Positions 1-64,000 of a DNA stretch of 64,000 nucleotides are shown here, in pieces. How positions within the stretch are numbered: position 1 is the stretch's first letter; every line of letters starts with the position of its first letter. The stretch is from a virus (lineage: Duplodnaviria > Heunggongvirae > Uroviricota > Caudoviricetes). The position numbers were made by a program, and so were the translations under genes. The DNA lies in IMG/VR virus record IMGVR_UViG_2693429768_000001, positions 1-64,000 of that record; one strand, given 5' to 3'. The notes under the pieces are model-generated. The model made no database searches. It was not told the DNA's origin and saw nothing but the letters and a program-made list of their open reading frames with translations.

Positions 1-11042: not shown

Positions 11043-11690
11043 TTACCATTCATAGGGTAAATTAAGCGCTTTTAAACCTTGCTGAAAGGTATTAAGTGAG
11101 CCGTTCTTTTGTTGTTCCATTTGTTCGCGTGCCGCTTTCTCATACTGCTCCATCCGTTGGTTATACTCTTGCAATTCCTCTGGTGAGAGGTTTCCCATTG
11201 GGGAGTTTGTACCCGGCCCCCTGGCCCGCTCTTCAAGCGTACCCTGCACGTTTTGATGGCGCATTCCTGGGGCATTTCTGATTGAGTCAATGCCATTTCT
11301 TACAACGTCTTCTTTATTAACGGCATTGCTCGCCACCAGCACACCCCAGCTAGGAATAGCAAAATCAGGAGCGGTTTCGCATGCCTTTACCATATAATCG
11401 AAAGAGCTTCGATTGATCTCGTTTGCGTCGGGATTTAACAGGCGAGAATATTGATATTTAGCATTTTCGTTGGTTGCGACTTTATACAGTTCTTGCTGCA
11501 CCATCGCTTCAGAAAGTTTAAGGCGTTTCATATCTGACAGTAACTTCTTGCGCATGGATTCGTCTTGACTGACAGCAAAGCCGTAAACGTGCCCAAGGTA
11601 TTTCGTATAATCGGTACAAATCTCCTTTACGCTTGATGCTGCATTAACAGTCCCAGCCATAAATAATAACGGTAGTAATAGTTTTCTCAT
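11043..11690 (-). CDS. Secreted protein with signal peptide (Sim-like); C-terminus shares a motif with Sit
   Basis: Start moved to ATG 11690 (RBS GGTGAGG; MRKLLLPLLFMAGTVNAAS); motif PGMRHQNVQGTLEERARGPGT matches Sit GMRREVVQGTLEERARGKGT. Confidence 0.55.
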   Translation of the reverse strand: MRKLLLPLLFMAGTVNAASSVKEICTDYTKYLGHVYGFAVSQDESMRKKLLSDMKRLKLSEAMVQQELYKVATNENAKYQYSRLLNPDANEINRSSFDYMVKACETAPDFAIPSWGVLVASNAVNKEDVVRNGIDSIRNAPGMRHQNVQGTLEERARGPGTNSPMGNLSPEELQEYNQRMEQYEKAAREQMEQQKNGSLNTFQQGLKALNLPYEW

Positions 11691-11786
11691 TATAACCTCA
11701 CCTGCCTTATAACTCATTTAGGGTACATATTTTCGCCTTTAAAAAAAAGAGGTTATTAGATCCAATTGTGTATTTATTAAGCATAT

Positions 11787-11803
11787 AATGCTCTAATAAA
11801 TTT
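11787..11803 (+). promoter_or_regulatory. C1-operator-like site AATGCTCTAATAAATTT overlapping a TATAAT -10 (immI promoter, Op51-like)
   Basis: Read directly; matches the recalled P1 C1 operator consensus ATTGCTCTAATAAATTT with one mismatch. Confidence 0.7.
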
Positions 11804-11949
11804 GTATTTTTAAGTCGCGAATGCTATCTTTTCGCATCATATTGACCTTTTAATCGTTCAGGCTTATAGTTCCGCCGTCGTAGCAAATTCTGCGACCGGG
11901 TTTAGCAGCCTGAATGTTAGTGCGGACAACCGCAGATATCCGATATTGC

Positions 11950-12060
11950 GGTATTTTTGTGTCCGTAAAACCGCGTTACGCCCAAATTATGGTGGGGCGT
12001 GATGGGGAGGCTTCGGCCTGCTGGTTTCACTAACGCCAGTCTGCTAACCCCGTCACGTCC
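11950..12060 (+). ncRNA. Possible c4-like antisense RNA region of immI (boundaries approximate)
   Basis: Between operator-promoter and icd/ant; short segments (GTCTGCTAACCCC) complementary to downstream GGGTAGCAGGTTG / TTTAGCAGC; inferred from P1 immI organisation. Confidence 0.3.
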
Positions 12061-12117
12061 TGCCACCTGTTTAGCAGCGGGTAGCAGGTTGTTAAACCTG
12101 TTAGTGAGGCCGTAACT

Positions 12118-12339
12118 ATGGTTAATGCCAATCCTTGCGCACGCCAAGAATTCATCTGGCGTTTCTATTCCTGTAAAAAACACCACTATCACTTCGTTAT
12201 CGCAGCAACAGAAGACGAAGCACGCTCTCAATTGCCTGATGGCCCCTGCATTTTTACTGCCCGTTTTTCAACTAACTCGCGCAATTCACTTAGTTACTGG
12301 AGCCTCCCCTTCTCTGCCGACGTTCAGGGGGGTTTATGA
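12118..12339 (+). CDS. icd-like small ORF overlapping the ant start, 73 aa
   Basis: ORF track; stop overlaps ant ATG at 12336. Confidence 0.45.
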   Translation: MVNANPCARQEFIWRFYSCKKHHYHFVIAATEDEARSQLPDGPCIFTARFSTNSRNSLSYWSLPFSADVQGGL

Positions 12340-13370
12340 AAACACCTCTCGTCACCCGTAATGAAATAGCCGAAGCGATCGCCTTGCATACAATCTGTAT
12401 GCCGACACGGGAGATCCCCGGCGCAATTGCCAACTATTTCATGATAACCAGGCGTTTTTATACCCGAACAGATAAGGCTGTGATCAACAGGCTACTGATA
12501 GCCGAGATCAGGGATTATTTGATTGAACAAGGACGTCTACGTTACGCAACAGTGGCAGCAGAAATGAGAAAGGAGGCACATAGAATGACCGGTAATAATT
12601 TAAATGTTGAAAAACCAGCACCTGTTGCTTCAGCTACGCCAGCACCAGCCCTGAATGTCATCCCCAACACCGGAGACACAATCGACAGCCAAACATTGTT
12701 GAAGATGGTCAATGAGGCACGGAAATTATGTAGCGAAAAACCAGTTCGCAACAATGATTTCATTGCCAGAGTTAAGGATGAGCTTGAAGGAGAAACCTAC
12801 GAAATTTTCGTAGGTCAAAAAAACGGCGCAGAAATAGATATTATAACCATGACCTACAAACAAGCCCTGCGAGTTGCCGCGCGCGAGTCAAAAGCGGTCC
12901 GCCGTTCGCTGATCGACAAACTGGAAGAATTACAGCAGGCAAACTCCCCTACCCCATCGATCCCCCAAACATTACCAGAAGCCCTACGCCTGGCTGCCGA
13001 GTTGGCAGAACAGAAAATGCATCTGGAACAACAGCTGGTGGCCGCAGCACCTAAAGTCGATTTTGCCGACCGGGTATCAGTGGCTAATGGAATCCTGATC
13101 GGTAACTTTGCAAAGGTCGTTGGACTTAAGCAAAACGCCCTTTTCTCATGGTTGCGCCAGAACGGCATTCTCATGGCTTTTGGTGCGCGCAAAAACGTAC
13201 CGCGCCAGCAGTACATTAACGCCGGGTATTTCACGGTGAAAGAAGTGGTGCTGGATGATGAAAATGGCTATCAGATACGGCTGACGCCACAATTAACGGG
13301 TAAAGGCCAGCAGTGGTTAACTCGCAAGCTACTTGATGCTGGTTTGTTAAAACCAGTAGCAATAGGTTAA
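12336..13370 (+). CDS. ant: Antirepressor Ant, 344 aa
   Basis: ATG 12336; C-terminal ~130 aa paralogous to KilA C-terminus (ALRLAAELAEQK...GKGQQWL); immI position. Confidence 0.7.
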   Translation: MKTPLVTRNEIAEAIALHTICMPTREIPGAIANYFMITRRFYTRTDKAVINRLLIAEIRDYLIEQGRLRYATVAAEMRKEAHRMTGNNLNVEKPAPVASATPAPALNVIPNTGDTIDSQTLLKMVNEARKLCSEKPVRNNDFIARVKDELEGETYEIFVGQKNGAEIDIITMTYKQALRVAARESKAVRRSLIDKLEELQQANSPTPSIPQTLPEALRLAAELAEQKMHLEQQLVAAAPKVDFADRVSVANGILIGNFAKVVGLKQNALFSWLRQNGILMAFGARKNVPRQQYINAGYFTVKEVVLDDENGYQIRLTPQLTGKGQQWLTRKLLDAGLLKPVAIG

Positions 13371-13448
13371 CAAAAGAAAAAAACCTGCCAGCAAACTGGC
13401 AGGTTTCTGAGCAGATCGTCCAACCCGATCTGGATCGAGTCAGAAAAA

Positions 13449-13465
13449 TTTGCTCTAATAAATTT
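13449..13465 (+). promoter_or_regulatory. C1-operator-like site TTTGCTCTAATAAATTT upstream of kilA-repL
   Basis: Read directly. Confidence 0.65.
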
Positions 13466-13534
13466 CGTTTTCTAAGTGCAAAGAATCACCATTTCGAGCT
13501 GGTGATTGAAGGTTGATGCAAATTTGGAGAAAAA

Positions 13535-14335
13535 ATGCAACAAACATTCAATGCGGATATGAATATATCAAACCTTCATCAAAATGTCGATCCTTCAACC
13601 ACTCTGCCCGTTATTTGTGGTGTTGAAATTACGACCGACCGCGCTGGCCGTTACAACCTTAATGCTCTACACAGAGCGAGCGGACTCGGTGCCCATAAAG
13701 CGCCAGCTCAATGGCTAAGAACGCTGTCAGCCAAACAGCTCATCGAAGAGCTTGAAAAAGAAACTATGCAGAATTGCATAGTTTCGTTCGAAGGCCGTGG
13801 CGGCGGCACTTTTGCCCATGAATTGCTCGCAGTGGAGTACGCAGGCTGGATTTCTCCCGCGTTTCGGCTGAAGGTAAACCAGACATTTATCGACTATCGA
13901 GCCGGAAGATTACAACCTGCTATTCCGAAGAGCCTCCCAGAAGCTCTCCGTTTGGCTGCTGACCTGGCAGAGCAAAAGCAACGGCTGGAGCAAAAAATGC
14001 TGATGGATGCACCTAAAGTCGAATTCGCCGAACGCGTTGCTACCGCCAGCGGGGTTCTAATCGGCAACTATGCCAAAGTGCTCGGCCTGGGCCAAAACTA
14101 TCTCTTCACCTGGTTGCGTGATAACGGAATTCTGATCGCAACCGGTGAACGCAGGAACGTCCCCAAACAAGAATACATATCCCGTGGGTATTTCACCCTT
14201 AAAGAAACCGTGATCGATACAAGCAATGGAAGCAGGATTTCTTTCACGACTCGTATAACCGGCAAAGGTCAGCAGTGGCTGATGAAGCGATTGCTTGATG
14301 CTGGTGTGCTGGTACCTGTCGCGGCAACGCGCTAA
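13535..14335 (+). CDS. kilA: KilA (KilA-N domain plus antirepressor-like C-terminal domain), 266 aa
   Basis: Size identical to recalled P1 KilA; immediately upstream of repL. Confidence 0.7.
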   Translation: MQQTFNADMNISNLHQNVDPSTTLPVICGVEITTDRAGRYNLNALHRASGLGAHKAPAQWLRTLSAKQLIEELEKETMQNCIVSFEGRGGGTFAHELLAVEYAGWISPAFRLKVNQTFIDYRAGRLQPAIPKSLPEALRLAADLAEQKQRLEQKMLMDAPKVEFAERVATASGVLIGNYAKVLGLGQNYLFTWLRDNGILIATGERRNVPKQEYISRGYFTLKETVIDTSNGSRISFTTRITGKGQQWLMKRLLDAGVLVPVAATR

Positions 14336-14364
14336 CAGACGTAGTAAGAACCACCAGCATTGTA

Positions 14365-15210
14365 ATGCTGGCTAAAGTCACTTTCCTGAGCTGTATAACG
14401 ATGAGCGATTTTACTTTTTCTGGCTATGAATTGGCCTTCTTTGTAACACACTCCGGTCTATCCCGTAGCGCCGGGCATATCCTGTCGCAATGTGCAAATC
14501 TCGCGGCAACAACCAGTGAATACTTCATTCACAAGCCCCACCGCCTGATCGCGGCAGAAACTGGTTATAGCCAATCAACCGTCGTTCGTGCATTCCGTGA
14601 AGCTGTAAACAAAGGAATTCTATCTGTAGAGATTGTTATCGGCGATCACCGTGAACGTCGCGCTAACCTGTACCGGTTTACACCATCCTTTTTGGCCTTC
14701 GCACAACAAGCCAAAAATGCGCTGATTGAAAGCAAATTAAAGATCTCTTCAGCGGCAACCAAGGTTAAAGCTGTTCTCGCTAAGACATTGGCTTTATTTA
14801 ATTTTTTATCCACACCCCCATGTCAAAATGATACCCCCTCCCCCTGTCAGGATGACGTGGCAATAAAGAATAAGAAGTCACAAGTTAAAAAAACAAAAAG
14901 ATCAGTTTCCGGCGGTGCCGGAACGACCAGACTCAAAAAATTGACTTCATGGATCGCTGAGGCAAAAGCAAAGGCTGACAATCTGCGGTTATCCAAAAAA
15001 CGCGCTCAAAAACATGAGTTCAAGCAGAAAGTAGAGGCGGCAGCGCGGAAATATGCTTACCTGAAGGACAAGCGTTCTCCTGATATTGGCGGGATATCAA
15101 ACTTCGATAATCTGCCGCATTGCATGACGGTAAACGAAGCTCTTAATGCGGTTTTAGCCAAAAATAAAGATAACGAAAAATGGGGTATACCGGCAGGATT
15201 CAGGGGATGA
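14365..15210 (+). CDS. repL: Lytic replication protein RepL (oriL expected inside), 281 aa
   Basis: Size and position match recalled P1 RepL; ATG 14365. Confidence 0.7.
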   Translation: MLAKVTFLSCITMSDFTFSGYELAFFVTHSGLSRSAGHILSQCANLAATTSEYFIHKPHRLIAAETGYSQSTVVRAFREAVNKGILSVEIVIGDHRERRANLYRFTPSFLAFAQQAKNALIESKLKISSAATKVKAVLAKTLALFNFLSTPPCQNDTPSPCQDDVAIKNKKSQVKKTKRSVSGGAGTTRLKKLTSWIAEAKAKADNLRLSKKRAQKHEFKQKVEAAARKYAYLKDKRSPDIGGISNFDNLPHCMTVNEALNAVLAKNKDNEKWGIPAGFRG

Positions 15211-15260
15211 TAGATTGCTCTAATCTGGAGTCACCTGGCGTTTTCAGTTTGAGGTCGGAG

Positions 15261-15527
15261 ATGCAATCTGATTTTTTACAGTTAGCGATCGCTTTTGCAG
15301 GATATGTTTGTATTGGCTTCTGTGTATACATGATCAGCCGAAAAATGCTTGTCGATATCGACCGCAAAGAACGAGCAGAGGAGATCTTAGTATGGATTTT
15401 CTTTGGCGCGGTCTGGCCATTAGGGATCATGTTTGCTGCAACATTTCTTCGATGTGGATATTCACCCTTCCAGGTGATTTCTATAGAAAAAAAGCCAGAC
15501 ATTGATACAATCGTTGCGGGTGCTTGA
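15261..15527 (+). CDS. Small two-helix membrane protein, 88 aa
   Basis: Start moved to ATG 15261 (RBS GAGGTCGGAG); hydrophobic segments LAIAFAGYVCIGFCVYMI and ILVWIFFGAVWPLGIMFAATFL. Confidence 0.45.
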   Translation: MQSDFLQLAIAFAGYVCIGFCVYMISRKMLVDIDRKERAEEILVWIFFGAVWPLGIMFAATFLRCGYSPFQVISIEKKPDIDTIVAGA

Positions 15528-15628
15528 GGCTATCTGCTTCAGGCATGACCCGAAAAGCAGATAGAAGAAAGCCCCAGATAACATTACGCGTCCTGCAAGA
15601 CGCTTAACATTAATCTGAGGCCATATCT

Positions 15629-15835
15629 ATGCTTAGCATACGTAGATTAGCCTCTTACCGACCAAAAGGTCAAGGAGAAGCAGGCTATGAAGCAGCAAAA
15701 AGCGATGTTAATCGCTCTGATCGTCATCTGTTTAACCGTCATTGTGACGGCACTGGTAACGAGGAAAGACCTCTGCGAGGTACGAATCCGAACCGGCCAG
15801 ACGGAGGTCACTGTCTTCACAGCCTACGAATCTGA
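15629..15835 (+). CDS. mok: mok-like overlapping reading frame of the hok locus, 68 aa
   Basis: ATG 15629; overlaps hok in a different frame as in hok/mok/sok loci. Confidence 0.55.
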   Translation: MLSIRRLASYRPKGQGEAGYEAAKSDVNRSDRHLFNRHCDGTGNEERPLRGTNPNRPDGGHCLHSLRI

Positions 15836-15842
15836 AAGGTAA
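15687..15842 (+). CDS. hok: Hok/Gef-family type I toxin, 51 aa
   Basis: Manual translation MKQQKAMLIALIVICLTVIVTALVTRKDLCEVRIRTGQTEVTVFTAYESER; near-identical in pattern to recalled E. coli Gef/HokC; below the ORF-track size cutoff. Confidence 0.85.
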   Translation: MKQQKAMLIALIVICLTVIVTALVTRKDLCEVRIRTGQTEVTVFTAYESER

Positions 15843-16196
15843 GAGACCTGGCGGGGAGTGATCCCCGTCACTCTTCGTGTGTCTGGTAACCTCAATGCAC
15901 CCTTTTCTCCCCAATAGTGTAAAACACAATGAAGTAGAAGGAGTTATTTCACATCATGCAAAGATTCAGACCATATCTCCCAATAGCCTTCGCGACATGA
16001 TGACTTTCAGAAATATCTAGCTGTTAACAAAATTCCATACTTGCTTTGCTAATACCACCTAGATTATATATGGAAAAATACACCTAAAACTTAAACAAAT
16101 TATATCCACAACAAACATCCATCTATTAGGATTAAAATTAATTTAATAATAAATAATACAACACCGGTTCATTTTCTAACAAACCGGTGGGCACCA

Positions 16197-17189
16197 TTAT
16201 TGGAATAACTTACTGATTACATTAAAAACATTAAGGGCGTTACTTGCCACACTAGACATCTTGGCTGAATTTTTTTCGATTGAGTCAAGAACACTTTCGA
16301 CTTCCGATAAAGTTCTTCTGCTATCTGCATCTTTTCCTGAGTCTATCGCATCTTTAATTGCAGATATAGCAGACTCTAAATTCTCCTTAAACTCACCTGT
16401 CGTCTCATCCTTCAAGAGAAGTTCTAACTCTTGTTTAAGTTTTTCCAATGATGCTCTTTTCTCATCAGTTTTACTAATCTTCCCTGAATAACTGACACAA
16501 ACACATTCTCTTTTATTGCAGACAGGACAACCATTTAGATAATAACTTTCAAACGCCTCGCCAAGATCATCATCTTTAAAAATAATCCCCCATAAAGAAA
16601 ACAACCAAGCATATATATCAGCACACTCTTCATGAAGATTTTCTTTGTTGTAATTTTTATCTTCAATTGATTTAGCATAAGCCTCTTGCAACTCACCCAA
16701 CTCTTCGAATAACCTGGATGAATGATAAAACCCACCAAAAGTAGACCAAATGGTTCTATTCGACGGATAGATGTCATTAATCATTCGTGGCGCATAAGGC
16801 GGAAATTGCATAGGTTTAATAGCGTTATATTTATTGAAAAGCTCATCTTTAATTCCTTTTGCGCTTCTTATTTTCTCTGGCTTTCTGTGTGTTTGAGAAC
16901 AGGAACAAGGCGCCCCTAAGCAATAAGGACAGCAACTAGGAAATTTTTTATAAAATGCTTCCTGTGGTTGTATTTCAAGTTTATCACAGATTGCAAAAAG
17001 CCAAGACAATGCTTCTATATAGGTATTTTTTAATAATTCTTTATCCTGATTACCATCACGAATAAACTCACGTGTTAAATAAGCTGTTTTCCTTGTCAGA
17101 TAAGAGTACATATACTCAAATGATTTTTCTTCATTTTTTTTGCTGTAAATACCTACAATAATATTGCTCATATCATTGATACGTAACAT
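16197..17189 (-). CDS. MazG-like nucleotide pyrophosphohydrolase-like protein with two Cys-cluster zinc-ribbon motifs and a C-terminal coiled coil, 330 aa
   Basis: Start at ATG 17189 (RBS AAGAGGAA); EELGELQEA...EECADIYAWL = EExxE...EExxD signature; CCPYCLGAPCSCS and CPVCNKRECVCVS; AT-rich; hairpin terminator at ~16150-16185. Confidence 0.6.
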   Translation of the reverse strand: MLRINDMSNIIVGIYSKKNEEKSFEYMYSYLTRKTAYLTREFIRDGNQDKELLKNTYIEALSWLFAICDKLEIQPQEAFYKKFPSCCPYCLGAPCSCSQTHRKPEKIRSAKGIKDELFNKYNAIKPMQFPPYAPRMINDIYPSNRTIWSTFGGFYHSSRLFEELGELQEAYAKSIEDKNYNKENLHEECADIYAWLFSLWGIIFKDDDLGEAFESYYLNGCPVCNKRECVCVSYSGKISKTDEKRASLEKLKQELELLLKDETTGEFKENLESAISAIKDAIDSGKDADSRRTLSEVESVLDSIEKNSAKMSSVASNALNVFNVISKLFQ

Positions 17190-17486
17190 GACATTCCTCT
17201 TAAATAAGCCAATACTTCCTAGAACCATATATGCTTCGACAAAGATTAACGGACATCTTGCCTTCACAAACTTTGACGCTACATAAATTTAACCATGTGC
17301 ATACTAAATATTTAAGGTAGAAAAGTATAGGAGTATTTATTAATAGGTAACTGTTAGTTTACACTCACTTCATACCAGAGTATTTACAAGATGTTATTTT
17401 ACTCTATTCGCTAGGCGGTGGAATGCGGTTGTATCAAGGGGAGGTAAACCTCCCCCGAAGAAGATTAAAAGTACAAGGGATAACAC

Positions 17487-17996
17487 TTAATCCCACTCAA
17501 TCCAGTTGTAGACGATACGAAGTGACGGGCGCACAGCGGCAGTCACATCTTCGGTACTAAAGTCGATTGCATCACTGTAGATTTTGCAGTCCAACATTTC
17601 AATTGTTGTAGCAGCTTTTGTCACAGCGTTAACCCCGGAAGATTTGGATTCAGGGGTAGCAGCCATCGTGATATCAACATAGTCCTTCGCCGCAATGCGA
17701 TCTTTAATGAACTGAAGAATATCGCCTTCGATAGTCTCCACGCACTGGACCTGGATTTCCCCAGAGTTTCGAATTGGACCGTGCTGGTTGAACTTCACAC
17801 CATTCGGACCATAGTCCTCCACATCCTCGCGGGTCATTTCAGGAATTTGCGACGTGCGAACCAGTACGCTGATATCTTCATGGCCTGCAAAAGTGAGCTG
17901 GAATTCAGAAGATACCAGTCGTTCGCCTTTGGCCGCGTTGGCAGTATAGCGGCCCTTAATAAATTTACGGTTTCCCTTAGTGTTATTGTGCCCCAT
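17487..17996 (-). CDS. Tail/baseplate structural protein, 169 aa
   Basis: ORF track; first gene of head/tail block. Confidence 0.45.
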   Translation of the reverse strand: MGHNNTKGNRKFIKGRYTANAAKGERLVSSEFQLTFAGHEDISVLVRTSQIPEMTREDVEDYGPNGVKFNQHGPIRNSGEIQVQCVETIEGDILQFIKDRIAAKDYVDITMAATPESKSSGVNAVTKAATTIEMLDCKIYSDAIDFSTEDVTAAVRPSLRIVYNWIEWD

Positions 17997-18007
17997 ATAA
18001 AATCCTT

Positions 18008-18589
18008 TTACTGGAACGCCCGAACAATATCGGAGCTGTTATATATCGAAGAACCGGTCAACTGGAGGTTGACGGTGTTTTTCAGGAAATGCCCATTGCT
18101 GTCCCTGGGTGCATCGAGATCGAAACTTATGTCCTGGATAGCGACATCAATGATGTTGATCCGGCGACCAATGTTTAGCGTCACACGCTCCGGGATTCGA
18201 CCGCCAATACTGGCATCTTTAAGTTCCGGGCTAATCATCGCTGACAATGCGGCGATAGCTCCTGAAACCTCCGTGAATGGGTCAAACAAAGCGATGAAAG
18301 TTACTGGCAGCGTGAAAGTCGGCGGTGTTCCCCCCTCCCAAACCATTAAGCTGTTCCAACGGGCCACCGACGTTGTTTCAGTACCAACCTGCGCAAAACC
18401 ACTGAAAGCACCAGCAACAGACCCCATGGACATACCGGTAAACGGCGCTTCCCAATTCTGGGCCATGTTCATTGCTGCCCCCTGGCTGATATATCCGGTA
18501 ACCTGGTACTGAGAGTTCGTTAAAGTAACTTTCAGAAATGGCGATACACCATCAGCCTGGCTGTAAACCCCATAAGGTATAGGTGCCAT
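18008..18589 (-). CDS. Tail structural protein (possible tube), 193 aa
   Basis: ORF track; downstream of sheath-like gene. Confidence 0.45.
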   Translation of the reverse strand: MAPIPYGVYSQADGVSPFLKVTLTNSQYQVTGYISQGAAMNMAQNWEAPFTGMSMGSVAGAFSGFAQVGTETTSVARWNSLMVWEGGTPPTFTLPVTFIALFDPFTEVSGAIAALSAMISPELKDASIGGRIPERVTLNIGRRINIIDVAIQDISFDLDAPRDSNGHFLKNTVNLQLTGSSIYNSSDIVRAFQ

Positions 18590-18624
18590 TCAAGTTAAAG
18601 GCCGGAGTTCTCCGGCCTCCTCCT

Positions 18625-19440
18625 TTAGCCAAGGCGCTTACGGCGCAGTTTCATTGACTTTTTGCGGGCAAGTTTTGCCGCGCCGGTCTGGGCTTTTCGA
18701 CGCGCTTTTTTCAGCGCCGATTTTTGAGCCGCAGTCAGACGTTTTTTCCGCAGGCGTTTACGGATGAGTTTGATCTCACCGTTACGAACAACCTTCTTAA
18801 ATGCTTCAGTCAGCATTTCATCAGAAGTGCCAGCAACAACAAACGCCGCTTCCAGTTCGTCGCGGTCGTCGCTATCTAAACCAGCGATAGAGGCACCAAC
18901 ATCAGCAGCAGCGTCGTCGTCTTCATCGTCAGCCAGTGCTTCGATCATGTCATCATCTACACCGCATGCTGCGAGGAAGTCAGCAACATTTGCCCATGCT
19001 TCGTTATAGGCATCGTCCTGTTCTTCTGTAACTTCGGAGTCGTCGTCATCAGAGATACCAGCGATAGCCTGAACGAAACCATCAAGGGAGTCGAAAGTCA
19101 GATCACCGCTATCAGCCCAGGCGAAAACGGCGTCGGCCGCATCACTCAACGCATTCTGCATCGCACTTCGATTTGCAGCTTCCAGAATCATCTGGTGCGC
19201 CTGTTCAACGGTCCATTCTTTACCGTCTTTCTCTTCCAGGATTTGCTCAGGAGCCGGATCAGATGGAACGTTATCGTTAGTCTGTGCCGCCGGTTCCGGA
19301 TTATTATTAATAACCGGATCTGTTGGCGGTTCGGCGCTTGCTCGGGCAGACTCCATCAGCTGCACAGGATCAGAGTTCAAAGCGAAACGGGACAGTCCAT
19401 TCCCCAAAAATGCCCCGGATTGAAAAAAGTTTTTGCTCAT
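18625..19440 (-). CDS. Acidic protein with basic C-terminal tail, 271 aa (assembly/scaffold-like)
   Basis: Asp/Glu-rich middle, Lys/Arg-rich C-terminus; between capsid and tail genes. Confidence 0.4.
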   Translation of the reverse strand: MSKNFFQSGAFLGNGLSRFALNSDPVQLMESARASAEPPTDPVINNNPEPAAQTNDNVPSDPAPEQILEEKDGKEWTVEQAHQMILEAANRSAMQNALSDAADAVFAWADSGDLTFDSLDGFVQAIAGISDDDDSEVTEEQDDAYNEAWANVADFLAACGVDDDMIEALADDEDDDAAADVGASIAGLDSDDRDELEAAFVVAGTSDEMLTEAFKKVVRNGEIKLIRKRLRKKRLTAAQKSALKKARRKAQTGAAKLARKKSMKLRRKRLG

Positions 19441-19449
19441 TGTATTCCC

Positions 19450-21039
19450 TTACTTAATAAGCAGCGGTACGCCCTGGATACGACGGGCTACGCCAGTCGG
19501 GCAGCAGGCCCAGACTGCTTCCCATTTATCGAATTCCGCCTGCGTAACTTTCAGCACATACGGTTCTGTACCGTCAGCATCAGGATCACGAGGAGCCACC
19601 AGAGCGCCGGAGGCGACAAAGCGATCTAAAAGTTTGGTCATCCCTTTAGTCAGACCAGCCGCAGTAATACCGTCCGGGCTATGCTTCATCTGTCGGGCTA
19701 ACTGGACAAAGAAACGGCTGATTGCATTCATCAGGGATGGGACGTGCTGGAAGTGCAGATAGTTATCCTGCGTGCAGCAAGTTAAAGCATCGTCGATGAT
19801 CATCTGGCCAGAGGTGCCAACAGATACTTTATTGAGACGGCCCTTGACCATTGCTTCTTCGTCCGGGGTATCTTCCGGATACAGCGGTTGAATTGACGCA
19901 CGAGCAATGACGGCACGTTCTTCACCAGCCGGTGAGTAATGCCAACCGCCGACATCAGAGTTTTTCTTGACGCCACGAGCTTTCGCCGCATACGCCGAGC
20001 CAGACAGACCGAAGACCACACGGGATTGGGTCCATTTGTCTTTGCAGGAGAACGGGAAGTGATAGACAGCACAGCTTACATAATCGGTACCAAGTAAACC
20101 GGTATCTTCAACAGCAGAGATCGCTTCCGTGTACGTCAATGTCGGTTTGACATCAAAGAAGCCATCAATCAGGCGATCTGCACAGATTTTACCTAATGCG
20201 GTGATAGCCGCATTGTCATAGCAGCCCAAGCCAAGAACAGCGGTGTACATGTACGGCGCATTGTTCAGCACTTTCACCGCACGCAGGTACGCAGCGGTTG
20301 AGATTTTCGACTGATCACCGTTGGTACCACCAGTGAACGCCAACGATTTTTTGTTTGTTACTTTCGCTGTAGAAATCAGCTCTTCATTAACAACCGCGCG
20401 CAGATATTTAGAACGGGCTTCCAGAGCCGTAGGCAGATAACACAAGCGGCCCATGTCATCTTTCGCTTCTTCCGCCAAAGACACAGTGTGTGTCTCCAGG
20501 GTCGTTACCACACCGAGCGAAGTCGTCTGGGTCAGTTTTAAGAGGAAGCGTTCATTACCCGCGCTGTCCGCTGTTGCCGTTTCGATGGTTAACTCACGGG
20601 TAGGTGAAATACACGGATCACCATCATCAACGTAGATAGCAAAGGCTTCGCCGCTATCAAGTTCAATTTCAGAACCATATGGCAACGCACTGTAAGCCGG
20701 TTCGCCTGATTCATCGAACATAATAATCGGGAACTTCGCATCATCCGGAACAGCACGGACAACATAACCAGACGTTTGCTGAATAGCTTCGTACACATGG
20801 CGAATTGGTTCGAACTGTGAGCCGGAGGACGGCTTCAGCGGTTCGCCGAGAACATCTTCGTAATTGGACTCAGTAACTGCAAGAACAGTAAACGGCTTGC
20901 CACGCGCAAATACGCCAATACCAGCCCACAAGCTGCTATTTAATGCAACACCGGTAGATAACGTCGCATCGGCATTGATCGGGCTAACAGCGACGCCGGA
21001 TGCATTACCTAATGACTGTTGAATTGAATATTGAGACAT
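19450..21039 (-). CDS. Contractile tail sheath protein, 529 aa
   Basis: Size and position typical of myovirus sheath; adjacent to capsid gene. Confidence 0.6.
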   Translation of the reverse strand: MSQYSIQQSLGNASGVAVSPINADATLSTGVALNSSLWAGIGVFARGKPFTVLAVTESNYEDVLGEPLKPSSGSQFEPIRHVYEAIQQTSGYVVRAVPDDAKFPIIMFDESGEPAYSALPYGSEIELDSGEAFAIYVDDGDPCISPTRELTIETATADSAGNERFLLKLTQTTSLGVVTTLETHTVSLAEEAKDDMGRLCYLPTALEARSKYLRAVVNEELISTAKVTNKKSLAFTGGTNGDQSKISTAAYLRAVKVLNNAPYMYTAVLGLGCYDNAAITALGKICADRLIDGFFDVKPTLTYTEAISAVEDTGLLGTDYVSCAVYHFPFSCKDKWTQSRVVFGLSGSAYAAKARGVKKNSDVGGWHYSPAGEERAVIARASIQPLYPEDTPDEEAMVKGRLNKVSVGTSGQMIIDDALTCCTQDNYLHFQHVPSLMNAISRFFVQLARQMKHSPDGITAAGLTKGMTKLLDRFVASGALVAPRDPDADGTEPYVLKVTQAEFDKWEAVWACCPTGVARRIQGVPLLIK

Positions 21040-21099
21040 AACTTTCCCTGTTATGCGCCCCGCACGGGGGCGCTATGTTAAACGGAGAACTTCCCCTGA

Positions 21100-22827
21100 T
21101 TACTCAGAGTCACCGGCATCAATCGTGTCGCCGCTTATAAAGTTAAGCCCGCCTTTTTTGGCCATTGTCAGCGTTACACGAGTGAAGTAATCAGCGCCGT
21201 TGCGTGGGTGCATATCGTTGATAGCCGAACCCCACAGCGTGGTACGGTTGACCAGCGCCGGAGTGGTCGGATGCTGGAACGGGATGGCCGGGACAGCATC
21301 ACCAGTCACGAAGCCTGCTTTACCCGGATTTTCATCACGGACGTAGCACAGCACATCCATCGAGCTGAACTGAATGTTCTCTGTCGTTAAGTTCTTACAA
21401 ATACCAGCAGGTACTTCGTACACTTTCACGTTACCGAACAGGGTACCGATGTAGTGAACATACGGAGTCTGGATATAGTCTTCGGCTGGCTGGAAGAAAT
21501 CCTTCGGCAACTGTTTGAAGAAAGATGCTGCATCAGCACCAGCAAACATCCCCATCGCACCAGAAGATTTAACGCGCTCAATAATGTCGCGATATACAGT
21601 CTGGAATTTGCCACGAATGATGGTTGCCCATACATCAAAGGACTGGTTAACCGGCAGAGCGATGTCAAAGGTGTCGGTCGCAAGAGTACGCCAGATCATG
21701 ATGCGGAGACGCAACATATCCTGTTCATGGGACAGGTATTCTTTCAGGGTGCGGAACTGTAGGGAACCCAGGTCCAGACCAAATTCACGCTGTGCTTCAT
21801 ACGCTGCCTGTACCGTGTGCTCAGCCGCGATAACGAACTGGCTTGGGAACAGGGTGTATTTCTTCATTTCGTGGTTGATCAGCGGGATCAGCTCAGGAGC
21901 GGCTTCAATATTGATTTCCGTCTCAATTGCGATCTCAGTGCCTTTATCCGGCGCTTTGGAGAACGACAGGGCAATCTGACCAATGTTGTAGTTCAGAGAG
22001 CAGGTAACAGTGATTTGCTCACCAGCAGCATTAGTAAACGAGTGAAGTAGGCTGCCGGAACCGTTATCAACAACAGACTTAATACGGTTAACGTAGATGT
22101 TAGTGCGACCTTTTCGGATTGGTACATTCTGGCCTTCGAAGTCTTCCATCTTGAAGGTTGCGGTTTTGCTGGTGCCATCGGAGCTTGCCACCAGCACATA
22201 GCGGCGGCGTAACTGGCTGTACACACCGACGGATTGCATGTCCAGAACATCACCAGCAGCATAAGAACCAAAAGAGGAACCTGCCACGTTAAAGACTTCA
22301 TAGATGTCGGACTGGTCACGCGTAACCGGAATGAAGGTACACGCATCAGCGGTAGCTGCCCCCAACTGAACAGGCAGGATCATCGCGAGGAATAAAGGCA
22401 GACGCATAACACCGTCAGAAACGCTCATCATCTCTGCTGCGACGGATTCCAGCATCGCTTTATTAGTGGCATCCATGCTATTGCGGGTGGACTCAATCAG
22501 GCAGTTTTCCAGCGTCTGGTGGCAGGAGGCCAGAATTTCCGGACGCGGCATAGATTTATGTGCTGCGGCGTAGTCAGCCAGTGCACTTGCCCACGCTGTA
22601 GCGATTTGAGCGGTGGCATTATCAGAGATACCCGCAAAAACCGGGTCTTTACGTGCAGCTTCAAGGATAGATGCGGCACGCGCGGCATCATCTTTAATGA
22701 ATTGGTTATCAGTACCGAACTGCGCAGTGCTTGCCCAGCCAAGCACAGCTTTAGAGCGTTTTGCGATATCTGCAATACGATTCTGGTATTCGCGTAAGTT
22801 ACTCAATTTACTCTTCCTTAAACACAA
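21100..22827 (-). CDS. Major capsid protein (P1 gene 23-like position), up to 575 aa
   Basis: ORF track start is TTG; true start uncertain (a TTG after RBS AAGGAAGAG or an internal ATG); last structural gene before parS. Confidence 0.6.
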   Translation of the reverse strand: MCLRKSKLSNLREYQNRIADIAKRSKAVLGWASTAQFGTDNQFIKDDAARAASILEAARKDPVFAGISDNATAQIATAWASALADYAAAHKSMPRPEILASCHQTLENCLIESTRNSMDATNKAMLESVAAEMMSVSDGVMRLPLFLAMILPVQLGAATADACTFIPVTRDQSDIYEVFNVAGSSFGSYAAGDVLDMQSVGVYSQLRRRYVLVASSDGTSKTATFKMEDFEGQNVPIRKGRTNIYVNRIKSVVDNGSGSLLHSFTNAAGEQITVTCSLNYNIGQIALSFSKAPDKGTEIAIETEINIEAAPELIPLINHEMKKYTLFPSQFVIAAEHTVQAAYEAQREFGLDLGSLQFRTLKEYLSHEQDMLRLRIMIWRTLATDTFDIALPVNQSFDVWATIIRGKFQTVYRDIIERVKSSGAMGMFAGADAASFFKQLPKDFFQPAEDYIQTPYVHYIGTLFGNVKVYEVPAGICKNLTTENIQFSSMDVLCYVRDENPGKAGFVTGDAVPAIPFQHPTTPALVNRTTLWGSAINDMHPRNGADYFTRVTLTMAKKGGLNFISGDTIDAGDSE

Positions 22828-22859
22828 GGCACTTGTGTGAATCCCTTTTCGGAAGAGAT

Positions 22860-23050
22860 TTTATTGAAAGTCACTTGTTGACTTTCTCGCTAAAAGTAAT
22901 TTTTTAAATTTTTTGTGCGGGGGAGGGGGGCAAGTAAAACAGGCGTGAAACCGTGGGAATTTCAGTCTGAAATTTTTCATGAATATCTATATATATCATA
23001 TATTTATACATGAAATAGACGCGGGACATTTTAGACAGGGGAGGGGGCTA
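22860..23050. promoter_or_regulatory. Partition centromere parS-like region
   Basis: Downstream of parB; palindromes GAAAGTCA-cttgt-TGACTTTC (22866-22886) and AATTTCAG-t-CTGAAATT (~22966-22982), AT-rich core, flanking GGGGAGGGGG tracts. Confidence 0.55.
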
Positions 23051-23072
23051 AAGCCGCCTCCCACCAGCGGGA

Positions 23073-24038
23073 TTATTCCCCAGCAGACATTTTCCCAATG
23101 ATTTTTTTTATTGCTTCGTCAATTTCAGTTTGCACTTCAGACGGGAGTCTGGAGAACTCGTAGGCGACAACCCGTTTTTTCGGATCGGACTTCTTTCGGG
23201 CATATTGGCGACGGTCAGAGAAGTCTCGCAGCTTCTCAACCACCACAGATTTAACCGGCGCGGGCTTCAGGCTTTTGCTTTCCGCTTTGAAGATAGCCAG
23301 TATCTTCGCTTTATCCTCTTTCGCGCCCTCAGTCTCTGCAATTCGTTCGCGCACCGTATCAACCAGCTCTTCAATCGGCACGCTTTTAGCGTTAGCATCC
23401 TCGGCGATCTGGAGCAGTAACTGGTAATCTGGAAGGGCGAGATCGCTGGCTACGGGGAAGACAGCAATCATCTCATCCGGCACCGCGGCAGCCTGGAAAG
23501 CTCGCGTCACTTTAGCCTTTGAAATGTTCTCAGCGCGGGCGATCTCTTCTTTGGTCATGCTCTTACCATACATAACCTCGAAGCGTTTACCCAGTTCGCG
23601 CAGGGTGTGTTCGCGGGCTGTCTGGATATCAATGGCCAGCTGGCGTGCATCCGCCAGGCTGATCTCATCTTTCGTCACCAGAATCTCAAATTTCGTTTCA
23701 TTGAAGATACACGCAGCGCGGCGACGTGATCCGTCCAATACCTCAATGCGCTCCCCAACCATACGACCGATAGCCGGGAAGAACTGTTGCAATTTAATGG
23801 TGCGGGAAATATCGCTTACCGACTCAGGTGTGAGCAGAGACTGATCGCGGCCGTTAACTGCCGGGTCAACGAACGTGCGCGACTCAATCTCACCACTCAG
23901 CACAACGGTAAGCAAAAATTTAGCCTGGCGGCCAGATTTTAGGGTAAAGGTTTTGGTGCCTTCACTGCCTTCAAGCATGCGAGCAAACTCGGAGCTATTC
24001 TTGCCCAGCACTCGTCCACGGGAAACTATTTTTTTCAT
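23073..24038 (-). CDS. parB: Partition protein ParB, 321 aa
   Basis: Downstream of and overlapping parA; P1/P7-type par operon organisation. Confidence 0.8.
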   Translation of the reverse strand: MKKIVSRGRVLGKNSSEFARMLEGSEGTKTFTLKSGRQAKFLLTVVLSGEIESRTFVDPAVNGRDQSLLTPESVSDISRTIKLQQFFPAIGRMVGERIEVLDGSRRRAACIFNETKFEILVTKDEISLADARQLAIDIQTAREHTLRELGKRFEVMYGKSMTKEEIARAENISKAKVTRAFQAAAVPDEMIAVFPVASDLALPDYQLLLQIAEDANAKSVPIEELVDTVRERIAETEGAKEDKAKILAIFKAESKSLKPAPVKSVVVEKLRDFSDRRQYARKKSDPKKRVVAYEFSRLPSEVQTEIDEAIKKIIGKMSAGE

Positions 24039-25246
24039 GCCGCCTCACCCCTAACAAACTCAATTCGATCAAACACAGCCTTAGTGAAACGCTCGGCCTC
24101 GGTTCGTGCCTTCTTCAGCGCCTCTGCACTGCCTGGATACGATTGCGGGTTGGCACTGATTACGGTGTCGAAAGACTCGCCGCATCGCTCAAATCCATCC
24201 AGACGAGGCAGAGAAGAGTCCAGAATGTTGCTGGCGTAAACCTCACGCGCAAGGCTGTGTGATGTCTCGTGATCGCGCTTGCCGGTCATCTTCGACATAA
24301 AACCAATGCTGGCGCTTAAACGCGGTTCTACGCCTTCCTCCTCCAGTTGCTCCAGCATTTCTGGCAGACGGGTGAGATATTTCAGTGTTGAGTGGAAGTC
24401 AACCTGGGCTGGTGGGGTAGGGGTAAGCAGCAAATCGCTGGCCGCCAGACCGTTGAGCAGGAACGGATCCAGGTGTGGACCGGTATCAATAAAGATAAAG
24501 TCATAATCATCCGCAACACGATCAATGATATTGCGTCGAAGGATTTCGTACTGATTTTGTCCGGGAAGATGCTCTTCAACCAGCTCTTTCCATTGGCTGG
24601 CAACAAAGCCATCGTCGATAGAGGCTGGAATCACGTCTACGCCAGGAACGATGGTCGGACGAATCACCTCTTTGCGTAGCGTCTCCGCGTCCAGGTCGTT
24701 CAGCATCGCCTGCGCGGCGGTTTCCAGGATGGAACCAATACTGTGAGTATGGTCGAGGAACATTGTGCTGGATGCCTGAGGGTCAAGGTCAATTACCAGA
24801 ATGCGCAGATCGTGACGCAGTAAATCCTGATGCACACGCAGAGCGTGCGCCAACGTGACTGTGGAAACCGTTTTGGATACGCCACCCTTCAGGTTTACGA
24901 CAAAAATAACGTAAGGCGATTTGTGAATGTCGCGATATTTTGGGATCTTACGGTGGGCATAGATATCAATGACGTTCTGGATGGTCAGCGCGTACTGTTC
25001 AACGTTACCGACCTGTTTCTTGTTGAACTGGTACCCATCATCTTCCATCTCTTTGATGGCCTGCTCCACAATGCGGCGGCTCAGCTTCGGCAACTTTGCC
25101 ACAGCGTTACGAGTGAACGTCTGATAATACTCGGTCTGATTGAACTCTTTGCGCTGATCTTCAATATCCTGACTCATGGCCTTAAGTAATGCGCTTGCAC
25201 GAAGAGCTATGGTGCCGACACCGCCGTAATCGCGTTTCATCATCAT
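24035..25246 (-). CDS. parA: Partition ATPase ParA (type Ia, Walker A KGGVSKT), 403 aa
   Basis: Walker A motif read in the translation; precedes parB; follows incA iterons. Confidence 0.85.
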   Translation of the reverse strand: MMMKRDYGGVGTIALRASALLKAMSQDIEDQRKEFNQTEYYQTFTRNAVAKLPKLSRRIVEQAIKEMEDDGYQFNKKQVGNVEQYALTIQNVIDIYAHRKIPKYRDIHKSPYVIFVVNLKGGVSKTVSTVTLAHALRVHQDLLRHDLRILVIDLDPQASSTMFLDHTHSIGSILETAAQAMLNDLDAETLRKEVIRPTIVPGVDVIPASIDDGFVASQWKELVEEHLPGQNQYEILRRNIIDRVADDYDFIFIDTGPHLDPFLLNGLAASDLLLTPTPPAQVDFHSTLKYLTRLPEMLEQLEEEGVEPRLSASIGFMSKMTGKRDHETSHSLAREVYASNILDSSLPRLDGFERCGESFDTVISANPQSYPGSAEALKKARTEAERFTKAVFDRIEFVRGEAA

Positions 25247-25354
25247 CTCCTTATCATTACGTATGAGTGAATTGTACGTTTGATTCTGCTACGTGCAACT
25301 TATTTTGATTCGTGCGTAAATTATTGCACGTAAAGAAATGGCGATGAGGCTATT

Positions 25355-25640
25355 AGATGTGTGCTGGAGGGATGATGCAGGACCAGAATGTGCGATAGAG
25401 GGAAGTCGCATTGAATTATGTGTTGTGGAGGGATCGCTGGTATCAAATATGTGCGCTGAAGGGAAAGATAGAAGATTAGATGTGCGCTGGAGGGAAACTT
25501 GGATGGTTAGATGTGTGCTGGAGGGAATGTCTGGGCAAACTGCGTGGCGCAACCCTCCAGCGCACACCAAAAACAGGAAAATGGGCAGGCATTCCCGGCA
25601 GCGCACATTTTTCAAATGCAGCTGCCCTCCAGCACACACT
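25355..25640. repeat. incA iteron array (about 9 RepA-binding iterons, core TGTGCTGGAGGG, mixed orientation)
   Basis: Copies at ~25359, 25389, 25417, 25449, 25479, 25510 forward and ~25553, 25599, 25625 reverse. Confidence 0.8.
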
Positions 25641-26500
25641 TATTCGGGAAGTTTCAGCTTTGGATTGCGAGAATGGACGATTACAAAACTTTCCCGGCCT
25701 TTCTTCTCAATTGAACAGTCGAGATAGCCGATTGTTTTAAGCTGTTCTATCGCTTTCTTAATGATACGGTTTTGCTCGCCAACAGCTGACTGCAAAGCCA
25801 GGCGCTCACGGATTCGCGCGAACGATAGCGGCAACGGGTTCTGCGGAAGGCTTTCGATGAAAGTGTAAATGGCTTGTGCAGCTTCTTTCTTCGGAAGGGC
25901 ACGCAAGGCGTGGTGTTGCAACAGAACGCGATAATCAAGCTGGAACAGCTCCCAGAGCTTCGAATCGGCCTCCAGCTCTATCAGATCAAGATCAGCATCA
26001 AAACGCCCGACCTTCAGAAGACCAGTCTGATAGCCGCCTTTAGCATCTTTTCCGCGCTTAAAAGCGATACCCTTGTTACGCAAGCGTCCAAGTGATTCAT
26101 GAATGGTTAAACGCAGTTTCGCATCCAGACGTTTTGAGGGGAAACCACAGGCTTTAGCGAATTCCTGAAACGATAACTGGATGGTGTTTGAGGACAAGCC
26201 GTATTTGCTGAACGCGTAGATGACACCGATCCACGTTTTGAAATCAGTATCCATATCGAGTCGAGGACCGGTGATTTTAATATCATCGTAACCCTCGGCT
26301 TTAGCTATCTCCAGCTGGGAAAACGCTTTGGTGGCATCAATCTCTTTACTTTCTCCTTTGCTCTTTGATGGCTTCGGAACGAATACCCCCAAGCGCATCA
26401 ATGCTACAGGCTGGACAGTGTTGTTTGAATTAACTGTTAGTTCTTTTGCCTTACTTTCAATGTCTGCGTAAAGAATATCGGAGATAAATGATTGATTCAT
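25640..26500 (-). CDS. repA: Plasmid replication initiator RepA, 286 aa
   Basis: ATG 26500; flanked by iteron arrays on both sides; size equals recalled P1 RepA. Confidence 0.9.
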   Translation of the reverse strand: MNQSFISDILYADIESKAKELTVNSNNTVQPVALMRLGVFVPKPSKSKGESKEIDATKAFSQLEIAKAEGYDDIKITGPRLDMDTDFKTWIGVIYAFSKYGLSSNTIQLSFQEFAKACGFPSKRLDAKLRLTIHESLGRLRNKGIAFKRGKDAKGGYQTGLLKVGRFDADLDLIELEADSKLWELFQLDYRVLLQHHALRALPKKEAAQAIYTFIESLPQNPLPLSFARIRERLALQSAVGEQNRIIKKAIEQLKTIGYLDCSIEKKGRESFVIVHSRNPKLKLPE

Positions 26501-26559
26501 ATTACTTTTTCCGAATTGTGTGGATAGTTTTTATAAGTGGTGATAACTACCCAGGCTTT

Positions 26560-26660
26560 CCCGTCAGCACACATCCTATATCCCGCCAGCACACATTAGC
26601 AACCCGTCAGCACACATTTTTATCCCTCCAGCACACATCGTTTTCCCTCCAGCACACATC
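26560..26660. repeat. incC iteron array (5 direct iterons CCC(g/t)(t/c)CAGCACACAT(c/t)) upstream of repA
   Basis: Five evenly spaced copies at 26560, 26582, 26604, 26624, 26645. Confidence 0.85.
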
Positions 26661-26699
26661 GCGATACACTTCTAAGCCAGACGTGGCGCGGCCTGCAAC

Positions 26700-26780
26700 G
26701 ATCAGGGATCTATATGGATCTAATTGGGATCTGTATGGACCTAATTATTGGATCTACCCAGTGGATAATGTGGATAAGTG
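26700..26780. other. Plasmid origin oriR core: five GATC sites plus two tandem DnaA boxes
   Basis: GATC at 26700, 26707, 26719, 26729, 26751; AGTGGATAA and TGTGGATAA at 26759-26777; adjacent to incC. Confidence 0.75.
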
Positions 26781-26817
26781 AAAAACCGGCCAACATAGCC
26801 GGTTGGAAGGAAGGGTA

Positions 26818-27210
26818 TTATTCTACGCTTTCGATAAGAAGACCATGTTCATAGCATTTAAGCTCATCGCCTTCATACAGGAACTGGTATCCAATACCAC
26901 CATATTCAGGCACATTAGGGAATAACTCATCACTTACCGAAGAACAAATCACACCAATGCAGCGATCAACGCCTTCTCGTTCTTCAGTGCTGAAAAAATC
27001 CTCTTCGGTAAGAACATGAGTGCATTGCTCATCAGCATAGGTCGGAAATACATGCTCGATGCAATCCGGGTGTTTTAAACCAAGCTGATCGGCAAGCTCG
27101 AAAGCATGACGGTATTGTTCAGATCCTGGCTTGCCAACAGTGATTTGCTCAATTTTGTAGATTGAAGTCGCTTTGTTGATAGTTTGCTTTACTGTTACTT
27201 TATCAGACAT
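26818..27210 (-). CDS. Hypothetical protein, 130 aa
   Basis: ORF track; hairpin plus T-run terminator just downstream (~26778-26800, minus). Confidence 0.45.
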   Translation of the reverse strand: MSDKVTVKQTINKATSIYKIEQITVGKPGSEQYRHAFELADQLGLKHPDCIEHVFPTYADEQCTHVLTEEDFFSTEEREGVDRCIGVICSSVSDELFPNVPEYGGIGYQFLYEGDELKCYEHGLLIESVE

Positions 27211-27221
27211 AAAAATCCCTT

Positions 27222-27554
27222 TTAGTTACCGCTGATAGCGCGGTTGTAATCATTAACGTTGCGATTCTTCCTGTTAATCCCCATCAGCATCGTTTCTGTA
27301 TCAAGGATATAGGCTGGCAGATCATCAAAATATTCACTGCTAAACTCTGGCATCCTGCACATAAATGCACTTTTGGGGGCAGGGTGATTAACCTTTGTCG
27401 GCGTCGGCGTTAAATTCGCTGATCGACTCCCGGAGCAACCGCTGAGTGTCAACAGGAATGCGCTGGCGAACACTACCCGACGCAACCAGTTGTTTCTGAA
27501 CTTCAGCTTTTCGTTCCATTTGTCTGTCTGCATACTTCGCTTGTTCTGATTCAT
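27222..27554 (-). CDS. Proline-rich lipoprotein, o-spanin (Rz1)-like, overlapping the 3' end of the upstream gene
   Basis: Lipobox LTLSGC then SANLTPTPTKVNHPAPK; overlapped architecture with 27388..27810; real start may be internal. Confidence 0.45.
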   Translation of the reverse strand: MNQNKRSMQTDKWNEKLKFRNNWLRRVVFASAFLLTLSGCSGSRSANLTPTPTKVNHPAPKSAFMCRMPEFSSEYFDDLPAYILDTETMLMGINRKNRNVNDYNRAISGN

Positions 27555-27810
27555 TTTTCACTTCCTGGCTGTGAAAATGTTGATCCGCTTTATTCATCGT
27601 CTCAATGGTCTGGTTAAGATCAATGATTGACTTATCGCGCTCCTTAACAGCCTGATCAAGGCTGCCAATTTTTTCCAAGGCTTGCTTTAACTGATAACGT
27701 TCCCATGCAAACCCAGCACCAACAAGTACGCAAATCAGGACAAGAACACCAGTAACAGCAAGTTTCTCCTTCAAAGACAAAGCTGTTTTTAACGTTGAAA
27801 AAAACGACAT
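27388..27810 (-). CDS. Membrane-anchored coiled-coil protein, i-spanin (Rz)-like, 140 aa
   Basis: N-terminal TM helix LAVTGVLVLICVLVGAGFAW then charged coiled coil; overlaps the lipoprotein gene. Confidence 0.45.
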   Translation of the reverse strand: MSFFSTLKTALSLKEKLAVTGVLVLICVLVGAGFAWERYQLKQALEKIGSLDQAVKERDKSIIDLNQTIETMNKADQHFHSQEVKNESEQAKYADRQMERKAEVQKQLVASGSVRQRIPVDTQRLLRESISEFNADADKG

Positions 27811-27849
27811 TTCTTCCTCCTGAAGAAAAATTATCTGTGAAGTCCTTTG

Positions 27850-28638
27850 TTAAAGTGTCGCCTTGTTTAATTCATCAAGAACAGAATCAGGAACCAAAGC
27901 TGCGACTGCGCTGGCGGTGCTGGCCTTATTTGCTGATGCTTCCGCCAGCGCGGTTCCGATAGCATGGTTATAAGCAGTTATGGCTACGCTGGCGCTTTCC
28001 TTCGCTCGTTCATACTGCTGTTGCAATGCTGCTACCGGTACTGTTGTCTGGTCGAAAAAAGCACCAAATTGTTCAGTAGCTTCCTTCAGTGCTTCAACTT
28101 GTTGTTCTGTCAGTGCTGGTGGGGGAGTCACTGCGCCGCCACCTGAATCAGAGCCTAACGAGCTTCCTGAGCCTGTGTTAAGGGTCTGGTTAATGTCCCC
28201 CATAGCAGCGACTAAACTCGACGCATTAAGCGCATTTACAGCGTCCTCAAGCGATTTCGTTGTAGTCGCGTCACCAATGGCAATAGAGATCGGCAGTTCT
28301 GAAACTTCTCGCTCATTAGCACGACAGTAAACATCCCAACCAATATCGAGTTGAAGGAGCATTGACAGATCAGCATAACCAGCCAACAGGTCCGCGTGCT
28401 GAGTTGCCAGTTCTCCAATGTTCGTTAAGCCGGTTGTGGTTGTTCTGATCGTTGAAACATAGCTGGTAATAGTGTCGGGATAGACAATTGTATCCAGAAT
28501 TAATCCGGTCAATTCTTCTGCAAGCAGTTTTGCTGTGTTAGCACTGTTTCGTGCCGATGTTATGGCACCAGGTGTTTTCATCCCACCGGCGGCGGCCAAT
28601 TTTTTATATGCGGATAACTGGTAGTCTTTTTCCAGCAT
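27850..28638 (-). CDS. Hypothetical protein, 262 aa
   Basis: Start moved to ATG 28638 (RBS AGGAGA) to remove overlap with the PAAR-like gene. Confidence 0.45.
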   Translation of the reverse strand: MLEKDYQLSAYKKLAAAGGMKTPGAITSARNSANTAKLLAEELTGLILDTIVYPDTITSYVSTIRTTTTGLTNIGELATQHADLLAGYADLSMLLQLDIGWDVYCRANEREVSELPISIAIGDATTTKSLEDAVNALNASSLVAAMGDINQTLNTGSGSSLGSDSGGGAVTPPPALTEQQVEALKEATEQFGAFFDQTTVPVAALQQQYERAKESASVAITAYNHAIGTALAEASANKASTASAVAALVPDSVLDELNKATL

Positions 28639-28646
28639 GATATCTC

Positions 28647-28931
28647 CTAACTTACCTGAACCAGGCCGTCTCCGGACGCTACGGTAGATCCGCATGAAAC
28701 AGGGTCACCAACGCATACGATCCCTTTACCATTGACGGTAAACCATGCCCTGGTTGATATAGCTTGCCCACCGTGCGTACTGTTTCCATCGGTATGCTGT
28801 GCATATTGCTTACCATCAACTAACACTTCGACTCCGTTGACTTTAAGTAGTGGTTCACTCTCTACAGGAGGCCTGGATGGGAATCCTCCGTGCCCCGAAC
28901 AAATGCTGTCTTTTGTTGCAATACTTGCCAC
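28647..28931 (-). CDS. PAAR-like spike-tip protein, 94 aa
   Basis: GTG start; Gly/Val-rich with SGHGG, GNSTHGG, GDPVSCGS motifs typical of PAAR repeats. Confidence 0.5.
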   Translation of the reverse strand: MASIATKDSICSGHGGFPSRPPVESEPLLKVNGVEVLVDGKQYAQHTDGNSTHGGQAISTRAWFTVNGKGIVCVGDPVSCGSTVASGDGLVQVS

Positions 28932-29012
28932 GCCATCACCAATTATTTGCTCTGATTTTCGTTATTTTAACTTAAGTTATTTGTGGGCTGTATGGCGTTT
29001 ACTTATTACAAA

Positions 29013-29029
29013 ATTGCTCTAATAAATAT
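29013..29029 (+). promoter_or_regulatory. C1-operator-like site ATTGCTCTAATAAATAT
   Basis: Read directly; upstream of the hrdC-dmt operon. Confidence 0.65.
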
Positions 29030-29100
29030 TGTTTTTTGTGTCGTATTTTCGGTACCATTCAGCCATCGCCCTTCAATGGGCATTTGTTTGGAGTCGTCAG

Positions 29101-29385
29101 ATGCAGATGGAGCTAATAAGCCGCAAAGAGTTCGATAGCCGTGTAACCAGCGGTGAACTCGACAACTTGCAGGCTATCAAGGTGAAAGAAGGCTTTTGCC
29201 TCATTGGGAATCAGAGCGGAACAAATCGCGTTTTTATGCTTCGCCGTACGGATTTGAAGCCATTTGTCTGGAAGAACGAAATTGGTCCCAGCTCATACGC
29301 TCAAACGAGGGGGTGCCACAACCTGGCCTTTTTCTACAAAGACGAGCTTTCTGTGGTTGATATTCAAGGGTTACAACATGTTTAA
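29101..29385 (+). CDS. Small protein upstream of hrdC, 94 aa
   Basis: Start moved to ATG 29101 (RBS GGAG); overlaps the hrdC start. Confidence 0.45.
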
Positions 29386-42920: not shown

Positions 42921-43166
42921 TTGGCAGAACGTGTTGATGATGCAGAGCTGAGCATGAATCAGTTAGAAGCTCTCAAAGACATGGCCATCGATAACATCAG
43001 AAAGCAGGCACAGGTCGTGAGCCAGGTATTTACAGGGAAGTGTCGTTACTGCAATGAATCGATTGAATCAGGCATTTATTGTGACGCTGAATGTGCGCAA
43101 TGGCACAGGGAAGAGCAGGCCGCAAAACAGCGTAAATATGGCATGCGACCGGCAGGATTTGACTGA
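42921..43166 (+). CDS. TraR/DksA-family C4 zinc-finger protein, 81 aa
   Basis: TTG start with RBS GAGGAAA; CRYCNESIESGIYCDAEC followed by QAAKQRKYG, similar to recalled TraR layout. Confidence 0.55.
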   Translation: MAERVDDAELSMNQLEALKDMAIDNIRKQAQVVSQVFTGKCRYCNESIESGIYCDAECAQWHREEQAAKQRKYGMRPAGFD

Positions 43167-43168
43167 TT

Positions 43169-43747
43169 ATGTTGCGCTTTACTGAGGAAGAGTTTCAGGC
43201 TTTTAGTGAGCGTCGAAATAAGGGGCGGTCCAGGCCAAAAACCAAAAAGGATCCATTCTTATCGCTTGCGCCGGTAAAAGAAGTTTCTCCACATGCGAAG
43301 GCACTTGCAGCACTGGCAAAGAACCCAGACCTGCGCGACGGAAATTGCGAGCACTTCGAGCAGGTTTTCATTTTTGATTACTTCGAACGCAAGCACCCTG
43401 ACATCTATGAGCTGTTGCATGCAACGCCTAACGGAGGGAAGCGTTCAAAAGCAACCGCCGGGAAAATGAAGGCTGAAGGGCAGAAAAAAGGTTATCCGGA
43501 CATGAGTCTCGATAAAGCATGCGGTATTTATCACGGCATGCGAATTGAGCTTAAAGAACCAAATGGTAAAGCCCCGACGAAAGAGCAGATCGCCTGGATG
43601 CGCAGGCTTAGAGAGGAAGGCTACTACGTTGTTCTTGCGTATGGTGCAGAACAAGCGATTACCGCCATCCTGGAATACATAAGTCTTAAAAAGGGTGAGG
43701 CTATTGAGCATGTATTGAACGGCGATAAGTGGTTGCATGCTGCTTAA
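43169..43747 (+). CDS. VRR-NUC-type PD-(D/E)xK nuclease, 192 aa
   Basis: HATPNGGKRS...YPDMSL...IELKEP...KEQIAWM motifs. Confidence 0.6.
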   Translation: MLRFTEEEFQAFSERRNKGRSRPKTKKDPFLSLAPVKEVSPHAKALAALAKNPDLRDGNCEHFEQVFIFDYFERKHPDIYELLHATPNGGKRSKATAGKMKAEGQKKGYPDMSLDKACGIYHGMRIELKEPNGKAPTKEQIAWMRRLREEGYYVVLAYGAEQAITAILEYISLKKGEAIEHVLNGDKWLHAA

Positions 43748-43780
43748 AATAATAAATTAATTAGTGCATGTACGCTCTTT

Positions 43781-43969
43781 GTGGTAGTGCACTTTAACAT
43801 CGGGAGAATAATCGTGTCATCCAAGGTTAATTATGAGTCGCTGGCATCGGTCATGCCGCGTAATGAACAGGAAACAGATGCTGTAGTGGACCCTGTAATC
43901 GCTGAAATGAATGCTCGCCTGGAGGCTGAATTTGCAGCTGAGAATGAACATACCACCCAGGGCGACTAG
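43781..43969 (+). CDS. Small hypothetical protein, 62 aa
   Basis: ORF track (GTG start; alternative GTG 43814 after GGGAGA). Confidence 0.35.
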   Translation: MVVHFNIGRIIVSSKVNYESLASVMPRNEQETDAVVDPVIAEMNARLEAEFAAENEHTTQGD

Positions 43970-44573
43970 GACTGTTTTTTGTGTCGGTAGCGGTCCGTCA
44001 CTCACTCGTGAGGACTGTGCTGCTATAGAAAAAACTGGCTGTTCAATCATCGCGGTTAACAATTCCTGGCAGATGTTCGATGACATTTATGCCTTATACG
44101 CCGGTGATTTGTCATGGTGGAAGCAATACGGATCCACCATACCGGGAGGGAGATTCCGCAAAGTGACAGCCAACCTGGCGGCGGCGAAATCATTTTCGTT
44201 GGAGTACAGGCGATATTGTGGACCGGCGGAAGGGGTAAATAGCGGCGCGCAGGCTATCAGTCTGGCTGCTGAATCAGGGGCTGAAGTAGTGGTATTAGTC
44301 GGCTATGACTGTTCTCTGCAAAACGGCCTTCATTGGCATGGCGCGCACCCTCAAGCACTACGGAATCCAACGCAGGTGTCTATTTCAAAATGGCAACAGC
44401 AGTTCCTGGATACCCGCAAAAAACACGCAGATTTACATATTTTGAATGCAAGTAGGAGCAGTGCAATTCAATGTTTCCCAAGAATAAATTTAGAGGCAGT
44501 GATCGCGTTATTATCGTCGGCAGTGGCCCAAGCGCCGCAAACTTTGTTGCGCCGCGCGGAGTGCCGATTATAG
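43911..44573 (+). CDS. GSGPS-motif protein, paralogue A (possibly DUF115/MptE-like transferase)
   Basis: VFCVGSGPSL...IIAVNNS...NSGAQAISLAAESGAEVVVLVGYD; likely real start ATG 43944; family assignment from memory. Confidence 0.45.
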   Translation: MLAWRLNLQLRMNIPPRATRTVFCVGSGPSLTREDCAAIEKTGCSIIAVNNSWQMFDDIYALYAGDLSWWKQYGSTIPGGRFRKVTANLAAAKSFSLEYRRYCGPAEGVNSGAQAISLAAESGAEVVVLVGYDCSLQNGLHWHGAHPQALRNPTQVSISKWQQQFLDTRKKHADLHILNASRSSAIQCFPRINLEAVIALLSSAVAQAPQTLLRRAECRL

Positions 44574-45097
44574 CGGTCAATGGGGCCATCGACTGGCTTA
44601 ACCGCGCTTCTTATTTTTTCACCCTTGATCCATCCCCAGACAATATGCGGCGCGTTGGTCGTGGCCGCCGTCGCCGTGGTGTTTGTTATTGCATGGCACT
44701 ACCCGATGTTAAAGAACGTGAAGTCAGAGATGGCGTTCTGTGCTTCCGTCGTGTGGCTGAACGCGGCATGGAGCCAAAAAATACGAATTCTCCCGAGTGG
44801 TGGGCGTGGCGCTGGTCCGCACATTTCGGCCTTTGCGAAGATGAGAATGAAATTGCCAGCGGCAATAGTGCATATGGTGCTCTGAACCTGGCTTTCCATA
44901 TCGGATTCAAACATGTAGCTCTGGTGGGCGTTGACGCTACGCAAGAACTACGCGTTCACTCCGGCGGCACGCCAAAAAATCTAAGTCACCTGCCTTTGTT
45001 ATTCCAGTCTGCGCGTGAACAGATTGACGTTGTTTCATGCGGGAAAATGGGAGGTATTCCGCAGATGACTCTTAAAGAATGGCTGAAGAATACATGA
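44471..45097 (+). CDS. GSGPS-motif protein, paralogue B, 208 aa
   Basis: [10 protein letters not shown]...IIAVNGA...[24 protein letters not shown]; overlaps paralogue A 3' end by ~100 nt. Confidence 0.45.
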
Positions 45098-45771
45098 TGG
45101 CACCCACAATTTATCACCGTATCGACGGTACCAAATACAGGAATGTCTGGGTTGTTGGTGATCTGCATGGTTGCTACACCAGACTGATGTCCGAACTCCA
45201 TCGTGTGGATTTTGACCCGGCGCAGGATTTACTGATATCGGTCGGCGACCTTATCGATCGCGGTACTGAAAATGTCGAATGTCTGGAACTATTGCAGATG
45301 CCCTGGTTCAGGGCAGTGATGGGGAACCATGAGCGGTTGATGCTCGATGCGTTAAGTCCTGATGGCAACGTGAATAACTGGCTAATGAATGGCGGACAAT
45401 GGTTCTTCATGCTGGACACTGATCAGGAAATATTAGCCAGGGCGCTGGTGGAGCTGGTAAAGCGTCTGCCCTATATCATTGAGTTGAACACCGGGCAAGA
45501 AACTATCGTTATAGCCCATGCCGACTATCCGGATAATGAATACCAATTCGGTAAGGAGGTGCCGCTTTTCAACGTTGTCTGGGCGCGCGAGCGTATCAGT
45601 GATTCGATGGATGATATTGGTGGCGAAATTTCGGGCGCAGATCGTTTTATCTTTGGTCACACTCCGGTGAAAAGCCCGAAGACATTCTGGAATCAGCAGT
45701 ATATCGACACTGGTGCCGTATTTTGCGGAAACCTGACATTGATGAAAGTGAAAGGTGATGGTGCAGCATGA
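45094..45771 (+). CDS. ppp: Ser/Thr protein phosphatase (lambda PPase-like metallophosphatase)
   Basis: GDLHG, GDLIDRG, GNHE motifs; strong collinear similarity to recalled lambda phosphatase; start set at ATG 45094/45097. Confidence 0.8.
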
Positions 45772-46469
45772 AGATTGCTTTAGTTTTTCGCTCTGGTGGT
45801 GACTATAACGCTTCCGATGTGCAGTGGCTGGTTAATCAACTGCCAAAAGGCTATGAAATTATTTGCCTGACAGACCTGAAGCGTTTACATGTACCTGGCG
45901 TCAAAGTTGTCCCATTGATCAACCAGTGGCAAAAGTGCCGTGGCTGGTGGGCGAAAATCGAGTTGTTCCGACCGGATATAACCGATGATCTGTTCTATCT
46001 GGATTTGGACACGGTTATTGCCGGTGATATACGCCCAATCCTAGAGCATCCACCAACCAGCTTCACCATGCTTAGGGATTTTTACCATCCACAATATCGT
46101 GGCAGCGGTGCCCTGTGGATACCAAATAGTGTTAAAGCGCATATCTGGAGTGCATTCTGGCAAGATCCGGAAGGTTGGATTTCTCGTTGTGTCACTACTG
46201 AGTGTTGGGGTGACCAGGGGTTCTTACGAAAGGTTATGGGCGATGATACACCAGCATTTCAGGATCTGTATCCAGGATGGTTTGTAAGTTACAAGGCCGA
46301 TGTTGTGGAACCTGGTTCAAAATATGCGAGCGCGCGTTACTCCAGGGGGAATGGGGCATTACCAAAAGACTGCCGAATAATCTTTTTCCACGGCAAACCG
46401 CGACCTCGCGAAGTGTCAGAGGATTGGCTTCCCCTTATCAGCTCATTTTTTGAGCGAGAATCAGAATAA
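45768..46469 (+). CDS. Putative glycosyltransferase with DxD motif, 233 aa
   Basis: [15 protein letters not shown] resembles GT-A/GT32 DxD sugar-binding region; weak call. Confidence 0.4.
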
Positions 46470-46470
46470 T

Positions 46471-46537
46471 ATTGCTCTAATAATTCCATATTTTTAAAAC
46501 GTGATGTACACTCATCACGTTTTTTATTAGAGCAATC
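46471..46537. promoter_or_regulatory. Inverted pair of C1-operator-like sites flanking a bidirectional intrinsic terminator
   Basis: ATTGCTCTAATAATTCC (46471-46487) and reverse TTATTAGAGCAAT (46524-46536) around hairpin AAAACGTGATG-tacact-CATCACGTTTT (46496-46523). Confidence 0.75.
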
Positions 46538-46550
46538 TACAAGGTGCACT

Positions 46551-46769
46551 ATGTGGCCATTCCGACGGAAATATCACTACTGGCTGATCGCCTTTGTTAC
46601 GCCGACCGGCGGTATCAGGCATGTCATCACCAGGTATCGCAACAAGAGACTCACCTTAGCCAGAATTTTACAGGCTGCCATAGGTGAGGGACTGGATACA
46701 AATTGCGTAGTCCTTCCTCCTTCATACTTAGGAAAAATGACCGAAGCACAAGCTAATACGGAACTTTGA
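46551..46769 (+). CDS. Small hypothetical protein, 72 aa
   Basis: ATG 46551. Confidence 0.4.
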   Translation: MWPFRRKYHYWLIAFVTPTGGIRHVITRYRNKRLTLARILQAAIGEGLDTNCVVLPPSYLGKMTEAQANTEL

Positions 46770-46770
46770 A

Positions 46771-48033
46771 ATGAGCACTTCAGCACAAAACCAATCAATC
46801 GAAAATGTATGTATCCCTGATGTCCTGAATGCCGGTATCCCGGCCATTATCCAGAACATCCGGGCCGCGCAACGCCGCGTTAGTTGTGATGACCTCACAG
46901 CACGTTTTTTTGATAATGCGGTTCAGTCAGCGGAGATGCTTCACGCACAGCTTATTGATGTTTATAACGCAGAAGCTGATAGCCATAACTCCCTGGTAGA
47001 TGCAGCTGAAAATATGCAGTTGGATCTCGGTCTGAAGGGTAAAGAAATTGAAGAGCTTCAGCTGGAAATTGAACATTTGAAACGCCAGCAACAGGACGCG
47101 ATCGACGATGCGACGCATGACGCCAACCAGCGTGCTGATAATGCCGAACGTATAAGCATTGAGCTGGAAACAAAACTCAATGAAATGACCGCGATGGTTG
47201 AACTGCGGAACTCACAGATTTCAACGCTAAAATCTCAATATAAAGAGATCATGAAACTTGATCCTTTTAACCTTGAGAAACGCTATAACAAAGCTAAAAG
47301 CGAGCGACAGGAACTGCGTAAGCAGGTCGCCGACCTTAACCAACAGCTCAAAAAAACTATTAAAGATGCAAGCGAGGCGCGCGTGGCATTTGCTAATAAA
47401 AAAGCAGAGGTTACCGCGCTGGTTAATGAGAATGCCAAATTTGCGACGCTCAAGAAGGAAATGTATGGCATTACTGAGCGCCGTTTCCCTGCAAGCAAAC
47501 TTCATCCGACGTTAGGGCAAATCTCCTTCTTCCCGCGCCTCCTGGCTTATGGGATCTCATCGCCTAAAGAGTTCAATAACGAGCGTCCTTATATCGTTTC
47601 TAAGCTGGACTTTGCTTATCAGTTCTGCTGCGACATGGGCTATGCCATTGATATCCGAATCAACGAATGGTTGATGCCAAACTTCCAGCCGTTGGCAATT
47701 TTCCGCGAGTTCCAGCCGGAAGGTTGGGTAGAGTTCTTCCATGAATTGATCTGTAAAGAGATGGAAAGCCGTCGCCCGGAATTGGTCCGTCGAGTTGAGT
47801 GGGCGCAAGAGGTTATGTTGGCAGATGCAGAGCTGCCGTTCGAACCGGAATTCATTGATGATCTGGCAACTAAAGGGCTGCATACCCTGTTTGATGTGGT
47901 TACCCGCCGTCATGAGCAGTTGGTTGTCGAATTGGGTTTAGAGGAAACTGCGGCAAGAAGACTTCTCGATGTTTGCTATGCACGTAGCGATGCATGGGAA
48001 AAAGAGAACGGCGGCACTATTTACGTTCGCTGA
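46771..48033 (+). CDS. Coiled-coil hypothetical protein, 420 aa
   Basis: ATG 46771; long Glu/Lys/Gln-rich coiled-coil segment. Confidence 0.5.
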   Translation: MSTSAQNQSIENVCIPDVLNAGIPAIIQNIRAAQRRVSCDDLTARFFDNAVQSAEMLHAQLIDVYNAEADSHNSLVDAAENMQLDLGLKGKEIEELQLEIEHLKRQQQDAIDDATHDANQRADNAERISIELETKLNEMTAMVELRNSQISTLKSQYKEIMKLDPFNLEKRYNKAKSERQELRKQVADLNQQLKKTIKDASEARVAFANKKAEVTALVNENAKFATLKKEMYGITERRFPASKLHPTLGQISFFPRLLAYGISSPKEFNNERPYIVSKLDFAYQFCCDMGYAIDIRINEWLMPNFQPLAIFREFQPEGWVEFFHELICKEMESRRPELVRRVEWAQEVMLADAELPFEPEFIDDLATKGLHTLFDVVTRRHEQLVVELGLEETAARRLLDVCYARSDAWEKENGGTIYVR

Positions 48034-48105
48034 TAGTTACAGTGTCACTTTTAATGCTGGTGGAGTGCTCCCACCAGCATTTTTTTCGTCCAATGAGGAG
48101 GGCAT

Positions 48106-48612
48106 TTGAGTATTTTCAATAAACACGCACACCAGGAACGTCCGTATATCGTCATAGTTGATATTGATGGAACAATATCAGAGGCAACTGAAGACAGACT
48201 GCATTTGCTTCCGCCACCAGGTAAAGGTGCATTAACAAAGGACTGGAACGAGTTTAATCTCGCCTGTGACACTGATACTCCCATAACTCCAGTTATTGAT
48301 ATTGTGCGCCAGTTATTTAACGTTTACACGGTCTGGTTTGTAACCGGGCGCTGTGAGATCGCAAGGGATAAAACACGCGCCTGGCTGCGGAAGCACGTAA
48401 CAAACGGGGCTGAGCCTTTGCTATCTATGCGTCCTGCCACCGATGACAGAAATGATGGTCCAGCAAAGATTGATCTCCTTAAGAAAATTGGTCTAAGTAA
48501 AATCGCGTTCGCGCTGGAAGATAAGATTGAAGTGGCGCGTGTTTTCAGGAGGCACGGCGTACTCACATTAATGGTCAGGGAGTATGAAAATGCGCTTCTT
48601 CATCAACAATAA
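48106..48612 (+). CDS. HAD-superfamily phosphatase (DxDGT motif; P1 pap-like position), 168 aa
   Basis: IVIVDIDGTISE nucleophile motif. Confidence 0.6.
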   Translation: MSIFNKHAHQERPYIVIVDIDGTISEATEDRLHLLPPPGKGALTKDWNEFNLACDTDTPITPVIDIVRQLFNVYTVWFVTGRCEIARDKTRAWLRKHVTNGAEPLLSMRPATDDRNDGPAKIDLLKKIGLSKIAFALEDKIEVARVFRRHGVLTLMVREYENALLHQQ

Positions 48613-48628
48613 TTGCTCTAATAAATCT
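48612..48628 (+). promoter_or_regulatory. C1-operator-like site ATTGCTCTAATAAATCT abutting the pap-like stop
   Basis: Read directly. Confidence 0.65.
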
Positions 48629-48710
48629 TGATTTTTAAAACAGAGAAAGTGAAAATAAAAACATGCCGCAAGGCGCGGCATGTATCCAATCAATCACAGG
48701 AGCTGAAAAT

Positions 48711-48797
48711 ATGAACACGGCATTCAAAATCATTATGGCCGCGATCTATTTCTGGCTGTTCTCTATCACTTTTGGCGGCATCGTCGCGCATGGGTAA
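48711..48797 (+). CDS. Candidate 28-aa single-helix membrane peptide
   Basis: RBS AGGAG 8 nt upstream; MNTAFKIIMAAIYFWLFSITFGGIVAHG; below ORF-track cutoff. Confidence 0.35.
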   Translation: MNTAFKIIMAAIYFWLFSITFGGIVAHG

Positions 48798-48807
48798 AGG
48801 GGGATGC

Positions 48808-49389
48808 ATGAAAGGCGAAGTGAAAGAGCGCGGCATGATTTTCAACGATGAGATGGTCCGGGCAATTCTTGGTGGGCATAAAACACAGACTCGCAGGATT
48901 GTTGAAGAAAAATTCTATGGACGGGCAGTGGCCGTAGAGTTGCTTGCTAAGCATTGTCCATATGGTCAACCGGGCGATCGTATTTGGGTTCGCGAAACCT
49001 ACCGGGTACATGGCAAAGCGACGGACGTCGCAACGCTGGTTTATCGCGCAAGCGTGCGTAACTCCTGGACAGAACAAACGCACCGGGTTCCGGTCGAGGT
49101 TTGTAATAAACCAGTATCAGAAAAGTGGACGCCATCAATTCACATGCCGCGCTGGGCATCGCGCATTCTTCTGGAAATTACCAACGTGCGCGTTGAGCGG
49201 TTGAACGATATCAGCGAATGCGATGCAAGGGCTGAGGGCGCACCAACAGAATCGACCCTCATTGGCGATAAGCATTACCCAGGTTTCCGTAGCCTATGGA
49301 AATCAATTTATGGCGAAGATAGTTGGAACGCTAATCCTTGGGTGTGGGTAATAGAGTTTGAGCGTATTCAGGGGGCAACCAGTGAGTGA
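48808..49389 (+). CDS. ASCH-domain protein, 193 aa
   Basis: Start moved to ATG 48808 (RBS AAAGGGGG); MIFNDEMVRAILGGHKTQTRR is a typical ASCH N-terminus. Confidence 0.5.
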   Translation: MKGEVKERGMIFNDEMVRAILGGHKTQTRRIVEEKFYGRAVAVELLAKHCPYGQPGDRIWVRETYRVHGKATDVATLVYRASVRNSWTEQTHRVPVEVCNKPVSEKWTPSIHMPRWASRILLEITNVRVERLNDISECDARAEGAPTESTLIGDKHYPGFRSLWKSIYGEDSWNANPWVWVIEFERIQGATSE

Positions 49390-49642
49390 GTCAAAATGCC
49401 AAATTAATGGCAACAAGATAGAACCGTGCGCGGCGTTGGCACAATCCCTGGAGCATGACGCTGAATACACGACGCGAAAAGGTCTGCTGAAATACAAAAT
49501 CTATAACCATGAATTAATTCATTCACAAGACCTGATCATGCTGCGGTCTGGTGAATTTTCTAAATCGCCTATTCGAGTTTCATTTTGCCCGTTCTGTGGT
49601 GAAAGTCTGAAAACGTGGGAAGCGGAGGCAACCAGTGAATAA
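49382..49642 (+). CDS. Small Cys-containing protein, 86 aa
   Basis: GTG 49382 after RBS AGGGGG; CPFCGESL motif. Confidence 0.4.
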   Translation: MSESKCQINGNKIEPCAALAQSLEHDAEYTTRKGLLKYKIYNHELIHSQDLIMLRSGEFSKSPIRVSFCPFCGESLKTWEAEATSE

Positions 49643-50279
49643 CCGCTTTTACATGATGTGCTTGCGTGAAACTGTGGGTAATAACGCCTCATTCCATTGC
49701 CATAACGGCAATGGTTACAGTTCTGATATCGATCGCGCACATGTTTACACGCTGGAAGAAGCCCAAAAAGCCTGGAATTGTGGGCGAGATATCGATCAGC
49801 CTGTTTGTGCCGATAGTGTGGATGCAATGGCTGTGTGGCACGTTGATTGCCAGTACATCCCTACAGAAAGCCTGATTGAGTCAGATTGCACTGCGTATGT
49901 GGCCTACAAAAAAGGTAGCTGGAACGGCAACGATGTTTACTGGCTTCAACACGGTGGATTGCCAACAGATGACTTCAGTAAAGCGACCATCTTTAGCGTC
50001 GCCAACAAAAACGAACCAGGAATAGTTTGGTTGCCATTTTCCATTGCTGATGCAGCAATGCGTCGGACGTTCAATATCAATAACTTTAACCGCAGAACAA
50101 TGGTTCAGGGCGCAGGTTTGGTCATGCCTGACTGGTTGGAAGAGCAGAACAGAAGAAAGAAGTCGCGAAGCGGGAAGGTGCGTTGGAATTGTCCGCATTG
50201 CGGAAAAATAACCTGGCAGTACAGCCCATATGATTTTGAAGGCTGTAGTGATTACAACTGTGAAGGATGGCGAGAATGA
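49635..50279 (+). CDS. Hypothetical protein with C-terminal zinc ribbon, 214 aa
   Basis: GTG start after GGAGG; CPHCGKITW...CSDYNCEGW. Confidence 0.45.
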   Translation: MNNRFYMMCLRETVGNNASFHCHNGNGYSSDIDRAHVYTLEEAQKAWNCGRDIDQPVCADSVDAMAVWHVDCQYIPTESLIESDCTAYVAYKKGSWNGNDVYWLQHGGLPTDDFSKATIFSVANKNEPGIVWLPFSIADAAMRRTFNINNFNRRTMVQGAGLVMPDWLEEQNRRKKSRSGKVRWNCPHCGKITWQYSPYDFEGCSDYNCEGWRE

Positions 50280-50968
50280 CAATTGACTATCAGGTACTGC
50301 GTGAGGCGGCAGAAAAGGCAACACCAGACGAATGGGTCGCATTTATTTCGACGGAGACTGGTACTTATGCGGTGCACACGCCCGGTGATGAACGATGTGA
50401 AGACGTTATCAAATGGACCGGCTTTGATGGACAGAAAAATGCAGAGAACAACGCTCGTCATGTTGCCGCGTTCAACCCAAAGGTTGCACTGGAGCTGCTT
50501 GGTGAAATTAAGTGCCTGGAGGACACAAATATTGATGCTATGTGTCGAATTGCAGAGCTTGAGACTAATCTCGCGGCGCTGGTGGCAGAGAACGCCGGGC
50601 TGAAACACGCAATGGCCGTAACTCTTGAGCATGTGTCGGTCACGGATGCAGGGCAGGCCGGAGTTGCTGCAATGATTATCAACGATGCCCTGCACCACAG
50701 CGAAACTCCAGCTACCGATGCTTTTCTAGCTGAAGTGAAGACTGAAGCACGCAAGGAAGGCGCTTATTTTGTGGCGAACAGAATGTTGGCAGCCTGGAAA
50801 GCTGGTTTTATTGATGATACTGCGAAGAACGCTGCGGATATTGCCCGGATGATTCTTACCTCTACTGAGTTTATGGCCAATGCGCCGGAAGGCGATTTTG
50901 ACCGTTCATTCTCTGATGGCGTTCTCGAAGATATCGCCGAACAGCTTCGTAAAGGAGTCATCCAATGA
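50276..50968 (+). CDS. Hypothetical protein, paralogue 1 of IDYQxLRExAEK family
   Basis: Start at ATG 50276 overlapping previous stop; N-terminus MTIDYQVLREAAEK. Confidence 0.45.
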   Translation: MTIDYQVLREAAEKATPDEWVAFISTETGTYAVHTPGDERCEDVIKWTGFDGQKNAENNARHVAAFNPKVALELLGEIKCLEDTNIDAMCRIAELETNLAALVAENAGLKHAMAVTLEHVSVTDAGQAGVAAMIINDALHHSETPATDAFLAEVKTEARKEGAYFVANRMLAAWKAGFIDDTAKNAADIARMILTSTEFMANAPEGDFDRSFSDGVLEDIAEQLRKGVIQ

Positions 50969-51672
50969 GCAAGATTGATTATCAAAAGCTTCGTGAAATC
51001 GCTGAAAAAACAAAAATTGCTGGTGAAGCACCTGTAATGCCTTTCGATCAGCGAATTAATGCGCTTAACGATTTTATGAAGCACTTTTCGCCAGATATCG
51101 CGCTGGCATTGTTGGATGAACGGGAAAGAAACCTGCAATACATCAAAAGCCGCGATCAGGAGAACGAGGATATTGCGCTAACGGTAGGGAAGCTGCGTGT
51201 TGAGCTTGAGGAAGTAAAACAACACGCTGAAGAATTATCAGAAACCAACGCTGTTCGTAACCAATGGCGGCCAGATATTTGCCCAATAACCGGACGTGCA
51301 TTTTTTATGTGGATTGAGCATCCGACATTAGGAAATGTGCCGACGTACGGTGGCCCATTAGACAGTTACACCATTCCAACAAAGGACGGTGACGGTGAGT
51401 TTTCATGTGAGCGTTACGATCATGATTTTGGCGGTTGGGTAGAAAGCGAATGTCTTGGGTTATATCTGATTGATGATAGAGAACAATGCAGGGTCTACGA
51501 ACTGGAGGAACGCGTTAAGGAACTGGATGCTCGGGAAATAACGCTCCCGGAACGTAGCAGCATGCTTCATCGAACAGATTTTCACGATGATTACCAAACG
51601 GTAATGGCATACAAAGTTTCTGAAGTCATCGATGCAATCCGCGCTACTGGCATTCGCATCAAAGGAGAGTGA
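50965..51672 (+). CDS. Hypothetical protein, paralogue 2 of IDYQxLRExAEK family, 235 aa
   Basis: RBS AAAGGAG; N-terminus MSKIDYQKLREIAEK. Confidence 0.45.
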   Translation: MSKIDYQKLREIAEKTKIAGEAPVMPFDQRINALNDFMKHFSPDIALALLDERERNLQYIKSRDQENEDIALTVGKLRVELEEVKQHAEELSETNAVRNQWRPDICPITGRAFFMWIEHPTLGNVPTYGGPLDSYTIPTKDGDGEFSCERYDHDFGGWVESECLGLYLIDDREQCRVYELEERVKELDAREITLPERSSMLHRTDFHDDYQTVMAYKVSEVIDAIRATGIRIKGE

Positions 51673-51673
51673 T

Positions 51674-52189
51674 ATGGCGCTAACACACCGCGAACTCTGT
51701 CAGATTGCGTACAAGTTCCTTAAGCGCAACGGGTTCAAGGTTTGTTTTCATGACCGCTTTATAGCTGTAACCAGTACCGGAGAACAGCCAGATGCTATGG
51801 GATTCAGAAATTCAGCATCATGCCTGATAGAGGCGAAGTGTTCTCGTGCTGACTTGTTGGCAGATAGAAAAAAGCGTTTTCGTAAAAATCCGTCTCTTGG
51901 AATGGGCGACTGGCGATTCTTTATTAGTGAGCCGGGAATTATTTCAATTGAGGATTTACCACCTGGCTGGGGATTACTTCACGTTGTTAACGGAAGAGTA
52001 CGGAAAGTACATGGGTGGCCCAAGGGTAATTGCTGTTGGGGTAATCCTGACGATAAGCCATTTACTGGAAATAAGCAGGTTGAATGCGATTACATGTTAT
52101 CTGCATTAAGGCGCATGGAGTTGAGAGGGCACCTTAATGAAATATATGACGGTGTAATTGTTAATAAGAAAGAAGGAAACGCGGCATGA
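51674..52189 (+). CDS. Putative PD-(D/E)xK-fold nuclease-like protein, 171 aa
   Basis: Start ATG 51674 (RBS AAAGGAGAG); EQPDAMGF...CLIEAKCS motif. Confidence 0.4.
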   Translation: MALTHRELCQIAYKFLKRNGFKVCFHDRFIAVTSTGEQPDAMGFRNSASCLIEAKCSRADLLADRKKRFRKNPSLGMGDWRFFISEPGIISIEDLPPGWGLLHVVNGRVRKVHGWPKGNCCWGNPDDKPFTGNKQVECDYMLSALRRMELRGHLNEIYDGVIVNKKEGNAA

Positions 52190-52572
52190 TCACTATTACC
52201 AAAGAGCGACTACTGACAATCAAGCAGTGGCGCGAAACATACGGACCTGATAGCAACGTTGTACTGCCAGCAGAAGAAGCGGAAGAACTGGCGCGGATTG
52301 CGCTGGCATCACTGGAAGCAAAACCAATAGGTGCATTCCACATTGCAGAACAGCAAGTTGACGGCACAAGTGACTACCTCAAGGATGGAGAATGGCCTAT
52401 TGATAATGGAATTATTGAGGTCTACGCCGCTCCACCCGTTCCAGTAGTACCGGAAGAAAAACCAATGCCTAATCCTCTTAGCATGTACGCGGTTGATGCT
52501 GTTGCCGCTATTGCAGAGGTGAGAGGCTGGAATGCCTGCCGCGCGGCTATGCTTCATGGGAAAGGAAAGTGA
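52186..52572 (+). CDS. Hypothetical protein, 128 aa
   Basis: N-terminus shares LARIaLASLEA block with the 301-aa protein at 53005. Confidence 0.4.
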   Translation: MITITKERLLTIKQWRETYGPDSNVVLPAEEAEELARIALASLEAKPIGAFHIAEQQVDGTSDYLKDGEWPIDNGIIEVYAAPPVPVVPEEKPMPNPLSMYAVDAVAAIAEVRGWNACRAAMLHGKGK

Positions 52573-52573
52573 T

Positions 52574-52795
52574 ATGGCTAACTCATTACTTGAAACCTGC
52601 AACAACTGGCAGATTCAGAGGGCGGAGATTTTATCTCGCAATCCAGATATGGCAATGACAATCGATAATCTGGATACGCTAATTGAACGTACCGTGCGTT
52701 CTGCAATTGATATAGCACGTCGAGTTGACTGGGATTTCAGAGAAGCGGAGCGGCTTGCTAAAGAGCAGGAGAAAGCAGCGGGTAAAGGAGACTGA
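52574..52795 (+). CDS. Small hypothetical protein, 73 aa
   Basis: ATG 52574 after RBS AAAGGAAAG. Confidence 0.4.
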   Translation: MANSLLETCNNWQIQRAEILSRNPDMAMTIDNLDTLIERTVRSAIDIARRVDWDFREAERLAKEQEKAAGKGD

Positions 52796-52796
52796 T

Positions 52797-52994
52797 ATGG
52801 ATAAAAACACCACTGCTTACTGGAATCTGTCACTTGATACCGAATGCCCAAAATGCGGTCACAATTTCGATCTGCTTTGTGATGCTGATTTCTGGGAGTT
52901 TTCTGGAGCTAAACAGGCATGTGAAGAAATAAAAGGTTACGAAACATGCTGTCCAGAATGTAACCATGAATTTAAAACAGATTTCGTGTATTGA
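52797..52994 (+). CDS. Small zinc-ribbon protein, 65 aa
   Basis: ATG 52797 after RBS AAAGGAGA; CPKCGH...CCPECNH. Confidence 0.45.
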   Translation: MDKNTTAYWNLSLDTECPKCGHNFDLLCDADFWEFSGAKQACEEIKGYETCCPECNHEFKTDFVY

Positions 52995-53004
52995 GGCATA
53001 ACAA

Positions 53005-53910
53005 ATGACCACTATTACCAGAGAACAGGCACAGAAAATTATTGAAGCAGCCGATGAGGTTATTAGTGCGCTGGCCGGAACTAACGAGGATGTTCACCCT
53101 GGTAGCGATAACATGCTACGCCTGTGGGATGACCTGAATGACCGTTACGCGCCGCCGGAAGTTGTGCGTGAGCTGGCGCGTATCGTGCTGGCATCGCTGG
53201 AAGCAGAACCAGTTGCTTATATTTTCAAACATCCGGCCGGGAAATTATTCTGGGCTTTAACGGATGAAAGCAATAAAGAGCAAGCGGACGTTATTCCTGT
53301 TTATGCTGCCGCGCCTGCGTCGGTTGTGCCGGATGATGCATCAGGGGCGCTTGCTTATGCTTACAAAGAGCTTACGCCTGAGATTATGCGCGGTCATATC
53401 GCTGTATTCGAGCGATATGGAATAGCCCCAAACGATAGCATTACCACAATTCAGGCACTGCGAATCGCGCTGGATGGCATAGAGCGGAGCGACGCCATGC
53501 TTCATGGTGCCGAAACTGTAAGCCAAACTTACAAGTTGCCTCCCCTGTCATCCAGCGAAGTAAACGACGCGGCATGGAAATTACACAACATGCTGACTGA
53601 ACACGGCCTGCTAAATGGGCGTCAGTTCAACAATCTGAAAGGTTGCTTCTATGAGGCATTAAAGGTCGCAATGCGCAACTATCCGGCAACTCCGGATAGT
53701 TGGATAAGCTGTAGTGAGCGAATGCCGGATACCAAAACAGCCGTTCTTGTTGCCGTGGAGTTTGACAGGAAAGGTGACTGGCGAATGAAATGGGCGACTT
53801 ACATCCCGGGGCATCCTGACGCTAATGATGGGTGGATAATTCCTGGTGCGTCGTGGAAACCGTCACACTGGATGCCGCTACCAGAACCGCCGCAGGAGGT
53901 GAATCAATGA
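53005..53910 (+). CDS. Hypothetical protein, 301 aa (lambdoid early-region type)
   Basis: ATG 53005 after GAGG. Confidence 0.45.
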   Translation: MTTITREQAQKIIEAADEVISALAGTNEDVHPGSDNMLRLWDDLNDRYAPPEVVRELARIVLASLEAEPVAYIFKHPAGKLFWALTDESNKEQADVIPVYAAAPASVVPDDASGALAYAYKELTPEIMRGHIAVFERYGIAPNDSITTIQALRIALDGIERSDAMLHGAETVSQTYKLPPLSSSEVNDAAWKLHNMLTEHGLLNGRQFNNLKGCFYEALKVAMRNYPATPDSWISCSERMPDTKTAVLVAVEFDRKGDWRMKWATYIPGHPDANDGWIIPGASWKPSHWMPLPEPPQEVNQ

Positions 53911-53990
53911 GCTGGCCTGAAGCATTCACCACGGTAGGAATTGTGATGGCGGCAGCACTGGGTTTGTATTCAATTTGTCGCTGGTGGTAA
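53907..53990 (+). CDS. Candidate 27-aa hydrophobic peptide
   Basis: ATG overlaps previous stop (ATGA); RBS AGGAGGT; MSWPEAFTTVGIVMAAALGLYSICRWW. Confidence 0.35.
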   Translation: MSWPEAFTTVGIVMAAALGLYSICRWW

Positions 53991-53992
53991 CG

Positions 53993-54226
53993 ATGGGAAA
54001 AATAACTTTTGTAGTCGAATTTGAGGATGGCAAAGAGCCACCTGTTAGCGCCAATCTTGATGTTGCTGGTGGCAGGCTTGTTTCGGTTCTATTTGGTGAC
54101 TACCGAGATGATTTCTTCCAACCAGAAGAAGTTGATGTAGTGCGAGAAGCATTAAATGAGCTAAGTGTTGATAACGATGATGCTCATGCGGAAATCATCA
54201 AAAAAATGGAATTGCTAACTTACTAA
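53993..54226 (+). CDS. Small acidic protein, 77 aa
   Basis: ATG 53993; in frame with track ORF 53975..54226. Confidence 0.4.
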   Translation: MGKITFVVEFEDGKEPPVSANLDVAGGRLVSVLFGDYRDDFFQPEEVDVVREALNELSVDNDDAHAEIIKKMELLTY

Positions 54227-54275
54227 ATTATTAATTTGTAGTGCCATCATCTATAACACCGATAGGAATTGAACG

Positions 54276-54407
54276 ATGTCAAAAATGCCCAAAATAGATG
54301 TTTTTATTTTCTCAGCAATTGTTGGCTTTGGTTTTACTGCTGGAGTGCAGTTTTGTATTGCGTGGGGAAAAATTATCAACTACCTATGGAGTTGTTTTAT
54401 TCAGTGA
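54276..54407 (+). CDS. Candidate 43-aa membrane peptide
   Basis: RBS AGGAA; MSKMPKIDVFIFSAIVGFGFTAGVQFCIAWGKIINYLWSCFIQ; competes with the N-terminus of track ORF 54298..54708. Confidence 0.3.
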   Translation: MSKMPKIDVFIFSAIVGFGFTAGVQFCIAWGKIINYLWSCFIQ

Positions 54408-54414
54408 GGTAAGT

Positions 54415-54708
54415 ATGTGGAGAGGTAATAGTCATGGCAGAAGCCAGATGATACTTACCGAATATAAGCTAGACCACAAAACCAATAAATCACGTTCAGT
54501 ATATTTGCTCCGGCACAATAGCCGCGTAAGGAATACCGTGCTGGAGCAAAACCTGACCGTTGAAATGGATAATTTTGGGAACTTCAAGCCAACAATTGCG
54601 CTTGATGATTTCCCGCGTGGTTTAAGCGAAAGAGAAGCAATGCTGAAATTAGCAGAATGGCTACAAAGATTAAGCATTGCTATTGAAGATAACTGGTCTG
54701 AACCTTAA
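54415..54708 (+). CDS. Hypothetical protein, 97 aa (track ORF 54298..54708 with later start)
   Basis: ATG 54415 after RBS GAGGT. Confidence 0.4.
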   Translation: MWRGNSHGRSQMILTEYKLDHKTNKSRSVYLLRHNSRVRNTVLEQNLTVEMDNFGNFKPTIALDDFPRGLSEREAMLKLAEWLQRLSIAIEDNWSEP

Positions 54709-54714
54709 ATTTAT

Positions 54715-55089
54715 ATGATGACACTAAAACATTTTCTTGACCGCCCATTATGGGCGGCAGCCGCAGGCTATGACTTTAATTATATGGATTGCATGTCTTA
54801 TACCGCCAATGCATACGACTATTCCTTCAGTCTGCTGCTTAATTCTTTAAGAATATTGCCGCAAACAGAAGTTGGAGAGCTTCATTTATGGCTATTGGGC
54901 TTTATCGCGGCTGGAGTTGGTATTGCTGTATGGCCTTTTATTTTCTGGCTGGTGGCTGTTGTAGTGTGGTTTAAGTGCAAGACGTACCGGAGAAAGTATT
55001 TCTTAGGTGATGGAATGACTGATATTGCCAAAATGAACATTGAAAAATGGACTAAGGAATGTGAAAAGAAATGGCGCAAAAAGAAATGA
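54715..55089 (+). CDS. Membrane protein, 124 aa
   Basis: Hydrophobic LWLLGFIAAGVGIAVWPFIFWLVAVVVWF; Lys-rich C-terminus. Confidence 0.45.
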   Translation: MMTLKHFLDRPLWAAAAGYDFNYMDCMSYTANAYDYSFSLLLNSLRILPQTEVGELHLWLLGFIAAGVGIAVWPFIFWLVAVVVWFKCKTYRRKYFLGDGMTDIAKMNIEKWTKECEKKWRKKK

Positions 55090-56003
55090 CCAGAATCACT
55101 GAAGAGCGTATATCAGAGATTATTTCCCGTATCGAAATGTATGGTCACGGTGCTGGATATACGGCAGATGAAGTATTGGCACTTGCCCAAATGGCTTTGG
55201 CGGCTTGCAAAGATGATAAAAAAATGAAGTTTATCGACTTGTTAGTGAAGGAACTGCCTAAGTGCGGCGGGTGGCCTGATGGAATGAGTTATTGTTACCT
55301 ACCCAGTGTCAATTTAATGGCACCATGCGCGACTTTTGCTTTTGGCTCAGACCACAAAAAAGACACTTTCTTTGGGCGCAATTTTTGTTGTGAGATTGAG
55401 CTTCCAATTGGTGACCTTGATAGCGATGAATACCAGTCAGTTGTCACTCGCGAACAATACGAATCAGCTCTCATAGCGTCGCAGAAAGTCGAGTTCAATG
55501 GTGATGAACTTGAAAGTAAGACTTACAGGTTGGATTTTGGGCAATGGCTGGAACAGCAACGCGGGAAAATCGATGTGGACTGTGGTTGTGTGTCCACTGA
55601 AACATTCATGCACTGGCTGCGGGTAGCTTACGAGGCTGGCAACTATCCGGATATTCCGGATAGTTCGGTGCCAGCACCAGGAAAGGGCGTCACCGGTGAA
55701 CGTATCCGAATTAAGCCGCATGTTTATCGCGAACTGGTTAACCGTCTCCACGATACAGCGATCAAGTGTGCTGGCACCCAGCAATTACGAGAAAGAATTA
55801 GCCGTGTTTTGGGCGACGTTATTACACCAGATCATCATACACAAGCCGAGAAAAGTGGCCTGGAAAGGTGTCACCTTGAGGCGGCATTAAACATTAAGCC
55901 GGGGCATACGCTTGGCATTATTGATGCACTATTGGTTCATAAGATGGCCAGGGCTTTATTGCCGCTGGTGGATGCTGGCGATACAAGCGAGGGTGAAGTA
56001 TGA
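55086..56003 (+). CDS. Hypothetical protein, 305 aa
   Basis: ATG 55086 overlapping previous stop (ATGA). Confidence 0.4.
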   Translation: MTRITEERISEIISRIEMYGHGAGYTADEVLALAQMALAACKDDKKMKFIDLLVKELPKCGGWPDGMSYCYLPSVNLMAPCATFAFGSDHKKDTFFGRNFCCEIELPIGDLDSDEYQSVVTREQYESALIASQKVEFNGDELESKTYRLDFGQWLEQQRGKIDVDCGCVSTETFMHWLRVAYEAGNYPDIPDSSVPAPGKGVTGERIRIKPHVYRELVNRLHDTAIKCAGTQQLRERISRVLGDVITPDHHTQAEKSGLERCHLEAALNIKPGHTLGIIDALLVHKMARALLPLVDAGDTSEGEV

Positions 56004-56362
56004 GAGTTGCAGATCACATCAAACACCTTGAAAGAATTATCGAAAACGGTGAACTCTTAAGAGATCAGATGAGACGCACGGCAGAAGTCAGAGAGGCGAT
56101 AATCCGCAGTCAGGCTGGTAAATTAAAGCAATTATCAGAGATTAACGCGCTATACAAGAACAGACGTAACCGGGCGGCGCTGCGGCTTCAGAAAGCACGT
56201 AATGAAATTAAATTGGTGGAGGCAAAACTGAAAAAACAGATTCAGCGTTACGATCAGCAAGATGCTTTTTATGCCGCCATCAAGGCGGCTGCTAATGAAA
56301 TAGGCATCTGGAAGTTGCTGGTGGAGAAAGCAAAGACGAAGTTAAATGCCAACGAAAGCTGA
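56000..56362 (+). CDS. Coiled-coil protein, 120 aa; last gene of the early operon
   Basis: ATG 56000; Lys/Arg/Glu-rich heptad-like sequence. Confidence 0.45.
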   Translation: MRVADHIKHLERIIENGELLRDQMRRTAEVREAIIRSQAGKLKQLSEINALYKNRRNRAALRLQKARNEIKLVEAKLKKQIQRYDQQDAFYAAIKAAANEIGIWKLLVEKAKTKLNANES

Positions 56363-56436
56363 ACTACAGGTACCCACCAGCACATACAGAAAATGATTGT
56401 TTCCACATCAAGGAGATTTTAATGTTTCACTGAACA

Positions 56437-56574
56437 TTAAGTAAGCCAGTGCATAATTCCATTTTTTACTGACCTTAAAAGCAAAATCAAAACGATGATG
56501 AGGATGATCGCCAGAATCTGGCTAATAACAGGCGCATCTAAAAATGCACTCAGGAACTGAAAAAAAGCAGTCAT
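56437..56574 (-). CDS. Candidate 45-aa hydrophobic peptide (possible type I toxin-like small membrane protein)
   Basis: Manual translation MTAFFQFLSAFLDAPVISQILAIILIIVLILLLRSVKNGIMHWLT; RBS AAGGA; AT-rich intergenic region next to nested inverted repeats. Confidence 0.3.
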   Translation of the reverse strand: MTAFFQFLSAFLDAPVISQILAIILIIVLILLLRSVKNGIMHWLT

Positions 56575-57023
56575 TAAGGTGGTTCCTTGTCAAATGTAAA
56601 GGAGCACTTGCTCACGTTGACGTAGAAACCCAACCCCTATATAGTTGGATTCGGTGAAAGAAAGTCGTTAACGTGAGCTTACGGCACATGTTTTCGGAAC
56701 AACATCAGGGAACGGCTAATTCCTTGATGCGGATGGGGTCTGTAATGCAGACCCTATCTATTAACGTCATGATTGCATCTCAAATTTTCTCCTTATCTTC
56801 ATTAATCAAAATTCATTTCATTTGTGAAACATCACAATATTTAGAAAATGGCCCTCTTGCAAGTGCATAACTTTGTGGATAAATCAGGAAGAAAAAAGTT
56901 GATTCTGCGCACGGCAAGGCAGATAAGCTGTGCACAAAAATCAATGGGAAAAGAAAAAAAATTAAAAGTTACTTTGCTGGTTAAATAATAGTCGTTACGC
57001 AATTGTTCTGGATGGGATTTGAT

Positions 57024-57275
57024 ATGCACGATTGGAATATTGCAGCTAAAAGTCAGGAAGAACGGGATAAGGTTAACGTTGATCTGGCTGCCAGCGGTGT
57101 GGCGTACAAAGAGCGATTGAACATACCTGTCATAGCTGAACAGGTAGCCCGCGAGCAACCAGAGAATCTGCGCACCTATTTCATGGAACGGTTACGGCAC
57201 TATCGGCAGTTAAGCCTCCAGTTGCCAAAAGGGAGCGATCCGGTGTATCAGAACGAGGATGCACCAAAAAAATAA
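57024..57275 (+). CDS. hot: Homologue of DNA polymerase III theta subunit (HolE-like), 83 aa
   Basis: [50 protein letters not shown] collinear with recalled E. coli HolE. Confidence 0.8.
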
Positions 57276-57360
57276 CGGCAAGATGGGGGAGAAATGTGAT
57301 TAGCCCCCAGCGTGGCGCGCCTACAAACCCCGCTTTCACAAACTATGCCTTTTCAATGTA

Positions 57361-57380
57361 TACTGTATGAATAAACAGTA
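57361..57380 (+). promoter_or_regulatory. LexA (SOS) box TACTGTATGAATAAACAGTA upstream of humD
   Basis: CTGT-N8-ACAG read directly, 19 nt before the humD ATG. Confidence 0.8.
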
Positions 57381-57398
57381 TCATTGAGGTAAAACGCT

Positions 57399-57788
57399 AT
57401 GGGCTTCCCTTCTCCTGCGGCGGATTATGTTGAAAGCCGAATTTCTCTTGATCAGCAGATAATTAGACATCCTTCAGCGACCTACTTCATGCGGGCAGCT
57501 GATAGCCATCACCGTGAGGGAATATTGCAGGGTGCTTTGCTGGTGGTTGATTCCTCGCTTACTCCGGTTGATGGTTCTCTGCTTGTGTGCGCTATGGAGG
57601 GTGAATATCGCATAAAGAGATACAGGAAGTATCCGCGCCAGCACCTGGAGGATTTAAGCACCGGGAAGAAAGAGGCGTTACCAGTAGATGACGATGGATA
57701 CACGGGCAGTAATGCTGTTTTTGGTGTGATCACTCATGTCATCAATGATGCCCGAAGTGGGGAATTTGATGATTGTCCGGTTATTTAA
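57399..57788 (+). CDS. humD: UmuD-like SOS mutagenesis protein, 129 aa
   Basis: LexA box upstream; size and position match recalled P1 HumD. Confidence 0.8.
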   Translation: MGFPSPAADYVESRISLDQQIIRHPSATYFMRAADSHHREGILQGALLVVDSSLTPVDGSLLVCAMEGEYRIKRYRKYPRQHLEDLSTGKKEALPVDDDGYTGSNAVFGVITHVINDARSGEFDDCPVI

Positions 57789-57823
57789 GCTGCAAAGTGC
57801 TGGTGCTTTATGCCTGTGAAGTT

Positions 57824-57855
57824 TATAATTGTGTACACATAACGAGTACACGAGG
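57824..57855 (+). promoter_or_regulatory. phd-doc promoter/operator: TATAAT then palindrome TGTGTACACA and half-site GAGTACAC
   Basis: Read directly at 57824-57852. Confidence 0.65.
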
Positions 57856-57860
57856 TGTTT

Positions 57861-58082
57861 ATGCAATCCATTAACTTCCGTACCGCGCGTGGCAACCTTT
57901 CTGAAGTGCTCAACAATGTTGAAGCCGGGGAAGAGGTTGAAATCACCCGCAGAGGCCGTGAGCCAGCAGTAATTGTCAGCAAGGCTACTTTCGAAGCCTA
58001 CAAAAAAGCGGCGCTGGATGCTGAATTTGCATCCCTGTTTGACACCCTGGACTCCACCAACAAGGAACTGGTTAACCGATAA
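57861..58082 (+). CDS. phd: Antitoxin Phd, 73 aa
   Basis: [39 protein letters not shown]... recognised as P1 Phd; stop overlaps doc ATG. Confidence 0.9.
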
Positions 58083-58462
58083 TGAGGCATATATCACCGG
58101 AAGAACTTATTGCGCTTCATGATGCGAATATAAGCCGCTACGGCGGCCTGCCGGGAATGTCTGATCCGGGTAGGGCAGAGGCCATTATCGGGAGAGTTCA
58201 GGCCAGAGTTGCCTACGAAGAGATCACCGACCTTTTCGAAGTCTCCGCCACCTACCTGGTGGCTACAGCGAGAGGGCATATATTCAATGATGCCAATAAG
58301 CGTACCGCGCTAAACAGTGCGCTGCTATTTCTACGCCGTAACGGGGTGCAGGTATTTGATTCACCTGAACTGGCAGACCTTACCGTAGGCGCTGCGACTG
58401 GCGAGATATCTGTATCTTCTGTCGCCGACACGTTACGTAGATTGTATGGTTCTGCGGAGTAG
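58082..58462 (+). CDS. doc: Toxin Doc (Fic-fold), 126 aa
   Basis: Directly coupled downstream of phd; size equals recalled P1 Doc. Confidence 0.9.
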
Positions 58463-58646
58463 ATTAATGGCACGCAAATACAACAAATTGTCCCGTGAAG
58501 CGTTAAAGATGCTTCTTGATGGCGTGAGTCGCCGCAAGGTAAAGCAATACCTGGTTGGTAAGCAAATTGGAGTCAGGACCGCTATTGCTGTGTTATGCCG
58601 TCAGGAAATGGTTGTGCTTAAACAGAGAATGCCGGGCAGCAGATAA
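58446..58646 (+). CDS. Small basic protein downstream of doc, 66 aa
   Basis: ORF track. Confidence 0.4.
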
Positions 58647-58673
58647 AGCCCAATCAGTGATTAAAGGTGTGAT

Positions 58674-59717
58674 GTGAAAGCCGTAATTACTCCATTTGTA
58701 CAGAAAGAGCTTGGCCTCGCCACGTTCAAAGTGGATCAGGAGGTCAGAAAGCTGGTGGAGGCTGGCCGTAAATTTATTATGGAGCCGGTGCCGCGTGAGT
58801 TAATCGAGCACATGGAAGACGGCCTCGTTGTTACCGAGCAAACCATGGCAACAAATGAGGCGTTGCAGCCGTTTTTTAACAGCGATGAACTGTTTCGCCG
58901 TATTGGTGGAATTGACGCGCTGGTGGCGTGGTTGCGTAGGAAAGAGGGTCAATGCCAGGCCGCAGATCGTAGTTGGTGTGACAACCATATTGTCCACGCT
59001 GAACGAGACAATAGCGCGGTGTTGTTGTGCTGGCATCACGATAACCATTACCGGATGCGTGGTTTTAATGAGCTGAAAGAAACGCTGCACAATAATCGCG
59101 TTAACTGGATACTGGATGTCGCCCGTCAGGAAATGGGCCTTTCAAATAGCCATGATTTAAGTATTCAGGAGCTGTGCTGGTGGGCTTTCATGCGCAACAT
59201 GATGCACCTGATGCCGGAAGAAGTCTGCCGCATATCAATAAATAAGATGAAGGCTACTCCGCAGGATAGCGGACCTCTGAAAGAGGCGGATATTCGCCCG
59301 TATGACGATCGCGCTACAGCATATGTTCAGATGATGGAAGAACGCGCCGCGCCGATGCGTGCAAAAGTATGCCCTGTGGATGTTGACTCCGACCCTGGCA
59401 TGGCGCATTTCAAAATACCAAAACTGCAATCGCTAAAATTACCTGAGTACATGGACTTTGTTGCTTCCCGTCCATGCTGTGGGTGTGGAGCTGCGGGAGC
59501 TGGCGCTCACATTACGCCTTATATCGTTCGTCATAGTCGATTATGCGCACATGACATTTACGCAATTCCTCTGTGCCAGTCATGCCAGCGTGATATTGAG
59601 CGTGACCGCGATAATTGGGAGAAGACGCACGGTAGGTTGGCGATGCATCAACGATTGTTCTTTGATTACGCGCTTGGAGTGGGCGTTATCACAAGTCATT
59701 CGTCGAGTGTTAGATAA
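58674..59717 (+). CDS. Cys/His-rich protein, 347 aa
   Basis: CWHHDNHY and [38 protein letters not shown] clusters. Confidence 0.45.
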
Positions 59718-59718
59718 A

Positions 59719-59735
59719 ATTGCTCTAATGTATTG
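59719..59735 (+). promoter_or_regulatory. C1-operator-like site ATTGCTCTAATGTATTG upstream of lpa
   Basis: Core ATTGCTCTAAT conserved, three mismatches in the distal half. Confidence 0.55.
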
Positions 59736-59805
59736 CTATTTCTTTAATCGAGGGTATTATATTCCACGTTGATTAGTTGACATGGGCTAATCAGTAGGTG
59801 ACAGG

Positions 59806-60258
59806 ATGTTACTTAACTGGCAGGGACGCCACTTCATGGAAATAAATCACTCACGAATAACATCGTACGAGATTGCGGATTACATGATCCGCACTAAATC
59901 TCTTCTATCAGCGAAAGAACTCGCAGCAATTCTTGAAAAGGAATACCCGCATCTGGATGTCGATAAGCGCGATGTTTATCTGCGCTTAAAGGCTATCGCT
60001 GTGTCTAAGTATTCGTCTGTTTTGATAGATGACAGTACACGCCCACGTAGATTTCAGATCCACTCTCTGAATCCTGAATTCTTTCGCCGTAGCCGCGCTC
60101 CGCGCCGGTTTGATGAAAAACTCCAGAACGAACTCTATATGACGCAGGACGAAAAGGAACGCCGGGAGCACCAGCCTTGGGTAATGGCGCGTCAACTTTT
60201 CAATAAGGTGGCCCGTCAGCACCGTCATTACGGTAATGCCACATCCGCACGTATCTGA
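59806..60258 (+). CDS. lpa: Late promoter activator (Lpa-like), 150 aa
   Basis: Position between operator and pacA as in P1; call by synteny and size. Confidence 0.55.
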   Translation: MLLNWQGRHFMEINHSRITSYEIADYMIRTKSLLSAKELAAILEKEYPHLDVDKRDVYLRLKAIAVSKYSSVLIDDSTRPRRFQIHSLNPEFFRRSRAPRRFDEKLQNELYMTQDEKERREHQPWVMARQLFNKVARQHRHYGNATSARI

Positions 60259-60343
60259 TTGATTGCTTGCCCGTTCCGGGCCTTTTGACATGTGACTTTC
60301 GTTACCCTCGCGTCAAAAAGAGTTTTTACGAAAGGAAGCATAA

Positions 60344-61537
60344 GTGACCTGGGACGATCACAAGAAGAATTTTGCTCGCCTGGCGCGAGATGGTGGTTAC
60401 ACCATCGCACAGTATGCCGCCGAGTTTAATCTTAACCCTAATACCGCACGTCGTTATCTCCGTGCCTTCAAAGAAGACACCAGGACTACGGACAGCCGCA
60501 AGCCAAATAAGCCAGTCAGGAAGCCACTAAAAAGCATGATCATTGATCACTCTAATGATCAACATGCAGGTGATCACGTTTCGGCTGAAATAGCGGAAAA
60601 ACAAAGAGTTAATGCCGTTGTCAGTGCCGCAGTCGAGAATGCGAAGCGCCAAAATAAGCGCATAAATGATCGTTCAGATGATCATGACGTGATCACCCGC
60701 GCCCACCGGACCTTACGTGATCGCCTGGAACGCGACACCCTGGATGATGATGGTGAACGCTTTGAATTCGAAGCTGGCGATTACCTGATAGATAACGTTG
60801 AAGCGCGGAAGGCCGCGCGCGCTATGTTGCGTCGGTCCGGGGCCGATGTTCTGGAAACCACTCTTCTGGAAAAGTCTCTTTCTCATCTCCTTATGCTGGA
60901 GAACGCCAGGGATACGTGTATTCGCCTGGTGCAGGAAATGCGCGATCAGCAAAAAGACGATGATGAAGGTACTCCGCCTGAATACCGTATCGCGAGCATG
61001 CTAAACAGCTGTTCCGCGCAGATAAGCAGCCTGATCAACACCATTTACAGCATCCGGAATAACTATCGAAAAGAAAGCCGGGAGGCGGAAAAGCACGCTT
61101 TATCTATGGGGCAAGCTGGCATTGTTAAGCTGGCATACGAACGAAAGCGTGAAAATAACTGGTCAGTGCTGGAAGCGGCTGAATTCATCGAGGCGCATGG
61201 AGGAAAAGTGCCTCCCCTGATGCTGGAGCAAATCAAAGCCGATCTGCGTGCTCCTAAGACCAATACCGATGATGAGGAAAACCAAACAGCATCTGGCGCT
61301 CCATCACTTGAAGATCTGGATAAAATCGCGCGAGAACGGGCCGCCAGCCGCCGCGCTGATGCGGCATTGTGGATTGAGCATCGTAGAGAAGAAATTGCCG
61401 ATATCGTCGATACAGGTGGTTATGGTGATGTCGATGCGGAAGGCATATCAAACGAAGCATGGCTTGAACAGGATCTGGACGAAGACGAGGAGGAAGACGA
61501 AGAAGTTACCCGCAAACTGTACGGGGATGATGATTAA
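60344..61537 (+). CDS. pacA: Terminase small/recognition subunit PacA, 397 aa; contains the pac site
   Basis: GTG start after RBS AAAGGAAG; size equals recalled P1 PacA; TGATCA hexamer clusters inside. Confidence 0.85.
60537..60695 (+). other. pac packaging site: four TGATCA-type hexamers (60537-60576) and three to four on the right (60667-60695, 60717)
   Basis: Read directly; each hexamer carries a Dam GATC. Confidence 0.75.
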
Positions 61538-63021
61538 TGGCCAGAAGTTGCGTAACGGACCCACGTTGGCGCGAGCTGGTGGCGCTATATCGTTATGACT
61601 GGATTGCGGCCGCTGATGTGTTGTTTGGGAAGACACCAACCTGGCAGCAGGATGAGATCATTGAGTCCACGCAGCAGGACGGCAGTTGGACAAGTGTGAC
61701 CTCCGGCCATGGTACTGGTAAATCGGATATGACGAGTATCATTGCAATACTCTTCATCATGTTTTTCCCCGGCGCTCGCGTCATTCTGGTCGCTAACAAA
61801 AGACAGCAAGTCCTTGATGGTATTTTCAAATACATAAAGAGCAATTGGGCTACTGCTGTTAGCAGATTCCCGTGGTTGTCGAAGTATTTCATTCTTACAG
61901 AAACGTCTTTTTTTGAGGTGACTGGCAAGGGTGTTTGGACAATATTGATAAAGTCCTGTCGCCCCGGAAATGAGGAGGCGTTGGCTGGTGAACACGCCGA
62001 TCATCTCTTGTATATCATCGACGAAGCGTCGGGTGTGAGTGATAAAGCATTCAGTGTGATAACAGGTGCGCTGACCGGTAAGGATAACCGTATTCTGCTT
62101 CTTTCCCAGCCTACGCGACCTTCAGGCTATTTCTACGATTCACACCACAGACTAGCTATTCGCCCGGGAAATCCTGATGGATTGTTTACTGCGATAATAC
62201 TGAATAGTGAAGAATCTCCGCTTGTAGATGCAAAATTTATACGAGCAAAACTTGCGGAGTATGGCGGTCGTGATAACCCCATGTACATGATCAAAGTACG
62301 TGGTGAATTTCCCAAATCTCAAGATGGCTTTCTTCTTGGTCGTGATGAGGTTGAGCGGGCGACGCGGCGAAAGGTCAAGATTGCCAAAGGATGGGGCTGG
62401 GTTGCATGTGTTGACGTTGCTGGTGGCACAGGACGAGATAAGTCCGTTATTAATATCATGATGGTGTCCGGCCAGCGAAATAAACGCCGTGTAATCAACT
62501 ATCGTATGCTGGAATACACAGACGTTACAGAAACGCAGTTAGCCGCCAAGATTTTCGCAGAATGTAACCCAGAACGGTTCCCGAACATAACCATAGCTAT
62601 TGATGGCGATGGCTTGGGGAAATCGACGGCTGATCTAATGTACGAACGCTATGGCATTACCGTCCAGCGTATCCGCTGGGGTAAAAAGATGCACAGCCGT
62701 GAAGATAAAAGCCTTTATTTCGATATGCGCGCTTTCGCGAATATTCAGGCGGCAGAAGCTGTAAAATCAGGGCGTATGAGGCTTGATAAGGGGGCTGCGA
62801 CTATAGAGGAAGCATCAAAGATACCGGTAGGGATAAATTCCGCAGGTCAATGGAAGGTGATGTCAAAGGAAGATATGAAGAAAAAACTCAACCTGCACTC
62901 ACCGGACCATTGGGATACATATTGTTTCGCTATGTTGGCGAACTATGTTCCCCAAGATGAAGTGCTTAGCGTCGAAGACGAAGCGCAGGTTGATGAAGCT
63001 CTGGCATGGCTTAATGAATAA
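61537..63021 (+). CDS. pacB: Terminase large subunit PacB, 494 aa
   Basis: ATG overlaps pacA stop; size equals recalled P1 PacB. Confidence 0.85.
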
Positions 63022-63046
63022 CAATTTGACCATGCCGGATGGAAAA

Positions 63047-63898
63047 CTATTGCGCGCTTTCGGGGTTGCTGTTTACTGGCTGCCCCTTCTTAGTTTTACG
63101 GCTGCGCGTAACTGATGCGGCTGATTTGACCTTTTTCTCTTCGCGAGTGATGGCAATTTGTTTTTTTACATTTTCAATATCTGCCAGGCGATATATTTTT
63201 GCCTGCGGCCAGCGGTCGCAGATGATCGGTTCTATAGAGTCATAAAGGCTAAATTTTGCTTTCTCGAATTCACCGTTGATGATGATTCCATCACGGAGAG
63301 TTTCATCGCAGATAAACACACCACACAGCGGCACATGGTAACTAACTGATTTACCATCATTGTAGTTAGGGCTACTGGAAATGTAATGGACGCGCAGCAT
63401 TGTTTCGCTAAAGCCGTGTACACGCATACGGAATTTTTCATCCTCCGGGTACTGCTTCATTAGCTCTTTTGTTGCTTCCAGGTTCTCTATGTATTTCGCA
63501 CTGTGCTCATTGATCCCCGCGCTTTTCTGGATGCGAATGTCCTTATCAATCAGATGAATAATGCGGCCAGCGGTCATGTTGACGCTGTTCACAGCTTCTG
63601 TCTGATAAGTAGTAACCTTACGCACACCGCGAAGGATGTTAGGCACTGGATATAAAATAGTCTTTGGGATATTGAGGTCTGGGTACTGTTCCAGTTCCCG
63701 CGCCATTAAAGTCCATTTATCAATTTCAGCCTGAATGCTGTCCGTTTCTTTGAACGGCAGAACGACAACCGGGCGAACAGGACGACCGTCGCTGGCGGCA
63801 TCAACGTGTTGGGCGCGTGCAACAGCTTTTTTTAGAAAGAGATCCCTGAAGCTGACGAACTCCTGGTACAGTTGTTCGCCGTAGACATAATTTATCAT
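63047..63898 (-). CDS. c1: C1 repressor of lysogeny, 283 aa
   Basis: ATG 63898 after RBS GGAGGAGG; size equals recalled P1 C1; cognate operator 17-mers occur throughout the window. Confidence 0.85.
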   Translation of the reverse strand: MINYVYGEQLYQEFVSFRDLFLKKAVARAQHVDAASDGRPVRPVVVLPFKETDSIQAEIDKWTLMARELEQYPDLNIPKTILYPVPNILRGVRKVTTYQTEAVNSVNMTAGRIIHLIDKDIRIQKSAGINEHSAKYIENLEATKELMKQYPEDEKFRMRVHGFSETMLRVHYISSSPNYNDGKSVSYHVPLCGVFICDETLRDGIIINGEFEKAKFSLYDSIEPIICDRWPQAKIYRLADIENVKKQIAITREEKKVKSAASVTRSRKTKKGQPVNSNPESAQ

Positions 63899-63921
63899 TG
63901 ATCCTCCTCCAGAATTGACAT

Positions 63922-63962
63922 GGCCAACAACTCACAGCGGATTACACTGGGAGTTGTTGGCC
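63922..63962. promoter_or_regulatory. 12-bp perfect inverted repeat GGCCAACAACTC-N17-GAGTTGTTGGCC in the c1 leader
   Basis: Read directly; lies between a TATAAT (minus strand, ~63967-63972) and the c1 RBS. Confidence 0.6.
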
Positions 63963-64000
63963 ACCATTATAGAAGGATCCAACGAAAATAATAGATTTAT

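What the first reader, a model, noticed from the sequence alone, without database searches (positions are those of the whole stretch)
11043..11690. Secreted Sim-like protein shares a motif with the injected Sit protein
The signal-peptide protein near immI contains PGMRHQNVQGTLEERARGPGT near its C-terminus; the Sit-like protein contains GMRREVVQGTLEERARGKGT (about nt 5390-5460, minus strand) plus a second SPGMRK copy. A periplasmic protein carrying a copy of a motif from the injected transglycosylase suggests a decoy or competitor mechanism for superinfection exclusion. I am not aware of this being described.
Basis: partly seen in the sequence, partly recalled or inferred. Interest (0 to 1): 0.6.

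Follow-up and report, generated by a model that had tools for sequence, protein, structure and literature searches.

The report
Secreted prophage protein copies tape-measure motif
A P1-like prophage makes a secreted protein that carries a conserved 35-45 residue copy of a segment of the phage's own injected tape-measure/cell-wall-cutting protein, which suggests, without proving, that it blocks entry of related phages by molecular mimicry.

Summary
[quoted passage not shown] The core is 16/20 identical and the extended match is 24/48 (BLASTP E 4e-9). Family profiles also match (hhalign 98%, E 1.7e-13), as do reciprocal PHROG cross-hits. Synonymous sites in the block are saturated, so this is old homology under purifying selection, not a recent DNA copy or low complexity.

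The block is kept in a homologue only 42% identical overall. In Sit it lies in a conserved island just after the SLT domain. A profile search of 1.84 billion proteins found the motif only in these two families.

The "Sim-like" label needs correcting. The protein is unrelated to SimC, the gene P1's record annotates as superimmunity. It is the intact form of a gene that survives in P1 only as the 52-aa simA remnant. It sits in the hypervariable cassette between pmgC and c4/icd/ant.

The decoy or competitor idea is plausible: both proteins would be periplasmic, the locus has an exclusion precedent, and the motif is selected. It remains untested. Structure predictions were uninformative, no partner is known, and I found no publication describing the motif.

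The parts
11043..11690 (-). Full-length SimA-family gene (215 aa; phrog_3933). An alternative upstream ATG at 11717 gives 224 aa.
   Evidence: ORF; Shine-Dalgarno GGTGAGG before the ATG at 11690; same start annotated in vB_EcoM-Ro157c2YLVW gp35; phrog_3933 E 1.4e-135; aa 1-48 are 85% identical to P1 simA.
11640..11690 (-). Predicted Sec signal peptide MRKLLLPLLFMAGTVNA, with cleavage after VNA. There is no lipobox.
   Evidence: Read directly from the sequence. Conserved across the family, and the mature part has two invariant Cys (C25, C104), consistent with a periplasmic protein.
11331..11639 (-). Conserved, predicted all-alpha N-terminal domain of the SimA family (about aa 18-120). No known fold was assigned.
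   Evidence: Alignments A2/A4/A6. The AF2 model has low confidence (pLDDT 42). No PDB, NCBIfam or PADLOC hit. PTPlike_phytase scores 26.5 bits, below the cut-off of 27.
11187..11330 (-). Sit-like block in the secreted protein (aa 121-168). The core NAPGMRHQNVQGTLEERARGPGT is at about 11208-11273.
   Evidence: N139, G142, R144 and Q146 are invariant across the whole family (M143 in all but one member, which has V). The block is kept in the 42%-identical homologue P0151.
11046..11186 (-). Variable C-terminal tail (predicted helix). Other family members have a different tail here or none.
   Evidence: C-terminal types seen. The 163-aa variant ends directly after the motif (RARGPGVAP*).
4888..8280 (-). 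sit: tape-measure protein with a lytic transglycosylase domain (1130 aa).
   Evidence: phrog_2533; named as the P1 tape-measure protein in PMC9024508 and PMC12810830.
5710..6039 (-). SLT lytic transglycosylase domain of Sit (aa 748-857).
   Evidence: Pfam PF01464 E 2.7e-27. AF2 pLDDT is 80-95 for this part.
5374..5505 (-). Motif block in Sit (aa 926-969: NAVGVNDLVNKFMNGRGMRREVVQGTLEERARGKGTATAAGNV). It lies inside the conserved island aa 901-960 (nt 5401-5580).
   Evidence: In the conservation profile across Sit proteins 52-57% identical, windows 901-960 score 0.73-0.88, against 0.47 upstream and 0.17-0.49 downstream.
5239..5289 (-). Second, partial copy of the motif in Sit (GIDGLFDKLRNSPGMRK, aa 998-1014). 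It is present only in E. coli P1-type Sit.
   Evidence: It is absent from the Klebsiella, Salmonella and Cronobacter Sit proteins.
10505..10981 (-). Downstream partner gene: a 158-aa YfjT-like protein with a signal peptide (phrog_3429).
   Evidence: It is 53% identical to the L004 gene that carries a precomputed PF27224 YfjT hit. Homologues follow SimA-family genes in most loci.
11787..11803 (+). C1 repressor operator (Op51/Oc4 equivalent) between the SimA-family gene and the divergent c4-icd-ant operon.
   Evidence: One mismatch to ATTGCTCTAATAAATTT. Same position as Oc4 in P1.
11864..12070 (+). immI RNA elements: C4 targets a1/b1 (11864-11916) and C4 antisense RNA (11985-12070).
   Evidence: Rfam RF03163 at 55.5 bits and RF01695 at 70 bits.

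Best explanation
**What it is.** The gene encodes an intact member of the "SimA family". This is a small periplasmic protein encoded in the hypervariable accessory cassette between the tail operon (pmgC) and the immI region of P1-like phage-plasmids. It consists of an all-alpha N-terminal domain, probably disulfide-bonded, followed by a flexible segment. That segment is an old, selectively maintained copy of the module lying just downstream of the lytic-transglycosylase domain of the tape-measure protein Sit.

**How it probably works (inferred).** Sit is expelled into the periplasm when a P1-like phage infects. The resident SimA-family protein presents the same linear module there. It would either occupy whatever that module must engage (a host envelope component or another ejected phage protein) or co-assemble with the incoming Sit module. 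Either way, DNA entry of P1-like phages is blocked, giving homotypic superinfection exclusion.

**Shown versus inferred.**
- Shown: the homology, its conservation, the selection on it, its restriction to these two families, and the genomic context.
- Inferred: export to the periplasm, expression in lysogens, and the exclusion function.
For: - **The shared block is significant** at pair, profile and family level.
- **Purifying selection.** Between the window's two copies, pS is 0.74 and pN 0.17. Between distant SimA-family members, pS is about 0.8 and pN 0.21-0.25. Eleven of the 16 identical residues use different codons.
- **The block is the best-kept part of the C-terminal half.** This holds in a homologue only 42% identical overall. 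The block is retained in five different C-terminal architectures, including one that stops right after it.
- **In Sit the block is a conservation island** flanked by variable linker, about 70 residues after the SLT domain. It must therefore reach the periplasm with that domain.
- **The motif is private to these two families** among 1.84 billion representative proteins.
- **SimA-family proteins look exported.** They have a signal peptide and two invariant cysteines.
- **The locus has the right character.** In P1 it holds simC (annotated as superimmunity), and in P7 it holds two other exported proteins. It is a recognised variable region (PMC9603915).
- **Essentiality fits.** P1 simA, simB and simC are non-essential for lytic growth, whereas sit is essential (PMC10695390).
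- **No other cassette protein of this locus resembles Sit**.
Against: - There is no experimental link between any SimA-family protein and exclusion. P1 itself has only a 52-aa remnant, so the classical sim data do not apply.
- The partner of the Sit module is unknown.
- AF2 gives low confidence for the motif in both proteins (pLDDT 31-47). This fits a disordered linear motif but gives no positive support.
- Several family members (Klebsiella, Cronobacter and some Salmonella types) keep only N-x-x-G-M-R-x-Q and have lost VQGTLEERARG.
- Cognate SimA/Sit pairs are not clearly more alike than non-cognate pairs. SimA-family proteins keep RARG where their own Sit has RAYG.
- The predicted promoter abuts a C1 operator, so expression in lysogens is not assured.
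Confidence: 0.38

Rival explanations
1. Shared docking module, no interference. The block targets both proteins to the same envelope structure (peptidoglycan, an inner-membrane or a periplasmic protein). Each then does its own job there. The SimA-family protein would be an envelope "moron" with another role, such as lysogen fitness or defence against unrelated phages, together with its YfjT-like partner.
For: Both proteins are expected in the periplasm. The motif is conserved in both families. The SimA-family gene is nearly always followed by a secreted YfjT-like gene, which suggests a two-protein function of its own. Cognate co-variation is weak.
Against: No known peptidoglycan- or membrane-binding family matches the block. 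The motif occurs in no other envelope protein among 1.84 billion representatives, which is odd for a general docking module. Sharing one binding site would in any case cause competition.
Confidence: 0.22
2. Direct, Spackle-like inhibitor. In Sit the block contacts the neighbouring SLT domain or mediates Sit self-association. The free copy in the SimA-family protein binds the incoming Sit itself and blocks cell-wall digestion or channel assembly.
For: The block starts about 70 residues after the SLT domain, inside a conserved island. From general knowledge, not tested here: periplasmic inhibition of a tail lysozyme by a phage-encoded protein has a precedent in T4 Spackle acting on gp5.
Against: In the AF2 model of Sit 731-1000 the motif does not dock on the SLT domain. 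The post-SLT region has pLDDT 33-47. There is no sequence relationship to Spackle or to known lysozyme or transglycosylase inhibitors.
Confidence: 0.15
3. Evolutionary relic. A fragment of sit was captured long ago by the neighbouring cassette gene, or the reverse. It now serves only a structural role inside each protein, and the two have no functional connection.
For: The two genes lie about 3 kb apart in a recombination-prone, mosaic region. Some family members have lost most of the block.
Against: Synonymous sites are saturated while the residues are kept, in both families and across genera. The block survives in five different C-terminal contexts and in a 42%-identical homologue. AF2 does not place it in a folded core.
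Confidence: 0.15
4. Chance or low-complexity resemblance.
For: The block is short and rich in G, R and E.
Against: E 4e-9, and z of about 10 against shuffles. hhalign E 1.7e-13. Conserved in homologues of both families.
Confidence: 0.01

Closest known systems
P1 Sim (SimC) superinfection-exclusion protein
   Same: Same locus, between pmgC and c4, and also N-terminal signal-peptide-like. P1's record annotates simC as superimmunity. From my own knowledge of Kliem and Dreiseikelmann 1989 and Maillou and Dreiseikelmann 1990, which were not readable here: the processed Sim protein blocks a step after adsorption.
   Different: No sequence similarity. SimC has no resemblance to Sit.
P1 SimA (52-aa ORF, 'putative superimmunity accessory function')
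   Same: Homologous: 85% identity over aa 1-48, with the same position and orientation.
   Different: P1 SimA is a truncated remnant with no domain body and no motif. The window carries the intact 215-aa gene.
Exclusion proteins that target tape-measure or ejection proteins: HK97 gp15, TP-J34 Ltp, P22 SieA (PMC10883804, PMC3952083)
   Same: Prophage-encoded envelope proteins proposed or shown to block DNA entry at the tape-measure or ejection-protein step.
   Different: Those are membrane proteins or lipoproteins, and none is reported to contain a copy of its target's sequence. This protein is soluble and periplasmic with no lipobox, and the proposed principle is motif mimicry.
T4 Spackle (gp61.3)
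   Same: A small secreted periplasmic phage protein acting against the cell-wall-degrading tail component of a superinfecting relative.
   Different: Spackle binds the gp5 lysozyme domain and shares no sequence with it. Here there is no homology and no evidence of binding to the SLT domain.
Competitive recruitment by linear-motif mimicry in the periplasm (colicin E9 TolB box mimicking Pal; my own knowledge)
   Same: A short epitope in a disordered segment competes for a periplasmic partner by copying another protein's binding sequence.
   Different: Different proteins and direction (an invader mimicking a host protein). No host protein carries the present motif.

Membership tests
P1 Sim/SimC exclusion protein family | Sequence homology to SimC | tested here: not met
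   BLASTP best E = 10.
P1 Sim/SimC exclusion protein family | Encoded between pmgC and c4 in immI, transcribed towards pmgC | tested here: met
P1 Sim/SimC exclusion protein family | Blocks P1 infection after adsorption when expressed | not testable with these tools
   Needs plating, transduction and DNA-entry assays.
SimA family (phrog_3933; NCBI 'simA domain protein') | Homology across the signal peptide and N-terminal domain, including CTDYTKYLGH, IPSW and two invariant Cys | tested here: met
   phrog_3933 E 1.4e-135; alignments; tblastn to P1 simA.
SimA family (phrog_3933; NCBI 'simA domain protein') | N-x-x-G-M-R-x-Q core after the N-terminal domain | tested here: met
   N139, G142, R144 and Q146 are invariant in all nine diverse members; M143 is M in eight and V in one.
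Lipoprotein or membrane-anchored exclusion proteins (Ltp, HK97 gp15 type) | Lipobox Cys at +1 or transmembrane segments in the mature protein | tested here: not met
   The cleavage region is VNA|ASS with no Cys. I saw no hydrophobic segment after the signal peptide when reading the sequence.
T4 Spackle-like tail-lysozyme inhibitors | Binds and inhibits the muralytic domain of the incoming tail protein | not testable with these tools
   No homology in Pfam, NCBIfam, PADLOC or PDB. The single-chain AF2 model of Sit shows no docking of the motif on SLT.
PTP-like phytase domain (PF14566) | Score above the gathering threshold and the catalytic HCX5R loop | tested here: not met
   26.5 bits against a cut-off of 27, covering only profile positions 47-132 of 158. 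Neither Cys is followed by R at +6 (CTDYTKY, CETAPDF).
Known anti-phage defence systems (PADLOC-DB) | Match to any defence-protein model | tested here: not met
   No hit at E <= 0.1.

The most novel reading that the evidence does not exclude
P1-like prophages use a secreted mimic of a linear module of their own tape-measure protein to jam the periplasmic step of genome delivery by related phages. If so, the shared 35-45-residue module marks the still unknown interaction that P1 needs to move its DNA from the tail tip across the periplasm and inner membrane, and the motif peptide could be used as bait to find that partner.
Probability: 0.3. Interest if true: 0.75.

Novelty: new variant of a known kind. 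Interest (0 to 1): 0.55.

Why it matters
How P1, and myophages generally, get DNA across the periplasm and inner membrane after tail contraction is poorly understood. Sit was not resolved in the recent P1 cryo-EM work (PMC12810830).

A conserved, family-private linear module that sits beside the transglycosylase domain and is copied into a secreted prophage protein gives a concrete handle. The motif can be mutated in sit, the secreted protein can be expressed, and the peptide can be used as bait.

If the mimicry idea holds, it adds a new principle, target-sequence mimicry, to superinfection exclusion. It would also help explain why the sim locus of P1-like phage-plasmids is a cassette hotspot.

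Independently of mechanism, the work re-annotates P1 simA as the stump of a larger gene and defines the SimA family: about 270 PLSDB plasmids carry the gene or its remnant.

Tried and rejected
- **AF2 of the secreted protein** with a 12-sequence alignment gave mean pLDDT 42. That is too poor for a fold search, so none was run.
- **AF2 of Sit 731-1000** modelled the SLT domain confidently. The motif region had pLDDT 33-47 with no docking.
- **Database searches.** PDB sequence searches with the Sit C-terminus and the SimA-family profile found nothing. NCBIfam and PADLOC found nothing useful. The Pfam PTPlike_phytase hit is sub-threshold and lacks the catalytic loop, so I rejected it.
- **Word-indexed protein searches.** The search with Sit aa 900-1060 returned only fragments and frameshifted pieces. 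The full-length Sit search listed only relatives at least 88% identical. I took diverse Sit sequences from fetched loci instead.
- **Co-variation test** of cognate SimA/Sit motif pairs was inconclusive.
- **Tape-measure protein of the Pantoea element** carrying the most divergent SimA-like gene could not be reached.
- **Other sim-locus cassette proteins.** I tested whether SimC, SimB, P7 Upf50.0 and Upf50.5, or the SH3-domain proteins also mimic Sit or another virion protein. None does.
- **Bookkeeping error.** In one search the rows labelled "SimA L014" are actually the L014 Sit block, because the regex picked the wrong ORF. I ignored them.
- **Literature.** Searches found no mention of the motif or of a tape-measure mimic. 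The P1 genome paper (PMC523184) is not held.

Full report
**1. Where we are**

The window is a P1-like (Punavirus) phage-plasmid. Region 10400-12400 is matched end to end only by phage vB_EcoM-Ro157c2YLVW (97% identity). P1 covers 47% of it and P7 covers 35%.

Comparing the annotated records shows why. The stretch between pmgC and the immI genes c4-icd-ant is a cassette site.
- P1 carries simC, simB and simA there.
- P7 carries upf50.0 and upf50.5.
- The window and Ro157c2 carry two other genes.

A survey of P1-like phage-plasmids lists simABC among eight hypervariable regions (PMC9603915).

In the window, immI is confirmed by three features:
- C4 antisense RNA at 11985-12070
- its a1/b1 targets at 11864-11916
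- a C1 operator with one mismatch at 11787-11803

**2.

*The secreted protein.* The ORF at 11043-11717 (minus strand) has 224 codons. The ATG at 11690 follows a GGTGAGG Shine-Dalgarno sequence and is the start annotated in Ro157c2. The N-terminus MRKLLLPLLFMAGTVNA|ASS looks like a Sec signal peptide.

*Sit.* Sit (4888-8280, minus strand, 1130 aa) has an SLT domain at aa 748-857. It is regarded as the P1 tape-measure protein (PMC9024508). It was not resolved in the recent cryo-EM structures (PMC12810830).

*Significance of the match.*

| Test | Result |
|---|---|
| BLASTP, secreted protein aa 130-177 (224-codon ORF numbering) vs Sit aa 926-969 | 24/48 identical, E 4e-9 |
| Core 20 residues | 16 identical |
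| Smith-Waterman score | 102; 1000 shuffles of Sit gave mean 40.4, sd 6.0, max 80 |
| PHROG cross-hits (phrog_3933 and phrog_2533) | E 7e-8 and 5e-6, exactly over the block |
| Profile-profile, five diverse secreted proteins vs seven diverse Sit segments | 98% probability, E 1.7e-13 |
| All-vs-all blastp of window ORFs of at least 70 aa | one of only three cross-protein similarities |

The SPGMRK second copy in Sit (aa 1009-1014) is also present. It is part of an internal repeat: GVNDLVNKFMNGRGMRR and GIDGLFDKLRNSPGMRK.

**3. Old and selected, not a recent copy**

- The DNA of the core is 41/60 identical. Of the 16 identical residues only 5 use the same codon.
- By Nei-Gojobori counting on a 23-codon block, the window's two copies have pS 0.74 and pN 0.17.
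- Between distant members of the secreted family, pS is about 0.8 and pN 0.21-0.25. Between Sit proteins, pS is 0.69-1.0 and pN 0.08-0.22.
- Synonymous sites are saturated while the peptide is kept.

**4. What the secreted protein is**

- It is not related to SimC.
- tblastn shows that P1's 52-aa simA is 85% identical to residues 1-48 and then stops. P1 simA is therefore the stump of this gene, with simB and simC inserted behind it. This explains the database name "simA domain protein".
- In PLSDB, 267 plasmids carry the gene or the stump, and 84 match at least 80% of its length. Hosts are Escherichia, Salmonella, Klebsiella and Shigella.

The family has four recurring elements:
- a conserved signal peptide
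- a conserved N-terminal domain with two invariant cysteines
- a core N-x-x-G-M-R-x-Q in which N, G, R and Q are invariant
- a variable tail

At least eight C-terminal types exist:
- motif plus a helical tail (the window type)
- ending directly after the motif, at 163 aa
- motif plus a short tail (Salmonella)
- motif plus a Cys...Cys hairpin
- a degenerate motif plus the hairpin
- two types where only GMR[HQ]Q is left and the hairpin follows directly
- a divergent type (P0151; also in a Pantoea contig) that is 42% identical overall yet keeps NAPGMRHQAVKGSMAERARGDGT

**5. The block within Sit**

I compared Sit proteins 52-57% identical to the window's, from Klebsiella, Salmonella and Cronobacter elements.
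- Residues 901-960 form a conservation island, with window scores of 0.73-0.88.
- The stretch just before it scores 0.47. Residues 961-1035 score 0.17-0.49. The C-terminal 95 residues are conserved again.
- All of these proteins carry KF[ML][NS]xxGMRxxVVQGTLx[ED]RA[RY]GxG.
- The second copy occurs only in the E. coli type.
- tblastn finds the post-SLT region only in P1-like phages.

**6. Exclusivity**

I searched 1.84 billion representative proteins with a profile built from four secreted proteins plus the Sit segment. It returned 17 proteins, all of them SimA-family members, Sit proteins or fragments of these. The Sit hits are partly by construction, because a Sit segment was in the profile. 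The informative result is that there is no third family, and in particular no host protein.

**7. Structure and annotation searches**

- AF2 of the secreted protein was poor (pLDDT 42, all-alpha).
- AF2 of Sit 731-1000 modelled the SLT domain well but left the motif region at pLDDT 33-47 with no docking.
- PDB, NCBIfam and PADLOC gave nothing.
- A PTP-like phytase hit is sub-threshold and lacks the catalytic loop.
- These results fit a flexible linear motif but do not reveal a mechanism.

**8. Mechanism**

*Shown:* two proteins of one phage share a private, selected module. One carries a muralytic domain next to it, so it must act in the periplasm. The other has the hallmarks of an exported protein. 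It sits in a cassette site whose P1 occupant is annotated as superimmunity, and whose alternatives are also exported proteins. P1's genes at this site are dispensable for lytic growth, whereas sit is essential (PMC10695390).

*Inferred:* the resident protein interferes with the incoming Sit module. It could compete for the module's partner or co-assemble with it, giving exclusion of P1-like phages. I put this at about 0.38.

*Rivals:*
- a shared docking module without interference (0.22)
- a Spackle-like direct inhibitor of Sit (0.15)
- a functionless relic of fragment capture (0.15)
- chance (0.01)

*Weaknesses of the leading idea:*
- no experiment on any intact family member
- family members that retain only the GMR core
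- no clear cognate co-variation; the secreted proteins keep RARG where their own Sit has RAYG
- a predicted promoter that abuts the C1 operator, so expression in lysogens is uncertain

**9. Comparison with known systems and novelty**

Exclusion proteins aimed at tape-measure or ejection proteins are known: HK97 gp15, TP-J34 Ltp, P22 SieA and T4 Spackle/Imm. So the kind of function is not new. A secreted protein carrying a copy of its presumed target's sequence is not described in anything I could find.

I therefore rate it a new variant of a known kind, with moderate interest of 0.55. The function remains hypothetical.

Noticed in passing
window 11560-11717 (-); L001 2883-3041 (P1 simA): P1's annotated simA (52 aa, 'putative superimmunity accessory function') is the 5' stump of the full-length 215-aa gene that is intact in this window. 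simB and simC appear to have replaced the rest of it.
   Followed up: yes
window 10505-10981 (-): A 158-aa signal-peptide protein (phrog_3429) follows the SimA-family gene. Its homologues carry a precomputed PF27224 YfjT hit and follow SimA-family genes in most loci examined (28-53% identity). This suggests a conserved two-gene secreted module of unknown function.
   Followed up: partly
window 4888-8280 (-), N-terminal part of Sit; P0029-P0148: Many close Sit relatives are 1229-1307 aa, against 1130 aa here. The consensus shows a roughly 100-aa tandem duplication near the N-terminus (DLKGERVATVDPVSRSVSALNRTIENSRPDFV...KRLNLGDVSR twice). Tape-measure length polymorphism could mean tail-length variation among P1-like phages.
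   Followed up: partly
window 11072-11296 (-), alternative frame inside the SimA-family gene: Several database proteins (P0004, P0007, P0008, P0016, P0019, mostly from Logan assemblies) are frameshifted versions of the SimA-family protein that read into this overlapping frame, just before or upstream of the motif. These are probably assembly errors or pseudogenes. Each has only 1-4 member sequences, against 906 for the intact form.
   Followed up: partly
L086 9509-10528 (Candidatus Pantoea alvi contig PQJV01000018.1): The most divergent SimA-like gene (42% identity, motif kept) lies in a different context. It is divergent from a PAAR-like 94-aa gene and near spanin-like genes, with no C4 RNA nearby. 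The family is therefore not confined to the P1 immI locus. The element's tape-measure protein could not be retrieved.
   Followed up: partly
window 52186-52572 (+) and 53005-53910 (+): Two ORFs share 41% identity over 64 residues (E 9e-6). This is one of only three cross-protein similarities in the window. The third is the known KilA/Ant1 KilAC-domain pair at 13535-14335 and 12336-13370.
   Followed up: no
L009 10089-11147; L010 10628-11662: In some P1-like plasmids the same cassette site additionally holds a roughly 350-aa protein with a bacterial SH3 domain. That is another envelope- or cell-wall-associated candidate at this hotspot.
   Followed up: no
window 5239-5289 (-): The second GMR copy in Sit exists as two alleles across E. 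coli P1-like elements (LFDKLRNSPGMRKNNAPEPAS and LYDKLINARGMRSNNSPQPAS). The allele shows no evident correlation with the type of sim-locus cassette.
   Followed up: partly

What the first reader, a model, noticed from the sequence alone, without database searches (positions are those of the whole stretch)
15530..17480. AT-rich accessory islet between repL and the head/tail block
The ~2 kb between repL (ends 15210) and the first structural gene (17487) is visibly AT-richer than the rest of the window. It holds three unrelated cargo genes: a small membrane protein, a Gef/Hok-type toxin with mok frame, and a convergent 330-aa MazG-like zinc-ribbon gene with its own RBS and terminator. In the P1 organisation as I recall it this slot holds rlfA/rlfB/pmgF, so this looks like a swapped hotspot, the usual place for defence or addiction cargo.
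Basis: partly seen in the sequence, partly recalled or inferred. Interest (0 to 1): 0.8.

Follow-up and report, generated by a model that had tools for sequence, protein, structure and literature searches.

The report
Uncharacterised MazG-like cassette in P1 hotspot
In this P1-like phage-plasmid the known variable slot between repL and bplB holds a small membrane gene, a complete hok/sok killer module and a later-inserted 1.5-kb AT-rich cassette whose single gene belongs to an uncharacterised family of zinc-knuckle MazG nucleotide hydrolases that sits in accessory slots of several prophage types and is fused elsewhere to immune domains, which makes it a plausible but untested anti-phage gene.

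Summary
The window is a P1-like phage-plasmid. The repL–bplB slot lacks P1's rlfA/rlfB/pmgF, so the "swapped hotspot" reading holds. The slot is already published as P1 variable region 5, and this three-ORF cargo was noted in pTZ20_1P without a function.

Only 15915-17453 is AT-rich: GC 0.34, the lowest 1.5-kb stretch of the window. The membrane gene and hok/sok module (15211-15914) have backbone GC (0.47) and are a common state of the slot.

The AT-rich part is a separate insertion present in 17 of 707 matching plasmids and 19 of 5426 complete E. coli genomes. It carries one gene (16197-17189, minus strand) with its own RBS and terminator.

Its 330-aa product is a tandem MazG:
- the N half is degenerate and the C half keeps invariant EExxE/ExxD;
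- each half ends in an invariant Cys4 knuckle;
- a variable helical tail follows.

There is no significant PADLOC or NCBIfam hit and no Pfam hit at threshold. Close relatives sit in accessory slots of P2-like and lambdoid prophages. Distant relatives are fused to TIR, deaminase, PD-T4-6-like kinase or GGDEF domains.

Best reading: a prophage-borne nucleotide-hydrolysing defence gene (about 0.5, untested).

The parts
14365..15210 (+). repL, the conserved left flank of the slot
   Evidence: 281-aa ORF. It is 97-99% identical to P1-like phages, where it is annotated RepL.
15214..15224 (+). Left 11 nt (ATTGCTCTAAT) of the P1 C1 operator Orlf/Op55. Homology to P1 ends exactly here.
   Evidence: The P1 annotation places the operator at the equivalent position. 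The window reads ATTGCTCTAAT|CTGGAG and P1 reads ATTGCTCTAAT|TATAAC. The blastn breakpoint is 15224.
15261..15527 (+). Small membrane protein of 88 aa from the ATG behind GAGG (the ORF is open from 15180), with two hydrophobic helices
   Evidence: ORF. It matches phrog_3772 at E 1.7e-38. It is present in MH422554-type P1 relatives and annotated as an 81-aa hypothetical protein in plasmids. Local GC is 0.466.
15506..15902 (+). Complete hok/sok type I toxin-antitoxin locus: mok 15629-15835, hok 15687-15842, sok/leader region 15518-15692
   Evidence: PF01848 at E 2.4e-22. Rfam RF01794 at 113.9 bits. The locus is 87-90% identical to hokW/hokD loci of lambdoid and Rac phages over exactly this span.
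15915..17453 (.). AT-rich 1539-bp cassette, an insertion relative to MH422554-type P1 relatives, where 11 bp stand in its place
   Evidence: Breakpoints from blastn and junction sequences. GC is 0.340, the lowest 1.5-kb stretch of the window. It is present at 99.7% identity or more in 17 plasmids and in 19 of 5426 complete E. coli genomes, always on plasmids. Both non-coding flanks occur nowhere else in complete E. coli genomes.
16162..16189 (-). Intrinsic terminator of the MazG-like gene
   Evidence: 12-pair stem followed by TTGTATTATT. Folding energy -20.7 kcal/mol, z -5.77.
16197..17189 (-). 330-aa tandem-MazG, double Cys4-knuckle protein (NCBI WP_000944483.1, 'MazG-like family protein')
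17195..17201 (-). Ribosome-binding site AAGAGGA, about 5-6 nt before the ATG
   Evidence: Read directly from the sequence.
17202..17437 (-). AT-rich upstream region of the MazG-like gene. No promoter was identified.
   Evidence: No sigma-70 consensus match on the minus strand in this interval. Manual inspection of the sequence found none either.
17438..17455 (-). GC-rich hairpin GGGGAGG-TAAA-CCTCCCC just after bplB. It replaces the canonical bplB terminator of the relatives and marks the right junction.
   Evidence: P1, MH422554 and RCS47 share AAAGCTCC-CGAA-GGAGCTTT plus a T-tract at this position. The window hairpin folds at -15.6 kcal/mol but is followed by UUGAUAC, with no U-tract.
17487..17996 (-). 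bplB, the conserved right flank of the slot
   Evidence: 169-aa ORF, annotated BplB in relatives. The common right breakpoint in all variants is 17454.

Best explanation
**What the interval is.** It is the known variable slot of P1-like phage-plasmids and holds two nested accessory modules.

**Module 1 (15225-15914).** This is a small membrane gene plus a complete hok/sok post-segregational killing locus. It stands where P1 has rlfA/rlfB and is a common state of the slot.

**Module 2 (15915-17453).** This is a more recent, AT-rich, self-contained cassette inserted between hok and bplB. It displaced the bplB terminator. Its single gene encodes a pseudo-dimeric all-alpha NTP pyrophosphohydrolase.
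- Two homologous MazG halves lie in one chain.
- The N half has lost the acidic metal ligands. The C half keeps EExxE and ExxD.
- Each half is closed by a Cys4 knuckle that presumably binds zinc.
- A variable, roughly 95-aa helical tail follows.

**Most likely role.** It is a single-gene, prophage-carried defence against competing phages or other mobile elements. On infection the enzyme would hydrolyse (d)NTPs, canonical or phage-modified, to (d)NMP plus PPi and starve the invader's replication. The tail and/or the knuckles would provide regulation or oligomerisation.

**Shown here by computation.**
- The cassette boundaries, composition, RBS and terminator.
- Purifying selection on the gene.
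- The conserved catalytic and Cys motifs, the internal duplication and the fold class.
- Carriage in several prophage accessory slots, immune-type domain fusions and operon partners.

**Inferred only.** Zinc binding, enzymatic activity, substrate, trigger, and the defence phenotype itself.
For: **Cassette.**
- GC is 0.340, about 4.8 sd below the window mean.
- The flanking non-coding DNA is found only together with the gene.
- The gene is AT-rich in every host examined: 0.32-0.41 against flanks of 0.40-0.62.

**A real gene.** dN/dS is about 0.05 against the P2-borne copies.

**Enzyme.**
- E162, E163, E166, E188 and D191 are invariant in 23 close relatives and conserved in about 156-161 of 176 broader family members. 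The eight Cys are conserved in 156-170 of 176; most of the remainder are alignment gaps in fragmentary sequences.
- The family profile hits MazG structures: 1vmg at E 1.8e-4, plus 2p06, 5ie9 and 2gta.
- The N half aligns to the C half at hhalign probability 94%, E 8e-8. An archaeal member keeps both halves catalytically intact.

**Accessory-slot carriage of close homologues.**
- P2-like phages, between gpS and gpV.
- Lambdoid prophages, between the replication genes and the nin/Q region.
- Beside a P2-like integrase.
- At a prophage end next to tail-fibre genes.
- 15 IMG/VR viral contigs.

**Immune-type fusions of the same core.**
- TIR at either end, and a Pycsar/CAP12-type TIR.
- RibD-like nucleotide deaminase.
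- PD-T4-6-like Ser/Thr kinase (PADLOC E 6e-57).
- GGDEF.
- The catalytic residues are mostly retained in the fusions.

**Conserved partners in other clades.** One clade has a 2-TM coiled-coil protein. Another has a P-loop nucleotide kinase plus a 2-TM protein.

**Neighbours and slot.**
- Neighbours of distant members include type I R-M and ThsA-like SIR2 proteins.
- The slot's P1 occupants RlfA/RlfB are PADLOC candidate PDC-M04.

**Literature.** MazG domains are predicted but unvalidated defence effectors (PMC13092281; PMC12871103).
Against: - No experiment exists, and no paper mentions WP_000944483.
- There is no significant hit in PADLOC v2 (only LmuB at E 0.015) or NCBIfam, and only sub-threshold Pfam MazG (14.7 bits against a cut-off of 22).
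- No promoter was found, so expression in the lysogen is not established. The hairpin after bplB lacks a U-tract, so the gene could instead be read through from the late operon.
- No sensor or trigger is evident. An unregulated NTPase would be toxic.
- The closest solved fold is a phage dUTPase, which is a phage-benefit enzyme.
- The neighbourhood evidence for defence islands has no control and is modest.
- Foldseek gave nothing significant against the PDB or BFVD.
- In the fusions, the MazG module could be a nucleotide sensor rather than an effector.
Confidence: 0.5

Rival explanations
1. Phage-benefit nucleotide-pool enzyme. The protein would be a dUTPase-like or house-cleaning NTP pyrophosphatase, or a (p)ppGpp/NTP hydrolase. 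It would act during P1-like lytic growth to sanitise or bias the dNTP pool or to reprogramme the host, as phage dimeric dUTPases, cyanophage MazG and MazZ of Z-genome phages do.
For: - PHROG hits are to phage NTP pyrophosphohydrolases (phrog_2245, E 3.5e-6).
- The gene lies downstream of, and co-oriented with, the late genes bplB/pmgG/21/22, behind a hairpin with no U-tract, so late read-through is possible.
- In P2-like phages it is co-oriented with late genes.
Against: - The distribution is very patchy: 17 of 707 matching plasmids and 19 of 5426 genomes.
- Its position differs in each phage type and is never within a nucleotide-metabolism or replication operon.
- It has its own terminator and foreign composition.
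- Fusions to TIR, PD-T4-6-like kinase and Pycsar-type TIR are not expected for a housekeeping phage enzyme.
- There is no Pfam dimeric-dUTPase hit.
Confidence: 0.2
2. Counter-defence gene. The enzyme would protect the phage-plasmid from host immunity by destroying nucleotide substrates or nucleotide-derived immune signals, or by removing toxic nucleotides made by host defences.
For: - It is phage-borne, in variable slots where anti-defence genes also accumulate.
- Its predicted chemistry is directed at nucleotides.
Against: - MazG enzymes cleave the alpha-beta bond of linear NTPs, not the cyclic oligonucleotides used by CBASS, Pycsar or Thoeris (established biochemistry of the family, from my own knowledge).
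- Fusion to TIR, kinase and deaminase effector-type domains, and chromosomal copies next to R-M and ThsA-like genes, fit host immunity better.
- Some copies are in non-prophage chromosomal islets.
Confidence: 0.1
3. Not an immunity gene at all. It would be a selfish or neutral moron, or a second addiction or stress toxin that adds to hok/sok in stabilising the plasmid prophage.
For: - It sits directly beside hok/sok.
- An NTPase could be growth-inhibitory.
- The family is unannotated.
Against: - hok/sok occurs without the cassette in most relatives, and the cassette has independent junctions.
- No antitoxin-like partner is present in the window.
- Strong purifying selection and a roughly 1000-cluster family with conserved catalytic residues across phyla argue for a selected biochemical function.
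Confidence: 0.1

Closest known systems
P1 variable region 5 (rlfA-rlfB-pmgF) of P1-like phage-plasmids, and the '3 orfs between repL and bplB' of pTZ20_1P / CP010146
   Same: It is the same slot, the same conserved flanks and the same low-GC tendency (PMC9603915). pTZ20_1P (MN510447) and CP010146 carry this very cassette at 99.9% identity.
   Different: The papers only record the substitution. They give no breakpoints, no separation into two modules, and no analysis of the MazG-like gene or its family.
MazG / all-alpha NTP pyrophosphohydrolase superfamily (for example SSO3215 1vmg, E. coli MazG 3cra, YpjD 2gta)
   Same: The C half has the canonical EExxE and ExxD helix pair, aligned residue by residue to 1vmg. 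The fold is helical-bundle.
   Different: - The window protein scores below the Pfam MazG threshold.
- It is a tandem duplication with a degenerate N half.
- Each half ends in an invariant CPxC-x4-CxC knuckle.
- It has an extra helical tail.
Dimeric dUTPases of phages and bacteria (phage Dut 5myd, C. jejuni 1w2y)
   Different: Sequence identity is 6-7%, and there is no Pfam dUTPase_2 hit. Foldseek was not significant. Cys knuckles and the tail are absent from Duts.
Nucleotide-depletion defences: dCTP deaminase and dGTPase (preprint 10.1101/2021.04.26.441389), PUA-Calcineurin-HAD (PMC12871103), and the predicted MazG + MazG-C system of DefensePredictor (PMC13092281)
   Same: The proposed logic is the same: a single enzyme or small system destroys (d)NTPs. 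MazG domains are already predicted as alternative effectors. Relatives are fused to a nucleotide deaminase or sit in an operon with a nucleotide kinase.
   Different: The catalytic fold differs from all validated members. There is no PADLOC match. The architecture differs from the predicted MazG systems. There is no phenotype.
P2/P4 defence hotspots (PMC9122126, PMC13586616)
   Same: Conserved core genes flank rapidly swapped AT-rich cargo. A 77-79% identical homologue sits in a P2-like phage between gpS and gpV.
   Different: This is a P1-type phage-plasmid, not P2/P4. The searched P2/P4 paper does not mention MazG. I did not establish whether the S-V position is one of the hotspots those papers scored.
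hok/sok of plasmid R1, and hokW/hokD of lambdoid and Rac prophages
   Same: The locus has the Hok peptide, the overlapping mok frame and the sok/leader RNA model. It is 87-90% identical at DNA level to prophage hok loci.
   Different: Nothing notable. It is an ordinary member, placed after repL and a small membrane gene.

Membership tests
Hok/Sok type I toxin-antitoxin | Hok/Gef toxin peptide of about 50 aa | tested here: met
   PF01848 at E 2.4e-22, 78.7 bits against a cut-off of 22.
Hok/Sok type I toxin-antitoxin | Overlapping mok reading frame upstream of and across hok | tested here: met
   ORF 15629-15835 (68 aa) overlaps hok 15687-15842 in another frame.
Hok/Sok type I toxin-antitoxin | Sok antisense RNA / leader element | tested here: met
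   Rfam RF01794 matches over its full length with 113.9 bits against a gathering score of 59, at 15518-15692. The tool reports the match on the + strand.
MazG / all-alpha NTP pyrophosphohydrolase superfamily | EExxE ... ExxD metal-binding motifs on paired helices | tested here: met
   E162, E163, E166, E188 and D191 are invariant in A1 and conserved in about 156-161 of 176 broader members. They align to the motifs of 1vmg.
MazG / all-alpha NTP pyrophosphohydrolase superfamily | Pfam PF03819 match at the gathering threshold | tested here: not met
   The window protein scores 14.7 bits against a cut-off of 22. Some family members pass: P0154 at 29.1 bits and P0144 at 27.1 bits. PF03819 is also precomputed for P0011 and P0016.
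MazG / all-alpha NTP pyrophosphohydrolase superfamily | All-alpha helical-bundle fold shared with solved members | tested here: met
MazG / all-alpha NTP pyrophosphohydrolase superfamily | NTP to NMP + PPi activity | not testable with these tools
   This needs a biochemical assay.
Dimeric dUTPase (PF08761) | Sequence-family match or dUTPase motifs | tested here: not met
   No PF08761 hit at E up to 1. Sequence identity to 5myd and 1w2y is 6-7%.
Known or candidate anti-phage systems (PADLOC-DB v2) | HMM match to a catalogued defence protein | tested here: not met
   The only hit is LmuB at E 0.015 on the coiled-coil tail. The conserved partner of the Pantoea clade also has no hit.
Nucleotide-depletion defence (dCTP deaminase / dGTPase type) | Protection from phage and a fall in dNTP pools on infection | not testable with these tools
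   No experimental data exist for this protein.
Nucleotide-depletion defence (dCTP deaminase / dGTPase type) | Homology to the validated catalytic domains (cytidine deaminase, HD dGTPase) | tested here: not met
   The window protein has no such Pfam or PADLOC hit. Only distant relatives carry a fused deaminase.
Phage accessory hotspot / moron cassette | Conserved flanking core genes with interchangeable cargo among close relatives | tested here: met
   At least seven cargo types lie between repL and bplB, with a common right breakpoint at 17454.
Phage accessory hotspot / moron cassette | Deviant (low) GC | tested here: met
   0.340 against 0.475 for 15915-17453 only. The gene family is also AT-rich in other hosts.
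Phage accessory hotspot / moron cassette | Own promoter and terminator | tested here: inconclusive
   The terminator is clear. No sigma-70-like promoter was found upstream.
P1 rlfA/rlfB/pmgF | Homologous genes present in the slot | tested here: not met
   No alignment to P1 between 15225 and 17453.

The most novel reading that the evidence does not exclude
The tandem-MazG / double-Cys4-knuckle module would define a large, so far unnamed family of nucleotide-targeting immune proteins. The family has about 1000 clusters at 50% identity and occurs in bacteria and archaea. Members occur standalone in prophage hotspots (P1, P2, lambdoid), in two- or three-gene operons with membrane proteins and nucleotide kinases, and fused to TIR, Pycsar-type TIR, deaminase, PD-T4-6-like kinase and GGDEF domains. 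On this reading the P1-borne member is a new single-protein defence with a catalytic fold not yet validated in immunity. It would deplete dNTPs or selectively destroy phage-specific modified dNTPs.
Probability: 0.4. Interest if true: 0.75.

Novelty: new variant of a known kind. Interest (0 to 1): 0.55.

Why it matters
- P1-like phage-plasmids are common in E. coli and Salmonella and spread resistance genes, so their variable slots influence which phages and plasmids can coexist with them.
- If the MazG-like gene is a defence, it adds a new enzyme fold to the nucleotide-depletion class of immunity. It would also give a compact 330-aa, single-gene model for a family with roughly a thousand diverged clusters and many immune-type fusions.
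- It would show that the P1 repL–bplB slot works like the P2/P4 hotspots. P1's own RlfA/RlfB, long annotated as replication-linked, already match a candidate defence system.
- If the gene turns out to be a phage-benefit enzyme, the finding reduces to a documented variable region with an ordinary hok/sok module.

Tried and rejected
**Searches on the 330-aa protein that gave nothing usable**
- PADLOC, NCBIfam and Pfam gave no significant family hit.
- Foldseek against the PDB and BFVD gave no match at E 0.001 or better.
- The afdb50 library was not available.

**Transcription and partner searches**
- The promoter scan and manual inspection upstream of the gene found no convincing sigma-70 promoter.
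- A tblastn search for a remnant of the 245-aa membrane partner in the window found nothing.
- The cassette's non-coding flanks, searched in all complete E. coli genomes to find a donor, occur only with the gene on the same 19 plasmids.

**Literature**
- Searches for MazG with TIR, deaminase or defence terms, and for WP_000944483, found no description of this family.
- The P2/P4 hotspot paper does not mention MazG.

**Readings rejected**
- One homogeneous AT-rich three-gene islet: GC and breakpoints show two modules.
- A classic zinc ribbon: the motif is two short Cys4 knuckles.
- Cassette mobilised by a transposon: I saw no IS element, recombinase gene or tRNA at the cassette ends in this window, but I did not search for direct or inverted repeats or tRNAs. 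IS421 is present only in some relatives.
- The neighbourhood scan of 10 distant loci gave some R-M and ThsA-like neighbours. It had no control and was treated as weak evidence.
Full report
**1.

The region is part of a P1-like phage-plasmid. The genes kilA (13535-14335), repL (14365-15210) and, on the minus strand, bplB (17487-17996), pmgG, 21 and 22 are 97-99% identical to P1, P7 and many P1-like elements.

In P1 itself the interval between repL and bplB holds rlfA, rlfB and pmgF. In the window only 15001-15224 and 17454-18000 align to P1, so the slot content has been replaced.

The composition claim is only partly right.
- The 1539 bp from 15915 to 17453 have GC 0.340. This is the lowest 1.5-kb stretch in the 64-kb window, where the mean is 0.475 and the sd 0.028 (rank 0.0008).
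- The 704 bp from 15211 to 15914 have GC 0.466, indistinguishable from the backbone.

**2. Anatomy: two nested modules**

*Module 1 (about 15225-15914).*
- A small two-helix membrane protein lies at 15261-15527. Its ORF is open from 15180 and overlaps the end of repL. It matches phrog_3772 at E 1.7e-38.
- A complete hok/sok locus follows. Hok is at 15687-15842 (PF01848, E 2.4e-22), and mok overlaps it at 15629-15835. The Rfam sok model matches over its full length at 15518-15692 with 113.9 bits.
- The span 15506-15902 is 87-90% identical to hokW/hokD loci of lambdoid and Rac prophages.
- The closest phage relatives (MH422554, MH445380/1, Ro157c2YLVW, phi456) have exactly this module and then run straight into bplB.

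*Module 2 (15915-17453).*
- This is an insertion relative to those relatives, in which 11 bp stand in its place.
- The right junction lies in the terminator behind bplB. P1, MH422554 and RCS47 share AAAGCTCC-CGAA-GGAGCTTT followed by a T-tract. The window has a different hairpin, GGGGAGG-TAAA-CCTCCCC (17438-17455). It folds at -15.6 kcal/mol but has no U-tract in the bplB direction.
- The cassette contains one gene, 16197-17189 on the minus strand. It has an AAGAGGA ribosome-binding site (17195-17201) and a strong terminator at 16189-16162 (-20.7 kcal/mol, z -5.8).
- No sigma-70-like promoter was found in the AT-rich 250 bp upstream. Whether the gene is expressed on its own or by read-through from the late operon is open.

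*Left junction against P1.* Homology ends at 15224, inside the C1 operator Op55. The window keeps ATTGCTCTAAT and then diverges.

**3. The slot in relatives**

Of 707 plasmid records that match the interval, 17 carry the cassette at 99.7% identity or more. Among 5426 complete E. coli genomes 19 carry it, always on plasmids and never on a chromosome. The cassette's two non-coding flanks occur nowhere else in those genomes. This looks like one acquisition by one P1-like sublineage from a donor that is not represented among complete E. coli genomes.

An evenly spaced sample of the 707 records shows the alternatives:
- membrane gene plus hokD only, which is the commonest state
- the same with IS421
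- an 81-aa membrane gene plus a 198-aa unknown protein
- ParA plus DUF3892 plus the 198-aa protein
- Ail/Lom plus the 198-aa protein
- DUF3800 (rlfA) as in P1
- IS605 in RCS47

There are effectively two sub-slots. One lies after repL on the plus strand. The other lies after bplB on the minus strand, and it holds pmgF, the 198-aa protein, the MazG-like gene or nothing.

P1's own RlfA and RlfB match the PADLOC candidate system PDC-M04A/B at E 1e-95 and 1e-51.

The variability is published. The slot is 'variable region 5' and was noted to be low in GC (PMC9603915). [quoted passage not shown] Both records are among my 99.9% hits. Neither paper analyses the genes.

**4. The 330-aa protein**

*Family searches.*
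- Curated libraries give almost nothing. Pfam MazG scores 14.7 bits against a cut-off of 22. Nothing significant appears in NCBIfam. PADLOC gives only a coiled-coil artefact. The best PHROG hit is an NTP pyrophosphohydrolase at E 3.5e-6.
- A search of 5.8 billion proteins finds 28 clusters at 32-100% identity. NCBI names the identical one 'MazG-like family protein'.

*Conserved features in the alignment.*
- F-E162-E163-L-G-E166 and E188-x-x-D191 are invariant. This is the canonical MazG metal-binding pair.
- Two Cys4 knuckles are invariant: C87-P-Y-C90-x4-C95-x-C97 and C221-P-x-C224-x4-C229-x-C231. Each follows a helical half.
- The last 95 or so residues are poorly conserved.

*Structure and evolution.*
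- The family profile hits MazG structures, with 1vmg at E 1.8e-4 and the motifs aligned residue by residue.
- The N half aligns to the C half at hhalign probability 94%, E 8e-8. An archaeal relative keeps acidic motifs in both halves. The protein is therefore a tandem MazG whose N half has degenerated.
- The AlphaFold model (pLDDT 81, pTM 0.70) is all-helical, and both knuckle regions are confidently placed.
- dN/dS against the P2-borne copies is about 0.05.

**5. The family elsewhere**

*Close homologues are single genes in accessory positions of unrelated temperate phages.*
- Between gpS and gpV of P2-like phages (77-79% identity).
- Between lambda-P-type replication genes and the nin region of a lambdoid prophage (78%).
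- Between a DNA methylase and ant/Q in Pantoea-type lambdoid prophages.
- Beside the integrase of a P2-like prophage.
- At the tail-fibre end of a Providencia prophage.
- In small chromosomal islets.
- In 15 IMG/VR viral contigs.

The gene is AT-rich everywhere, at 0.32-0.41 against flanks of 0.40-0.62. DNA similarity stops at the ends of the coding sequence.

*Operon partners.*
- In the Pantoea/Pectobacterium clade a conserved protein of about 245 aa follows the gene. It has two TM helices and a coiled coil, and it has no Pfam or PADLOC match.
- The window has no trace of this partner.
- In Bacteroides and Oscillospiraceae a tail-less version sits in a three-gene operon. A P-loop, cytidylate-kinase-like protein precedes it and a 2-TM protein follows it.

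*The wider family.* A profile search of 1.84 billion representatives gives 992 clusters at E 0.001 or better and 101 at 1e-30 or better. I classified 176 sequences: the window protein plus the 175 retrieved by the two searches.
- 108 have the standard core-plus-tail architecture.
- 26 lack the tail.
- About 23 have extra domains.

*The extra domains.*
- TIR at the N or the C terminus.
- CAP12/Pycsar-type TIR.
- An N-terminal RibD-like nucleotide deaminase.
- An N-terminal Ser/Thr kinase that matches the single-gene defence PD-T4-6 at E 6e-57.
- A C-terminal GGDEF domain.

The catalytic acids and the eight cysteines are kept in nearly all members, including most fusions. Neighbours of ten distant loci include a complete type I R-M system, two ThsA-like SIR2 proteins and several methyltransferases. 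This scan had no control.

**6. Interpretation**

The firm part:
- The interval is a known P1 hotspot.
- It holds an ordinary hok/sok addiction module with a small membrane gene.
- It also holds a later-acquired, self-contained cassette for an intact MazG-type enzyme of an uncharacterised, widely distributed family.

The inferred part is the role. I consider a prophage-borne defence that acts on the nucleotide pool the most likely (about 0.5). The reasons are:
- the sporadic, hotspot-bound, AT-rich, single-gene distribution across unrelated temperate phages;
- the repeated fusion of the same catalytic core to TIR, PD-T4-6-like kinase, deaminase and GGDEF domains;
- the operon links to nucleotide kinases and membrane proteins;
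- the published but unvalidated prediction of MazG effectors in conflict systems (PMC13092281; PMC12871103).

The main rival is a phage-benefit pool enzyme such as a dUTPase-like or house-cleaning hydrolase (about 0.2). The fold match and the possible late read-through support it. Counter-defence and a toxin or neutral moron are less likely (about 0.1 each). What triggers or restrains the enzyme is unknown. The variable tail and the zinc knuckles are the only candidates.

**7. Novelty and verdict**

- The hotspot, the hok/sok module and the existence of this three-ORF cargo are already known.
- New here are the dissection into two modules with exact junctions, and the recognition that the AT-rich gene belongs to a large tandem-MazG / double-knuckle family with immune-type architectures.
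- No paper in the searchable library describes that family.
- I rate it a new variant of a known kind: nucleotide-targeting, hotspot-borne phage defence candidates. Interest is moderate (0.55), because the central functional claim is untested but directly testable with a 1-kb gene.

Noticed in passing
window 15214-15230: The left recombination junction against P1 falls inside the C1 repressor operator Op55 (Orlf). The window keeps ATTGCTCTAAT and then diverges. C1 control of whatever lies downstream of repL may therefore be altered in this lineage.
   Followed up: partly
L002 (P1 NC_005856) 2880-4048: P1's own RlfA (DUF3800) and RlfB are annotated 'possibly associated with lytic replication'. 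They match the PADLOC candidate defence system PDC-M04A/B at E 1e-95 and 1e-51.
   Followed up: partly
L013 1290-1886 (-), L014 2781-3377 (-), L015 1913-2509 (-), L003 4377-4973 (-): A 198-aa protein with no Pfam or PADLOC match occupies the bplB-proximal sub-slot in many P1-like plasmids and in phage RCS47. It sits at the position taken by pmgF in P1 and by the MazG-like gene here.
   Followed up: partly
window 17438-17455: The canonical bplB terminator of the relatives (AAAGCTCC-CGAA-GGAGCTTT plus a T-tract) is replaced by a GC-rich hairpin without a U-tract. Late-operon transcripts might read through into the MazG-like gene.
   Followed up: partly
L010 9080-9826, L028 9077-9823, L029 9069-9806, L007 11281-11805: In the Pantoea/Pectobacterium clade the MazG-like gene is followed by a conserved protein of about 245 aa with two TM helices and a coiled coil. 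The proteins are 60-83% identical to each other, and the L007 copy is truncated. They have no significant family match. This suggests a two-gene system that the window lacks.
   Followed up: partly
L021 4563-6872 and L024 9054-11375: Bacteroides and Oscillospiraceae MAGs share a three-gene operon. It consists of a P-loop cytidylate-kinase-like protein, a tail-less tandem-MazG knuckle protein and a 2-TM protein of about 200 aa. Two proteins in the neighbour set matched PADLOC pVip-kinase at E 6e-34; I take these to be the kinase-like proteins but did not confirm it.
   Followed up: partly
L045 (NZ_CP020936) 1288-2400: In one otherwise identical plasmid an IS421 sits between hokD and the MazG-like cassette. 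IS421 also truncates repL or the membrane gene in many other P1-like plasmids, so this slot attracts IS insertions.
   Followed up: no
window about 11500-12000, 54000-54750, 56500-57000: These are other low-GC patches (0.38-0.40). The 53500-57500 stretch matches the P1 variable region around upfN/humD and is only 58% covered by the closest P1 records, so it is probably another swapped accessory region.
   Followed up: partly
window 15518-15692: The Rfam sok model matches on the + strand, the same strand as hok, although Sok is an antisense RNA. This is probably a property of how the Rfam seed was oriented and not a feature of this locus.
   Followed up: no

Follow-up and report, generated by a model that had tools for sequence, protein, structure and literature searches.

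The hok gene and the overlapping mok frame

The window, by which we mean the whole stretch of 64,000 nucleotides that was analysed, carries on its plus strand a single copy of the hok toxin gene, overlapped by a second reading frame, mok, and faced on the minus strand by a predicted gene for the antisense RNA Sok. The hok/sok pair is a textbook type I toxin-antitoxin system. The coding frames and their ribosome-binding sites are as follows.

15687-15842, plus strand: hok toxin gene, 51 amino acids, HokD/prophage type, with Cys30 and Tyr47; matches PF01848
15672-15677, plus strand: hok Shine-Dalgarno sequence AAGGAG, 9 nt 5' of the hok ATG
15629-15835, plus strand: mok reading frame, 68 codons, in the +1 frame relative to hok, stopping 7 nt before the hok stop
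15617-15620, plus strand: mok Shine-Dalgarno sequence GAGG, 8 nt 5' of the mok ATG

The translation of 15687-15842, MKQQKAMLIALIVICLTVIVTALVTRKDLCEVRIRTGQTEVTVFTAYESER, is identical to the 51-aa peptide that the original prediction had assigned to the Hok/Gef family. A search for similarity to Hok-family proteins, which it had suggested as a check, produced a clear match: the peptide aligns with the full length of the Pfam profile HOK_GEF (PF01848; positions 1-42 of 42) at 78.7 bits and E 2.4e-22, the gathering cut-off being 22 bits. A match of this strength means that the Hok similarity is not a chance one, and family membership is established. Relatives with 96-98% identity at the protein level are present in Escherichia, Shigella and Kluyvera. 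The peptide does not reach the curated NCBIfam cut-offs for the Hok family (NF007279, 49.5 vs 73) or for HokA (NF007290, 38.1 vs 89); these two are models of other subfamilies, and RefSeq still names the identical protein HokD.

For comparison, one genome per species was scanned for homologues, yielding 47 related loci from at least 8 genera, including Escherichia, Shigella, Kluyvera, Citrobacter, Photorhabdus, Erwinia and Pantoea. The BLAST homology between the window and these loci repeatedly starts at 15515-15518 and ends at 15902-15906, and these limits coincide with the inferred ends of the transcription unit. A set of 38 sequences was aligned with MAFFT for the analysis of covariation; the CAAGGAG of the hok ribosome-binding site is conserved throughout this alignment.

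The overlapping frame had been likened to mok, and it indeed has the expected features: 15629-15835 on the plus strand yields 68 amino acids and has its own GAGG, invariant in all 38 loci, while the start ATG is kept in 37 of them. The mok frame of plasmid R1 also lies in the +1 frame. Among the loci, the frame relative to hok varies, being +1, in frame, or just 19 codons long, and the Mok translation has no family match in Pfam or NCBIfam; on these two grounds we rejected the idea of Mok as a conserved protein. Conservation of the start codon and Shine-Dalgarno sequence, combined with a variable frame, fits a role for the translation of mok and not for its product. In R1, mutations of the equivalent GAGG abolish toxicity (PMC9841398).

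The predicted hok mRNA and its regulatory boxes

The definitions of the regulatory elements (tac, ucb, dcb, fbi and others) were taken from PMC9841398. The predicted elements of the mRNA are listed below in 5' to 3' order.

15484-15511, plus strand: candidate hok promoter; -35 TAGAAA at 15484-15489, 16-nt spacer, extended -10 TGaTACAAT at 15503-15511
15518-15906, plus strand: putative full-length hok mRNA, about 389 nt, 3' end approximate; placed by homology boundaries and fold
15518-15529, plus strand: tac (translational activator element), sequence GGGTGCTTGAGG; located at the 5' end of the mRNA, where the RF01794 match starts; pairs with fbi
15571-15575, plus strand: ucb (anti-Shine-Dalgarno box) GCCCC, predicted partner of the mok Shine-Dalgarno sequence in the closed form and of tac in the open form
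15576-15616, plus strand: hairpin between ucb and the mok Shine-Dalgarno sequence, its complement being the Sok terminator hairpin; covarying stem
15650-15658, plus strand: dcb region GCCTCTTAC, whose GCCTC would pair with the mok Shine-Dalgarno region in the open form (Rfam helix GaGGC/GCCuC)
15849-15870, plus strand: 3' stem-loop, 9 bp, loop GUGA; predicted to terminate the hok mRNA in its processed (truncated) form
15890-15902, plus strand: fbi (fold-back inhibitory element) with the sequence CCTCAATGCACCC; complements the 5' end of the mRNA, forming 12 bp with tac and one bulged U

The candidate promoter has 9 of 12 consensus matches plus the TG, its -35 box being weak, and ends 7 nt 5' of the conserved mRNA 5' end at 15518, near which hok transcription would start. 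As the consensus scan reported three promoter-like sites with 2.0 expected by chance, the promoter call rests mainly on its position.

The Rfam model RF01794 (hok/sok) matches 15518-15692 of the plus strand over its whole length (model positions 1-157 of 157) at 113.9 bits and E 1.5e-26, the gathering score being 59. Despite its 'sok' designation, the match lies on the hok-sense strand, its first bases being GGGUGCUUGAGG and its last bases covering the hok AUG; given this strand and extent, the model depicts the leader of the hok mRNA, including the segment complementary to Sok, and not the antisense RNA itself. Its structure consists of the tac/ucb stem, the Sok-target hairpin, the stem of the mok Shine-Dalgarno sequence with dcb, and the hok Shine-Dalgarno hairpin, and corresponds to the 'open' conformation of R1 (PMC9841398). 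Two further Rfam matches were rejected as sub-threshold, one of RF01794 to the minus strand at 15428-15575 (20.4 bits, E 0.099) and one of the snoRNA ceN48 (25.7 bits, gathering score 70); both echo the tac stem, which is nearly palindromic.

The minimum free energy fold of 15518-15906 has -153.3 kcal/mol (z = -6.6, with no shuffled sequence equally stable). It is closed by a helix between the 5' and 3' ends, formed by tac and fbi, and pairs the hok start region with the coding sequence near 15812-15820. The same fold contains the pairing of ucb with the mok Shine-Dalgarno sequence (G15571:C15621, C15572:G15620, C15573:G15619, C15575:G15617), also present in the RNAalifold consensus (columns 59-63 with 105-110), and that of the dcb segment CTCTTAC (15652-15658) with GTAAGAG (15839-15845) across the hok stop. 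Since ucb and the mok Shine-Dalgarno box are both invariant, there is no covariation either way for the first of these helices; similarly, the dcb/hok-stop helix (columns 144-150 with 340-346) is nearly invariant, and hence covariation speaks neither for nor against it.

The duplex of tac (15518-15529) with fbi (15890-15902) has -21.6 kcal/mol, as compared to -10.2 +/- 2.4 kcal/mol for shuffled 3' boxes. The fold-back pairing expected in a hok mRNA was thus found, closing the full-length fold and, as described below, recurring in the related loci, but at a place other than the predicted one. The GC hairpin previously noticed downstream of hok does exist, as nine pairs at 15849-15870 that include the quoted core; it is not, however, the fold-back element, which lies at 15890-15902. 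In R1, mutants demonstrate that the equivalent stem-loop protects against 3' exonucleases (PMC9841398).

Besides fbi, tac pairs with the sequence just downstream (to about 15551), forming a metastable hairpin. The open form, with the tac/ucb stem and that of dcb with the mok Shine-Dalgarno sequence, is compatible with the RF01794 consensus, whereas folding of the truncated RNA (15518-15870) gave the local metastable hairpin at the 5' end and no tac/ucb stem. The open conformation is therefore drawn from the Rfam consensus only.

Conservation and covariation of the mRNA folds

The tac/fbi pairing was assessed by folding the duplex of the 5' and 3' boxes separately for each sequence, with shuffled 3' boxes as controls. 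The duplex forms in 35 of 38 loci, at -18 to -27 kcal/mol compared to about -10 +/- 2.5 kcal/mol for the shuffled boxes, and in the other three the ends are visibly degenerate or replaced. In Photorhabdus GGGCGCUUGAGA pairs with UCUCAAGCGCCC, and in Escherichia GGGUGCUUGAGG pairs with CCUCAA(U/C)GCACCC, which amounts to two compensatory double changes (the Photorhabdus boxes being GGGCGC..GAGA with TCTC..GCGCCC). RNAalifold, applied to the MAFFT alignment, kept only 2 of 12 tac/fbi pairs. As MAFFT had placed the Photorhabdus fbi one base out of register, there being a bulge in Escherichia and none in Photorhabdus, the column-based counts for tac/fbi pairs are unreliable, and the per-sequence duplexes were used instead.

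Over the molecule as a whole, RNAalifold yields 73 pairs in the consensus. The 18 that show compensatory changes include pairs of the metastable hairpin, the Sok-target hairpin between ucb and the mok Shine-Dalgarno sequence, the helix over the hok start, and the 3' stem-loop. In the metastable hairpin, 12 loci each have double changes at pairs 7:31 and 15:23 (UA>CG and GC>AU), which involve the tac positions that also covary with fbi. The stem of the hairpin at 15576-15616 (columns 63-69 with 98-105) has 10-12 double changes per pair; this hairpin also has an extra 18-nt arm, an insert relative to the Rfam model that is typical of the hokD/prophage-type loci. One pair of the helix over the hok start (184:316) has 14 double changes, and compensatory changes are also seen in the 3' stem-loop (columns 352-359 with 373-385). 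The presence and conservation of each RNA element, as well as the covariation, are established.

The predicted sok gene

The antisense gene was placed on the minus strand as follows.

15644-15673, minus strand: predicted sok promoter; -35 TTGACC at 15673-15668, 18-nt spacer, -10 TAATCT at 15649-15644
15565-15637, minus strand: predicted gene of the antisense RNA Sok, with approximate ends and a length of about 73 nt; within the RF01794 match

The predicted RNA has an unpaired 5' stretch that is complementary to the region of the mok start codon; a long hairpin follows, and then a CUUUCUUCU tail. It folds at -33.2 kcal/mol (z = -6.2). The Sok RNA of plasmid R1 is 64 nt long and has a shorter hairpin. 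A sok-like RNA had been anticipated on the opposite strand near 15600-15690. The strand agrees, whereas the position is further to the left, so that the candidate gene and its promoter overlap the anticipated interval only in part.

A search for a sok promoter on the minus strand, also suggested at that stage, gave a mixed outcome: the consensus scan of the locus did not report one, because the -10 box matches only three of six positions, yet a candidate at 15644-15673 occupies a conserved position. It overlaps the hok Shine-Dalgarno sequence and dcb on the opposite strand. In 37 of 38 loci this position holds a -35/-10 pair with TTGACC or TTGCCT and a distance of 17-18 nt; the -10 box is mostly TAnnnT and is CACTCT in seven gef-type loci. 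The architecture of tail, hairpin with a covarying stem, and U-run is retained throughout the aligned loci. Being placed via position and conservation, the sok promoter remains a candidate. Its -10 box sits in dcb, which is also where a Sok-promoter mutation of R1 falls (PMC9841398).

A predicted editing site in the hok coding sequence

One more element lies within the toxin gene.

15825-15828, plus strand: TACG, the Tyr47 codon plus G; predicted TadA A-to-I site at A15826, changing Tyr to Cys

The TACG, which is the TadA motif, sits in the loop of a hairpin formed by CAG (15820-15822) and CUG (15832-15834). The sequence TACGAA is invariant in the 38 loci, and the flanking stem covaries, CG changing to UA at columns 321:335 in 18 loci and GC to AU at columns 322:334 in 10. 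Editing of Tyr to Cys at the corresponding position has been reported for hokC, hokD and hokE (PMC5630033), and A15826 of this copy may be edited in the same way. The toxicity of HokB requires a disulfide involving the second cysteine (bioRxiv 10.1101/2025.08.07.668861 among the sources). With tyrosine instead of cysteine at position 47, full Hok toxicity may depend on RNA editing, which probably tunes it.

The P1-like carrier and the genomic slot

The phage-plasmid nature of the carrier, also proposed initially, is borne out. The window is a P1-type phage-plasmid: the c4 RNA and its targets were found, the c4 RNA, kilA and repL are 97-99% identical to those of phage P1, and the regions 13000-15224 and 17454-19000 are 95-98% identical to NC_005856 (P1) and syntenic with its immunity/lytic-replicon region, which makes it P1-like (Punavirus). 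The type II pair thought to accompany hok is likewise in the window, at 57861-58459.

57861-58079: phd, PF02604
58082-58459: doc, PF02661

Relative to reference P1, the segment 15225-17453 replaces rlfA-rlfB-pmgF, and the breakpoint of this replacement cuts the C1 operator after repL. The hok locus thus occupies a variable slot between repL and bplB, which holds rlfA (DUF3800) and rlfB in P1 and a 198-aa gene in another P1-like element. Directly after the hok locus follows a 1.5-kb insert (15915-17453), absent from the P1-like phage MH422554 and present in 17 PLSDB plasmids; it encodes a 356-aa protein with the RefSeq name MazG-like. In a PADLOC search Hok and orf115 had no match, and orf356 had just one to LmuB, below threshold (E 0.018); NCBIfam gave nothing meaningful for orf115 and orf356.

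Distribution and related loci

The 481-bp hok region matches 560 PLSDB plasmids, mostly non-mobilizable, about 95-100 kb and of the IncY type, as well as 81 phage records. Hundreds of plasmids carry the locus at 98-100% identity, usually annotated as 'type I toxin-antitoxin system toxin HokD'; in the phage record MH422554 the toxin CDS is mislabelled MokW. The hok CDS is found in 448 plasmid records and the sok segment in 523. In some sister plasmids an IS186-family element is inserted between the 3' hairpin and fbi, the 3' stem-loop being a target of such insertions in other records; in others, about 75 in number, the hok CDS is replaced and the Sok gene alone is kept, with a rebuilt -35. The unit in the window, unlike these variants, is free of IS elements and frameshifts. 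Some P1-like plasmids bear mcr-1 or ESBL genes.

The closest copies are those of other P1-like (IncY) elements (AP026755.1, NZ_CP074369.1, MH422554, pMCR-1-P3), with 98-100% identity and also downstream of repL; the copies of the pMCR-1-P3 type are split by an IS186-family element, whereas that of the window is unsplit. Next come the hokD (relF)-type or prophage loci of Escherichia and Shigella (for example, phage Rac MN652886), which are 87-90% identical over 15506-15902 and include 'MokW'/HokD annotations in lambdoid and Stx phages. They share with the window a 96% identical Hok, the 18-nt arm of the Sok hairpin and the tac/fbi boxes, and differ from it in the Hok C-terminus (AVFTAYEPEE, as opposed to TVFTAYESER in the window), in the mok frame, which in several of them is in frame with hok and not +1, and in the carrier, an integrated lambdoid prophage instead of a P1-like plasmid prophage. 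The chromosomal hokC (gef)/sokC loci of E. coli (L013-L019) have 73-75% nucleotide identity over the whole unit and the same regulatory boxes, with Hok 80-82% identical; the gef Sok hairpin is shorter and the gef mok is in frame, and in one copy (L013) an IS186-family element is inserted in the 3' hairpin.

The experimentally characterised prototype, hok/sok (parB) of R1, has an identical set and order of elements: tac, metastable hairpin, ucb, Sok target, mok Shine-Dalgarno sequence, mok, dcb, hok, 3' stem-loop, fbi (PMC9841398). It differs in the Hok sequence, which belongs to another subfamily; in the window, the position of the second cysteine is occupied by tyrosine and would need TadA editing.

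Hok homologs in general have been counted in 10,353 plasmids, 3,852 prophages and 2,501 phages, with enrichment in prophages (bioRxiv 10.1101/2025.08.07.668861), and a P1-like plasmid with toxin-antitoxin modules of types I and II is mentioned in a 2026 preprint (PMC13596339). The presence of hok/sok on P1-like plasmids is already known, both in kind and as an instance.

Proposed mechanism

The expected mechanism follows the scheme of plasmid R1, and we infer each step by homology, from the start and end points of transcription through processing and Sok expression to toxicity and stabilisation of the plasmid. The weak promoter would produce a stable hok mRNA of about 389 nt, locked shut by the pairing of tac at the 5' end with fbi at the 3' end. 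In this closed form ucb would mask the ribosome-binding site of mok, and coding sequence further downstream would hold the hok start region in a helix. Slow trimming of the 3' end back to the stem-loop at 15849-15870 would remove fbi, upon which tac would pair with ucb, releasing the mok Shine-Dalgarno sequence (into its stem with dcb), and hok would be translated coupled to mok. As long as the cell keeps the plasmid, Sok, an unstable RNA expressed constitutively from the opposite strand, would anneal to the processed mRNA where mok translation initiates, and RNase III would cleave the resulting duplex. After loss of the plasmid Sok would disappear first, and translation of Hok, a 51-aa inner-membrane peptide, would lead to cell death, that is, post-segregational killing.

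Our main reading is that 15484-15906 holds a type I toxin-antitoxin module, hok/mok/sok of the HokD/prophage subtype, which is complete and apparently functional and is carried as cargo by a P1-like phage-plasmid; we give this reading a probability of about 0.88. An origin of the ORF and hairpins as chance features of non-coding spacer DNA, for which only the small size of the ORF might speak, is rejected as practically nil in the face of the Pfam (E 2.4e-22) and Rfam (E 1.5e-26) matches, the conservation of tac/fbi, and conservation with covariation across genera. Another possibility is that the locus is a silent, hitch-hiking relic, with little or no transcription or with a Hok non-toxic unless edited, as proposed for the chromosomal hok of K-12. 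Many sister plasmids tolerate its disruption, in the form of an IS186-family insertion or a replaced hok CDS; more records contain the sok segment than the hok CDS (523 and 448, respectively), and Tyr47 needs editing to provide the second cysteine. Still, every regulatory element of the copy in the window is intact and in register, the hok ORF and the mok start are unbroken, the sequence is conserved at 98-100% over hundreds of plasmids, and the Sok counterpart has been retained together with its promoter and terminator, as expected if Hok is still dangerous; since all elements are intact, we regard a silent relic as improbable.

A different question is what an intact locus is selected for. 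It might serve mainly as cargo for abortive infection or superinfection exclusion directed against phages, and not for plasmid addiction: once an infecting phage had stopped transcription in the host, decay of Sok would leave Hok free to kill the cell. The locus lies in the repL-bplB replacement hotspot, which holds varied accessory cassettes and, in the window, a MazG-like gene; phd-doc already supplies addiction; and hok, which is reported to be enriched in prophages, is also said there to act in phage defence (bioRxiv 10.1101/2025.08.07.668861). On the other hand, neither Hok nor its neighbours match PADLOC models, and the same study finds no enrichment of hok near defence systems. Moreover, defence and addiction share one molecular mechanism and differ only in the selective benefit, and it is possible that both roles coexist, as they are compatible and not exclusive. 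We consider defence as the main role to be unlikely and retain the addiction module as the preferred description.

A more speculative and rather doubtful extension, which rests on the record counts and two junction sequences, is that the hok/sok slot of the P1-like family is a site of inter-plasmid conflict. Intact copies would enforce retention, while in the approximately 75 Sok-only plasmids the gene would be an 'orphan antitoxin'. If so, the orphan Sok would act as an anti-addiction module, letting plasmids displace hok-positive incompatible relatives without death of the host, and the slot would have its third state in the copies with an IS186-family element inserted between the 3' hairpin and fbi.

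Significance

The value of the addiction-module assignment lies mainly in annotation: public records label only the toxin CDS, and the map of RNA elements is transferable to them. Of 5426 complete E. coli genomes, 4722 contain related loci of the hokD type, mostly with 80-90% identity and at a median of two places per genome, and hence resident Sok RNAs might cross-neutralise the plasmid-borne toxin and weaken killing. As had been supposed at the outset, hok/sok would give the phage-plasmid a second addiction system beside phd-doc, and two independent systems of this kind would help to explain the stable carriage of P1-like plasmids.

The repL–bplB interval

Judging from the sequence comparison of window positions 15225–17453 with NC_005856 51586–53420 (L048 2226–4060), the interval between repL and bplB is a replacement hotspot of P1-like elements. 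In phage P1 it holds rlfA (DUF3800), rlfB and pmgF, whereas in the window these are replaced by an ORF of 115 aa (orf115), hok/sok and a MazG-like gene, and further P1-like plasmids carry a gene for a 198-aa protein. The left breakpoint, at 15224, truncates the C1 operator Orlf/Op55 of the P1 annotation. The features surrounding the hok unit are as follows.

Features of the window flanking the hok unit
15180–15527, plus strand: ORF of 115 aa, overlapping the repL end and crossing the hok promoter; its stop codon (15525–15527) lies inside tac
15462–15477: weak terminator-like hairpin inside the 115-aa ORF
15915–17453: 1.5-kb insert directly after the hok unit
16197–17267, minus strand: ORF of 356 aa inside the insert, named 'MazG-like family protein' in RefSeq
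16189–16162, minus strand: strong terminator-like hairpin after the 356-aa ORF

The 115-aa ORF yields no family match. At the equivalent site of sister plasmids, RefSeq annotates a shorter protein of 81 aa (WP_001426344.1). Since the alignment lengths in this region differ by one base (767 vs 766), the comparison suggests a 1-nt indel. On the other side of hok, the 356-aa protein has only a marginal match to Pfam MazG (E 0.045) and none in PADLOC. The 1.5-kb insert is found in only 17 PLSDB plasmids, at 99% identity or higher in every one.

Plasmids lacking hok

Certain P1-like plasmids retain the hok leader alone or the Sok gene alone (loci L052 1501–1673 and L053 1501–1590), hok being replaced by the minus-strand gene of the 198-aa protein (WP_000268409.1). 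The homology to the window ends at 15652, within the dcb element. The 90 bp kept in L053 (window 15563–15652) comprise the entire Sok gene and its −10 box, preceded by a new −35-like TTGCTC at a spacing of 18 nt. Among PLSDB records, the sok segment occurs in 523 and the hok CDS in 448, and hence about 75 plasmids are 'sok-only'; their Sok gene may be an orphan antitoxin.

Reading frames, editing motifs and the Rfam model

The hok gene contains two TACG(AA) motifs.

The two motifs with regard to A-to-I editing by TadA
15825–15828: Tyr47, the predicted recoding site
15781–15784: GTA-CGA, Val32-Arg33; editing would be silent (GTA to GTG)

Across the 38 aligned hok loci, mok has a conserved start codon and SD sequence, but its frame is lineage-dependent: it is +1 relative to hok, in frame with it (so that Hok gains an N-terminal extension), or limited to 19 codons. 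The Rfam model RF01794 ('sok antitoxin') matches the hok-sense strand at 15518–15692 (+), from tac through the hok AUG. If used for automated annotation, the model would assign 'sok' to the opposite of its actual strand, at about twice its true length.

IS elements in the 3' hairpin

In pMCR-1-P3 (L051 1886–3224), an IS4-like IS421 element of the IS186 family sits within the GGGG...CCCC 3' hairpin of hok. It cuts the fbi box off from the body of the hok mRNA, the box persisting about 1.35 kb downstream. The chromosomal hokC-type locus of E. coli (L013, row Ecoli_L013) has the identical IS end, CATAAGCGCTAACTTAAGGGTT, at the identical position.

Insertion point in the two compared loci (L051 and L013)
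about 15865 in window coordinates: loop of the 3' hairpin

IS elements seem to target the 3' hairpin of hok recurrently, and such an insertion would uncouple the fold-back control of hok.

Follow-up and report, generated by a model that had tools for sequence, protein, structure and literature searches.

A tandem MazG-like protein with putative cysteine knuckles encoded by a single-gene cassette of a P1-like phage-plasmid of Escherichia coli

Introduction

The closest described systems to the protein studied here are found in the MazG/dimeric-dUTPase superfamily and among enzymes that deplete nucleotides. The gene lies in a 64,000-nucleotide stretch of viral DNA (hereafter the window; IMG/VR record IMGVR_UViG_2693429768_000001, positions 1 to 64,000). 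The window protein most probably shares its superfamily, together with the acidic helices, with dimeric dUTPases such as Dut of the staphylococcal phage phiDI (5myd) and Dut of Campylobacter jejuni (1w2y), and its short relatives belong to thymidylate-synthesis clusters, a setting suited to a dUTPase. However, the identity is only 7–8%, and the Foldseek comparison is not significant. The dUTPases have neither cysteine knuckles nor a charged tail, whereas the window protein is a tandem repeat with one copy that is predicted to be dead.

E. coli MazG (3cra) resembles the window protein in having two MazG-like domains per chain and an EExxE...ExxD motif, and a link to stress and toxin-antitoxin biology has been proposed for it. 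Again, the structural comparison is not significant (Foldseek E 2.3), and the Pfam MazG score of the window protein is below the threshold. E. coli MazG is a core gene, whereas the window protein is the cargo of a mobile element and has two C4 knuckles, a predicted dead N-terminal copy, and a 90-aa tail. At the level of sequence, the C-terminal module is most similar to SSO3215 (1vmg), AF_0060 (2p06), and YpjD (2gta). These are single-domain proteins of ~95–120 aa that form homodimers or tetramers, and they lack the duplication, the knuckles, and the tail.

The NTP-PPase-like proteins of phages (PHROG 2245, 1247, and 1992; cyanophage MazG) give a weak profile match (phrog_2245, E 3.5e-6), and weak fold matches to phage 'NTP-PPase-like' proteins were found in BFVD (TM 0.4–0.6 on the target). 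However, these proteins are mostly encoded by virulent or jumbo phages, while the window family occurs in no virulent record and is set apart by its knuckles and its tail. Starvation of the phage for dNTPs, the logic proposed here, is that of the dCTP deaminase, dGTPase, and PUA-Calcineurin-CE-HAD systems, and a cytidine/dCMP deaminase is fused to some relatives of the window protein. In rare PUA-HAD systems, a MazG-like phosphoesterase is reported to take the place of the dNTP-targeting effector (10.64898/2026.01.15.699771). These nucleotide-depleting systems differ from the window protein in their catalytic fold, and no PUA, HAD, HD, or kinase-like partner accompanies the protein here.

Results

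Gene and cassette

A 330-codon open reading frame occupies exactly positions 16197–17189 on the minus strand of the window, and the plus-strand frame across these positions contains many stops. The gene and its surroundings have the following features.

15906..17453, minus strand: single-gene cargo cassette of 1,548 bp with a GC content of 30–38%, against ~50% in the flanks (blastn boundaries against loci L003 and L002; composition profile; annotation of P1 and its variants)
16152..16189, minus strand: terminator-like hairpin with a 12-bp stem (5 G-C pairs) and a T-rich tail, beginning 8 nt past the stop codon
16197..17189, minus strand: coding sequence of 330 aa plus the stop codon (16197–16199); RefSeq WP_000944483.1, 'MazG-like family protein'
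17194..17201, minus strand: Shine-Dalgarno-like sequence AAGAGGAA, 4 nt 5' of the ATG, as read in the sequence

The RefSeq entry agrees with the ATG start at 17189. A longer reading frame starting with GTG (to 17267) was rejected because of the position of the Shine-Dalgarno-like sequence and because the N-termini of the homologues coincide with the ATG. The gene is under strong purifying selection, with a dN/dS of ~0.05 against a P2-borne relative; this ratio is approximate because dS is saturated (~3.1). The DNA similarity to this relative starts 12 nt upstream of the ATG, and the coding region alone is common to both.

The cassette occupies the repL-bplB slot, a variable site of a P1-like phage-plasmid of E. 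coli, so that the mobile-element hotspot postulated in an earlier note on this DNA is indeed present. It replaces rlfA-rlfB-pmgF of P1, and the P1 variant MH422554 does not have it. The gene is placed on the late-gene strand, directly downstream of bplB. In a promoter scan of the cassette, sites were no more numerous than in shuffled sequence, and none is claimed. An Rfam scan of the cassette flanks for regulatory RNAs and riboswitches returned the neighbouring sok RNA alone, which lies outside the cassette. The hok/sok neighbour was rejected as a part of the unit because it is retained in P1 variants without the cassette. The gene was found in 19 of 5,426 complete E. coli genomes. It is also rare among P1-like elements (~17 of the 719 plasmid records that match the region); therefore, it is dispensable for P1 biology.

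Domain organization

The protein contains an internal duplication. Residues 1–100 were aligned with residues 132–234 in a profile-profile comparison (hhalign, probability 99.4%, E 4e-22), and the duplicated unit is composed of a MazG-like helical module and a CPxC-x4-CxC knuckle. The AF2 model is all-helical (pLDDT 82.8, pTM 0.72). The parts of the protein are encoded as follows.

16944..17180, minus strand: N-terminal degenerate MazG-like helical module (residues 4–82), in which the acidic metal-binding residues are lost and W63 is conserved (AF2 helices 4–19, 24–44, 50–70, and 75–82; hhalign; conservation)
16899..16931, minus strand: Cys knuckle 1, CPYCLGAPCSC (residues 87–97), with C87, C90, C95, and C97 invariant
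16797..16898, minus strand: inter-module linker (residues 98–131) with one helix (110–124) and a low-confidence loop (AF2 pLDDT and secondary structure)
16542..16796, minus strand: C-terminal predicted catalytic MazG-like module (residues 132–216)
16692..16706, minus strand: predicted metal-binding motif 1, E162-E163-L-G-E166, kept in nearly all fusion classes
16617..16628, minus strand: predicted metal-binding motif 2, E188-C-A-D191, followed by A194-W195 (conservation; fusion classes)
16497..16529, minus strand: Cys knuckle 2, CPVCNKRECVC (residues 221–231), with C221, C224, C229, and C231 invariant
16200..16472, minus strand: charged helical tail (residues 240–330) with four predicted helices, 35% D/E/K/R, and conservation at hydrophobic positions only

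Both halves of the acidic signature on which the earlier note based its MazG assignment are present, FEELGELQEA at residues 161–170 and EECADIYAWLF at residues 187–197, and the second, more degenerate helical repeat that it described is the N-terminal half of the duplication. E162, E163, E166, E188, and D191 do not vary within the close family, and in 143 representatives at ≤50% identity they are conserved at 92–95%. The EExxE...ExxD metal site is kept in the second copy alone and is replaced in the N-terminal copy. Because only the second module keeps the glutamates and the aspartate, one active site per chain is predicted.

All eight cysteine residues of the two clusters are 100% conserved in the 143 representatives. 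The clusters had been noted before, and both exist; however, C86 of the 'CC' pair is not conserved, and the motif is C-x2-C-x4-C-x-C. A zinc ribbon needs two beta-hairpins in addition to four cysteines. In the AF2 model, the clusters are located in loops without predicted strands (pLDDT ~55–85); therefore, a knuckle is favoured over a ribbon. The clusters are probably C4 knuckles that may bind zinc. The structure prediction suggested earlier as a check gave an all-helical model but not the zinc ribbons. The description of the C-terminal tail as a coiled coil holds insofar as this region is helical and 35% charged, but AlphaFold predicts four short helices (pLDDT 53–85) instead of one long coiled coil. 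Neither conserved polar residues nor enzyme-like conservation was seen in the tail. A third degenerate MazG copy in this region was considered and rejected (hhalign probability <3%).

Superfamily assignment

In the HMM searches, residues 145–196 match the NTP-PPase family PHROG 2245, whereas the score against Pfam MazG (PF03819; 14.7 bits, E 0.037) is below the gathering score of 22 bits. Some relatives pass this threshold (P0142, 27.1 bits; P0159, 29.1 bits). No meaningful model match to the window protein was found in NCBIfam, and Foldseek searches of the window model against the PDB and BFVD gave nothing significant. The family profile, when compared with the PDB, matched MazG-like 1vmg (E 1.1e-4) and, more weakly, 2p06, 5ie9, and 2gta. 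The matches to the small MazG-like proteins, with profile E values of 1.1e-4 and 7e-3, cover residues ~149–218, and the acidic residues line up with the motif residues of 1vmg and 2p06. Because the curated threshold was missed, membership rests on profile and fold evidence. The best explanation is that the protein is a member of the all-alpha NTP-pyrophosphohydrolase (MazG/HisE/dimeric-dUTPase) superfamily in the form of a single-chain tandem 'pseudo-dimer'.

The earlier note did not recognise this architecture, which was a fair statement. No Pfam or NCBIfam model matched above its threshold, and PADLOC-DB v2.0 (2023) gave no significant match, the best being LmuB (E 0.015) on the tail. No description of the family was found in a literature search that did not extend to the 2015 work of Burroughs et al., which is said to predict such domains.

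Carriage and neighbours of close relatives

Close relatives are the lone cargo of P2-like, lambdoid, and filamentous prophages. Some occupy the orf30 slot of P2, which is a known region of horizontal gene transfer (PMC3091744). Further relatives are located at the end of a P2-like prophage, beside an integrase, and beside a 1,234-aa RT-domain protein. In a Pantoea lambdoid prophage, the gene has a DNA methylase on one side and Ant/NinG/Q on the other, within the early/nin-like region, and in an 8-kb filamentous Vibrio prophage a relative is the sole cargo. The latter was the single match in 50,697 phage records; therefore, the gene is present in no virulent phage record.

No neighbour family recurred in an all-vs-all clustering of the ±3 neighbours at 32 loci. 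The repeated '75-aa' and '260-aa' neighbours were rejected as length coincidences, with no homology between them. A conserved 248-aa protein with two TM segments is encoded ~70 bp downstream of the gene in a Pantoea/Pectobacterium subclade, and also at locus L014. It was rejected as an obligatory partner because it is confined to one subclade and is tblastn-negative in the window and at loci L005 and L012. Unrelated small TM proteins follow other full-length relatives (L016+1, L019+1). Judged by its sequence features, the gene is an autonomous moron, with its own Shine-Dalgarno-like sequence, a terminator-like hairpin, low GC, and no recurrent neighbour.

Fusions and short forms of distant relatives

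In distant relatives, the module (~233 aa) is fused to TIR, CHAT, cytidine/dCMP deaminase, S/T kinase, PNP, or GGDEF domains. The fusions span many phyla, and the family as a whole comprises ~1,000 protein clusters at 50% identity. Many relatives are chromosomal, lie outside phage contexts, and carry TIR, CHAT, or deaminase fusions. The module is placed N- or C-terminally in the fusions; in those with GGDEF, the module is N-terminal and GGDEF is C-terminal. Of 113 stand-alone forms, 101 keep the acidic pentad, as does every fusion with GGDEF, CHAT, deaminase, or PNP. The fusions to TIR and deaminase retain the tail; it is in the tail-bearing subfamily that these two domains are found.

Short, core-only forms adjoin SHMT, thymidylate kinase, DHFR, dCTP deaminase, or ThyA at three independent loci. 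These forms belong to thymidylate-synthesis and other housekeeping contexts and are found in small-genome bacteria and archaea. The neighbours of the distant relatives include R-M, DRT, E1-E2, and SAVED/TIR genes, which is a record of presence rather than of enrichment; generic PADLOC models (UvrD-like, kinase) may match housekeeping genes among these neighbours.

Discussion

Our leading proposal, held tentatively and with somewhat less than even confidence, is that the protein acts by itself as a (d)NTP pyrophosphohydrolase in conflicts between phages. A role in defence or conflict is favoured because the carriage is temperate only, the genes are in known moron slots, and relatives carry TIR, CHAT, deaminase, kinase, and PNP domains joined to the module. 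The R-M, DRT, E1-E2, and SAVED/TIR neighbours of distant relatives and the prediction of MazG and dUTPase as defence domains (PMC13092281) also speak for such a role. The retention of the pentad, the short forms in thymidylate clusters, and the lack of enzyme-like conservation in the tail argue for a genuine nucleotide enzyme. Of the two roles offered in the earlier note, the defence effector is thus favoured by the carriage and the fusions, as far as sequence comparison can indicate, and the anti-defence enzyme is disfavoured by the count of zero virulent phages among the 50,697 phage records.

The model that we infer for catalysis, substrate, zinc binding, and the defence role is as follows. 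The two helical modules, with a four-cysteine knuckle that probably holds zinc at the end of each, would pack together, and the second module alone would bind Mg2+ and the nucleotide to form one active site. The charged helical tail would probably serve in oligomerisation or positioning. The enzyme would hydrolyse a (d)NTP to the monophosphate and pyrophosphate, and the likeliest substrates would be pyrimidine dNTPs or non-canonical dNTPs. As a moron on a P1-like phage-plasmid, it would most likely shield the lysogen from superinfecting phages by removing nucleotides, either through conditional dNTP depletion or through constitutive destruction of phage-specific dNTPs.

The fusions also permit a doubtful alternative in which the tandem module is a sensor or switch for a nucleotide alarm signal or for an aberrant nucleotide made by the phage, which it would bind and perhaps slowly hydrolyse. 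The output would be the fused domain in the relatives and, here, either oligomerisation through the tail or an effector encoded nearby or elsewhere. The stand-alone module could be such a sensor because the pattern of swappable effectors, with an N-terminal module and a C-terminal GGDEF, CHAT, or TIR domain, looks sensor-like. The module stays constant while the output domain varies, and it may stand at either end of the fusion protein; with GGDEF, the order is the classical one, input first and output last, and the TIR and deaminase fusions have the tail as well. The two-TM protein of 248 aa in the Pantoea/Pectobacterium subclade and the unrelated small TM proteins after other full-length relatives are consistent with a neighbouring effector. 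However, no gene follows the window copy, which has a terminator-like hairpin after its stop codon; the TM partner is missing from the window and from the P2-borne and Providencia copies, and no neighbour recurs across the family. Conserved polar residues, which would be a sign of an effector, were not seen in the tail, and the short forms in metabolic clusters argue for a true enzyme.

These short forms weigh equally for a benign role, which we consider quite unlikely. The protein would then be a dUTPase- or MazG-like house-cleaning enzyme that helps the phage-plasmid to replicate more accurately or in greater number, or makes the lysogen fitter, and has no role in the exclusion of other phages; in a variant, its effect would be to reduce (p)ppGpp, which E. 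coli MazG is reported to do. There are dUTPases in temperate staphylococcal phages and MazG proteins in cyanophages, and the early/nin-like position in the Pantoea lambdoid prophage would suit this role. Nevertheless, the gene is missing from the virulent phages among the 50,697 records, although such phages are the most frequent carriers of nucleotide-metabolism genes, and it is found as the sole cargo of an 8-kb filamentous prophage and in late-region moron slots of P2 and P1. Its rarity in the plasmid records and the fusion of the tail-bearing subfamily to TIR and deaminase also argue against sanitation of the nucleotide pool. Very improbable, in our view, is anti-defence by hydrolysis of a host immune signalling nucleotide or immune substrate, which would allow escape from CBASS-, Pycsar-, Thoeris-, or type III CRISPR-like systems. 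A predicted nucleotide-directed hydrolase on a phage genome, on the late-gene strand directly downstream of bplB, would fit such a role. However, the phage records hold no virulent carrier, many chromosomal non-phage relatives have TIR, CHAT, and deaminase domains typical of host immunity, and the all-alpha fold has no similarity to the 2H (Acb1) or MBL (Apyc1) folds or domains in Pfam and PHROG. MazG chemistry is the alpha-beta cleavage of linear NTPs, and we know of no MazG protein that opens cyclic oligonucleotides.

The tandem MazG-knuckle unit might be a hitherto unrecognised, phylum-spanning recognition module for aberrant nucleotides, although this proposal as a whole is unlikely to hold. 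The stand-alone, tail-bearing forms would provide constitutive, non-suicidal immunity that spares the host pool by selective hydrolysis of phage-specific or non-canonical dNTPs, such as 5-hm-dCTP, dUTP, 5-hm-dUTP, or dZTP. In the fusions, the same event would trigger the TIR, CHAT, deaminase, PNP, kinase, or GGDEF output.

A single 1-kb gene that has its own Shine-Dalgarno-like sequence and terminator-like hairpin and circulates on P1-like phage-plasmids of E. coli is a compact test case. The DefensePredictor report (PMC13092281, 2026) says that its predicted defence domains, which include MazG and dUTPase, all still lack validation by experiment. If lysogens are protected, pyrophosphohydrolysis would be a new enzymatic route in immunity based on the nucleotide pool. 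If the recognition module is real, MazG would for the first time be the basis of an antiviral system, and innate immunity would gain a new class of sensors. If the protein instead sanitises the pool, the MazG/dUTPase superfamily would gain a new branch that bears zinc knuckles and is tied to thymidylate synthesis. Defining the ligand of the module would allow the annotation of the ~1,000 protein clusters of this family.

Domain architecture and predicted structure

The MazG-like protein is encoded on the minus strand by an ORF of 330 codons; read on the plus strand, the same interval is full of stops. The sequence AAGAGGAA sits 4 nt upstream of the ATG at 17189, and RefSeq lists the same ORF from near-identical plasmids as WP_000944483.1 ('MazG-like family protein'). 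Comparison with the P2-borne relative gave a dN/dS of ~0.05 and a dS of ~3.1, which is therefore saturated; judged from these sequences, the gene is under strong constraint. All of the motifs quoted in the earlier note were located in the protein.

16197–17189 (−), MazG-like gene, 330 codons, from ORF reading
Residues 87–97, CPYCLGAPCSC
Residues 161–170, FEELGELQEA
Residues 187–197, EECADIYAWLF
Residues 221–231, CPVCNKRECVC

A first search returned 28 homologue clusters of ~330–340 aa each, in whose alignment E162, E163, E166, E188, D191, W195, and both C-x2-C-x4-C-x-C clusters are invariant. When 1.84 billion representatives were searched exhaustively with a profile, the relatives numbered 993 at E ≤ 1e-3, 444 at E ≤ 1e-10, and 101 at E ≤ 1e-30. 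In 143 of them, each with two Cys clusters, conservation reaches 100% for all eight cysteines and 92–95% for the five acidic residues. At the sequence level, the protein is a tandem duplication of a helical module plus Cys knuckle, because residues 1–100 align with residues 132–234 in a profile-profile comparison (99.4% probability, E 4e-22). Every acidic residue is replaced in the first copy, which bears out the second, more degenerate helical repeat that had been proposed.

AlphaFold2 with the family alignment produced a confident all-helical model (pLDDT 82.8, pTM 0.72), in which the Cys clusters, probably two zinc knuckles, fall in loops. The C-terminal tail (residues 240–330) had been described as a charged coiled coil; the charge was confirmed (35% of residues), but the tail was modeled as four shorter helices. 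Its conservation is confined to hydrophobic positions, and it looks like a structural or oligomerization element rather than an enzyme. A third copy of the module in the tail was ruled out (hhalign <3%).

Relationship to the MazG superfamily

The MazG-like identity proposed in the earlier note fell short of the Pfam MazG cut-off (14.7 bits against 22) and found support in PHROG 2245, 'NTP pyrophosphohydrolase' (E 3.5e-6), and in a comparison of the family profile with the PDB, which matched the MazG-like entry 1vmg (E 1.1e-4) and, more weakly, 2p06, 5ie9, and 2gta. The motif residues line up with those of the MazG-like PDB entries. No meaningful match was found among the NCBIfam models, and none of significance in PADLOC. 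We conclude that the protein is a divergent branch of the all-alpha NTP-PPase superfamily, for which no curated model scores above threshold. On these data it is a MazG/dUTPase-like protein made of one chain, a predicted pseudo-dimer in which one metal-nucleotide site is intact.

Elsewhere in the family, the ~233-aa core occurs joined to TIR (N- or C-terminal), cytidine/dCMP deaminase, Ser/Thr kinase, GGDEF, or CHAT protease domains and, in one case with a weak match, to a PNP-type phosphorylase. The acidic pentad is present in every GGDEF, CHAT, deaminase, and PNP fusion and in 101 of 113 stand-alone full-length forms; the TIR and kinase fusions keep it less consistently. In a raw, uncorrected list, the neighbors of distant relatives comprise housekeeping genes interspersed with genes for type IIG and type III R-M, DRT, E1-E2, and SAVED/TIR proteins. 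Short core-only forms (~230 aa) occupy housekeeping contexts in small genomes; some adjoin ribosomal protein genes, and in three independent loci they adjoin thymidylate-pathway genes, which suggests an unannotated family of dUTPase-like or dCTPase-like housekeeping enzymes.

Gene orders at the three loci: DHFR-DCD-ThyA-Tmk-NUDIX-SHMT; DHFR with DCD/dUTPase; SHMT-Tmk
Short-form genes near thymidylate-synthesis genes: locus L052, 5001–5693; L056, 17–709; L058, 2197–2901

The P1-like slot and its cassette

The window is a P1-like (IncY) E. coli phage-plasmid with the gene order repL (+), a small ORF, sok/hok (+), the MazG-like gene (−), bplB, pmgG, 21, 22, and 23 (all −). P1 carries rlfA-rlfB-pmgF at the same slot, P7 carries rapA-rapB, and the slot is empty in the P1-like MH422554.

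14365–15210 (+), P1 RepL, lytic replication initiator containing oriL; inconsistently named in RefSeq plasmids ('MarR family transcriptional regulator' or 'helix-turn-helix domain-containing protein')
15260–15505 (+), small hydrophobic ORF between repL and sok/hok, annotated as hypothetical (WP_001426344.1, 82 aa); the longest ORF in this frame is 115 aa, from 15180
15518–15842 (+), hok/sok, a type I toxin-antitoxin locus that converges on the MazG-like gene
15518–15692, sok RNA (Rfam RF01794, 113.9 bits)
15687–15842, hokD-like CDS
15906–17453, 1,548-bp insert with the MazG-like gene, from alignment to other P1-like genomes
Starting 8 nt past the MazG-like stop, hairpin with a 12-bp stem and T-run
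Overlapping the bplB end, terminator-like hairpin
17438–17456 (−), hairpin GGGGGAGG-TTTA-CCTCCCC across the right boundary of the cassette

The insert has a GC content of 30–38% versus ~50% in its flanks. Rfam found no element in the cassette flanks; its only match was sok, adjacent to the cassette. Cassette-less P1 variants also have hok/sok; therefore, this locus is independent of the cassette. P1 homology resumes from 17454, and the boundary hairpin may be a recombination or terminator site for cargo exchange. Of the 719 PLSDB plasmids with a match to the region, 17 carry the gene. Among 5,426 complete E. coli genomes it occurs in 19, without exception on P1-like plasmids and at least 99.8% identical, which points to a single, recent acquisition. 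The IS4-family element IS421 (~1.35 kb) lies within the 3.5-kb region around the gene in several P1-like plasmids (NZ_MG196293.1, CP063732.1, NZ_LR883966.1, and NZ_CP020936.1; our H21, H25, H30, and H32), so the slot is still being remodeled.

Carriage by other temperate elements

Close relatives (47–79% identity) occur as lone cargo in temperate elements of quite different kinds.

Between gpS and gpV of a P2-like phage (orf30 locus)
End of a P2-like prophage, Providencia
Early region of a lambdoid Pantoea prophage
Adjoining an integrase
Adjoining a 1,234-aa reverse-transcriptase-domain protein (relative P0020, locus L011)
Chromosomal islet, Pectobacterium

The orf30 locus is one of three regions of P2-like phages that commonly hold horizontally acquired genes (PMC3091744), and DNA-level similarity to the P2 copy is confined to the coding region and RBS. 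One of 50,697 phage records has a homologue: an 8-kb filamentous Vibrio prophage, where it is the sole accessory gene, between a zot-like gene and the repressor. No virulent phage among these records has one. With one genome scanned per species, 35 loci emerged in taxa as diverse as Pseudomonas, Vibrio, Chloroflexi, Acidobacteria, Bacteroidota, Patescibacteria, and an archaeon; no neighbor gene recurs among these loci. The data show that the gene moves among temperate phages as an autonomous moron.

Several neighbors were recorded. In the Pantoea/Pectobacterium subclade, the MazG-like gene is followed after ~70 bp by a same-strand gene for a conserved 248-aa protein (L004, 9068–9805; L008, 9080–9826; L014, 7077–7823), whose copies share 64–83% identity. 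This protein has a hydrophobic helix at each end and a coiled middle section, and might act as a membrane partner or as an effector; the window lacks it. In L011, the 1,234-aa protein (1588–5292, −; weak RVT_1 match) and a 144-aa TM protein (1145–1579, −) may form a DRT-like defense system. The distant relative P0028 (35% identity; L010) directly follows ribonucleotide reductase nrdA/nrdB (1155–5727) and precedes a 177-aa protein (7164–7697) resembling a REP-associated tyrosine transposase. Downstream of the Aliivibrio relative, a 194-aa gene (L020, 11065–11649, +) contains 'YRGENL...', which, as a sequence likeness, recalls the R-S-E motifs of ADP-ribosyltransferases.

Discussion

The superfamily and the general idea are already known. 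MazG and dUTPase domains figure in bioinformatic defense predictions, none validated (PMC13092281), and in PUA-HAD dNTP-depleting systems a MazG-like phosphoesterase has been reported as a rare substitute effector (10.64898/2026.01.15.699771). The earlier note had not recognized the architecture; the protein lacks a significant PADLOC match and an above-threshold Pfam family, and we found no description of the probable zinc-knuckle tandem in the literature outside Burroughs et al. 2015, which possibly names related architectures. What appears to be undescribed is this module, together with its range of fusions and its occurrence as a prophage moron of one gene.

The thymidylate-cluster context of the short forms, a resemblance to the dUTPase fold, and the near-universal retention of catalytic residues favor reading the module as an active (deoxy)nucleotide pyrophosphohydrolase; it would perhaps prefer a pyrimidine or non-canonical dNTP. 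We also argue that the tail-bearing subfamily would act in biological conflict, because it is found only on temperate elements, in known accessory slots, is absent from virulent phages, and has relatives fused to TIR, CHAT, deaminase, and kinase domains. The pattern of a constant module plus variable output, together with the TM partner gene in one subclade, would also suit a nucleotide sensor with its effector located elsewhere, a reading that we consider rather unlikely. Slightly less probable again is a benign pool sanitizer or lysogenic-conversion enzyme, and an anti-defense hydrolase seems improbable. The best explanation, which we hold tentatively and at a little under an even chance, is that the protein would be a stand-alone enzyme directed at the nucleotide pool, serving exclusion or defense.

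Follow-up and report, generated by a model that had tools for sequence, protein, structure and literature searches.

An early operon of small, swappable genes downstream of pap in a P1-like phage-plasmid

The operon that follows pap in the stretch of phage DNA analysed here (IMG/VR record IMGVR_UViG_2693429768_000001, positions 1 to 64,000; hereafter 'the window') is probably the natural and complete version of the C1-repressed, dispensable early operon located 3' of pap in P1-like phage-plasmids. It is the counterpart of the P1 Op88/pmgT operon and of the P7 'hea' operon (the annotation of the locus in the P7 record), and consists of approximately eighteen swappable small genes, some of them in common with lambda-like phages. 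The locus is of an ordinary, already known kind and is itself not new, having been published as a hot spot of variation in P1-like phage-plasmids under the designations RD-5 (PMC6906374) and 'highly variable region 8' (PMC9603915). What is new is the combination of genes: among 72,556 plasmids, 50,697 phages, and 5,426 E. coli genomes, no record covers more than 90% of the present arrangement.

Directly 3' of pap and a C1 operator, eighteen tightly packed open reading frames (ORFs; g01-g18) occupy positions 48711-56362, all on the plus strand, in agreement with the preliminary description of this DNA, which had reported a dense run of small genes with overlapping junctions downstream of a HAD phosphatase gene; the latter assignment is confirmed for the pap product. 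Nine of the 17 ORF junctions overlap (ATGA at six, 8 nt at two, and 19 nt at one), three have a 1-nt spacer (TGAtATG), four have a gap of 2-10 nt, and one has a gap of 49 nt. PHROG family matches were obtained for 16 of the 18 products; g01 and g12 are the least certain genes because they have none. No operon product had a significant NCBIfam or PADLOC match, and PDB sequence searches with g02, g04, g06, and g07 found nothing.

The C1 repressor operator (48612-48628, plus strand; ATTGCTCTAATAAATCT) has one mismatch to the consensus and is the equivalent of Op88/OpmgT, annotated in P1, and of P7 Op(hea). It is among 11 operator-like sites in the window, where 0.24 would be expected. The operator and promoter region is identical to that of P1 at 120 of 121 nt, which bears out the earlier description of the run as an early operon. 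Two predicted sigma-70 promoters, with positions transferred from the P1 annotation via alignment, overlap the operator (48613-48656, plus strand): P2pmgT, with -35 at 48613-48618 and -10 at 48636-48641, and P1pmgT, with -35 (TTGATT) at 48628-48633 and -10 (GAAAAT) at 48651-48656. The operon leader contains a perfect hairpin with a 10-bp stem (48661-48683), also conserved in P1 and P7. Within the operon, neither a plus-strand sigma-70-like site nor a convincing terminator was predicted. As read from the sequence, C1 bound at 48612-48628 would shut the overlapping promoters in the plasmid-prophage state; upon infection or induction, a single transcript of ~7.7 kb would be produced, and the 18 abutting ORFs would be translated mostly by coupling, via the overlapping or 1-nt-spaced stop/start junctions.

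In reference P1, only pmgT, pmgU, and pmgV are found at this position, and the pap-to-hot interval comprises six genes. The preliminary description was therefore right that the operon holds far more genes than that of reference P1, in which synteny comparison did not find the same gene complement, but its reading of the difference as an expansion beyond a canonical set has to be reversed. P1 is the outlier, a deletion derivative lacking ~6.4 kb, and its textbook version is short because of this deletion, in which the first large gene lost its final 15 codons, the penultimate gene lost its codons up to approximately 186, and everything in between was removed. In PmgT, an ASCH/EaE-like gene runs out of frame into the 3' part of an EaA-like gene, whose C-terminus is PmgU; the joint has a microhomology of only 1 nt, i.e. 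it is illegitimate. The P1-type joint occurs only in five plasmids and in P1 laboratory records; the usual form is long (5.6-9 kb), and about 1,290 plasmids have such long versions. P1, P7, SJ46, JL22, and five plasmids all have pap and the operator on the 5' side and pmgV on the 3' side, with 3 to ~21 genes between them (18 genes here vs 3 in P1, 8 in P7, and 14 in SJ46). The P1 and P7 operons resemble the present one in their position after pap, their operator and promoter, their ASCH/EaE-like first gene family, and their last gene, pmgV; the P1 version differs by its deletion scar. P7 shares g01-g04, the 3' half of g06, g07, the N-terminal module of g08, and part of g17-g18 at 95-99%.

At the 5' end, the uncertain gene g01 (48711-48797) would encode a 28-aa hydrophobic peptide, annotated in SJ46 as a 44-aa membrane protein. 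It is followed by g02 (48808-49389; 193 aa; phrog_874, E 2e-86), which anchors the operon at its 5' end as the first large gene, is EaE-like/ASCH-like, lies in a region with 77% nt identity to a P22-like phage region annotated 'EaE', and is an allele of the part of P1 PmgT that comprises the N-terminal 232 aa (47% aa identity, PmgT residues 1-232). The ASCH domain proposed earlier for g02 is a weak match in Pfam (E 0.17), although it is the name given by the NCBI annotation pipeline and in other phage records. The three zinc ribbons proposed at the same time are clear in g10 (52797-52994; 65 aa; phrog_4173), with two CxxC motifs (CPKC...CPEC), and in g04 (49635-50279; 214 aa), with four conserved cysteines at the C-terminus, but weaker in g03 (49382-49642; 86 aa; phrog_4030), a small Cys-containing protein with a possible zinc site. 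The two paralogues noted for their IDYQxLRExAEK block, g05 (50276-50968; 230 aa; E 6e-24) and g06 (50965-51672; 235 aa; E 7e-18), are Ead/Ea22-like (Pfam PF13935) and differ in their C-terminal domains. The PD-(D/E)xK-like protein is likewise confirmed, as the fold of g07 (51674-52189; 171 aa), a putative nuclease. A LARI(A/V)LASLEA block is present, as described, in g08 (52186-52572; 128 aa; phrog_60, phrog_3323), which has an N-terminal 'MxTITKE...LARIALASLEA' module and a short unique C-terminus, and in g11 (53005-53910; 301 aa), in which a module of the same type (LARIVLASLEA) precedes a C-terminal DUF551 (Pfam PF04448, E 8e-21, residues 232-297); the two proteins are 41% identical across 64 aa. 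Between them, g09 (52574-52795; 73 aa) matches phrog_10585 (E 3e-42).

The possible gene g12 (53907-53990; a 27-aa hydrophobic peptide) is without annotation in the 99%-identical plasmid U2501. A 3' block specific to P1-like elements opens with g13 (53993-54226; 77 aa; phrog_3876, E 2e-52) and continues with g14 (54276-54407; a 43-aa hydrophobic protein; phrog_5525), g15 (54415-54708; 97 aa; phrog_1258, E 1e-49; annotated in p266917 and U2501), and g16 (54715-55089; a 124-aa membrane protein with a hydrophobic core in its sequence; phrog_2638, E 1e-62). The last 111 aa of the EaA-like g17 (55071-56003; 310 aa; orthologue named eaA in JL22) correspond to P1 PmgU (94.6% identical over residues 200-310), and g18 (56000-56362; 120 aa; phrog_4403), the 3' anchor, is the coiled-coil protein PmgV, 100% identical to that of P1. 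Identity of >=95% to 53906-56362 was found only in P1-like phages.

By contrast with this frame, the middle of the operon (g04-g11) is 95-98% identical to genes of the exo-xis ('ea') region of Shiga-toxin lambdoid phages, i.e. the early-left operon extending from the recombination genes to xis/int. Stx2c phage 5044 has 95-98% nt identity across g04-g07 and parts of g08 and g11, including g04, the Ead/Ea22, g07 nuclease-fold, and DUF551 genes, in matching order and situated between erf and int; in phage Lyz12581Vzw, matching genes are likewise located between exo/ssb and xis/int. Like the present operon, the exo-xis region is early, repressor-controlled, dispensable, highly mosaic, and made of tightly abutting small ORFs, and in its Ea22 proteins the N-terminus and coiled coil are conserved whereas the C-terminal domains are swappable (PMC10834534). 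The two differ in that the operon described here is under P1 C1 repressor control at one operator, where the exo-xis region is under CI/N control at PL, belongs to a plasmid prophage without exo, bet, xis, or int neighbours, and is framed by g01-g03 and g12-g18; the characterised lambda genes orf60a, orf61, orf63, orf73, and ea8.5 were not found in it. The nin region of lambdoid phages, in which the small genes from P to Q are interlinked in a chain, also consists of dispensable gene strings and houses distant g07 homologues and DUF551 genes, but is part of another operon (early-right) with another core set (NinB, NinG, Q). Matches to parts of the operon occur in 3,487 of the 5,426 complete E. 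coli genomes, chiefly in the chromosome. We suggest that g01-g03 and g12-g18 make up a frame found specifically in P1-like elements and that g04-g11 were drawn from the early accessory pool of the lambdoid exo-xis/'ea' and nin regions.

Two short junction sequences, AAAGGAGAnTGATATGG and GGAGGCAACCAGTGA, recur between different gene partners. Linker A is found at 51661-51677 (AAAGGAGAGTGATATGG; g06/g07), 52561-52577 (AAAGGAAAGTGATATGG; g08/g09), and 52784-52800 (AAAGGAGACTGATATGG; g09/g10), and linker B at 49374-49389 (GGCAACCAGTGAGTGA; g02/g03) and 49627-49642 (GGCAACCAGTGAATAA; g03/g04), so that g03 has a copy on each side; all five are on the plus strand and, within the 64 kb, confined to the operon. 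The near-identical initiation contexts noted earlier at 51661 and 52561 are real, and the third starts at 52784, not 52781. A degenerate 17-mer of linker A occurs three times in the window and in none of 100 shuffles. Each linker combines a Shine-Dalgarno sequence (GGAG core) with the upstream stop and the downstream start codon; g06 ends in ...GIRIKGE*, and its last codons are therefore encoded by linker A. Linker A joins at least eight upstream and at least four downstream sequence families in many combinations, and linker B is read in two different frames of the upstream gene. In pA17EC0026-3, g03 is precisely absent and g02 is joined to g04 through one linker B copy. At 15-18 nt, the linkers are shorter than homologies tried experimentally.

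Homology breakpoints in about 160 independently sampled loci (80 chosen solely for carrying g07 and 79 for g04, counted as sequences rather than as independent recombination events because many of the IMG/VR loci are near-identical prophages) pile up at the linker junctions and at conserved N-terminal blocks. With BLAST alignment ends fixing breakpoints to ~10 nt at best, left homology ends in the g07 sample lie <=40 nt upstream of the g07 start codon in 71/80 loci and at 51655/6 in 41/80; right ends lie 14-22 nt beyond the stop-start overlap in 27/80 and at the LARIALASLEA block in 43/80, and the neighbours form 18 x 22 clusters. In the g04 sample, the left end lies inside linker B, at 49624, in 61/79 loci. 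Rather than being spread over intergenic sequence or terminal codons, the ends are concentrated 6-11 nt upstream of the Shine-Dalgarno sequence.

The recurring linkers, multiple partner families, and clustered breakpoints support the cassette-like shuffling suggested in the preliminary description. Recombination with co-resident lambdoid prophages may have swapped cassettes at two types of site, namely the two Shine-Dalgarno/stop/start junction sequences and the conserved N-terminal modules (the Ead/Ea22 N-terminus and the LARIALASLEA module). No Red/Erf-type recombinase is present in the operon region of P1-like elements, and exchange would therefore need host RecA or enzymes of a co-resident prophage; Rad52-like phage recombinases act on short, diverged homologies (PMC3945230). 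Integron arrays are similar in having promoter-proximal single-gene cassettes, short repeats between them, and precise gain and loss. However, the operon has no integrase, attI, or attC-like imperfect palindrome, its repeats are 15-18-nt translation-initiation junctions overlapping coding sequence, and its exchange is presumably by homologous recombination.

It is possible, though in our judgement unlikely, that the linkers are merely convergent solutions to translational coupling and that the mosaic reflects random illegitimate recombination with selection for intact genes. The GGAG core and stop/start pair are present in both linkers, which double as ribosome-binding sites, so that selection on translation could add to their similarity; the P1 deletion is illegitimate, and ~70% of phage mosaics have no trace of flanking homology (PMC3945230). 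Yet the linker identity takes in positions irrelevant to ribosome binding, stop, and start (TGAtATGG; GGCAACCAGTGA), the motifs are absent from all other tight junctions of the window, and the use of linker B in two frames, the clustering of homology ends, and the exact loss of g03 with a single linker copy remaining all argue against this reading.

The operon genes are dispensable: reference P1 is viable without ~6.4 kb of the interior, and pmgT, pmgU, and pmgV were scored as nonessential upon CRISPRi knock-down (PMC10695390). The products are accessory proteins, not virion parts. An operon that is early, repressor-controlled, composed of small genes, highly variable among close relatives, and dispensable in the defence-poor K-12 host might be chiefly a counter-defence island (anti-restriction/anti-abortive-infection) expressed first after DNA entry, its fast turnover being an arms race with host immunity. 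Related loci carry cargo typical of anti-restriction: an adenine methyltransferase in the JL22 allele; a PAPS-reductase-domain gene in the NZ_AP045803 allele; and a DNA methyltransferase and PAPS reductase in the Lyz12581Vzw exo-xis region. Lar, Dam, and HNH genes adjoin distant g07 homologues. The genes of the window, however, match no known anti-defence protein, methyltransferase, or defence component in Pfam, PHROG, NCBIfam, or PADLOC, and the sole experiments on homologous regions dealt with host physiology and the choice between lysis and lysogeny (PMC3824215; PMC7093339); we regard this reading, too, as unlikely. Considerably less probable is a prophage-expressed defence or superinfection-exclusion module protecting the lysogen: such a module would suit a temperate element whose variable hot spot encodes the nuclease-fold g07 and several small membrane proteins, but the block is predicted to be silent in the lysogen because the C1 operator overlaps the promoter, no internal plus-strand promoter is predicted, and no PADLOC match rises above noise. 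A morphogenetic role in head or tail assembly, implied by the names pmgT, pmgU, and pmgV, the 'putative morphogenetic' label in the P1 and SJ46 annotations, and the same label on neighbouring operons (pmgL-pmgS), is largely refuted, given that PmgT is the scar left by a fusion, PmgU is only part of a gene, plaques still form after the knock-down, the operator is an early C1 operator with no late promoter annotated upstream in P1, the lambdoid homologues lie in early non-structural regions, and gene content varies among phages with the same virion genes.

In the lambdoid pool, exo-xis genes influence both induction and lysogenization, with Ea22 acting in favour of lysogeny (PMC3824215; PMC7093339; PMC10834534). 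By analogy, the most likely role of this operon in P1-like phage-plasmids would be early modulation of host physiology and of the lysis-lysogeny outcome, with counter-defence as a second possible role.

In pieces, the queried stretch is 95–99% identical to the P1-like phages SJ46, P7, and P1 and to approximately 1,290 plasmids of E. coli, Salmonella, and Klebsiella (mostly non-mobilizable; those inspected are IncY), and the window is thus part of a P1-like phage-plasmid. The operon considered here, 18 plus-strand ORFs designated g01–g18 (48711–56362, with starts refined against annotated relatives), lies directly 3′ of pap (48106–48612) and 5′ of the upfM-hot-humD-phd-doc segment, in synteny with P1, P7, and SJ46, and ends with pmgV (g18), whose product is 100% identical to P1 PmgV. 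A preliminary description had placed a HAD phosphatase gene ahead of the operon, and pap indeed matches the Pfam profile HAD_PNKP (E = 3.5e-12). A hot-like ORF, humD, phd, and doc were all found downstream. The hot-like ORF (57003–57275) is followed almost directly by humD (57399–57788), as in plasmid U2501, and 57275–57399 holds no lxr, which in P1 is LexA-regulated and stands between these two genes. A conserved hydrophobic ORF of 45 aa (56437–56574, minus strand), convergent to the operon end, carries the label ‘hypothetical protein’ in SJ46 and in several plasmids. The GC content of the block is not distinct from that of the backbone. The stretch 48700–56400 is best covered by the E. coli plasmid p266917_2_02 (90%) and by another E. 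coli plasmid (88%); no record in the searched collections spans more than 90% of it, and its exact arrangement is therefore absent from those collections.

Immediately after pap stands a C1 operator, ATTGCTCTAATAAATCT (48612–48628), with one mismatch to the operator consensus and 120 of the surrounding 121 nt identical to P1. The same site is annotated in P1 as OpmgT (formerly Op88), overlapping two predicted sigma-70 promoters, and in P7 as Op(hea), with control of the hea operon given as a prediction. C1-operator-like sites (≤3 mismatches) number 11 in the 64-kb window, against 0.24 expected by chance; among them are a divergent overlapping pair at 32535–32562 and a pair at 46471–46536 that is the counterpart of the P1 pmgR operators. 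Inside the operon, a consensus scan turned up neither a sigma-70-like site on the plus strand nor a convincing terminator, a terminator scan returned none after g18, and an Rfam search of 46–58.5 kb (E ≤ 0.1) returned no RNA family. The operon leader, just past the predicted −10, contains a perfect hairpin with a 10-bp stem, ACATGCCGCGCCTTGCGGCATGT (48661–48683), conserved in both P1 and P7; it has the form of an intrinsic terminator for minus-strand transcription only and overlaps the ATG used in SJ46 for an annotated 44-aa ‘membrane protein’. Judged by its operator, the operon would be repressed by C1 in lysogens and expressed early; if P1 biology is a guide, C1 would keep the promoter repressed in the plasmid state, and transcription would begin early after infection or induction.

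Adjacent ORFs overlap at nine junctions and are separated by a 1-nt spacer at three, a gap of 2–10 nt at four, and a gap of 49 nt at one, a geometry that suggests translational coupling. PHROG families, every one of them of ‘unknown function’, were matched by 16 of the 18 products; the micro-ORFs g01 and g12 had no PHROG match and are the least certain ORFs. None of the 18 products has a significant NCBIfam match, and a PDB sequence search with g02, g04, g06, and g07 gave nothing below E = 0.1. PADLOC defence-protein models gave no match above noise among the ten products scanned (g02–g08, g11, g17, and g18), the two weak partial matches to BrxC (E = 0.008) and PglZ (E = 1e-4) lying over coiled or low-complexity stretches.

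Several features noted from the sequence alone hold up. The two paralogues with a common IDYQxLRExAEK N-terminus, g05 and g06, belong to the Ead/Ea22 family (PF13935, E = 6e-24 and 7e-18) and differ in their C-terminal parts; the LARI(A/V)LASLEA block closes an N-terminal module common to g08 and g11, both of which match phrog_60, as does g17; and g07, a putative nuclease, has the core alpha-beta-beta-beta-alpha-beta fold and the D…(D/E)xK motif of the PD-(D/E)xK group. Of the three reported zinc-ribbon proteins, g10, with two CxxC motifs, and g04, with four conserved C-terminal cysteines, are clear cases; g03, with one CxxC and two further cysteines, is a weaker one. The C-terminal domain of g11 is DUF551 (E = 8e-21). 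The g02 gene is 77% identical at the nucleotide level to a region of P22-like phages annotated ‘EaE’; the match of its product to Pfam ASCH (PF04266) is weak (E = 0.17; 13 bits against a cut-off of 21.2 bits), and homologues are named ASCH or RNA-binding by the NCBI annotation pipeline and in other phage records. The orthologue of g17 is eaA in phage JL22, and g01, g12, g14, and g16 are hydrophobic. One plasmid's g11 orthologue is labelled yfdT; a link to yfdP-yfdT of the E. coli K-12 element CPS-53 was rejected, tblastn showing no similarity at E ≤ 1e-3. A two-gene system of g07 and the DUF551 gene was likewise rejected, the pairing not being kept in the nin regions that hold the Morganella and Serratia homologues.

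The gene complement of this operon is not that of reference P1, in which the operator is followed by pmgT, pmgU, and pmgV. In a local alignment, the P1 match to the window runs to 48899, resumes for 49132–49240, and then jumps to 55628. Residues 1–232 of PmgT are an allele of g02, 47% identical to the window's own copy and, at the nucleotide level, 98.7% identical to a 246-aa allele in p266917 and U2501; the other 77 PmgT residues come from the 3′ part of the g17 gene read out of frame, and PmgU corresponds to g17 residues 200–310 (111 codons, 94.6% identity). The joint, at which AATCCCTGGGT abuts TACGAGGCTGG with 1 nt of microhomology, removes approximately 6.4 kb, starting with the last 15 codons of the ASCH/EaE-like gene and reaching approximately codon 186 of the EaA-like gene; the chimera lies in NC_005856 (L003, 10489–11558; 84488–85557 in record coordinates). 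Both parental genes being intact in the inspected relatives, the pattern is most simply read as a deletion in P1. A 181-nt probe over the joint was matched in full by five plasmids and three P1 laboratory records only, the joint occurring at 100% identity in the five natural plasmids; in the other listed records, plasmid and phage alike, the alignment ends precisely at the joint or short of it. Operons of the sampled relatives measure 4.4–9.1 kb and hold 8 to approximately 21 genes, so the window represents the common long form and P1 the exception. The ‘expanded early operon’ of the preliminary description is probably early, to judge by its C1 operator, but it is not an expansion. The deletion also amounts to a natural test: in laboratory hosts, P1 evidently grows lytically, lysogenizes, and is maintained as a plasmid without the interior genes, in agreement with the CRISPRi finding that pmgT, pmgU, and pmgV are nonessential (PMC10695390).

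The centre of the operon is shared with lambdoid phages. Window segments 49624–50737, 51091–52326, 53170–53538, and 53675–53903 are 95–98% identical to Stx2c-converting phage 5044, which encodes, in the same order, g04 (96% aa identity), the N-terminal 157 aa of g05, g06, g07 (99%), and a DUF551 protein. In phage 5044, cI, N, and erf precede this set of genes and int and the attachment-site repeat follow it, a placement in the early-left ‘exo-xis’ region; in phage Lyz12581Vzw the placement is equivalent, between gam-recT-exo-ssb and xis-int. Distant g07 homologues in Morganella and Serratia prophages occupy the nin region, between P and Q, which indicates that this accessory family moves among the early-left and early-right lambdoid regions and the P1-like operon. 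These distant homologues (L213–L217) adjoin NinB, NinG, Lar-like, HNH, and Dam genes. Of 5,426 complete E. coli genomes, 3,487 contain matches to parts of the operon, chiefly in the chromosome. Identities of at least 95% to g12–g18 occur in P1-like phages only, and relatives of g02 and g03 in P22-like and lambdoid phages reach only 77–85%; this pattern describes a P1-like-specific frame around a lambdoid-type centre. Through its Ead/Ea22 genes g05 and g06, the operon resembles the lambdoid exo-xis, or ‘ea’, pool, from which it differs in lying between pap and pmgV on a P1-like plasmid, with no adjacent exo, erf, xis, or int. In phage 5044 (L006), the exo-xis region contains an IS3-family element (8291–9501), which separates the g06 homologue from a 62-aa cassette gene preceding g07. 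The upstream flank common to U2501 and phage 5044 was considered as an IS end and proved to be the 3′ end of the 62-aa gene, the IS3-family element lying further upstream.

Two short linkers recur at gene junctions of the operon, with no copies elsewhere in the 64-kb window. Linker A (AAAGGAGAnTGATATGG), in which a Shine-Dalgarno sequence comes before the stop of one gene and the start of the next, occurs at 51661–51677 (g06/g07), 52561–52577 (g08/g09), and 52784–52800 (g09/g10); these are the three near-identical initiation contexts noticed previously, the third beginning at 52784 rather than 52781, and a degenerate 17-mer describing them was found three times in 64 kb and not once in 100 shuffles. 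A scan of IMG/VR for linker A returned more than 120 loci. In enterobacterial contexts it connects eight or more families of upstream sequence with four or more downstream ones, in many different pairings, and unrelated upstream proteins consequently all end in K-G-E/K/D. Linker B (GGAGGCAACCAGTGA) stands on both sides of g03 (49374–49389, g02/g03; 49627–49642, g03/g04). In plasmid pA17EC0026-3 the g03 cassette has been lost exactly, one linker copy joining g02 to g04; elsewhere, linker B leads into g04 from unrelated genes, stands ahead of Ead/Ea22 genes in several elements, and is read in two different frames of the upstream gene.

Because the linker A loci were selected by the motif itself, two unbiased samples were drawn, the counts in which are of sequences rather than independent events, many of the loci being near-identical prophages. 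In 80 IMG/VR loci chosen solely for encoding g07, homology ended on the left at 51655/6 in 41 and at 51634–51651 in 30 more, and on the right at 14–22 nt beyond the g07/g08 overlap in 27 and at the close of the LARIALASLEA block (52316–52330) in 43, BLAST ends being accurate to approximately 10 nt only. The neighbours of g07 formed 18 upstream and 22 downstream clusters in 38 combinations. Among loci chosen for g04, homology started at 49624, inside linker B, in 61 of 79, and ended at 50310–50327, just past the Ead/Ea22 N-terminal block, in 45 of 80. Cassette-like shuffling, as proposed from the three repeated contexts, is thus supported by comparative sequence data despite the redundancy of the loci and the imprecision of BLAST ends, breakpoints clustering at the linkers and at the N-terminal modules; the Ead/Ea22 N-terminal and LARIALASLEA blocks turn out to be apparent intragenic crossover points at which C-terminal domains would be swapped. 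Ea22 proteins of Stx phages are already described as mosaics of this kind (PMC10834534). Three Salmonella proteins of 240–245 aa (P0091, P0093, and P0104) are in-frame fusions of an Ead/Ea22 N-terminal region with a g07-like nuclease-fold domain; they look like the outcome of read-through or stop-codon loss in linker A and show that this junction can also yield new fusion proteins. The arrangement differs from an integron cassette array in having no integrase-like ORF in or beside the operon and in having repeats that are coding/ribosome-binding junctions, not attC-type palindromes. Given these comparative data and experiments in which Rad52-like phage recombinases recombined short diverged homologies (PMC3945230), exchange would proceed by recombination at the linkers and N-terminal modules, probably in cells also carrying lambdoid prophages.

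The locus is already known as a variable region: it falls within ‘RD-5’ between pap and lxr, one of five variation hot spots (Venturini et al. 2019; PMC6906374), and within ‘highly variable region 8’ (pmgT-humD) of a 2022 survey of 77 P1-like elements, which described the JL22 pmgT as replaced by a series of gene clusters (PMC9603915), and the P7 GenBank record mentions similarity to P22 Ead. The kind of locus is therefore not new, the window allele is a new combination, and for annotation purposes this is a routine variable locus that calls for no new category. P1-like phage-plasmids are reported to exchange many genes with other elements (PMC10879196), in which report we did not find the pap–pmgV locus singled out. 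De Paepe et al. (PMC3945230), using the reference genome for P1, reported no recent mosaics common to the P1 and lambdoid temperate lineages; reference P1 is without an operon stretch that natural P1-like elements have at 95–98% identity with lambdoid phages.

As to function, changes in lysogenization and induction of lambda and phi24B have been traced to their exo-xis region, and Ea22 favours lysogeny (PMC3824215, PMC7093339); host modulation around the lysis-lysogeny decision is therefore our first choice, by analogy, for what the operon may do. Its main rival, a counter-defence role, is plausible in view of the methyltransferase and PAPS-reductase cargo of other alleles, but no gene in the window gives it direct support. 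The C1 operator, together with the lack of promoters inside the operon, speaks against a defence role expressed in lysogens. The morphogenetic role implied by the P1 gene names is effectively excluded; with pmgT a chimera and pmgU a fragment, the ‘putative morphogenetic’ names are misleading, and both genes, as deletion artefacts, should neither be propagated as ‘morphogenetic’ nor serve as a baseline for ‘expanded’ calls elsewhere.

Taken jointly, a dedicated cassette-exchange platform, gene trade with lambdoid phages, P1 as a natural knock-out, and at least one active early product form a reading that we hold tentatively, at a little short of an even chance. If it is true, two portable junctions (Shine-Dalgarno, stop, and start) and two ‘adaptor’ N-terminal modules would act as recombination joints at which P1-like plasmid prophages continually swap early genes, one at a time, with lambdoid prophages resident in the same cell; the P1 studied for decades would be a natural knock-out lacking approximately 15 early genes; and at least one missing gene, encoding the nuclease-fold protein, the unsolved-fold protein, or one of the two Ea22-type proteins, would be host-directed or counter-defence. 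Reference P1 is atypical at the pap–pmgV locus, and the operon is a concrete bridge, of high identity, by which genes flow between P1-like phage-plasmids and lambdoid prophages, Shiga-toxin ones included, in contrast to the earlier survey based on reference P1, which reported no recent exchange. The two recurrent junctions and two N-terminal modules provide a testable model and suggest specific sites at which single-gene cassettes may move between temperate phages. The products, among them a PD-(D/E)xK-fold protein and a confidently modelled protein without a solved relative, are uncharacterized early proteins found in most E. coli genomes and are reasonable candidates for host-takeover or counter-defence screens.

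Follow-up and report, generated by a model that had tools for sequence, protein, structure and literature searches.

The segment from ~56400 to 56912 of the DNA analyzed here may, with a rough probability of 45%, constitute a self-contained and new type I toxin–antitoxin-like module carried by P1-type phage-plasmids. P1 is among the most studied of phages and supplied the textbook addiction system phd/doc, whose genes lie 1.3 kb from the candidate module. The whole stretch of DNA under analysis (the window, 64 kb) is a P1-type phage-plasmid, and the module falls within the gap between pmgV and hot. This gap had been described as AT-rich and as lying upstream of hot; both points are borne out, with a G+C content of 38% as compared to 47.6% across the window and a hot homologue that begins at ~57027. 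The neighbors hot and humD serve replication and repair, and the neighboring annotation attaches no partner gene or operon to the module.

In the proposed mechanism, a copy of the nrdA promoter with two DnaA boxes would drive a minus-strand mRNA composed of a structured leader of ~250 nt followed by an ORF of 45 codons (ORF45), whose 45-aa peptide would insert in the inner membrane. A strong and invariant plus-strand promoter within the leader would direct an opposing RNA of ~110 nt with three hairpins, complementary to the middle of the leader, and the resulting RNA–RNA pairing would keep ORF45 untranslated and/or mark the mRNA for cleavage. Upon loss of the element or of the short-lived RNA, the peptide would be made and the cell harmed. 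The sequence shows the ORF with its ribosome binding site, the homology of its promoter, the pattern of conservation, and a difference in fold energy between the strands; the firing of both promoters, the RNA ends, the translation and toxicity of ORF45, and its repression by the antisense RNA are inferred. [quoted passage not shown] Three features add to that layout, namely the promoter copied from nrdA, the invariant promoter on the opposite strand, and a leader more conserved than ORF45 itself. If true, this reading would give P1-type phage-plasmids a second, RNA-controlled maintenance or defense function, would define a new orphan toxin family, and would plainly exemplify the capture of a host cell-cycle promoter by a mobile element.

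Relatives were sought in PLSDB (blastn and tblastn), a phage collection, IMG/VR (DNA and protein patterns), GTDB species genomes, JGI metagenomes, and complete E. coli genomes. Only three sequence classes (P1 type, P7 type, and a divergent class) were recovered across all collections searched, with no module relatives among the species-representative genomes; tests of covariation and dN/dS are consequently weak. The module retains its identity in three flanking contexts, those of P1, of P7, where hot is not adjacent, and of the divergent class, where the left neighbor differs. In RCS47 and D6, it is replaced by another gene. Some 4% of complete E. coli genomes contain P1-type plasmids, which often carry resistance genes.

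The upstream end of the module resembles a host promoter and comprises the following features.

56834..56862, minus strand: nrdA-type sigma-70 promoter, with -35 TTGCAA (56862-56857), a 17-nt spacer, and -10 TATTGT (56839-56834)
56870-56862, minus strand: DnaA box TTATGCACT, from the M95666 DnaA box annotation and alignment
56882-56874, minus strand: DnaA box TTATCCACA, from the M95666 DnaA box annotation and alignment
56844..56910, minus strand: nrdA-homologous segment, with ~90% identity to the chromosomal nrdA promoter region

A "nrdA-like promoter" and DnaA box are annotated on the minus strand in GenBank M95666. This promoter points towards ORF45, the only conserved ORF there, ~250 nt downstream. 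The 67-bp nrdA promoter match was detected in every complete E. coli genome searched (5426/5426), and both DnaA boxes are unchanged across the three classes and E. coli. By sequence, register, and orientation, the P1 site appears to be a DnaA-box promoter of the nrdA type, and 56844..56910 is interpreted as a captured host nrdA promoter. The LexA site of P1 is located at lxr/humD, and the module itself contains no LexA box. A more elaborate proposal, in which the captured nrdA/DnaA-controlled promoter drives a new family of membrane toxins under a cis-antisense RNA such that output reports the replication-initiation status of the host (DnaA-ATP), is decidedly doubtful. If true, it would describe an addiction or abortive switch tied to the cell cycle of the host, adjoining phd/doc and distinct from LexA-wired type I toxins.

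The reading frame served by this promoter was examined across the three classes.

56437..56574, minus strand: ORF45, the candidate toxin, 45 aa from an ATG start (PGAP WP_000123562.1, hypothetical protein)
56583..56588, minus strand: Shine-Dalgarno sequence AAGGAA, 8 nt before the ORF45 ATG
56532..56549, minus strand: hairpin within ORF45 (codons 9-14), with a terminator-like call in 3/3 classes

The 45-codon minus-strand ORF reported initially was recovered with exactly the sequence quoted, and its ribosome binding site corresponds to AAGGAA at 56588-56583. ORF45 is the sole frame of the pmgV–hot gap that is open in all three classes. Its length and stop position are equal in the three classes with zero indels, as compared to several indels and 46-63% identity in the adjoining noncoding flanks. 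The GGA core of the Shine-Dalgarno sequence is kept at equal spacing in 3/3 classes, with GAGGAT at the equivalent spacing in the divergent class; the surrounding 36 nt exhibit 61% identity to the divergent class and one indel. Among 187 ATG-started ORFs of 35-60 aa from the six frames of the window, ORF45 ranks first by its best 19-residue Kyte-Doolittle window (3.08). Single-sequence AlphaFold2 modeling (mean pLDDT 88) yielded a helix at residues 2-12, a break at 13-14 before Pro15, and a helix at 15-44; the long helix (15-44) is of the transmembrane type, and the N-terminal one (2-12) is short. ORF45 therefore falls among small hydrophobic peptides as defined by a size under ~60 aa and a predicted transmembrane helix.

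ORF45 exhibits an overall dN/dS of 0.45 on 31 differences, with 0.23 in the N-terminal half and 0.72 in the C-terminal half, which is fast-evolving and in which rare frameshift variants exist. Under simulated mutation, the frame survives by chance 13% of the time (p ~0.13), and ORF45 does not significantly exceed random expectation in amino-acid similarity or hydrophobicity when compared with those simulated ORFs that stay intact. The evidence for protein-level selection on ORF45 is no more than moderate.

Between the promoter and ORF45 lies a long predicted leader.

56575..56827, minus strand: predicted 5' leader of the ORF45 mRNA, ~253 nt, with its start placed from the -10 position
56767..56794, minus strand: leader element with a conserved Shine-Dalgarno sequence AAGGAG (56794-56789), then 10 nt and ATG 56778

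The core of this leader (56611-56800, 190 nt) is the most conserved part of the locus. Identity between the P1 type and the divergent class is 91% in the leader core, 78% in ORF45, and 74% at hot third codon positions, corresponding to divergence of 9%, 22%, and 26%. A leader more conserved than the ORF is expected for the proposed module, as sense and antisense functions would overlap there. The mini-ORF at ATG 56778 has three codons in the P1 and P7 types and is a start-stop (ATG-TAA) in the divergent class. A leader peptide was considered in the 21-codon frame 56770-56705, which is open in all classes, yet 6/21 residues differ, including at the compensatory pair of a hairpin described below, and a conserved peptide is therefore improbable. 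A hok-like 5'-3' fold-back, in which a 10-bp pairing joins the predicted 5' end to a site just past the stop in the P1 type, was dropped because the P7 type has a different 5' partner. In full-length mRNA models of the three classes, the core of the ORF45 Shine-Dalgarno sequence is predicted to be paired with a probability of at least 0.87, and the predicted partner differs between classes. A conserved anti-Shine-Dalgarno sequence in the leader was accordingly rejected: GUUCC at 56701-56697 pairs with the Shine-Dalgarno sequence in the P1 type, and the P7 type and divergent class use other partners.

On the opposite strand, the leader carries the elements of a candidate antitoxin RNA.

56617..56645, plus strand: candidate antitoxin-RNA promoter TTGACG-17-TATAGT, 10/12 consensus positions ("PupfN" in the P1 reference)
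56652..56763, plus strand: predicted antisense RNA, ~110 nt with three stem-loops, complementary to leader positions -78 to -189
56703..56729, plus strand: stem-loop 2, 10 bp and perfect, with one G-U pair that is an A-C mismatch on the minus strand
56731..56759, plus strand: stem-loop 3, a G+C-rich helix of 12-13 bp followed by UAUCUAUU-type sequence

TTGACG-17-TATAGT is the top promoter-like site of the gap in 3/3 classes and precedes the ORF45 ATG by 43-71 nt. Its hexamers are invariant in every unique module examined, while the spacer varies. By sequence, the predicted RNA would be perfectly complementary in cis to the leader over ~110 nt. The plus strand of the P1 type has a fold energy of -44.6 kcal/mol (z -4.9) as compared to -32.3 (z -3.0) for its reverse complement, and the corresponding energies for the divergent class are -38.3 and -24.5. 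This advantage of 12-14 kcal/mol arises because several helices use G-U pairs, which become A-C on the minus strand. Stem-loop 2 has three substitutions in its 7-nt loop, and its stem is altered solely at the terminal pair 56703, which is broken in the divergent class. Stem-loop 3 contains the sole compensatory double change of the locus (56739/56751, U-A to C-G); covariation is not significant, with one such pair and 85/500 shuffles equaling it. Stem-loop 3 is possibly a weak terminator of the predicted antisense RNA, judging from its sequence; its U-tract is interrupted, and a terminator scan did not call it. No terminator was found for the ORF45 mRNA. The reference "P1upfM" (extended -10 TGcATAAT, ~56449-56458), near the 3' end of ORF45, was rejected as a further antisense promoter, being destroyed in the divergent class.

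These patterns of conservation bear on a first alternative, unlikely, in which ORF45 is untranslated and the function resides in a conserved noncoding regulatory region, as RNAs or DNA sites. Components of such a region could be convergent promoters that interfere with each other's transcription, a structured small RNA from the plus strand with targets elsewhere, and/or DnaA boxes bound by the DnaA of the host. The far greater conservation of the leader than of ORF45 is consistent with this alternative, as are the closeness of ORF45 divergence to that of hot silent sites, frame preservation at p ~0.13, amino-acid conservation no better than under random mutation, the better folding of the plus-strand RNA, and the invariant DnaA boxes. 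However, the ORF45 start codon, GGA-core spacing, and stop are all kept without indels between flanks that carry several, the hydrophobicity of the peptide is extreme for its size class, and the N-terminal half exhibits the lower dN/dS of 0.23.

A second alternative, unlikely to a slightly greater degree, grants that ORF45 encodes a real small membrane protein under leader and antisense control and assigns it a nontoxic function in the physiology of the lysogen, of the kind that many small membrane proteins of bacteria have, for example in the modulation of a membrane protein or the response to replication stress. This alternative draws on the same sequence evidence as the toxin–antitoxin reading and is favored by three further points: a promoter of the nrdA/DnaA type suggests regulated rather than leak-proof expression, the neighbors hot and humD act in replication and repair, and the C-terminal half of the peptide evolves fast and has rare frameshift variants. 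In contrast, a very hydrophobic peptide of this size, encoded downstream of a long structured leader and opposite a strong antisense promoter, is typical of type I toxins (review and search criteria in PMC2887945), and the module stands without the attached partner gene or operon.

The inverted repeats noted initially within the leader admit a further interpretation.

56610-56622 and 56666-56678, both strands: outer inverted repeat with 13-nt arms, enclosing the inner helix
56626..56652, minus strand: inner 10-bp hairpin GAAUCCAACU / GGUUGGGUUU, with the -10 of the plus-strand promoter in its loop

The outer repeat, previously given as 12 bp at ~56612-56680, is real and consists of 13-nt arms that are 12/13 complementary and spaced 43 nt apart. 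The inner CCAAC/GTTGG pairing is likewise real and extends to a 10-bp helix. An equally good outer repeat arose in 17/300 dinucleotide shuffles of the gap, which makes it mildly unusual when considered alone; it is nearly invariant across lineages ~26% apart at hot silent sites. The inner stem is invariant, and its loop varies at 56636 and 56637. A substitution at 56677 in the divergent class is compatible with minus-strand pairing and not with plus-strand pairing. That the arms are protein operators flanking and controlling the plus-strand promoter, rather than RNA helices, is very improbable. Each arm is a self-complementary near-palindrome (ACGTYRACGT), the arms are ~54 bp apart and nearly invariant, and the left arm includes the -35 hexamer of the plus-strand promoter, all in favor of operators; however, the 64-kb window has no further exact copy of the motif, its one-mismatch count of 12 is not above chance (6.5 ± 2.7 expected; 7/100 shuffles reach 12), the module has no regulator gene, and pairing of the arms is seen in both of the RNA models.

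Least credible of all is the reference annotation, whereby the plus strand encodes UpfM, UpfN, and UpfO, or its promoter is simply that of hot, with ORF45 arising by accident on the minus strand: the P1 reference record carries upfM, upfN, and upfO with predicted promoters and upfM has its own PHROG family, but all three frames are broken by stops or frameshifts in the divergent class, upfN and upfO are also interrupted in the P7 class, P7 has the module without an adjacent hot, and the PHROG family is discounted because the match reflects only copies of the same annotation. The P1 reference thus annotates three plus-strand ORFs that fail comparison and omits ORF45, the only conserved one. upfN and upfO are dispensable for lytic growth by CRISPRi and deletion, and upfM by deletion only; this dispensability has no bearing on the toxin–antitoxin question.

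The candidate toxin was compared with known type I families. None had been recognized initially, and searches against toxin families in Pfam, NCBIfam, and PHROGs and with HMMER likewise yielded no match; an exhaustive HMMER search of 1.84 billion representatives returned ORF45's own family alone, and no paper in the literature searched mentions ORF45. Pfam and NCBIfam models of type I toxins (TisB, Ibs, ShoB, DinQ, ZorO, and others) did not match, and what was returned was noise-level hits to unrelated transmembrane families. Weak PHROG matches to phrog_1184 and phrog_17047 were treated as noise of transmembrane composition because they differ between ORF45 variants. Rfam antitoxin and antisense RNAs (Sok, RdlD, IstR, Sib, OhsC, OrzO, AgrB, and others) were absent at E<=1 from both strands of 54000-59000.

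Membership in the Ldr family was considered using real Ldr sequences from 25 genomes. The Ldr Pfam model PF13940 did not match the P1, P7, or divergent variant of ORF45 at E<=10 (LdrD control, 93.7 bits). A local HMM of 16 Ldr sequences scored ORF45 at 4.5-6.0 bits (empirical p 0.005-0.02), hhalign gave a probability of 7%, and the Smith-Waterman score against LdrD was 37 as compared to 18.9 ± 3.8 for shuffled sequences. This similarity is weak and insufficient for membership. ORF45 also lacks the Ldr/Fst superfamily signature (Fozo et al.): Trp43 is invariant, yet ~10 residues separate it from the helix, nothing but LT or LI comes after it, and the charged residues R/K34 and K37 precede it.

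The candidate module shares individual features with several characterized systems. It resembles the E. coli nrdAB promoter over 67 bp at ~90% identity, a stretch that takes in the -35 TTGCAA, the spacer, and both DnaA boxes, with an equal -10 register and an equal orientation to the downstream gene; unlike nrdAB, homology ends at the -10, and the P1 module has its own leader and ORF45 instead. With phd/doc, it shares the same element and neighborhood and a presumed plasmid-maintenance or accessory role, whereas phd/doc is a type II system with a protein antitoxin and a toxin that is a kinase of the Fic family.

The stress-inducible chromosomal type I systems tisB/istR-1 and dinQ/agrB are LexA-wired, and their antisense RNAs target the leader. 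By sequence, the P1 module would likewise tie its toxin promoter to a regulator of host DNA status, through DnaA boxes in place of LexA, and its antisense RNA is predicted to target the leader far upstream of the ribosome binding site. Sequence similarity to these systems is absent, the P1 antisense RNA is fully cis-encoded, and no LexA box is present.

The hok/sok systems of plasmid R1, its relatives, and prophage copies are borne on mobile elements and have a long structured toxin leader, an antisense promoter within the leader that is directed back at the promoter of the toxin, and, upstream of the toxin ORF, a leader frame or Shine-Dalgarno sequence, for all of which the P1 module has counterparts, the antisense promoter being a predicted one. 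In contrast, ORF45 lacks cysteines and has no Hok/Gef match in Pfam or PHROG (a Hok control matches phrog_251 at 4e-14), the P1 leader frame neither overlaps ORF45 nor encodes a conserved peptide, and the P7 type lacks the fold-back seen in the P1 type.

[quoted passage not shown] Common to both are a long leader that precedes a small hydrophobic peptide, a weak motif shared by LdrD and ORF45 (L-x-A-P-V/I-I/L ... I/V-L-A), and an antisense gene (a predicted one in P1) on the opposite strand of the leader, which does not overlap the ORF and is placed a short way upstream of its ribosome binding site, with rdlD starting 49 nt upstream of the ldrD ATG and the P1 antisense RNA predicted to start 78 nt upstream of that of ORF45.

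The preliminary description proposed a type I toxin–antitoxin locus in an AT-rich gap upstream of hot; the features it described are confirmed, and its reading of them is plausible but unproven. Over the 751 bases around the candidate toxin gene, a 45-codon minus-strand ORF at 56437–56574 (ORF45), identity to P1-like phage-plasmids and to phage P1 itself is 98.8–99.9%. In the P1 reference record this gap separates pmgV from hot, and it is indeed AT-rich (38% G+C, against 47.6% for the window). In the reference record it contains only the small plus-strand ORFs upfM, upfN and upfO, predicted promoters and the hot late promoter; the earlier GenBank record M95666, which covers this region, annotates an "nrdA-like promoter" and a DnaA box on the minus strand, and ORF45 itself is called by the NCBI pipeline as hypothetical protein WP_000123562.1, found in many plasmids. 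This element lacks the LexA-regulated lxr (573 nt) that separates hot from humD in the P1 reference; here 123 nt lie between the two genes (interval 57275–57399). Searches of plasmids, phages, viral contigs, metagenomes and complete E. coli genomes each returned the same three sequence classes of the ORF45 module (P1 type, P7 type and a divergent class). Among complete E. coli genomes about 4% have a single copy, nearly always plasmid-borne.

Annotated and candidate features of the module
56532–56549, minus strand: hairpin and U-rich stretch within ORF45 (codons 9–14), terminator-like in all three classes
56544–56657, plus strand: upfM, P1 reference annotation
56617–56645, plus strand: candidate promoter TTGACG-17-TATAGT, inside the leader core
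56673–56870, plus strand: upfN, P1 reference annotation
56844–56899, minus strand: "nrdA-like promoter", mapped from M95666
56848–56988, plus strand: upfO, P1 reference annotation
56875–56882, minus strand: DnaA box, mapped from M95666

The 45-aa peptide quoted in the preliminary description is the exact product of ORF45, and the accompanying ribosome-binding site is present (AAGGAA, 8 nt 5′ of the ATG). Among 187 comparable ORFs of the window it encodes the most extreme hydrophobic core, and in the AlphaFold2 prediction a short helix breaks off before Pro15 and a 30-residue helix follows. The ORF is conserved in related elements: start, stop position and length are kept with zero indels in three of three classes, as is the GGA core of the Shine-Dalgarno sequence, at 96% amino-acid identity for the P7 type and about 78% DNA and 60% amino-acid identity for the divergent class. 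The 31 substitutions between the P1 type and divergent class are distributed 11/8/12 across the three codon positions, with a dN/dS of 0.45 (Nei-Gojobori; N-terminal half 0.23, C-terminal half 0.72), and an intact frame would be expected in 13% of cases by random mutation at the observed level. Protein-level selection is thus only moderately supported by these comparisons, and an untranslated ORF45, with the function carried by RNAs or DNA sites, is an unlikely alternative. Slightly less probable is a real peptide that is not toxic. Rare database variants have a frameshifted or truncated C terminus but keep residues 1–31 or more, and could reflect either tolerated toxin inactivation or sequencing errors. 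The hairpin within ORF45 differs by one substitution, in the loop, among the three classes and could act as an attenuator or translation-blocking structure.

The segment 56844–56910 matches the nrdA promoter region at about 90% identity in all 5426 complete E. coli genomes and has the orientation of nrdA, pointing at ORF45. Conserved in this alignment are two DnaA boxes, the −35 hexamer TTGCAA and the spacer; the −10 keeps its register and marks the end of the homology. From this register we infer a transcript start near 56827, which puts about 253 nt of leader ahead of ORF45, and no other conserved ORF lies downstream. In E. coli, the homologous segment (705–848 of the sequence compared) overlaps an annotated small gene, ypaB, encoded on the opposite strand to nrdA. 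Within the inner leader hairpin, partly in its loop and partly in its stem, the plus-strand sequence ACCCCTATATAGTTGG (56633–56649) resembles, in opposite orientation and about 200 nt away from the promoter, the CCCCCTATATATAGTGT element of the E. coli nrdA leader and may be an NrdR-type box.

Between the P1 type and divergent class, the leader core (56611–56800) is 91% identical, as compared to 78% for ORF45, 46–63% for the flanks and 74% for hot third codon positions. The outer inverted repeat described previously was recovered as 13-nt arms (56610–56622 and 56666–56678; 12/13 complementary), and the inner CCAAC/GTTGG pairing extends into a 10-bp helix. Since 6% of shuffles contain an equally good repeat, the inverted repeat alone is unremarkable. 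Its arms are very unlikely to be protein operators, as the arm motif is not reused elsewhere within the window. Also strongly conserved in the leader is AAGGAG-N10-ATG (56767–56794, minus strand), whose ATG begins a 3-codon mini-ORF in the P1 and P7 types; in the divergent class it forms an ATG-TAA start-stop. The plus strand carries a similar AAGGAG-N7-ATG-TTT-CAC-TGA at 56410–56434.

The candidate promoter TTGACG-17-TATAGT ranks first among promoter-like sites of the gap in every class, with invariant hexamers and a variable spacer among all unique modules examined; its −35 lies within the left inverted-repeat arm and its −10 within the inner-hairpin loop. An RNA from this promoter would begin 78 nt upstream of the ORF45 ATG and run antisense to the leader. 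Plus-strand 56650–56775 is predicted to fold into three stem-loops (−44.6 kcal/mol, z −4.9), more stably than its reverse complement (−32.3 kcal/mol, z −3.0), because G-U pairs of several helices become A-C mismatches on the minus strand. The divergent class displays the same asymmetry (−38.3 versus −24.5). Substitutions concentrate in loops and linkers, three of them within the 7-nt loop of stem-loop 2. A single compensatory double change (56739/56751) occurs in the last hairpin, and covariation across the three classes is non-significant (85 of 500 shuffles equal the observed value). The predicted 3′ end is uncertain because the U-tract after the last hairpin is interrupted.

The module is flanked in P1 by pmgV and hot, whereas in P7 (2001–3941 of its retrieved segment) it lacks an adjacent hot and is followed by other small ORFs and an IS903 copy; in the divergent class the left neighbor differs. 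The unit common to these contexts spans about 56400–56912, and this sharing across differing flanks disfavors a plus-strand promoter that simply serves hot. In RCS47 and D6 (both 2118–2468 of their own segments) the module's place immediately upstream of hot is taken by an unrelated minus-strand gene of 117 aa, marking the site as an exchangeable cassette position; pmgT–humD is a hypervariable region of P1-like plasmids in a published comparison (PMC9603915). The reference annotation is most improbable, being contradicted by stop codons or frameshifts in upfM, upfN and upfO in the P7-type and divergent classes, and these are probably not genes. Published surveys report all three to be dispensable for lytic growth (upfN and upfO by CRISPRi and deletion, upfM by deletion only; PMC10695390), which has no bearing on a lysogeny or maintenance module.

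We tentatively assign a probability of about 45% to a type I-like mechanism. The sequence analysis shows the ORF, the homology of its promoter, the pattern of conservation and the asymmetry between the strands, and from these we infer transcription and RNA ends, as well as translation, toxicity and repression. The DnaA-box nrdA-type promoter would produce an ORF45 mRNA that is structured and poorly translatable; its Shine-Dalgarno core is predicted to be paired in all classes, with differing partners. A stronger constitutive promoter would yield the cis-antisense RNA, which may pair with the leader and block peptide synthesis or trigger cleavage, and loss of the RNA or the element would release a membrane-active peptide.

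As stated in the preliminary description, ORF45 matches no recognized type I family: Pfam, NCBIfam and PHROG yielded no toxin match, while the positive controls LdrD and Hok each matched their own family. Rfam yielded no RNA family for the module, an exhaustive HMMER search of 1.84 billion representatives returned only ORF45's own family, and no mention of the peptide or of a type I system in P1 was found in the searchable literature. ORF45 shares an L-x-A-P-V-I ... I-L-A motif with Ldr peptides, and its pairwise score with LdrD is well above shuffles, but profile comparison is weak (Ldr HMM 4.5–6 bits; hhalign probability 7%). ORF45 also lacks the Ldr/Fst signature of Fozo et al. (PMC2887945), in which the helix is followed directly by a Trp and then by a cluster of charged residues. 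The geometry is reminiscent of ldrD/rdlD, where the antisense gene, on the opposite strand, has its start 49 nt ahead of the toxin ATG. The layout of the ORF45 module also resembles those of hok/sok and the leader-targeting tisB/istR-1. If real, the module would represent a new orphan family within a known kind of system, unusual in its promoter, a copy of that of the host nrdA gene.
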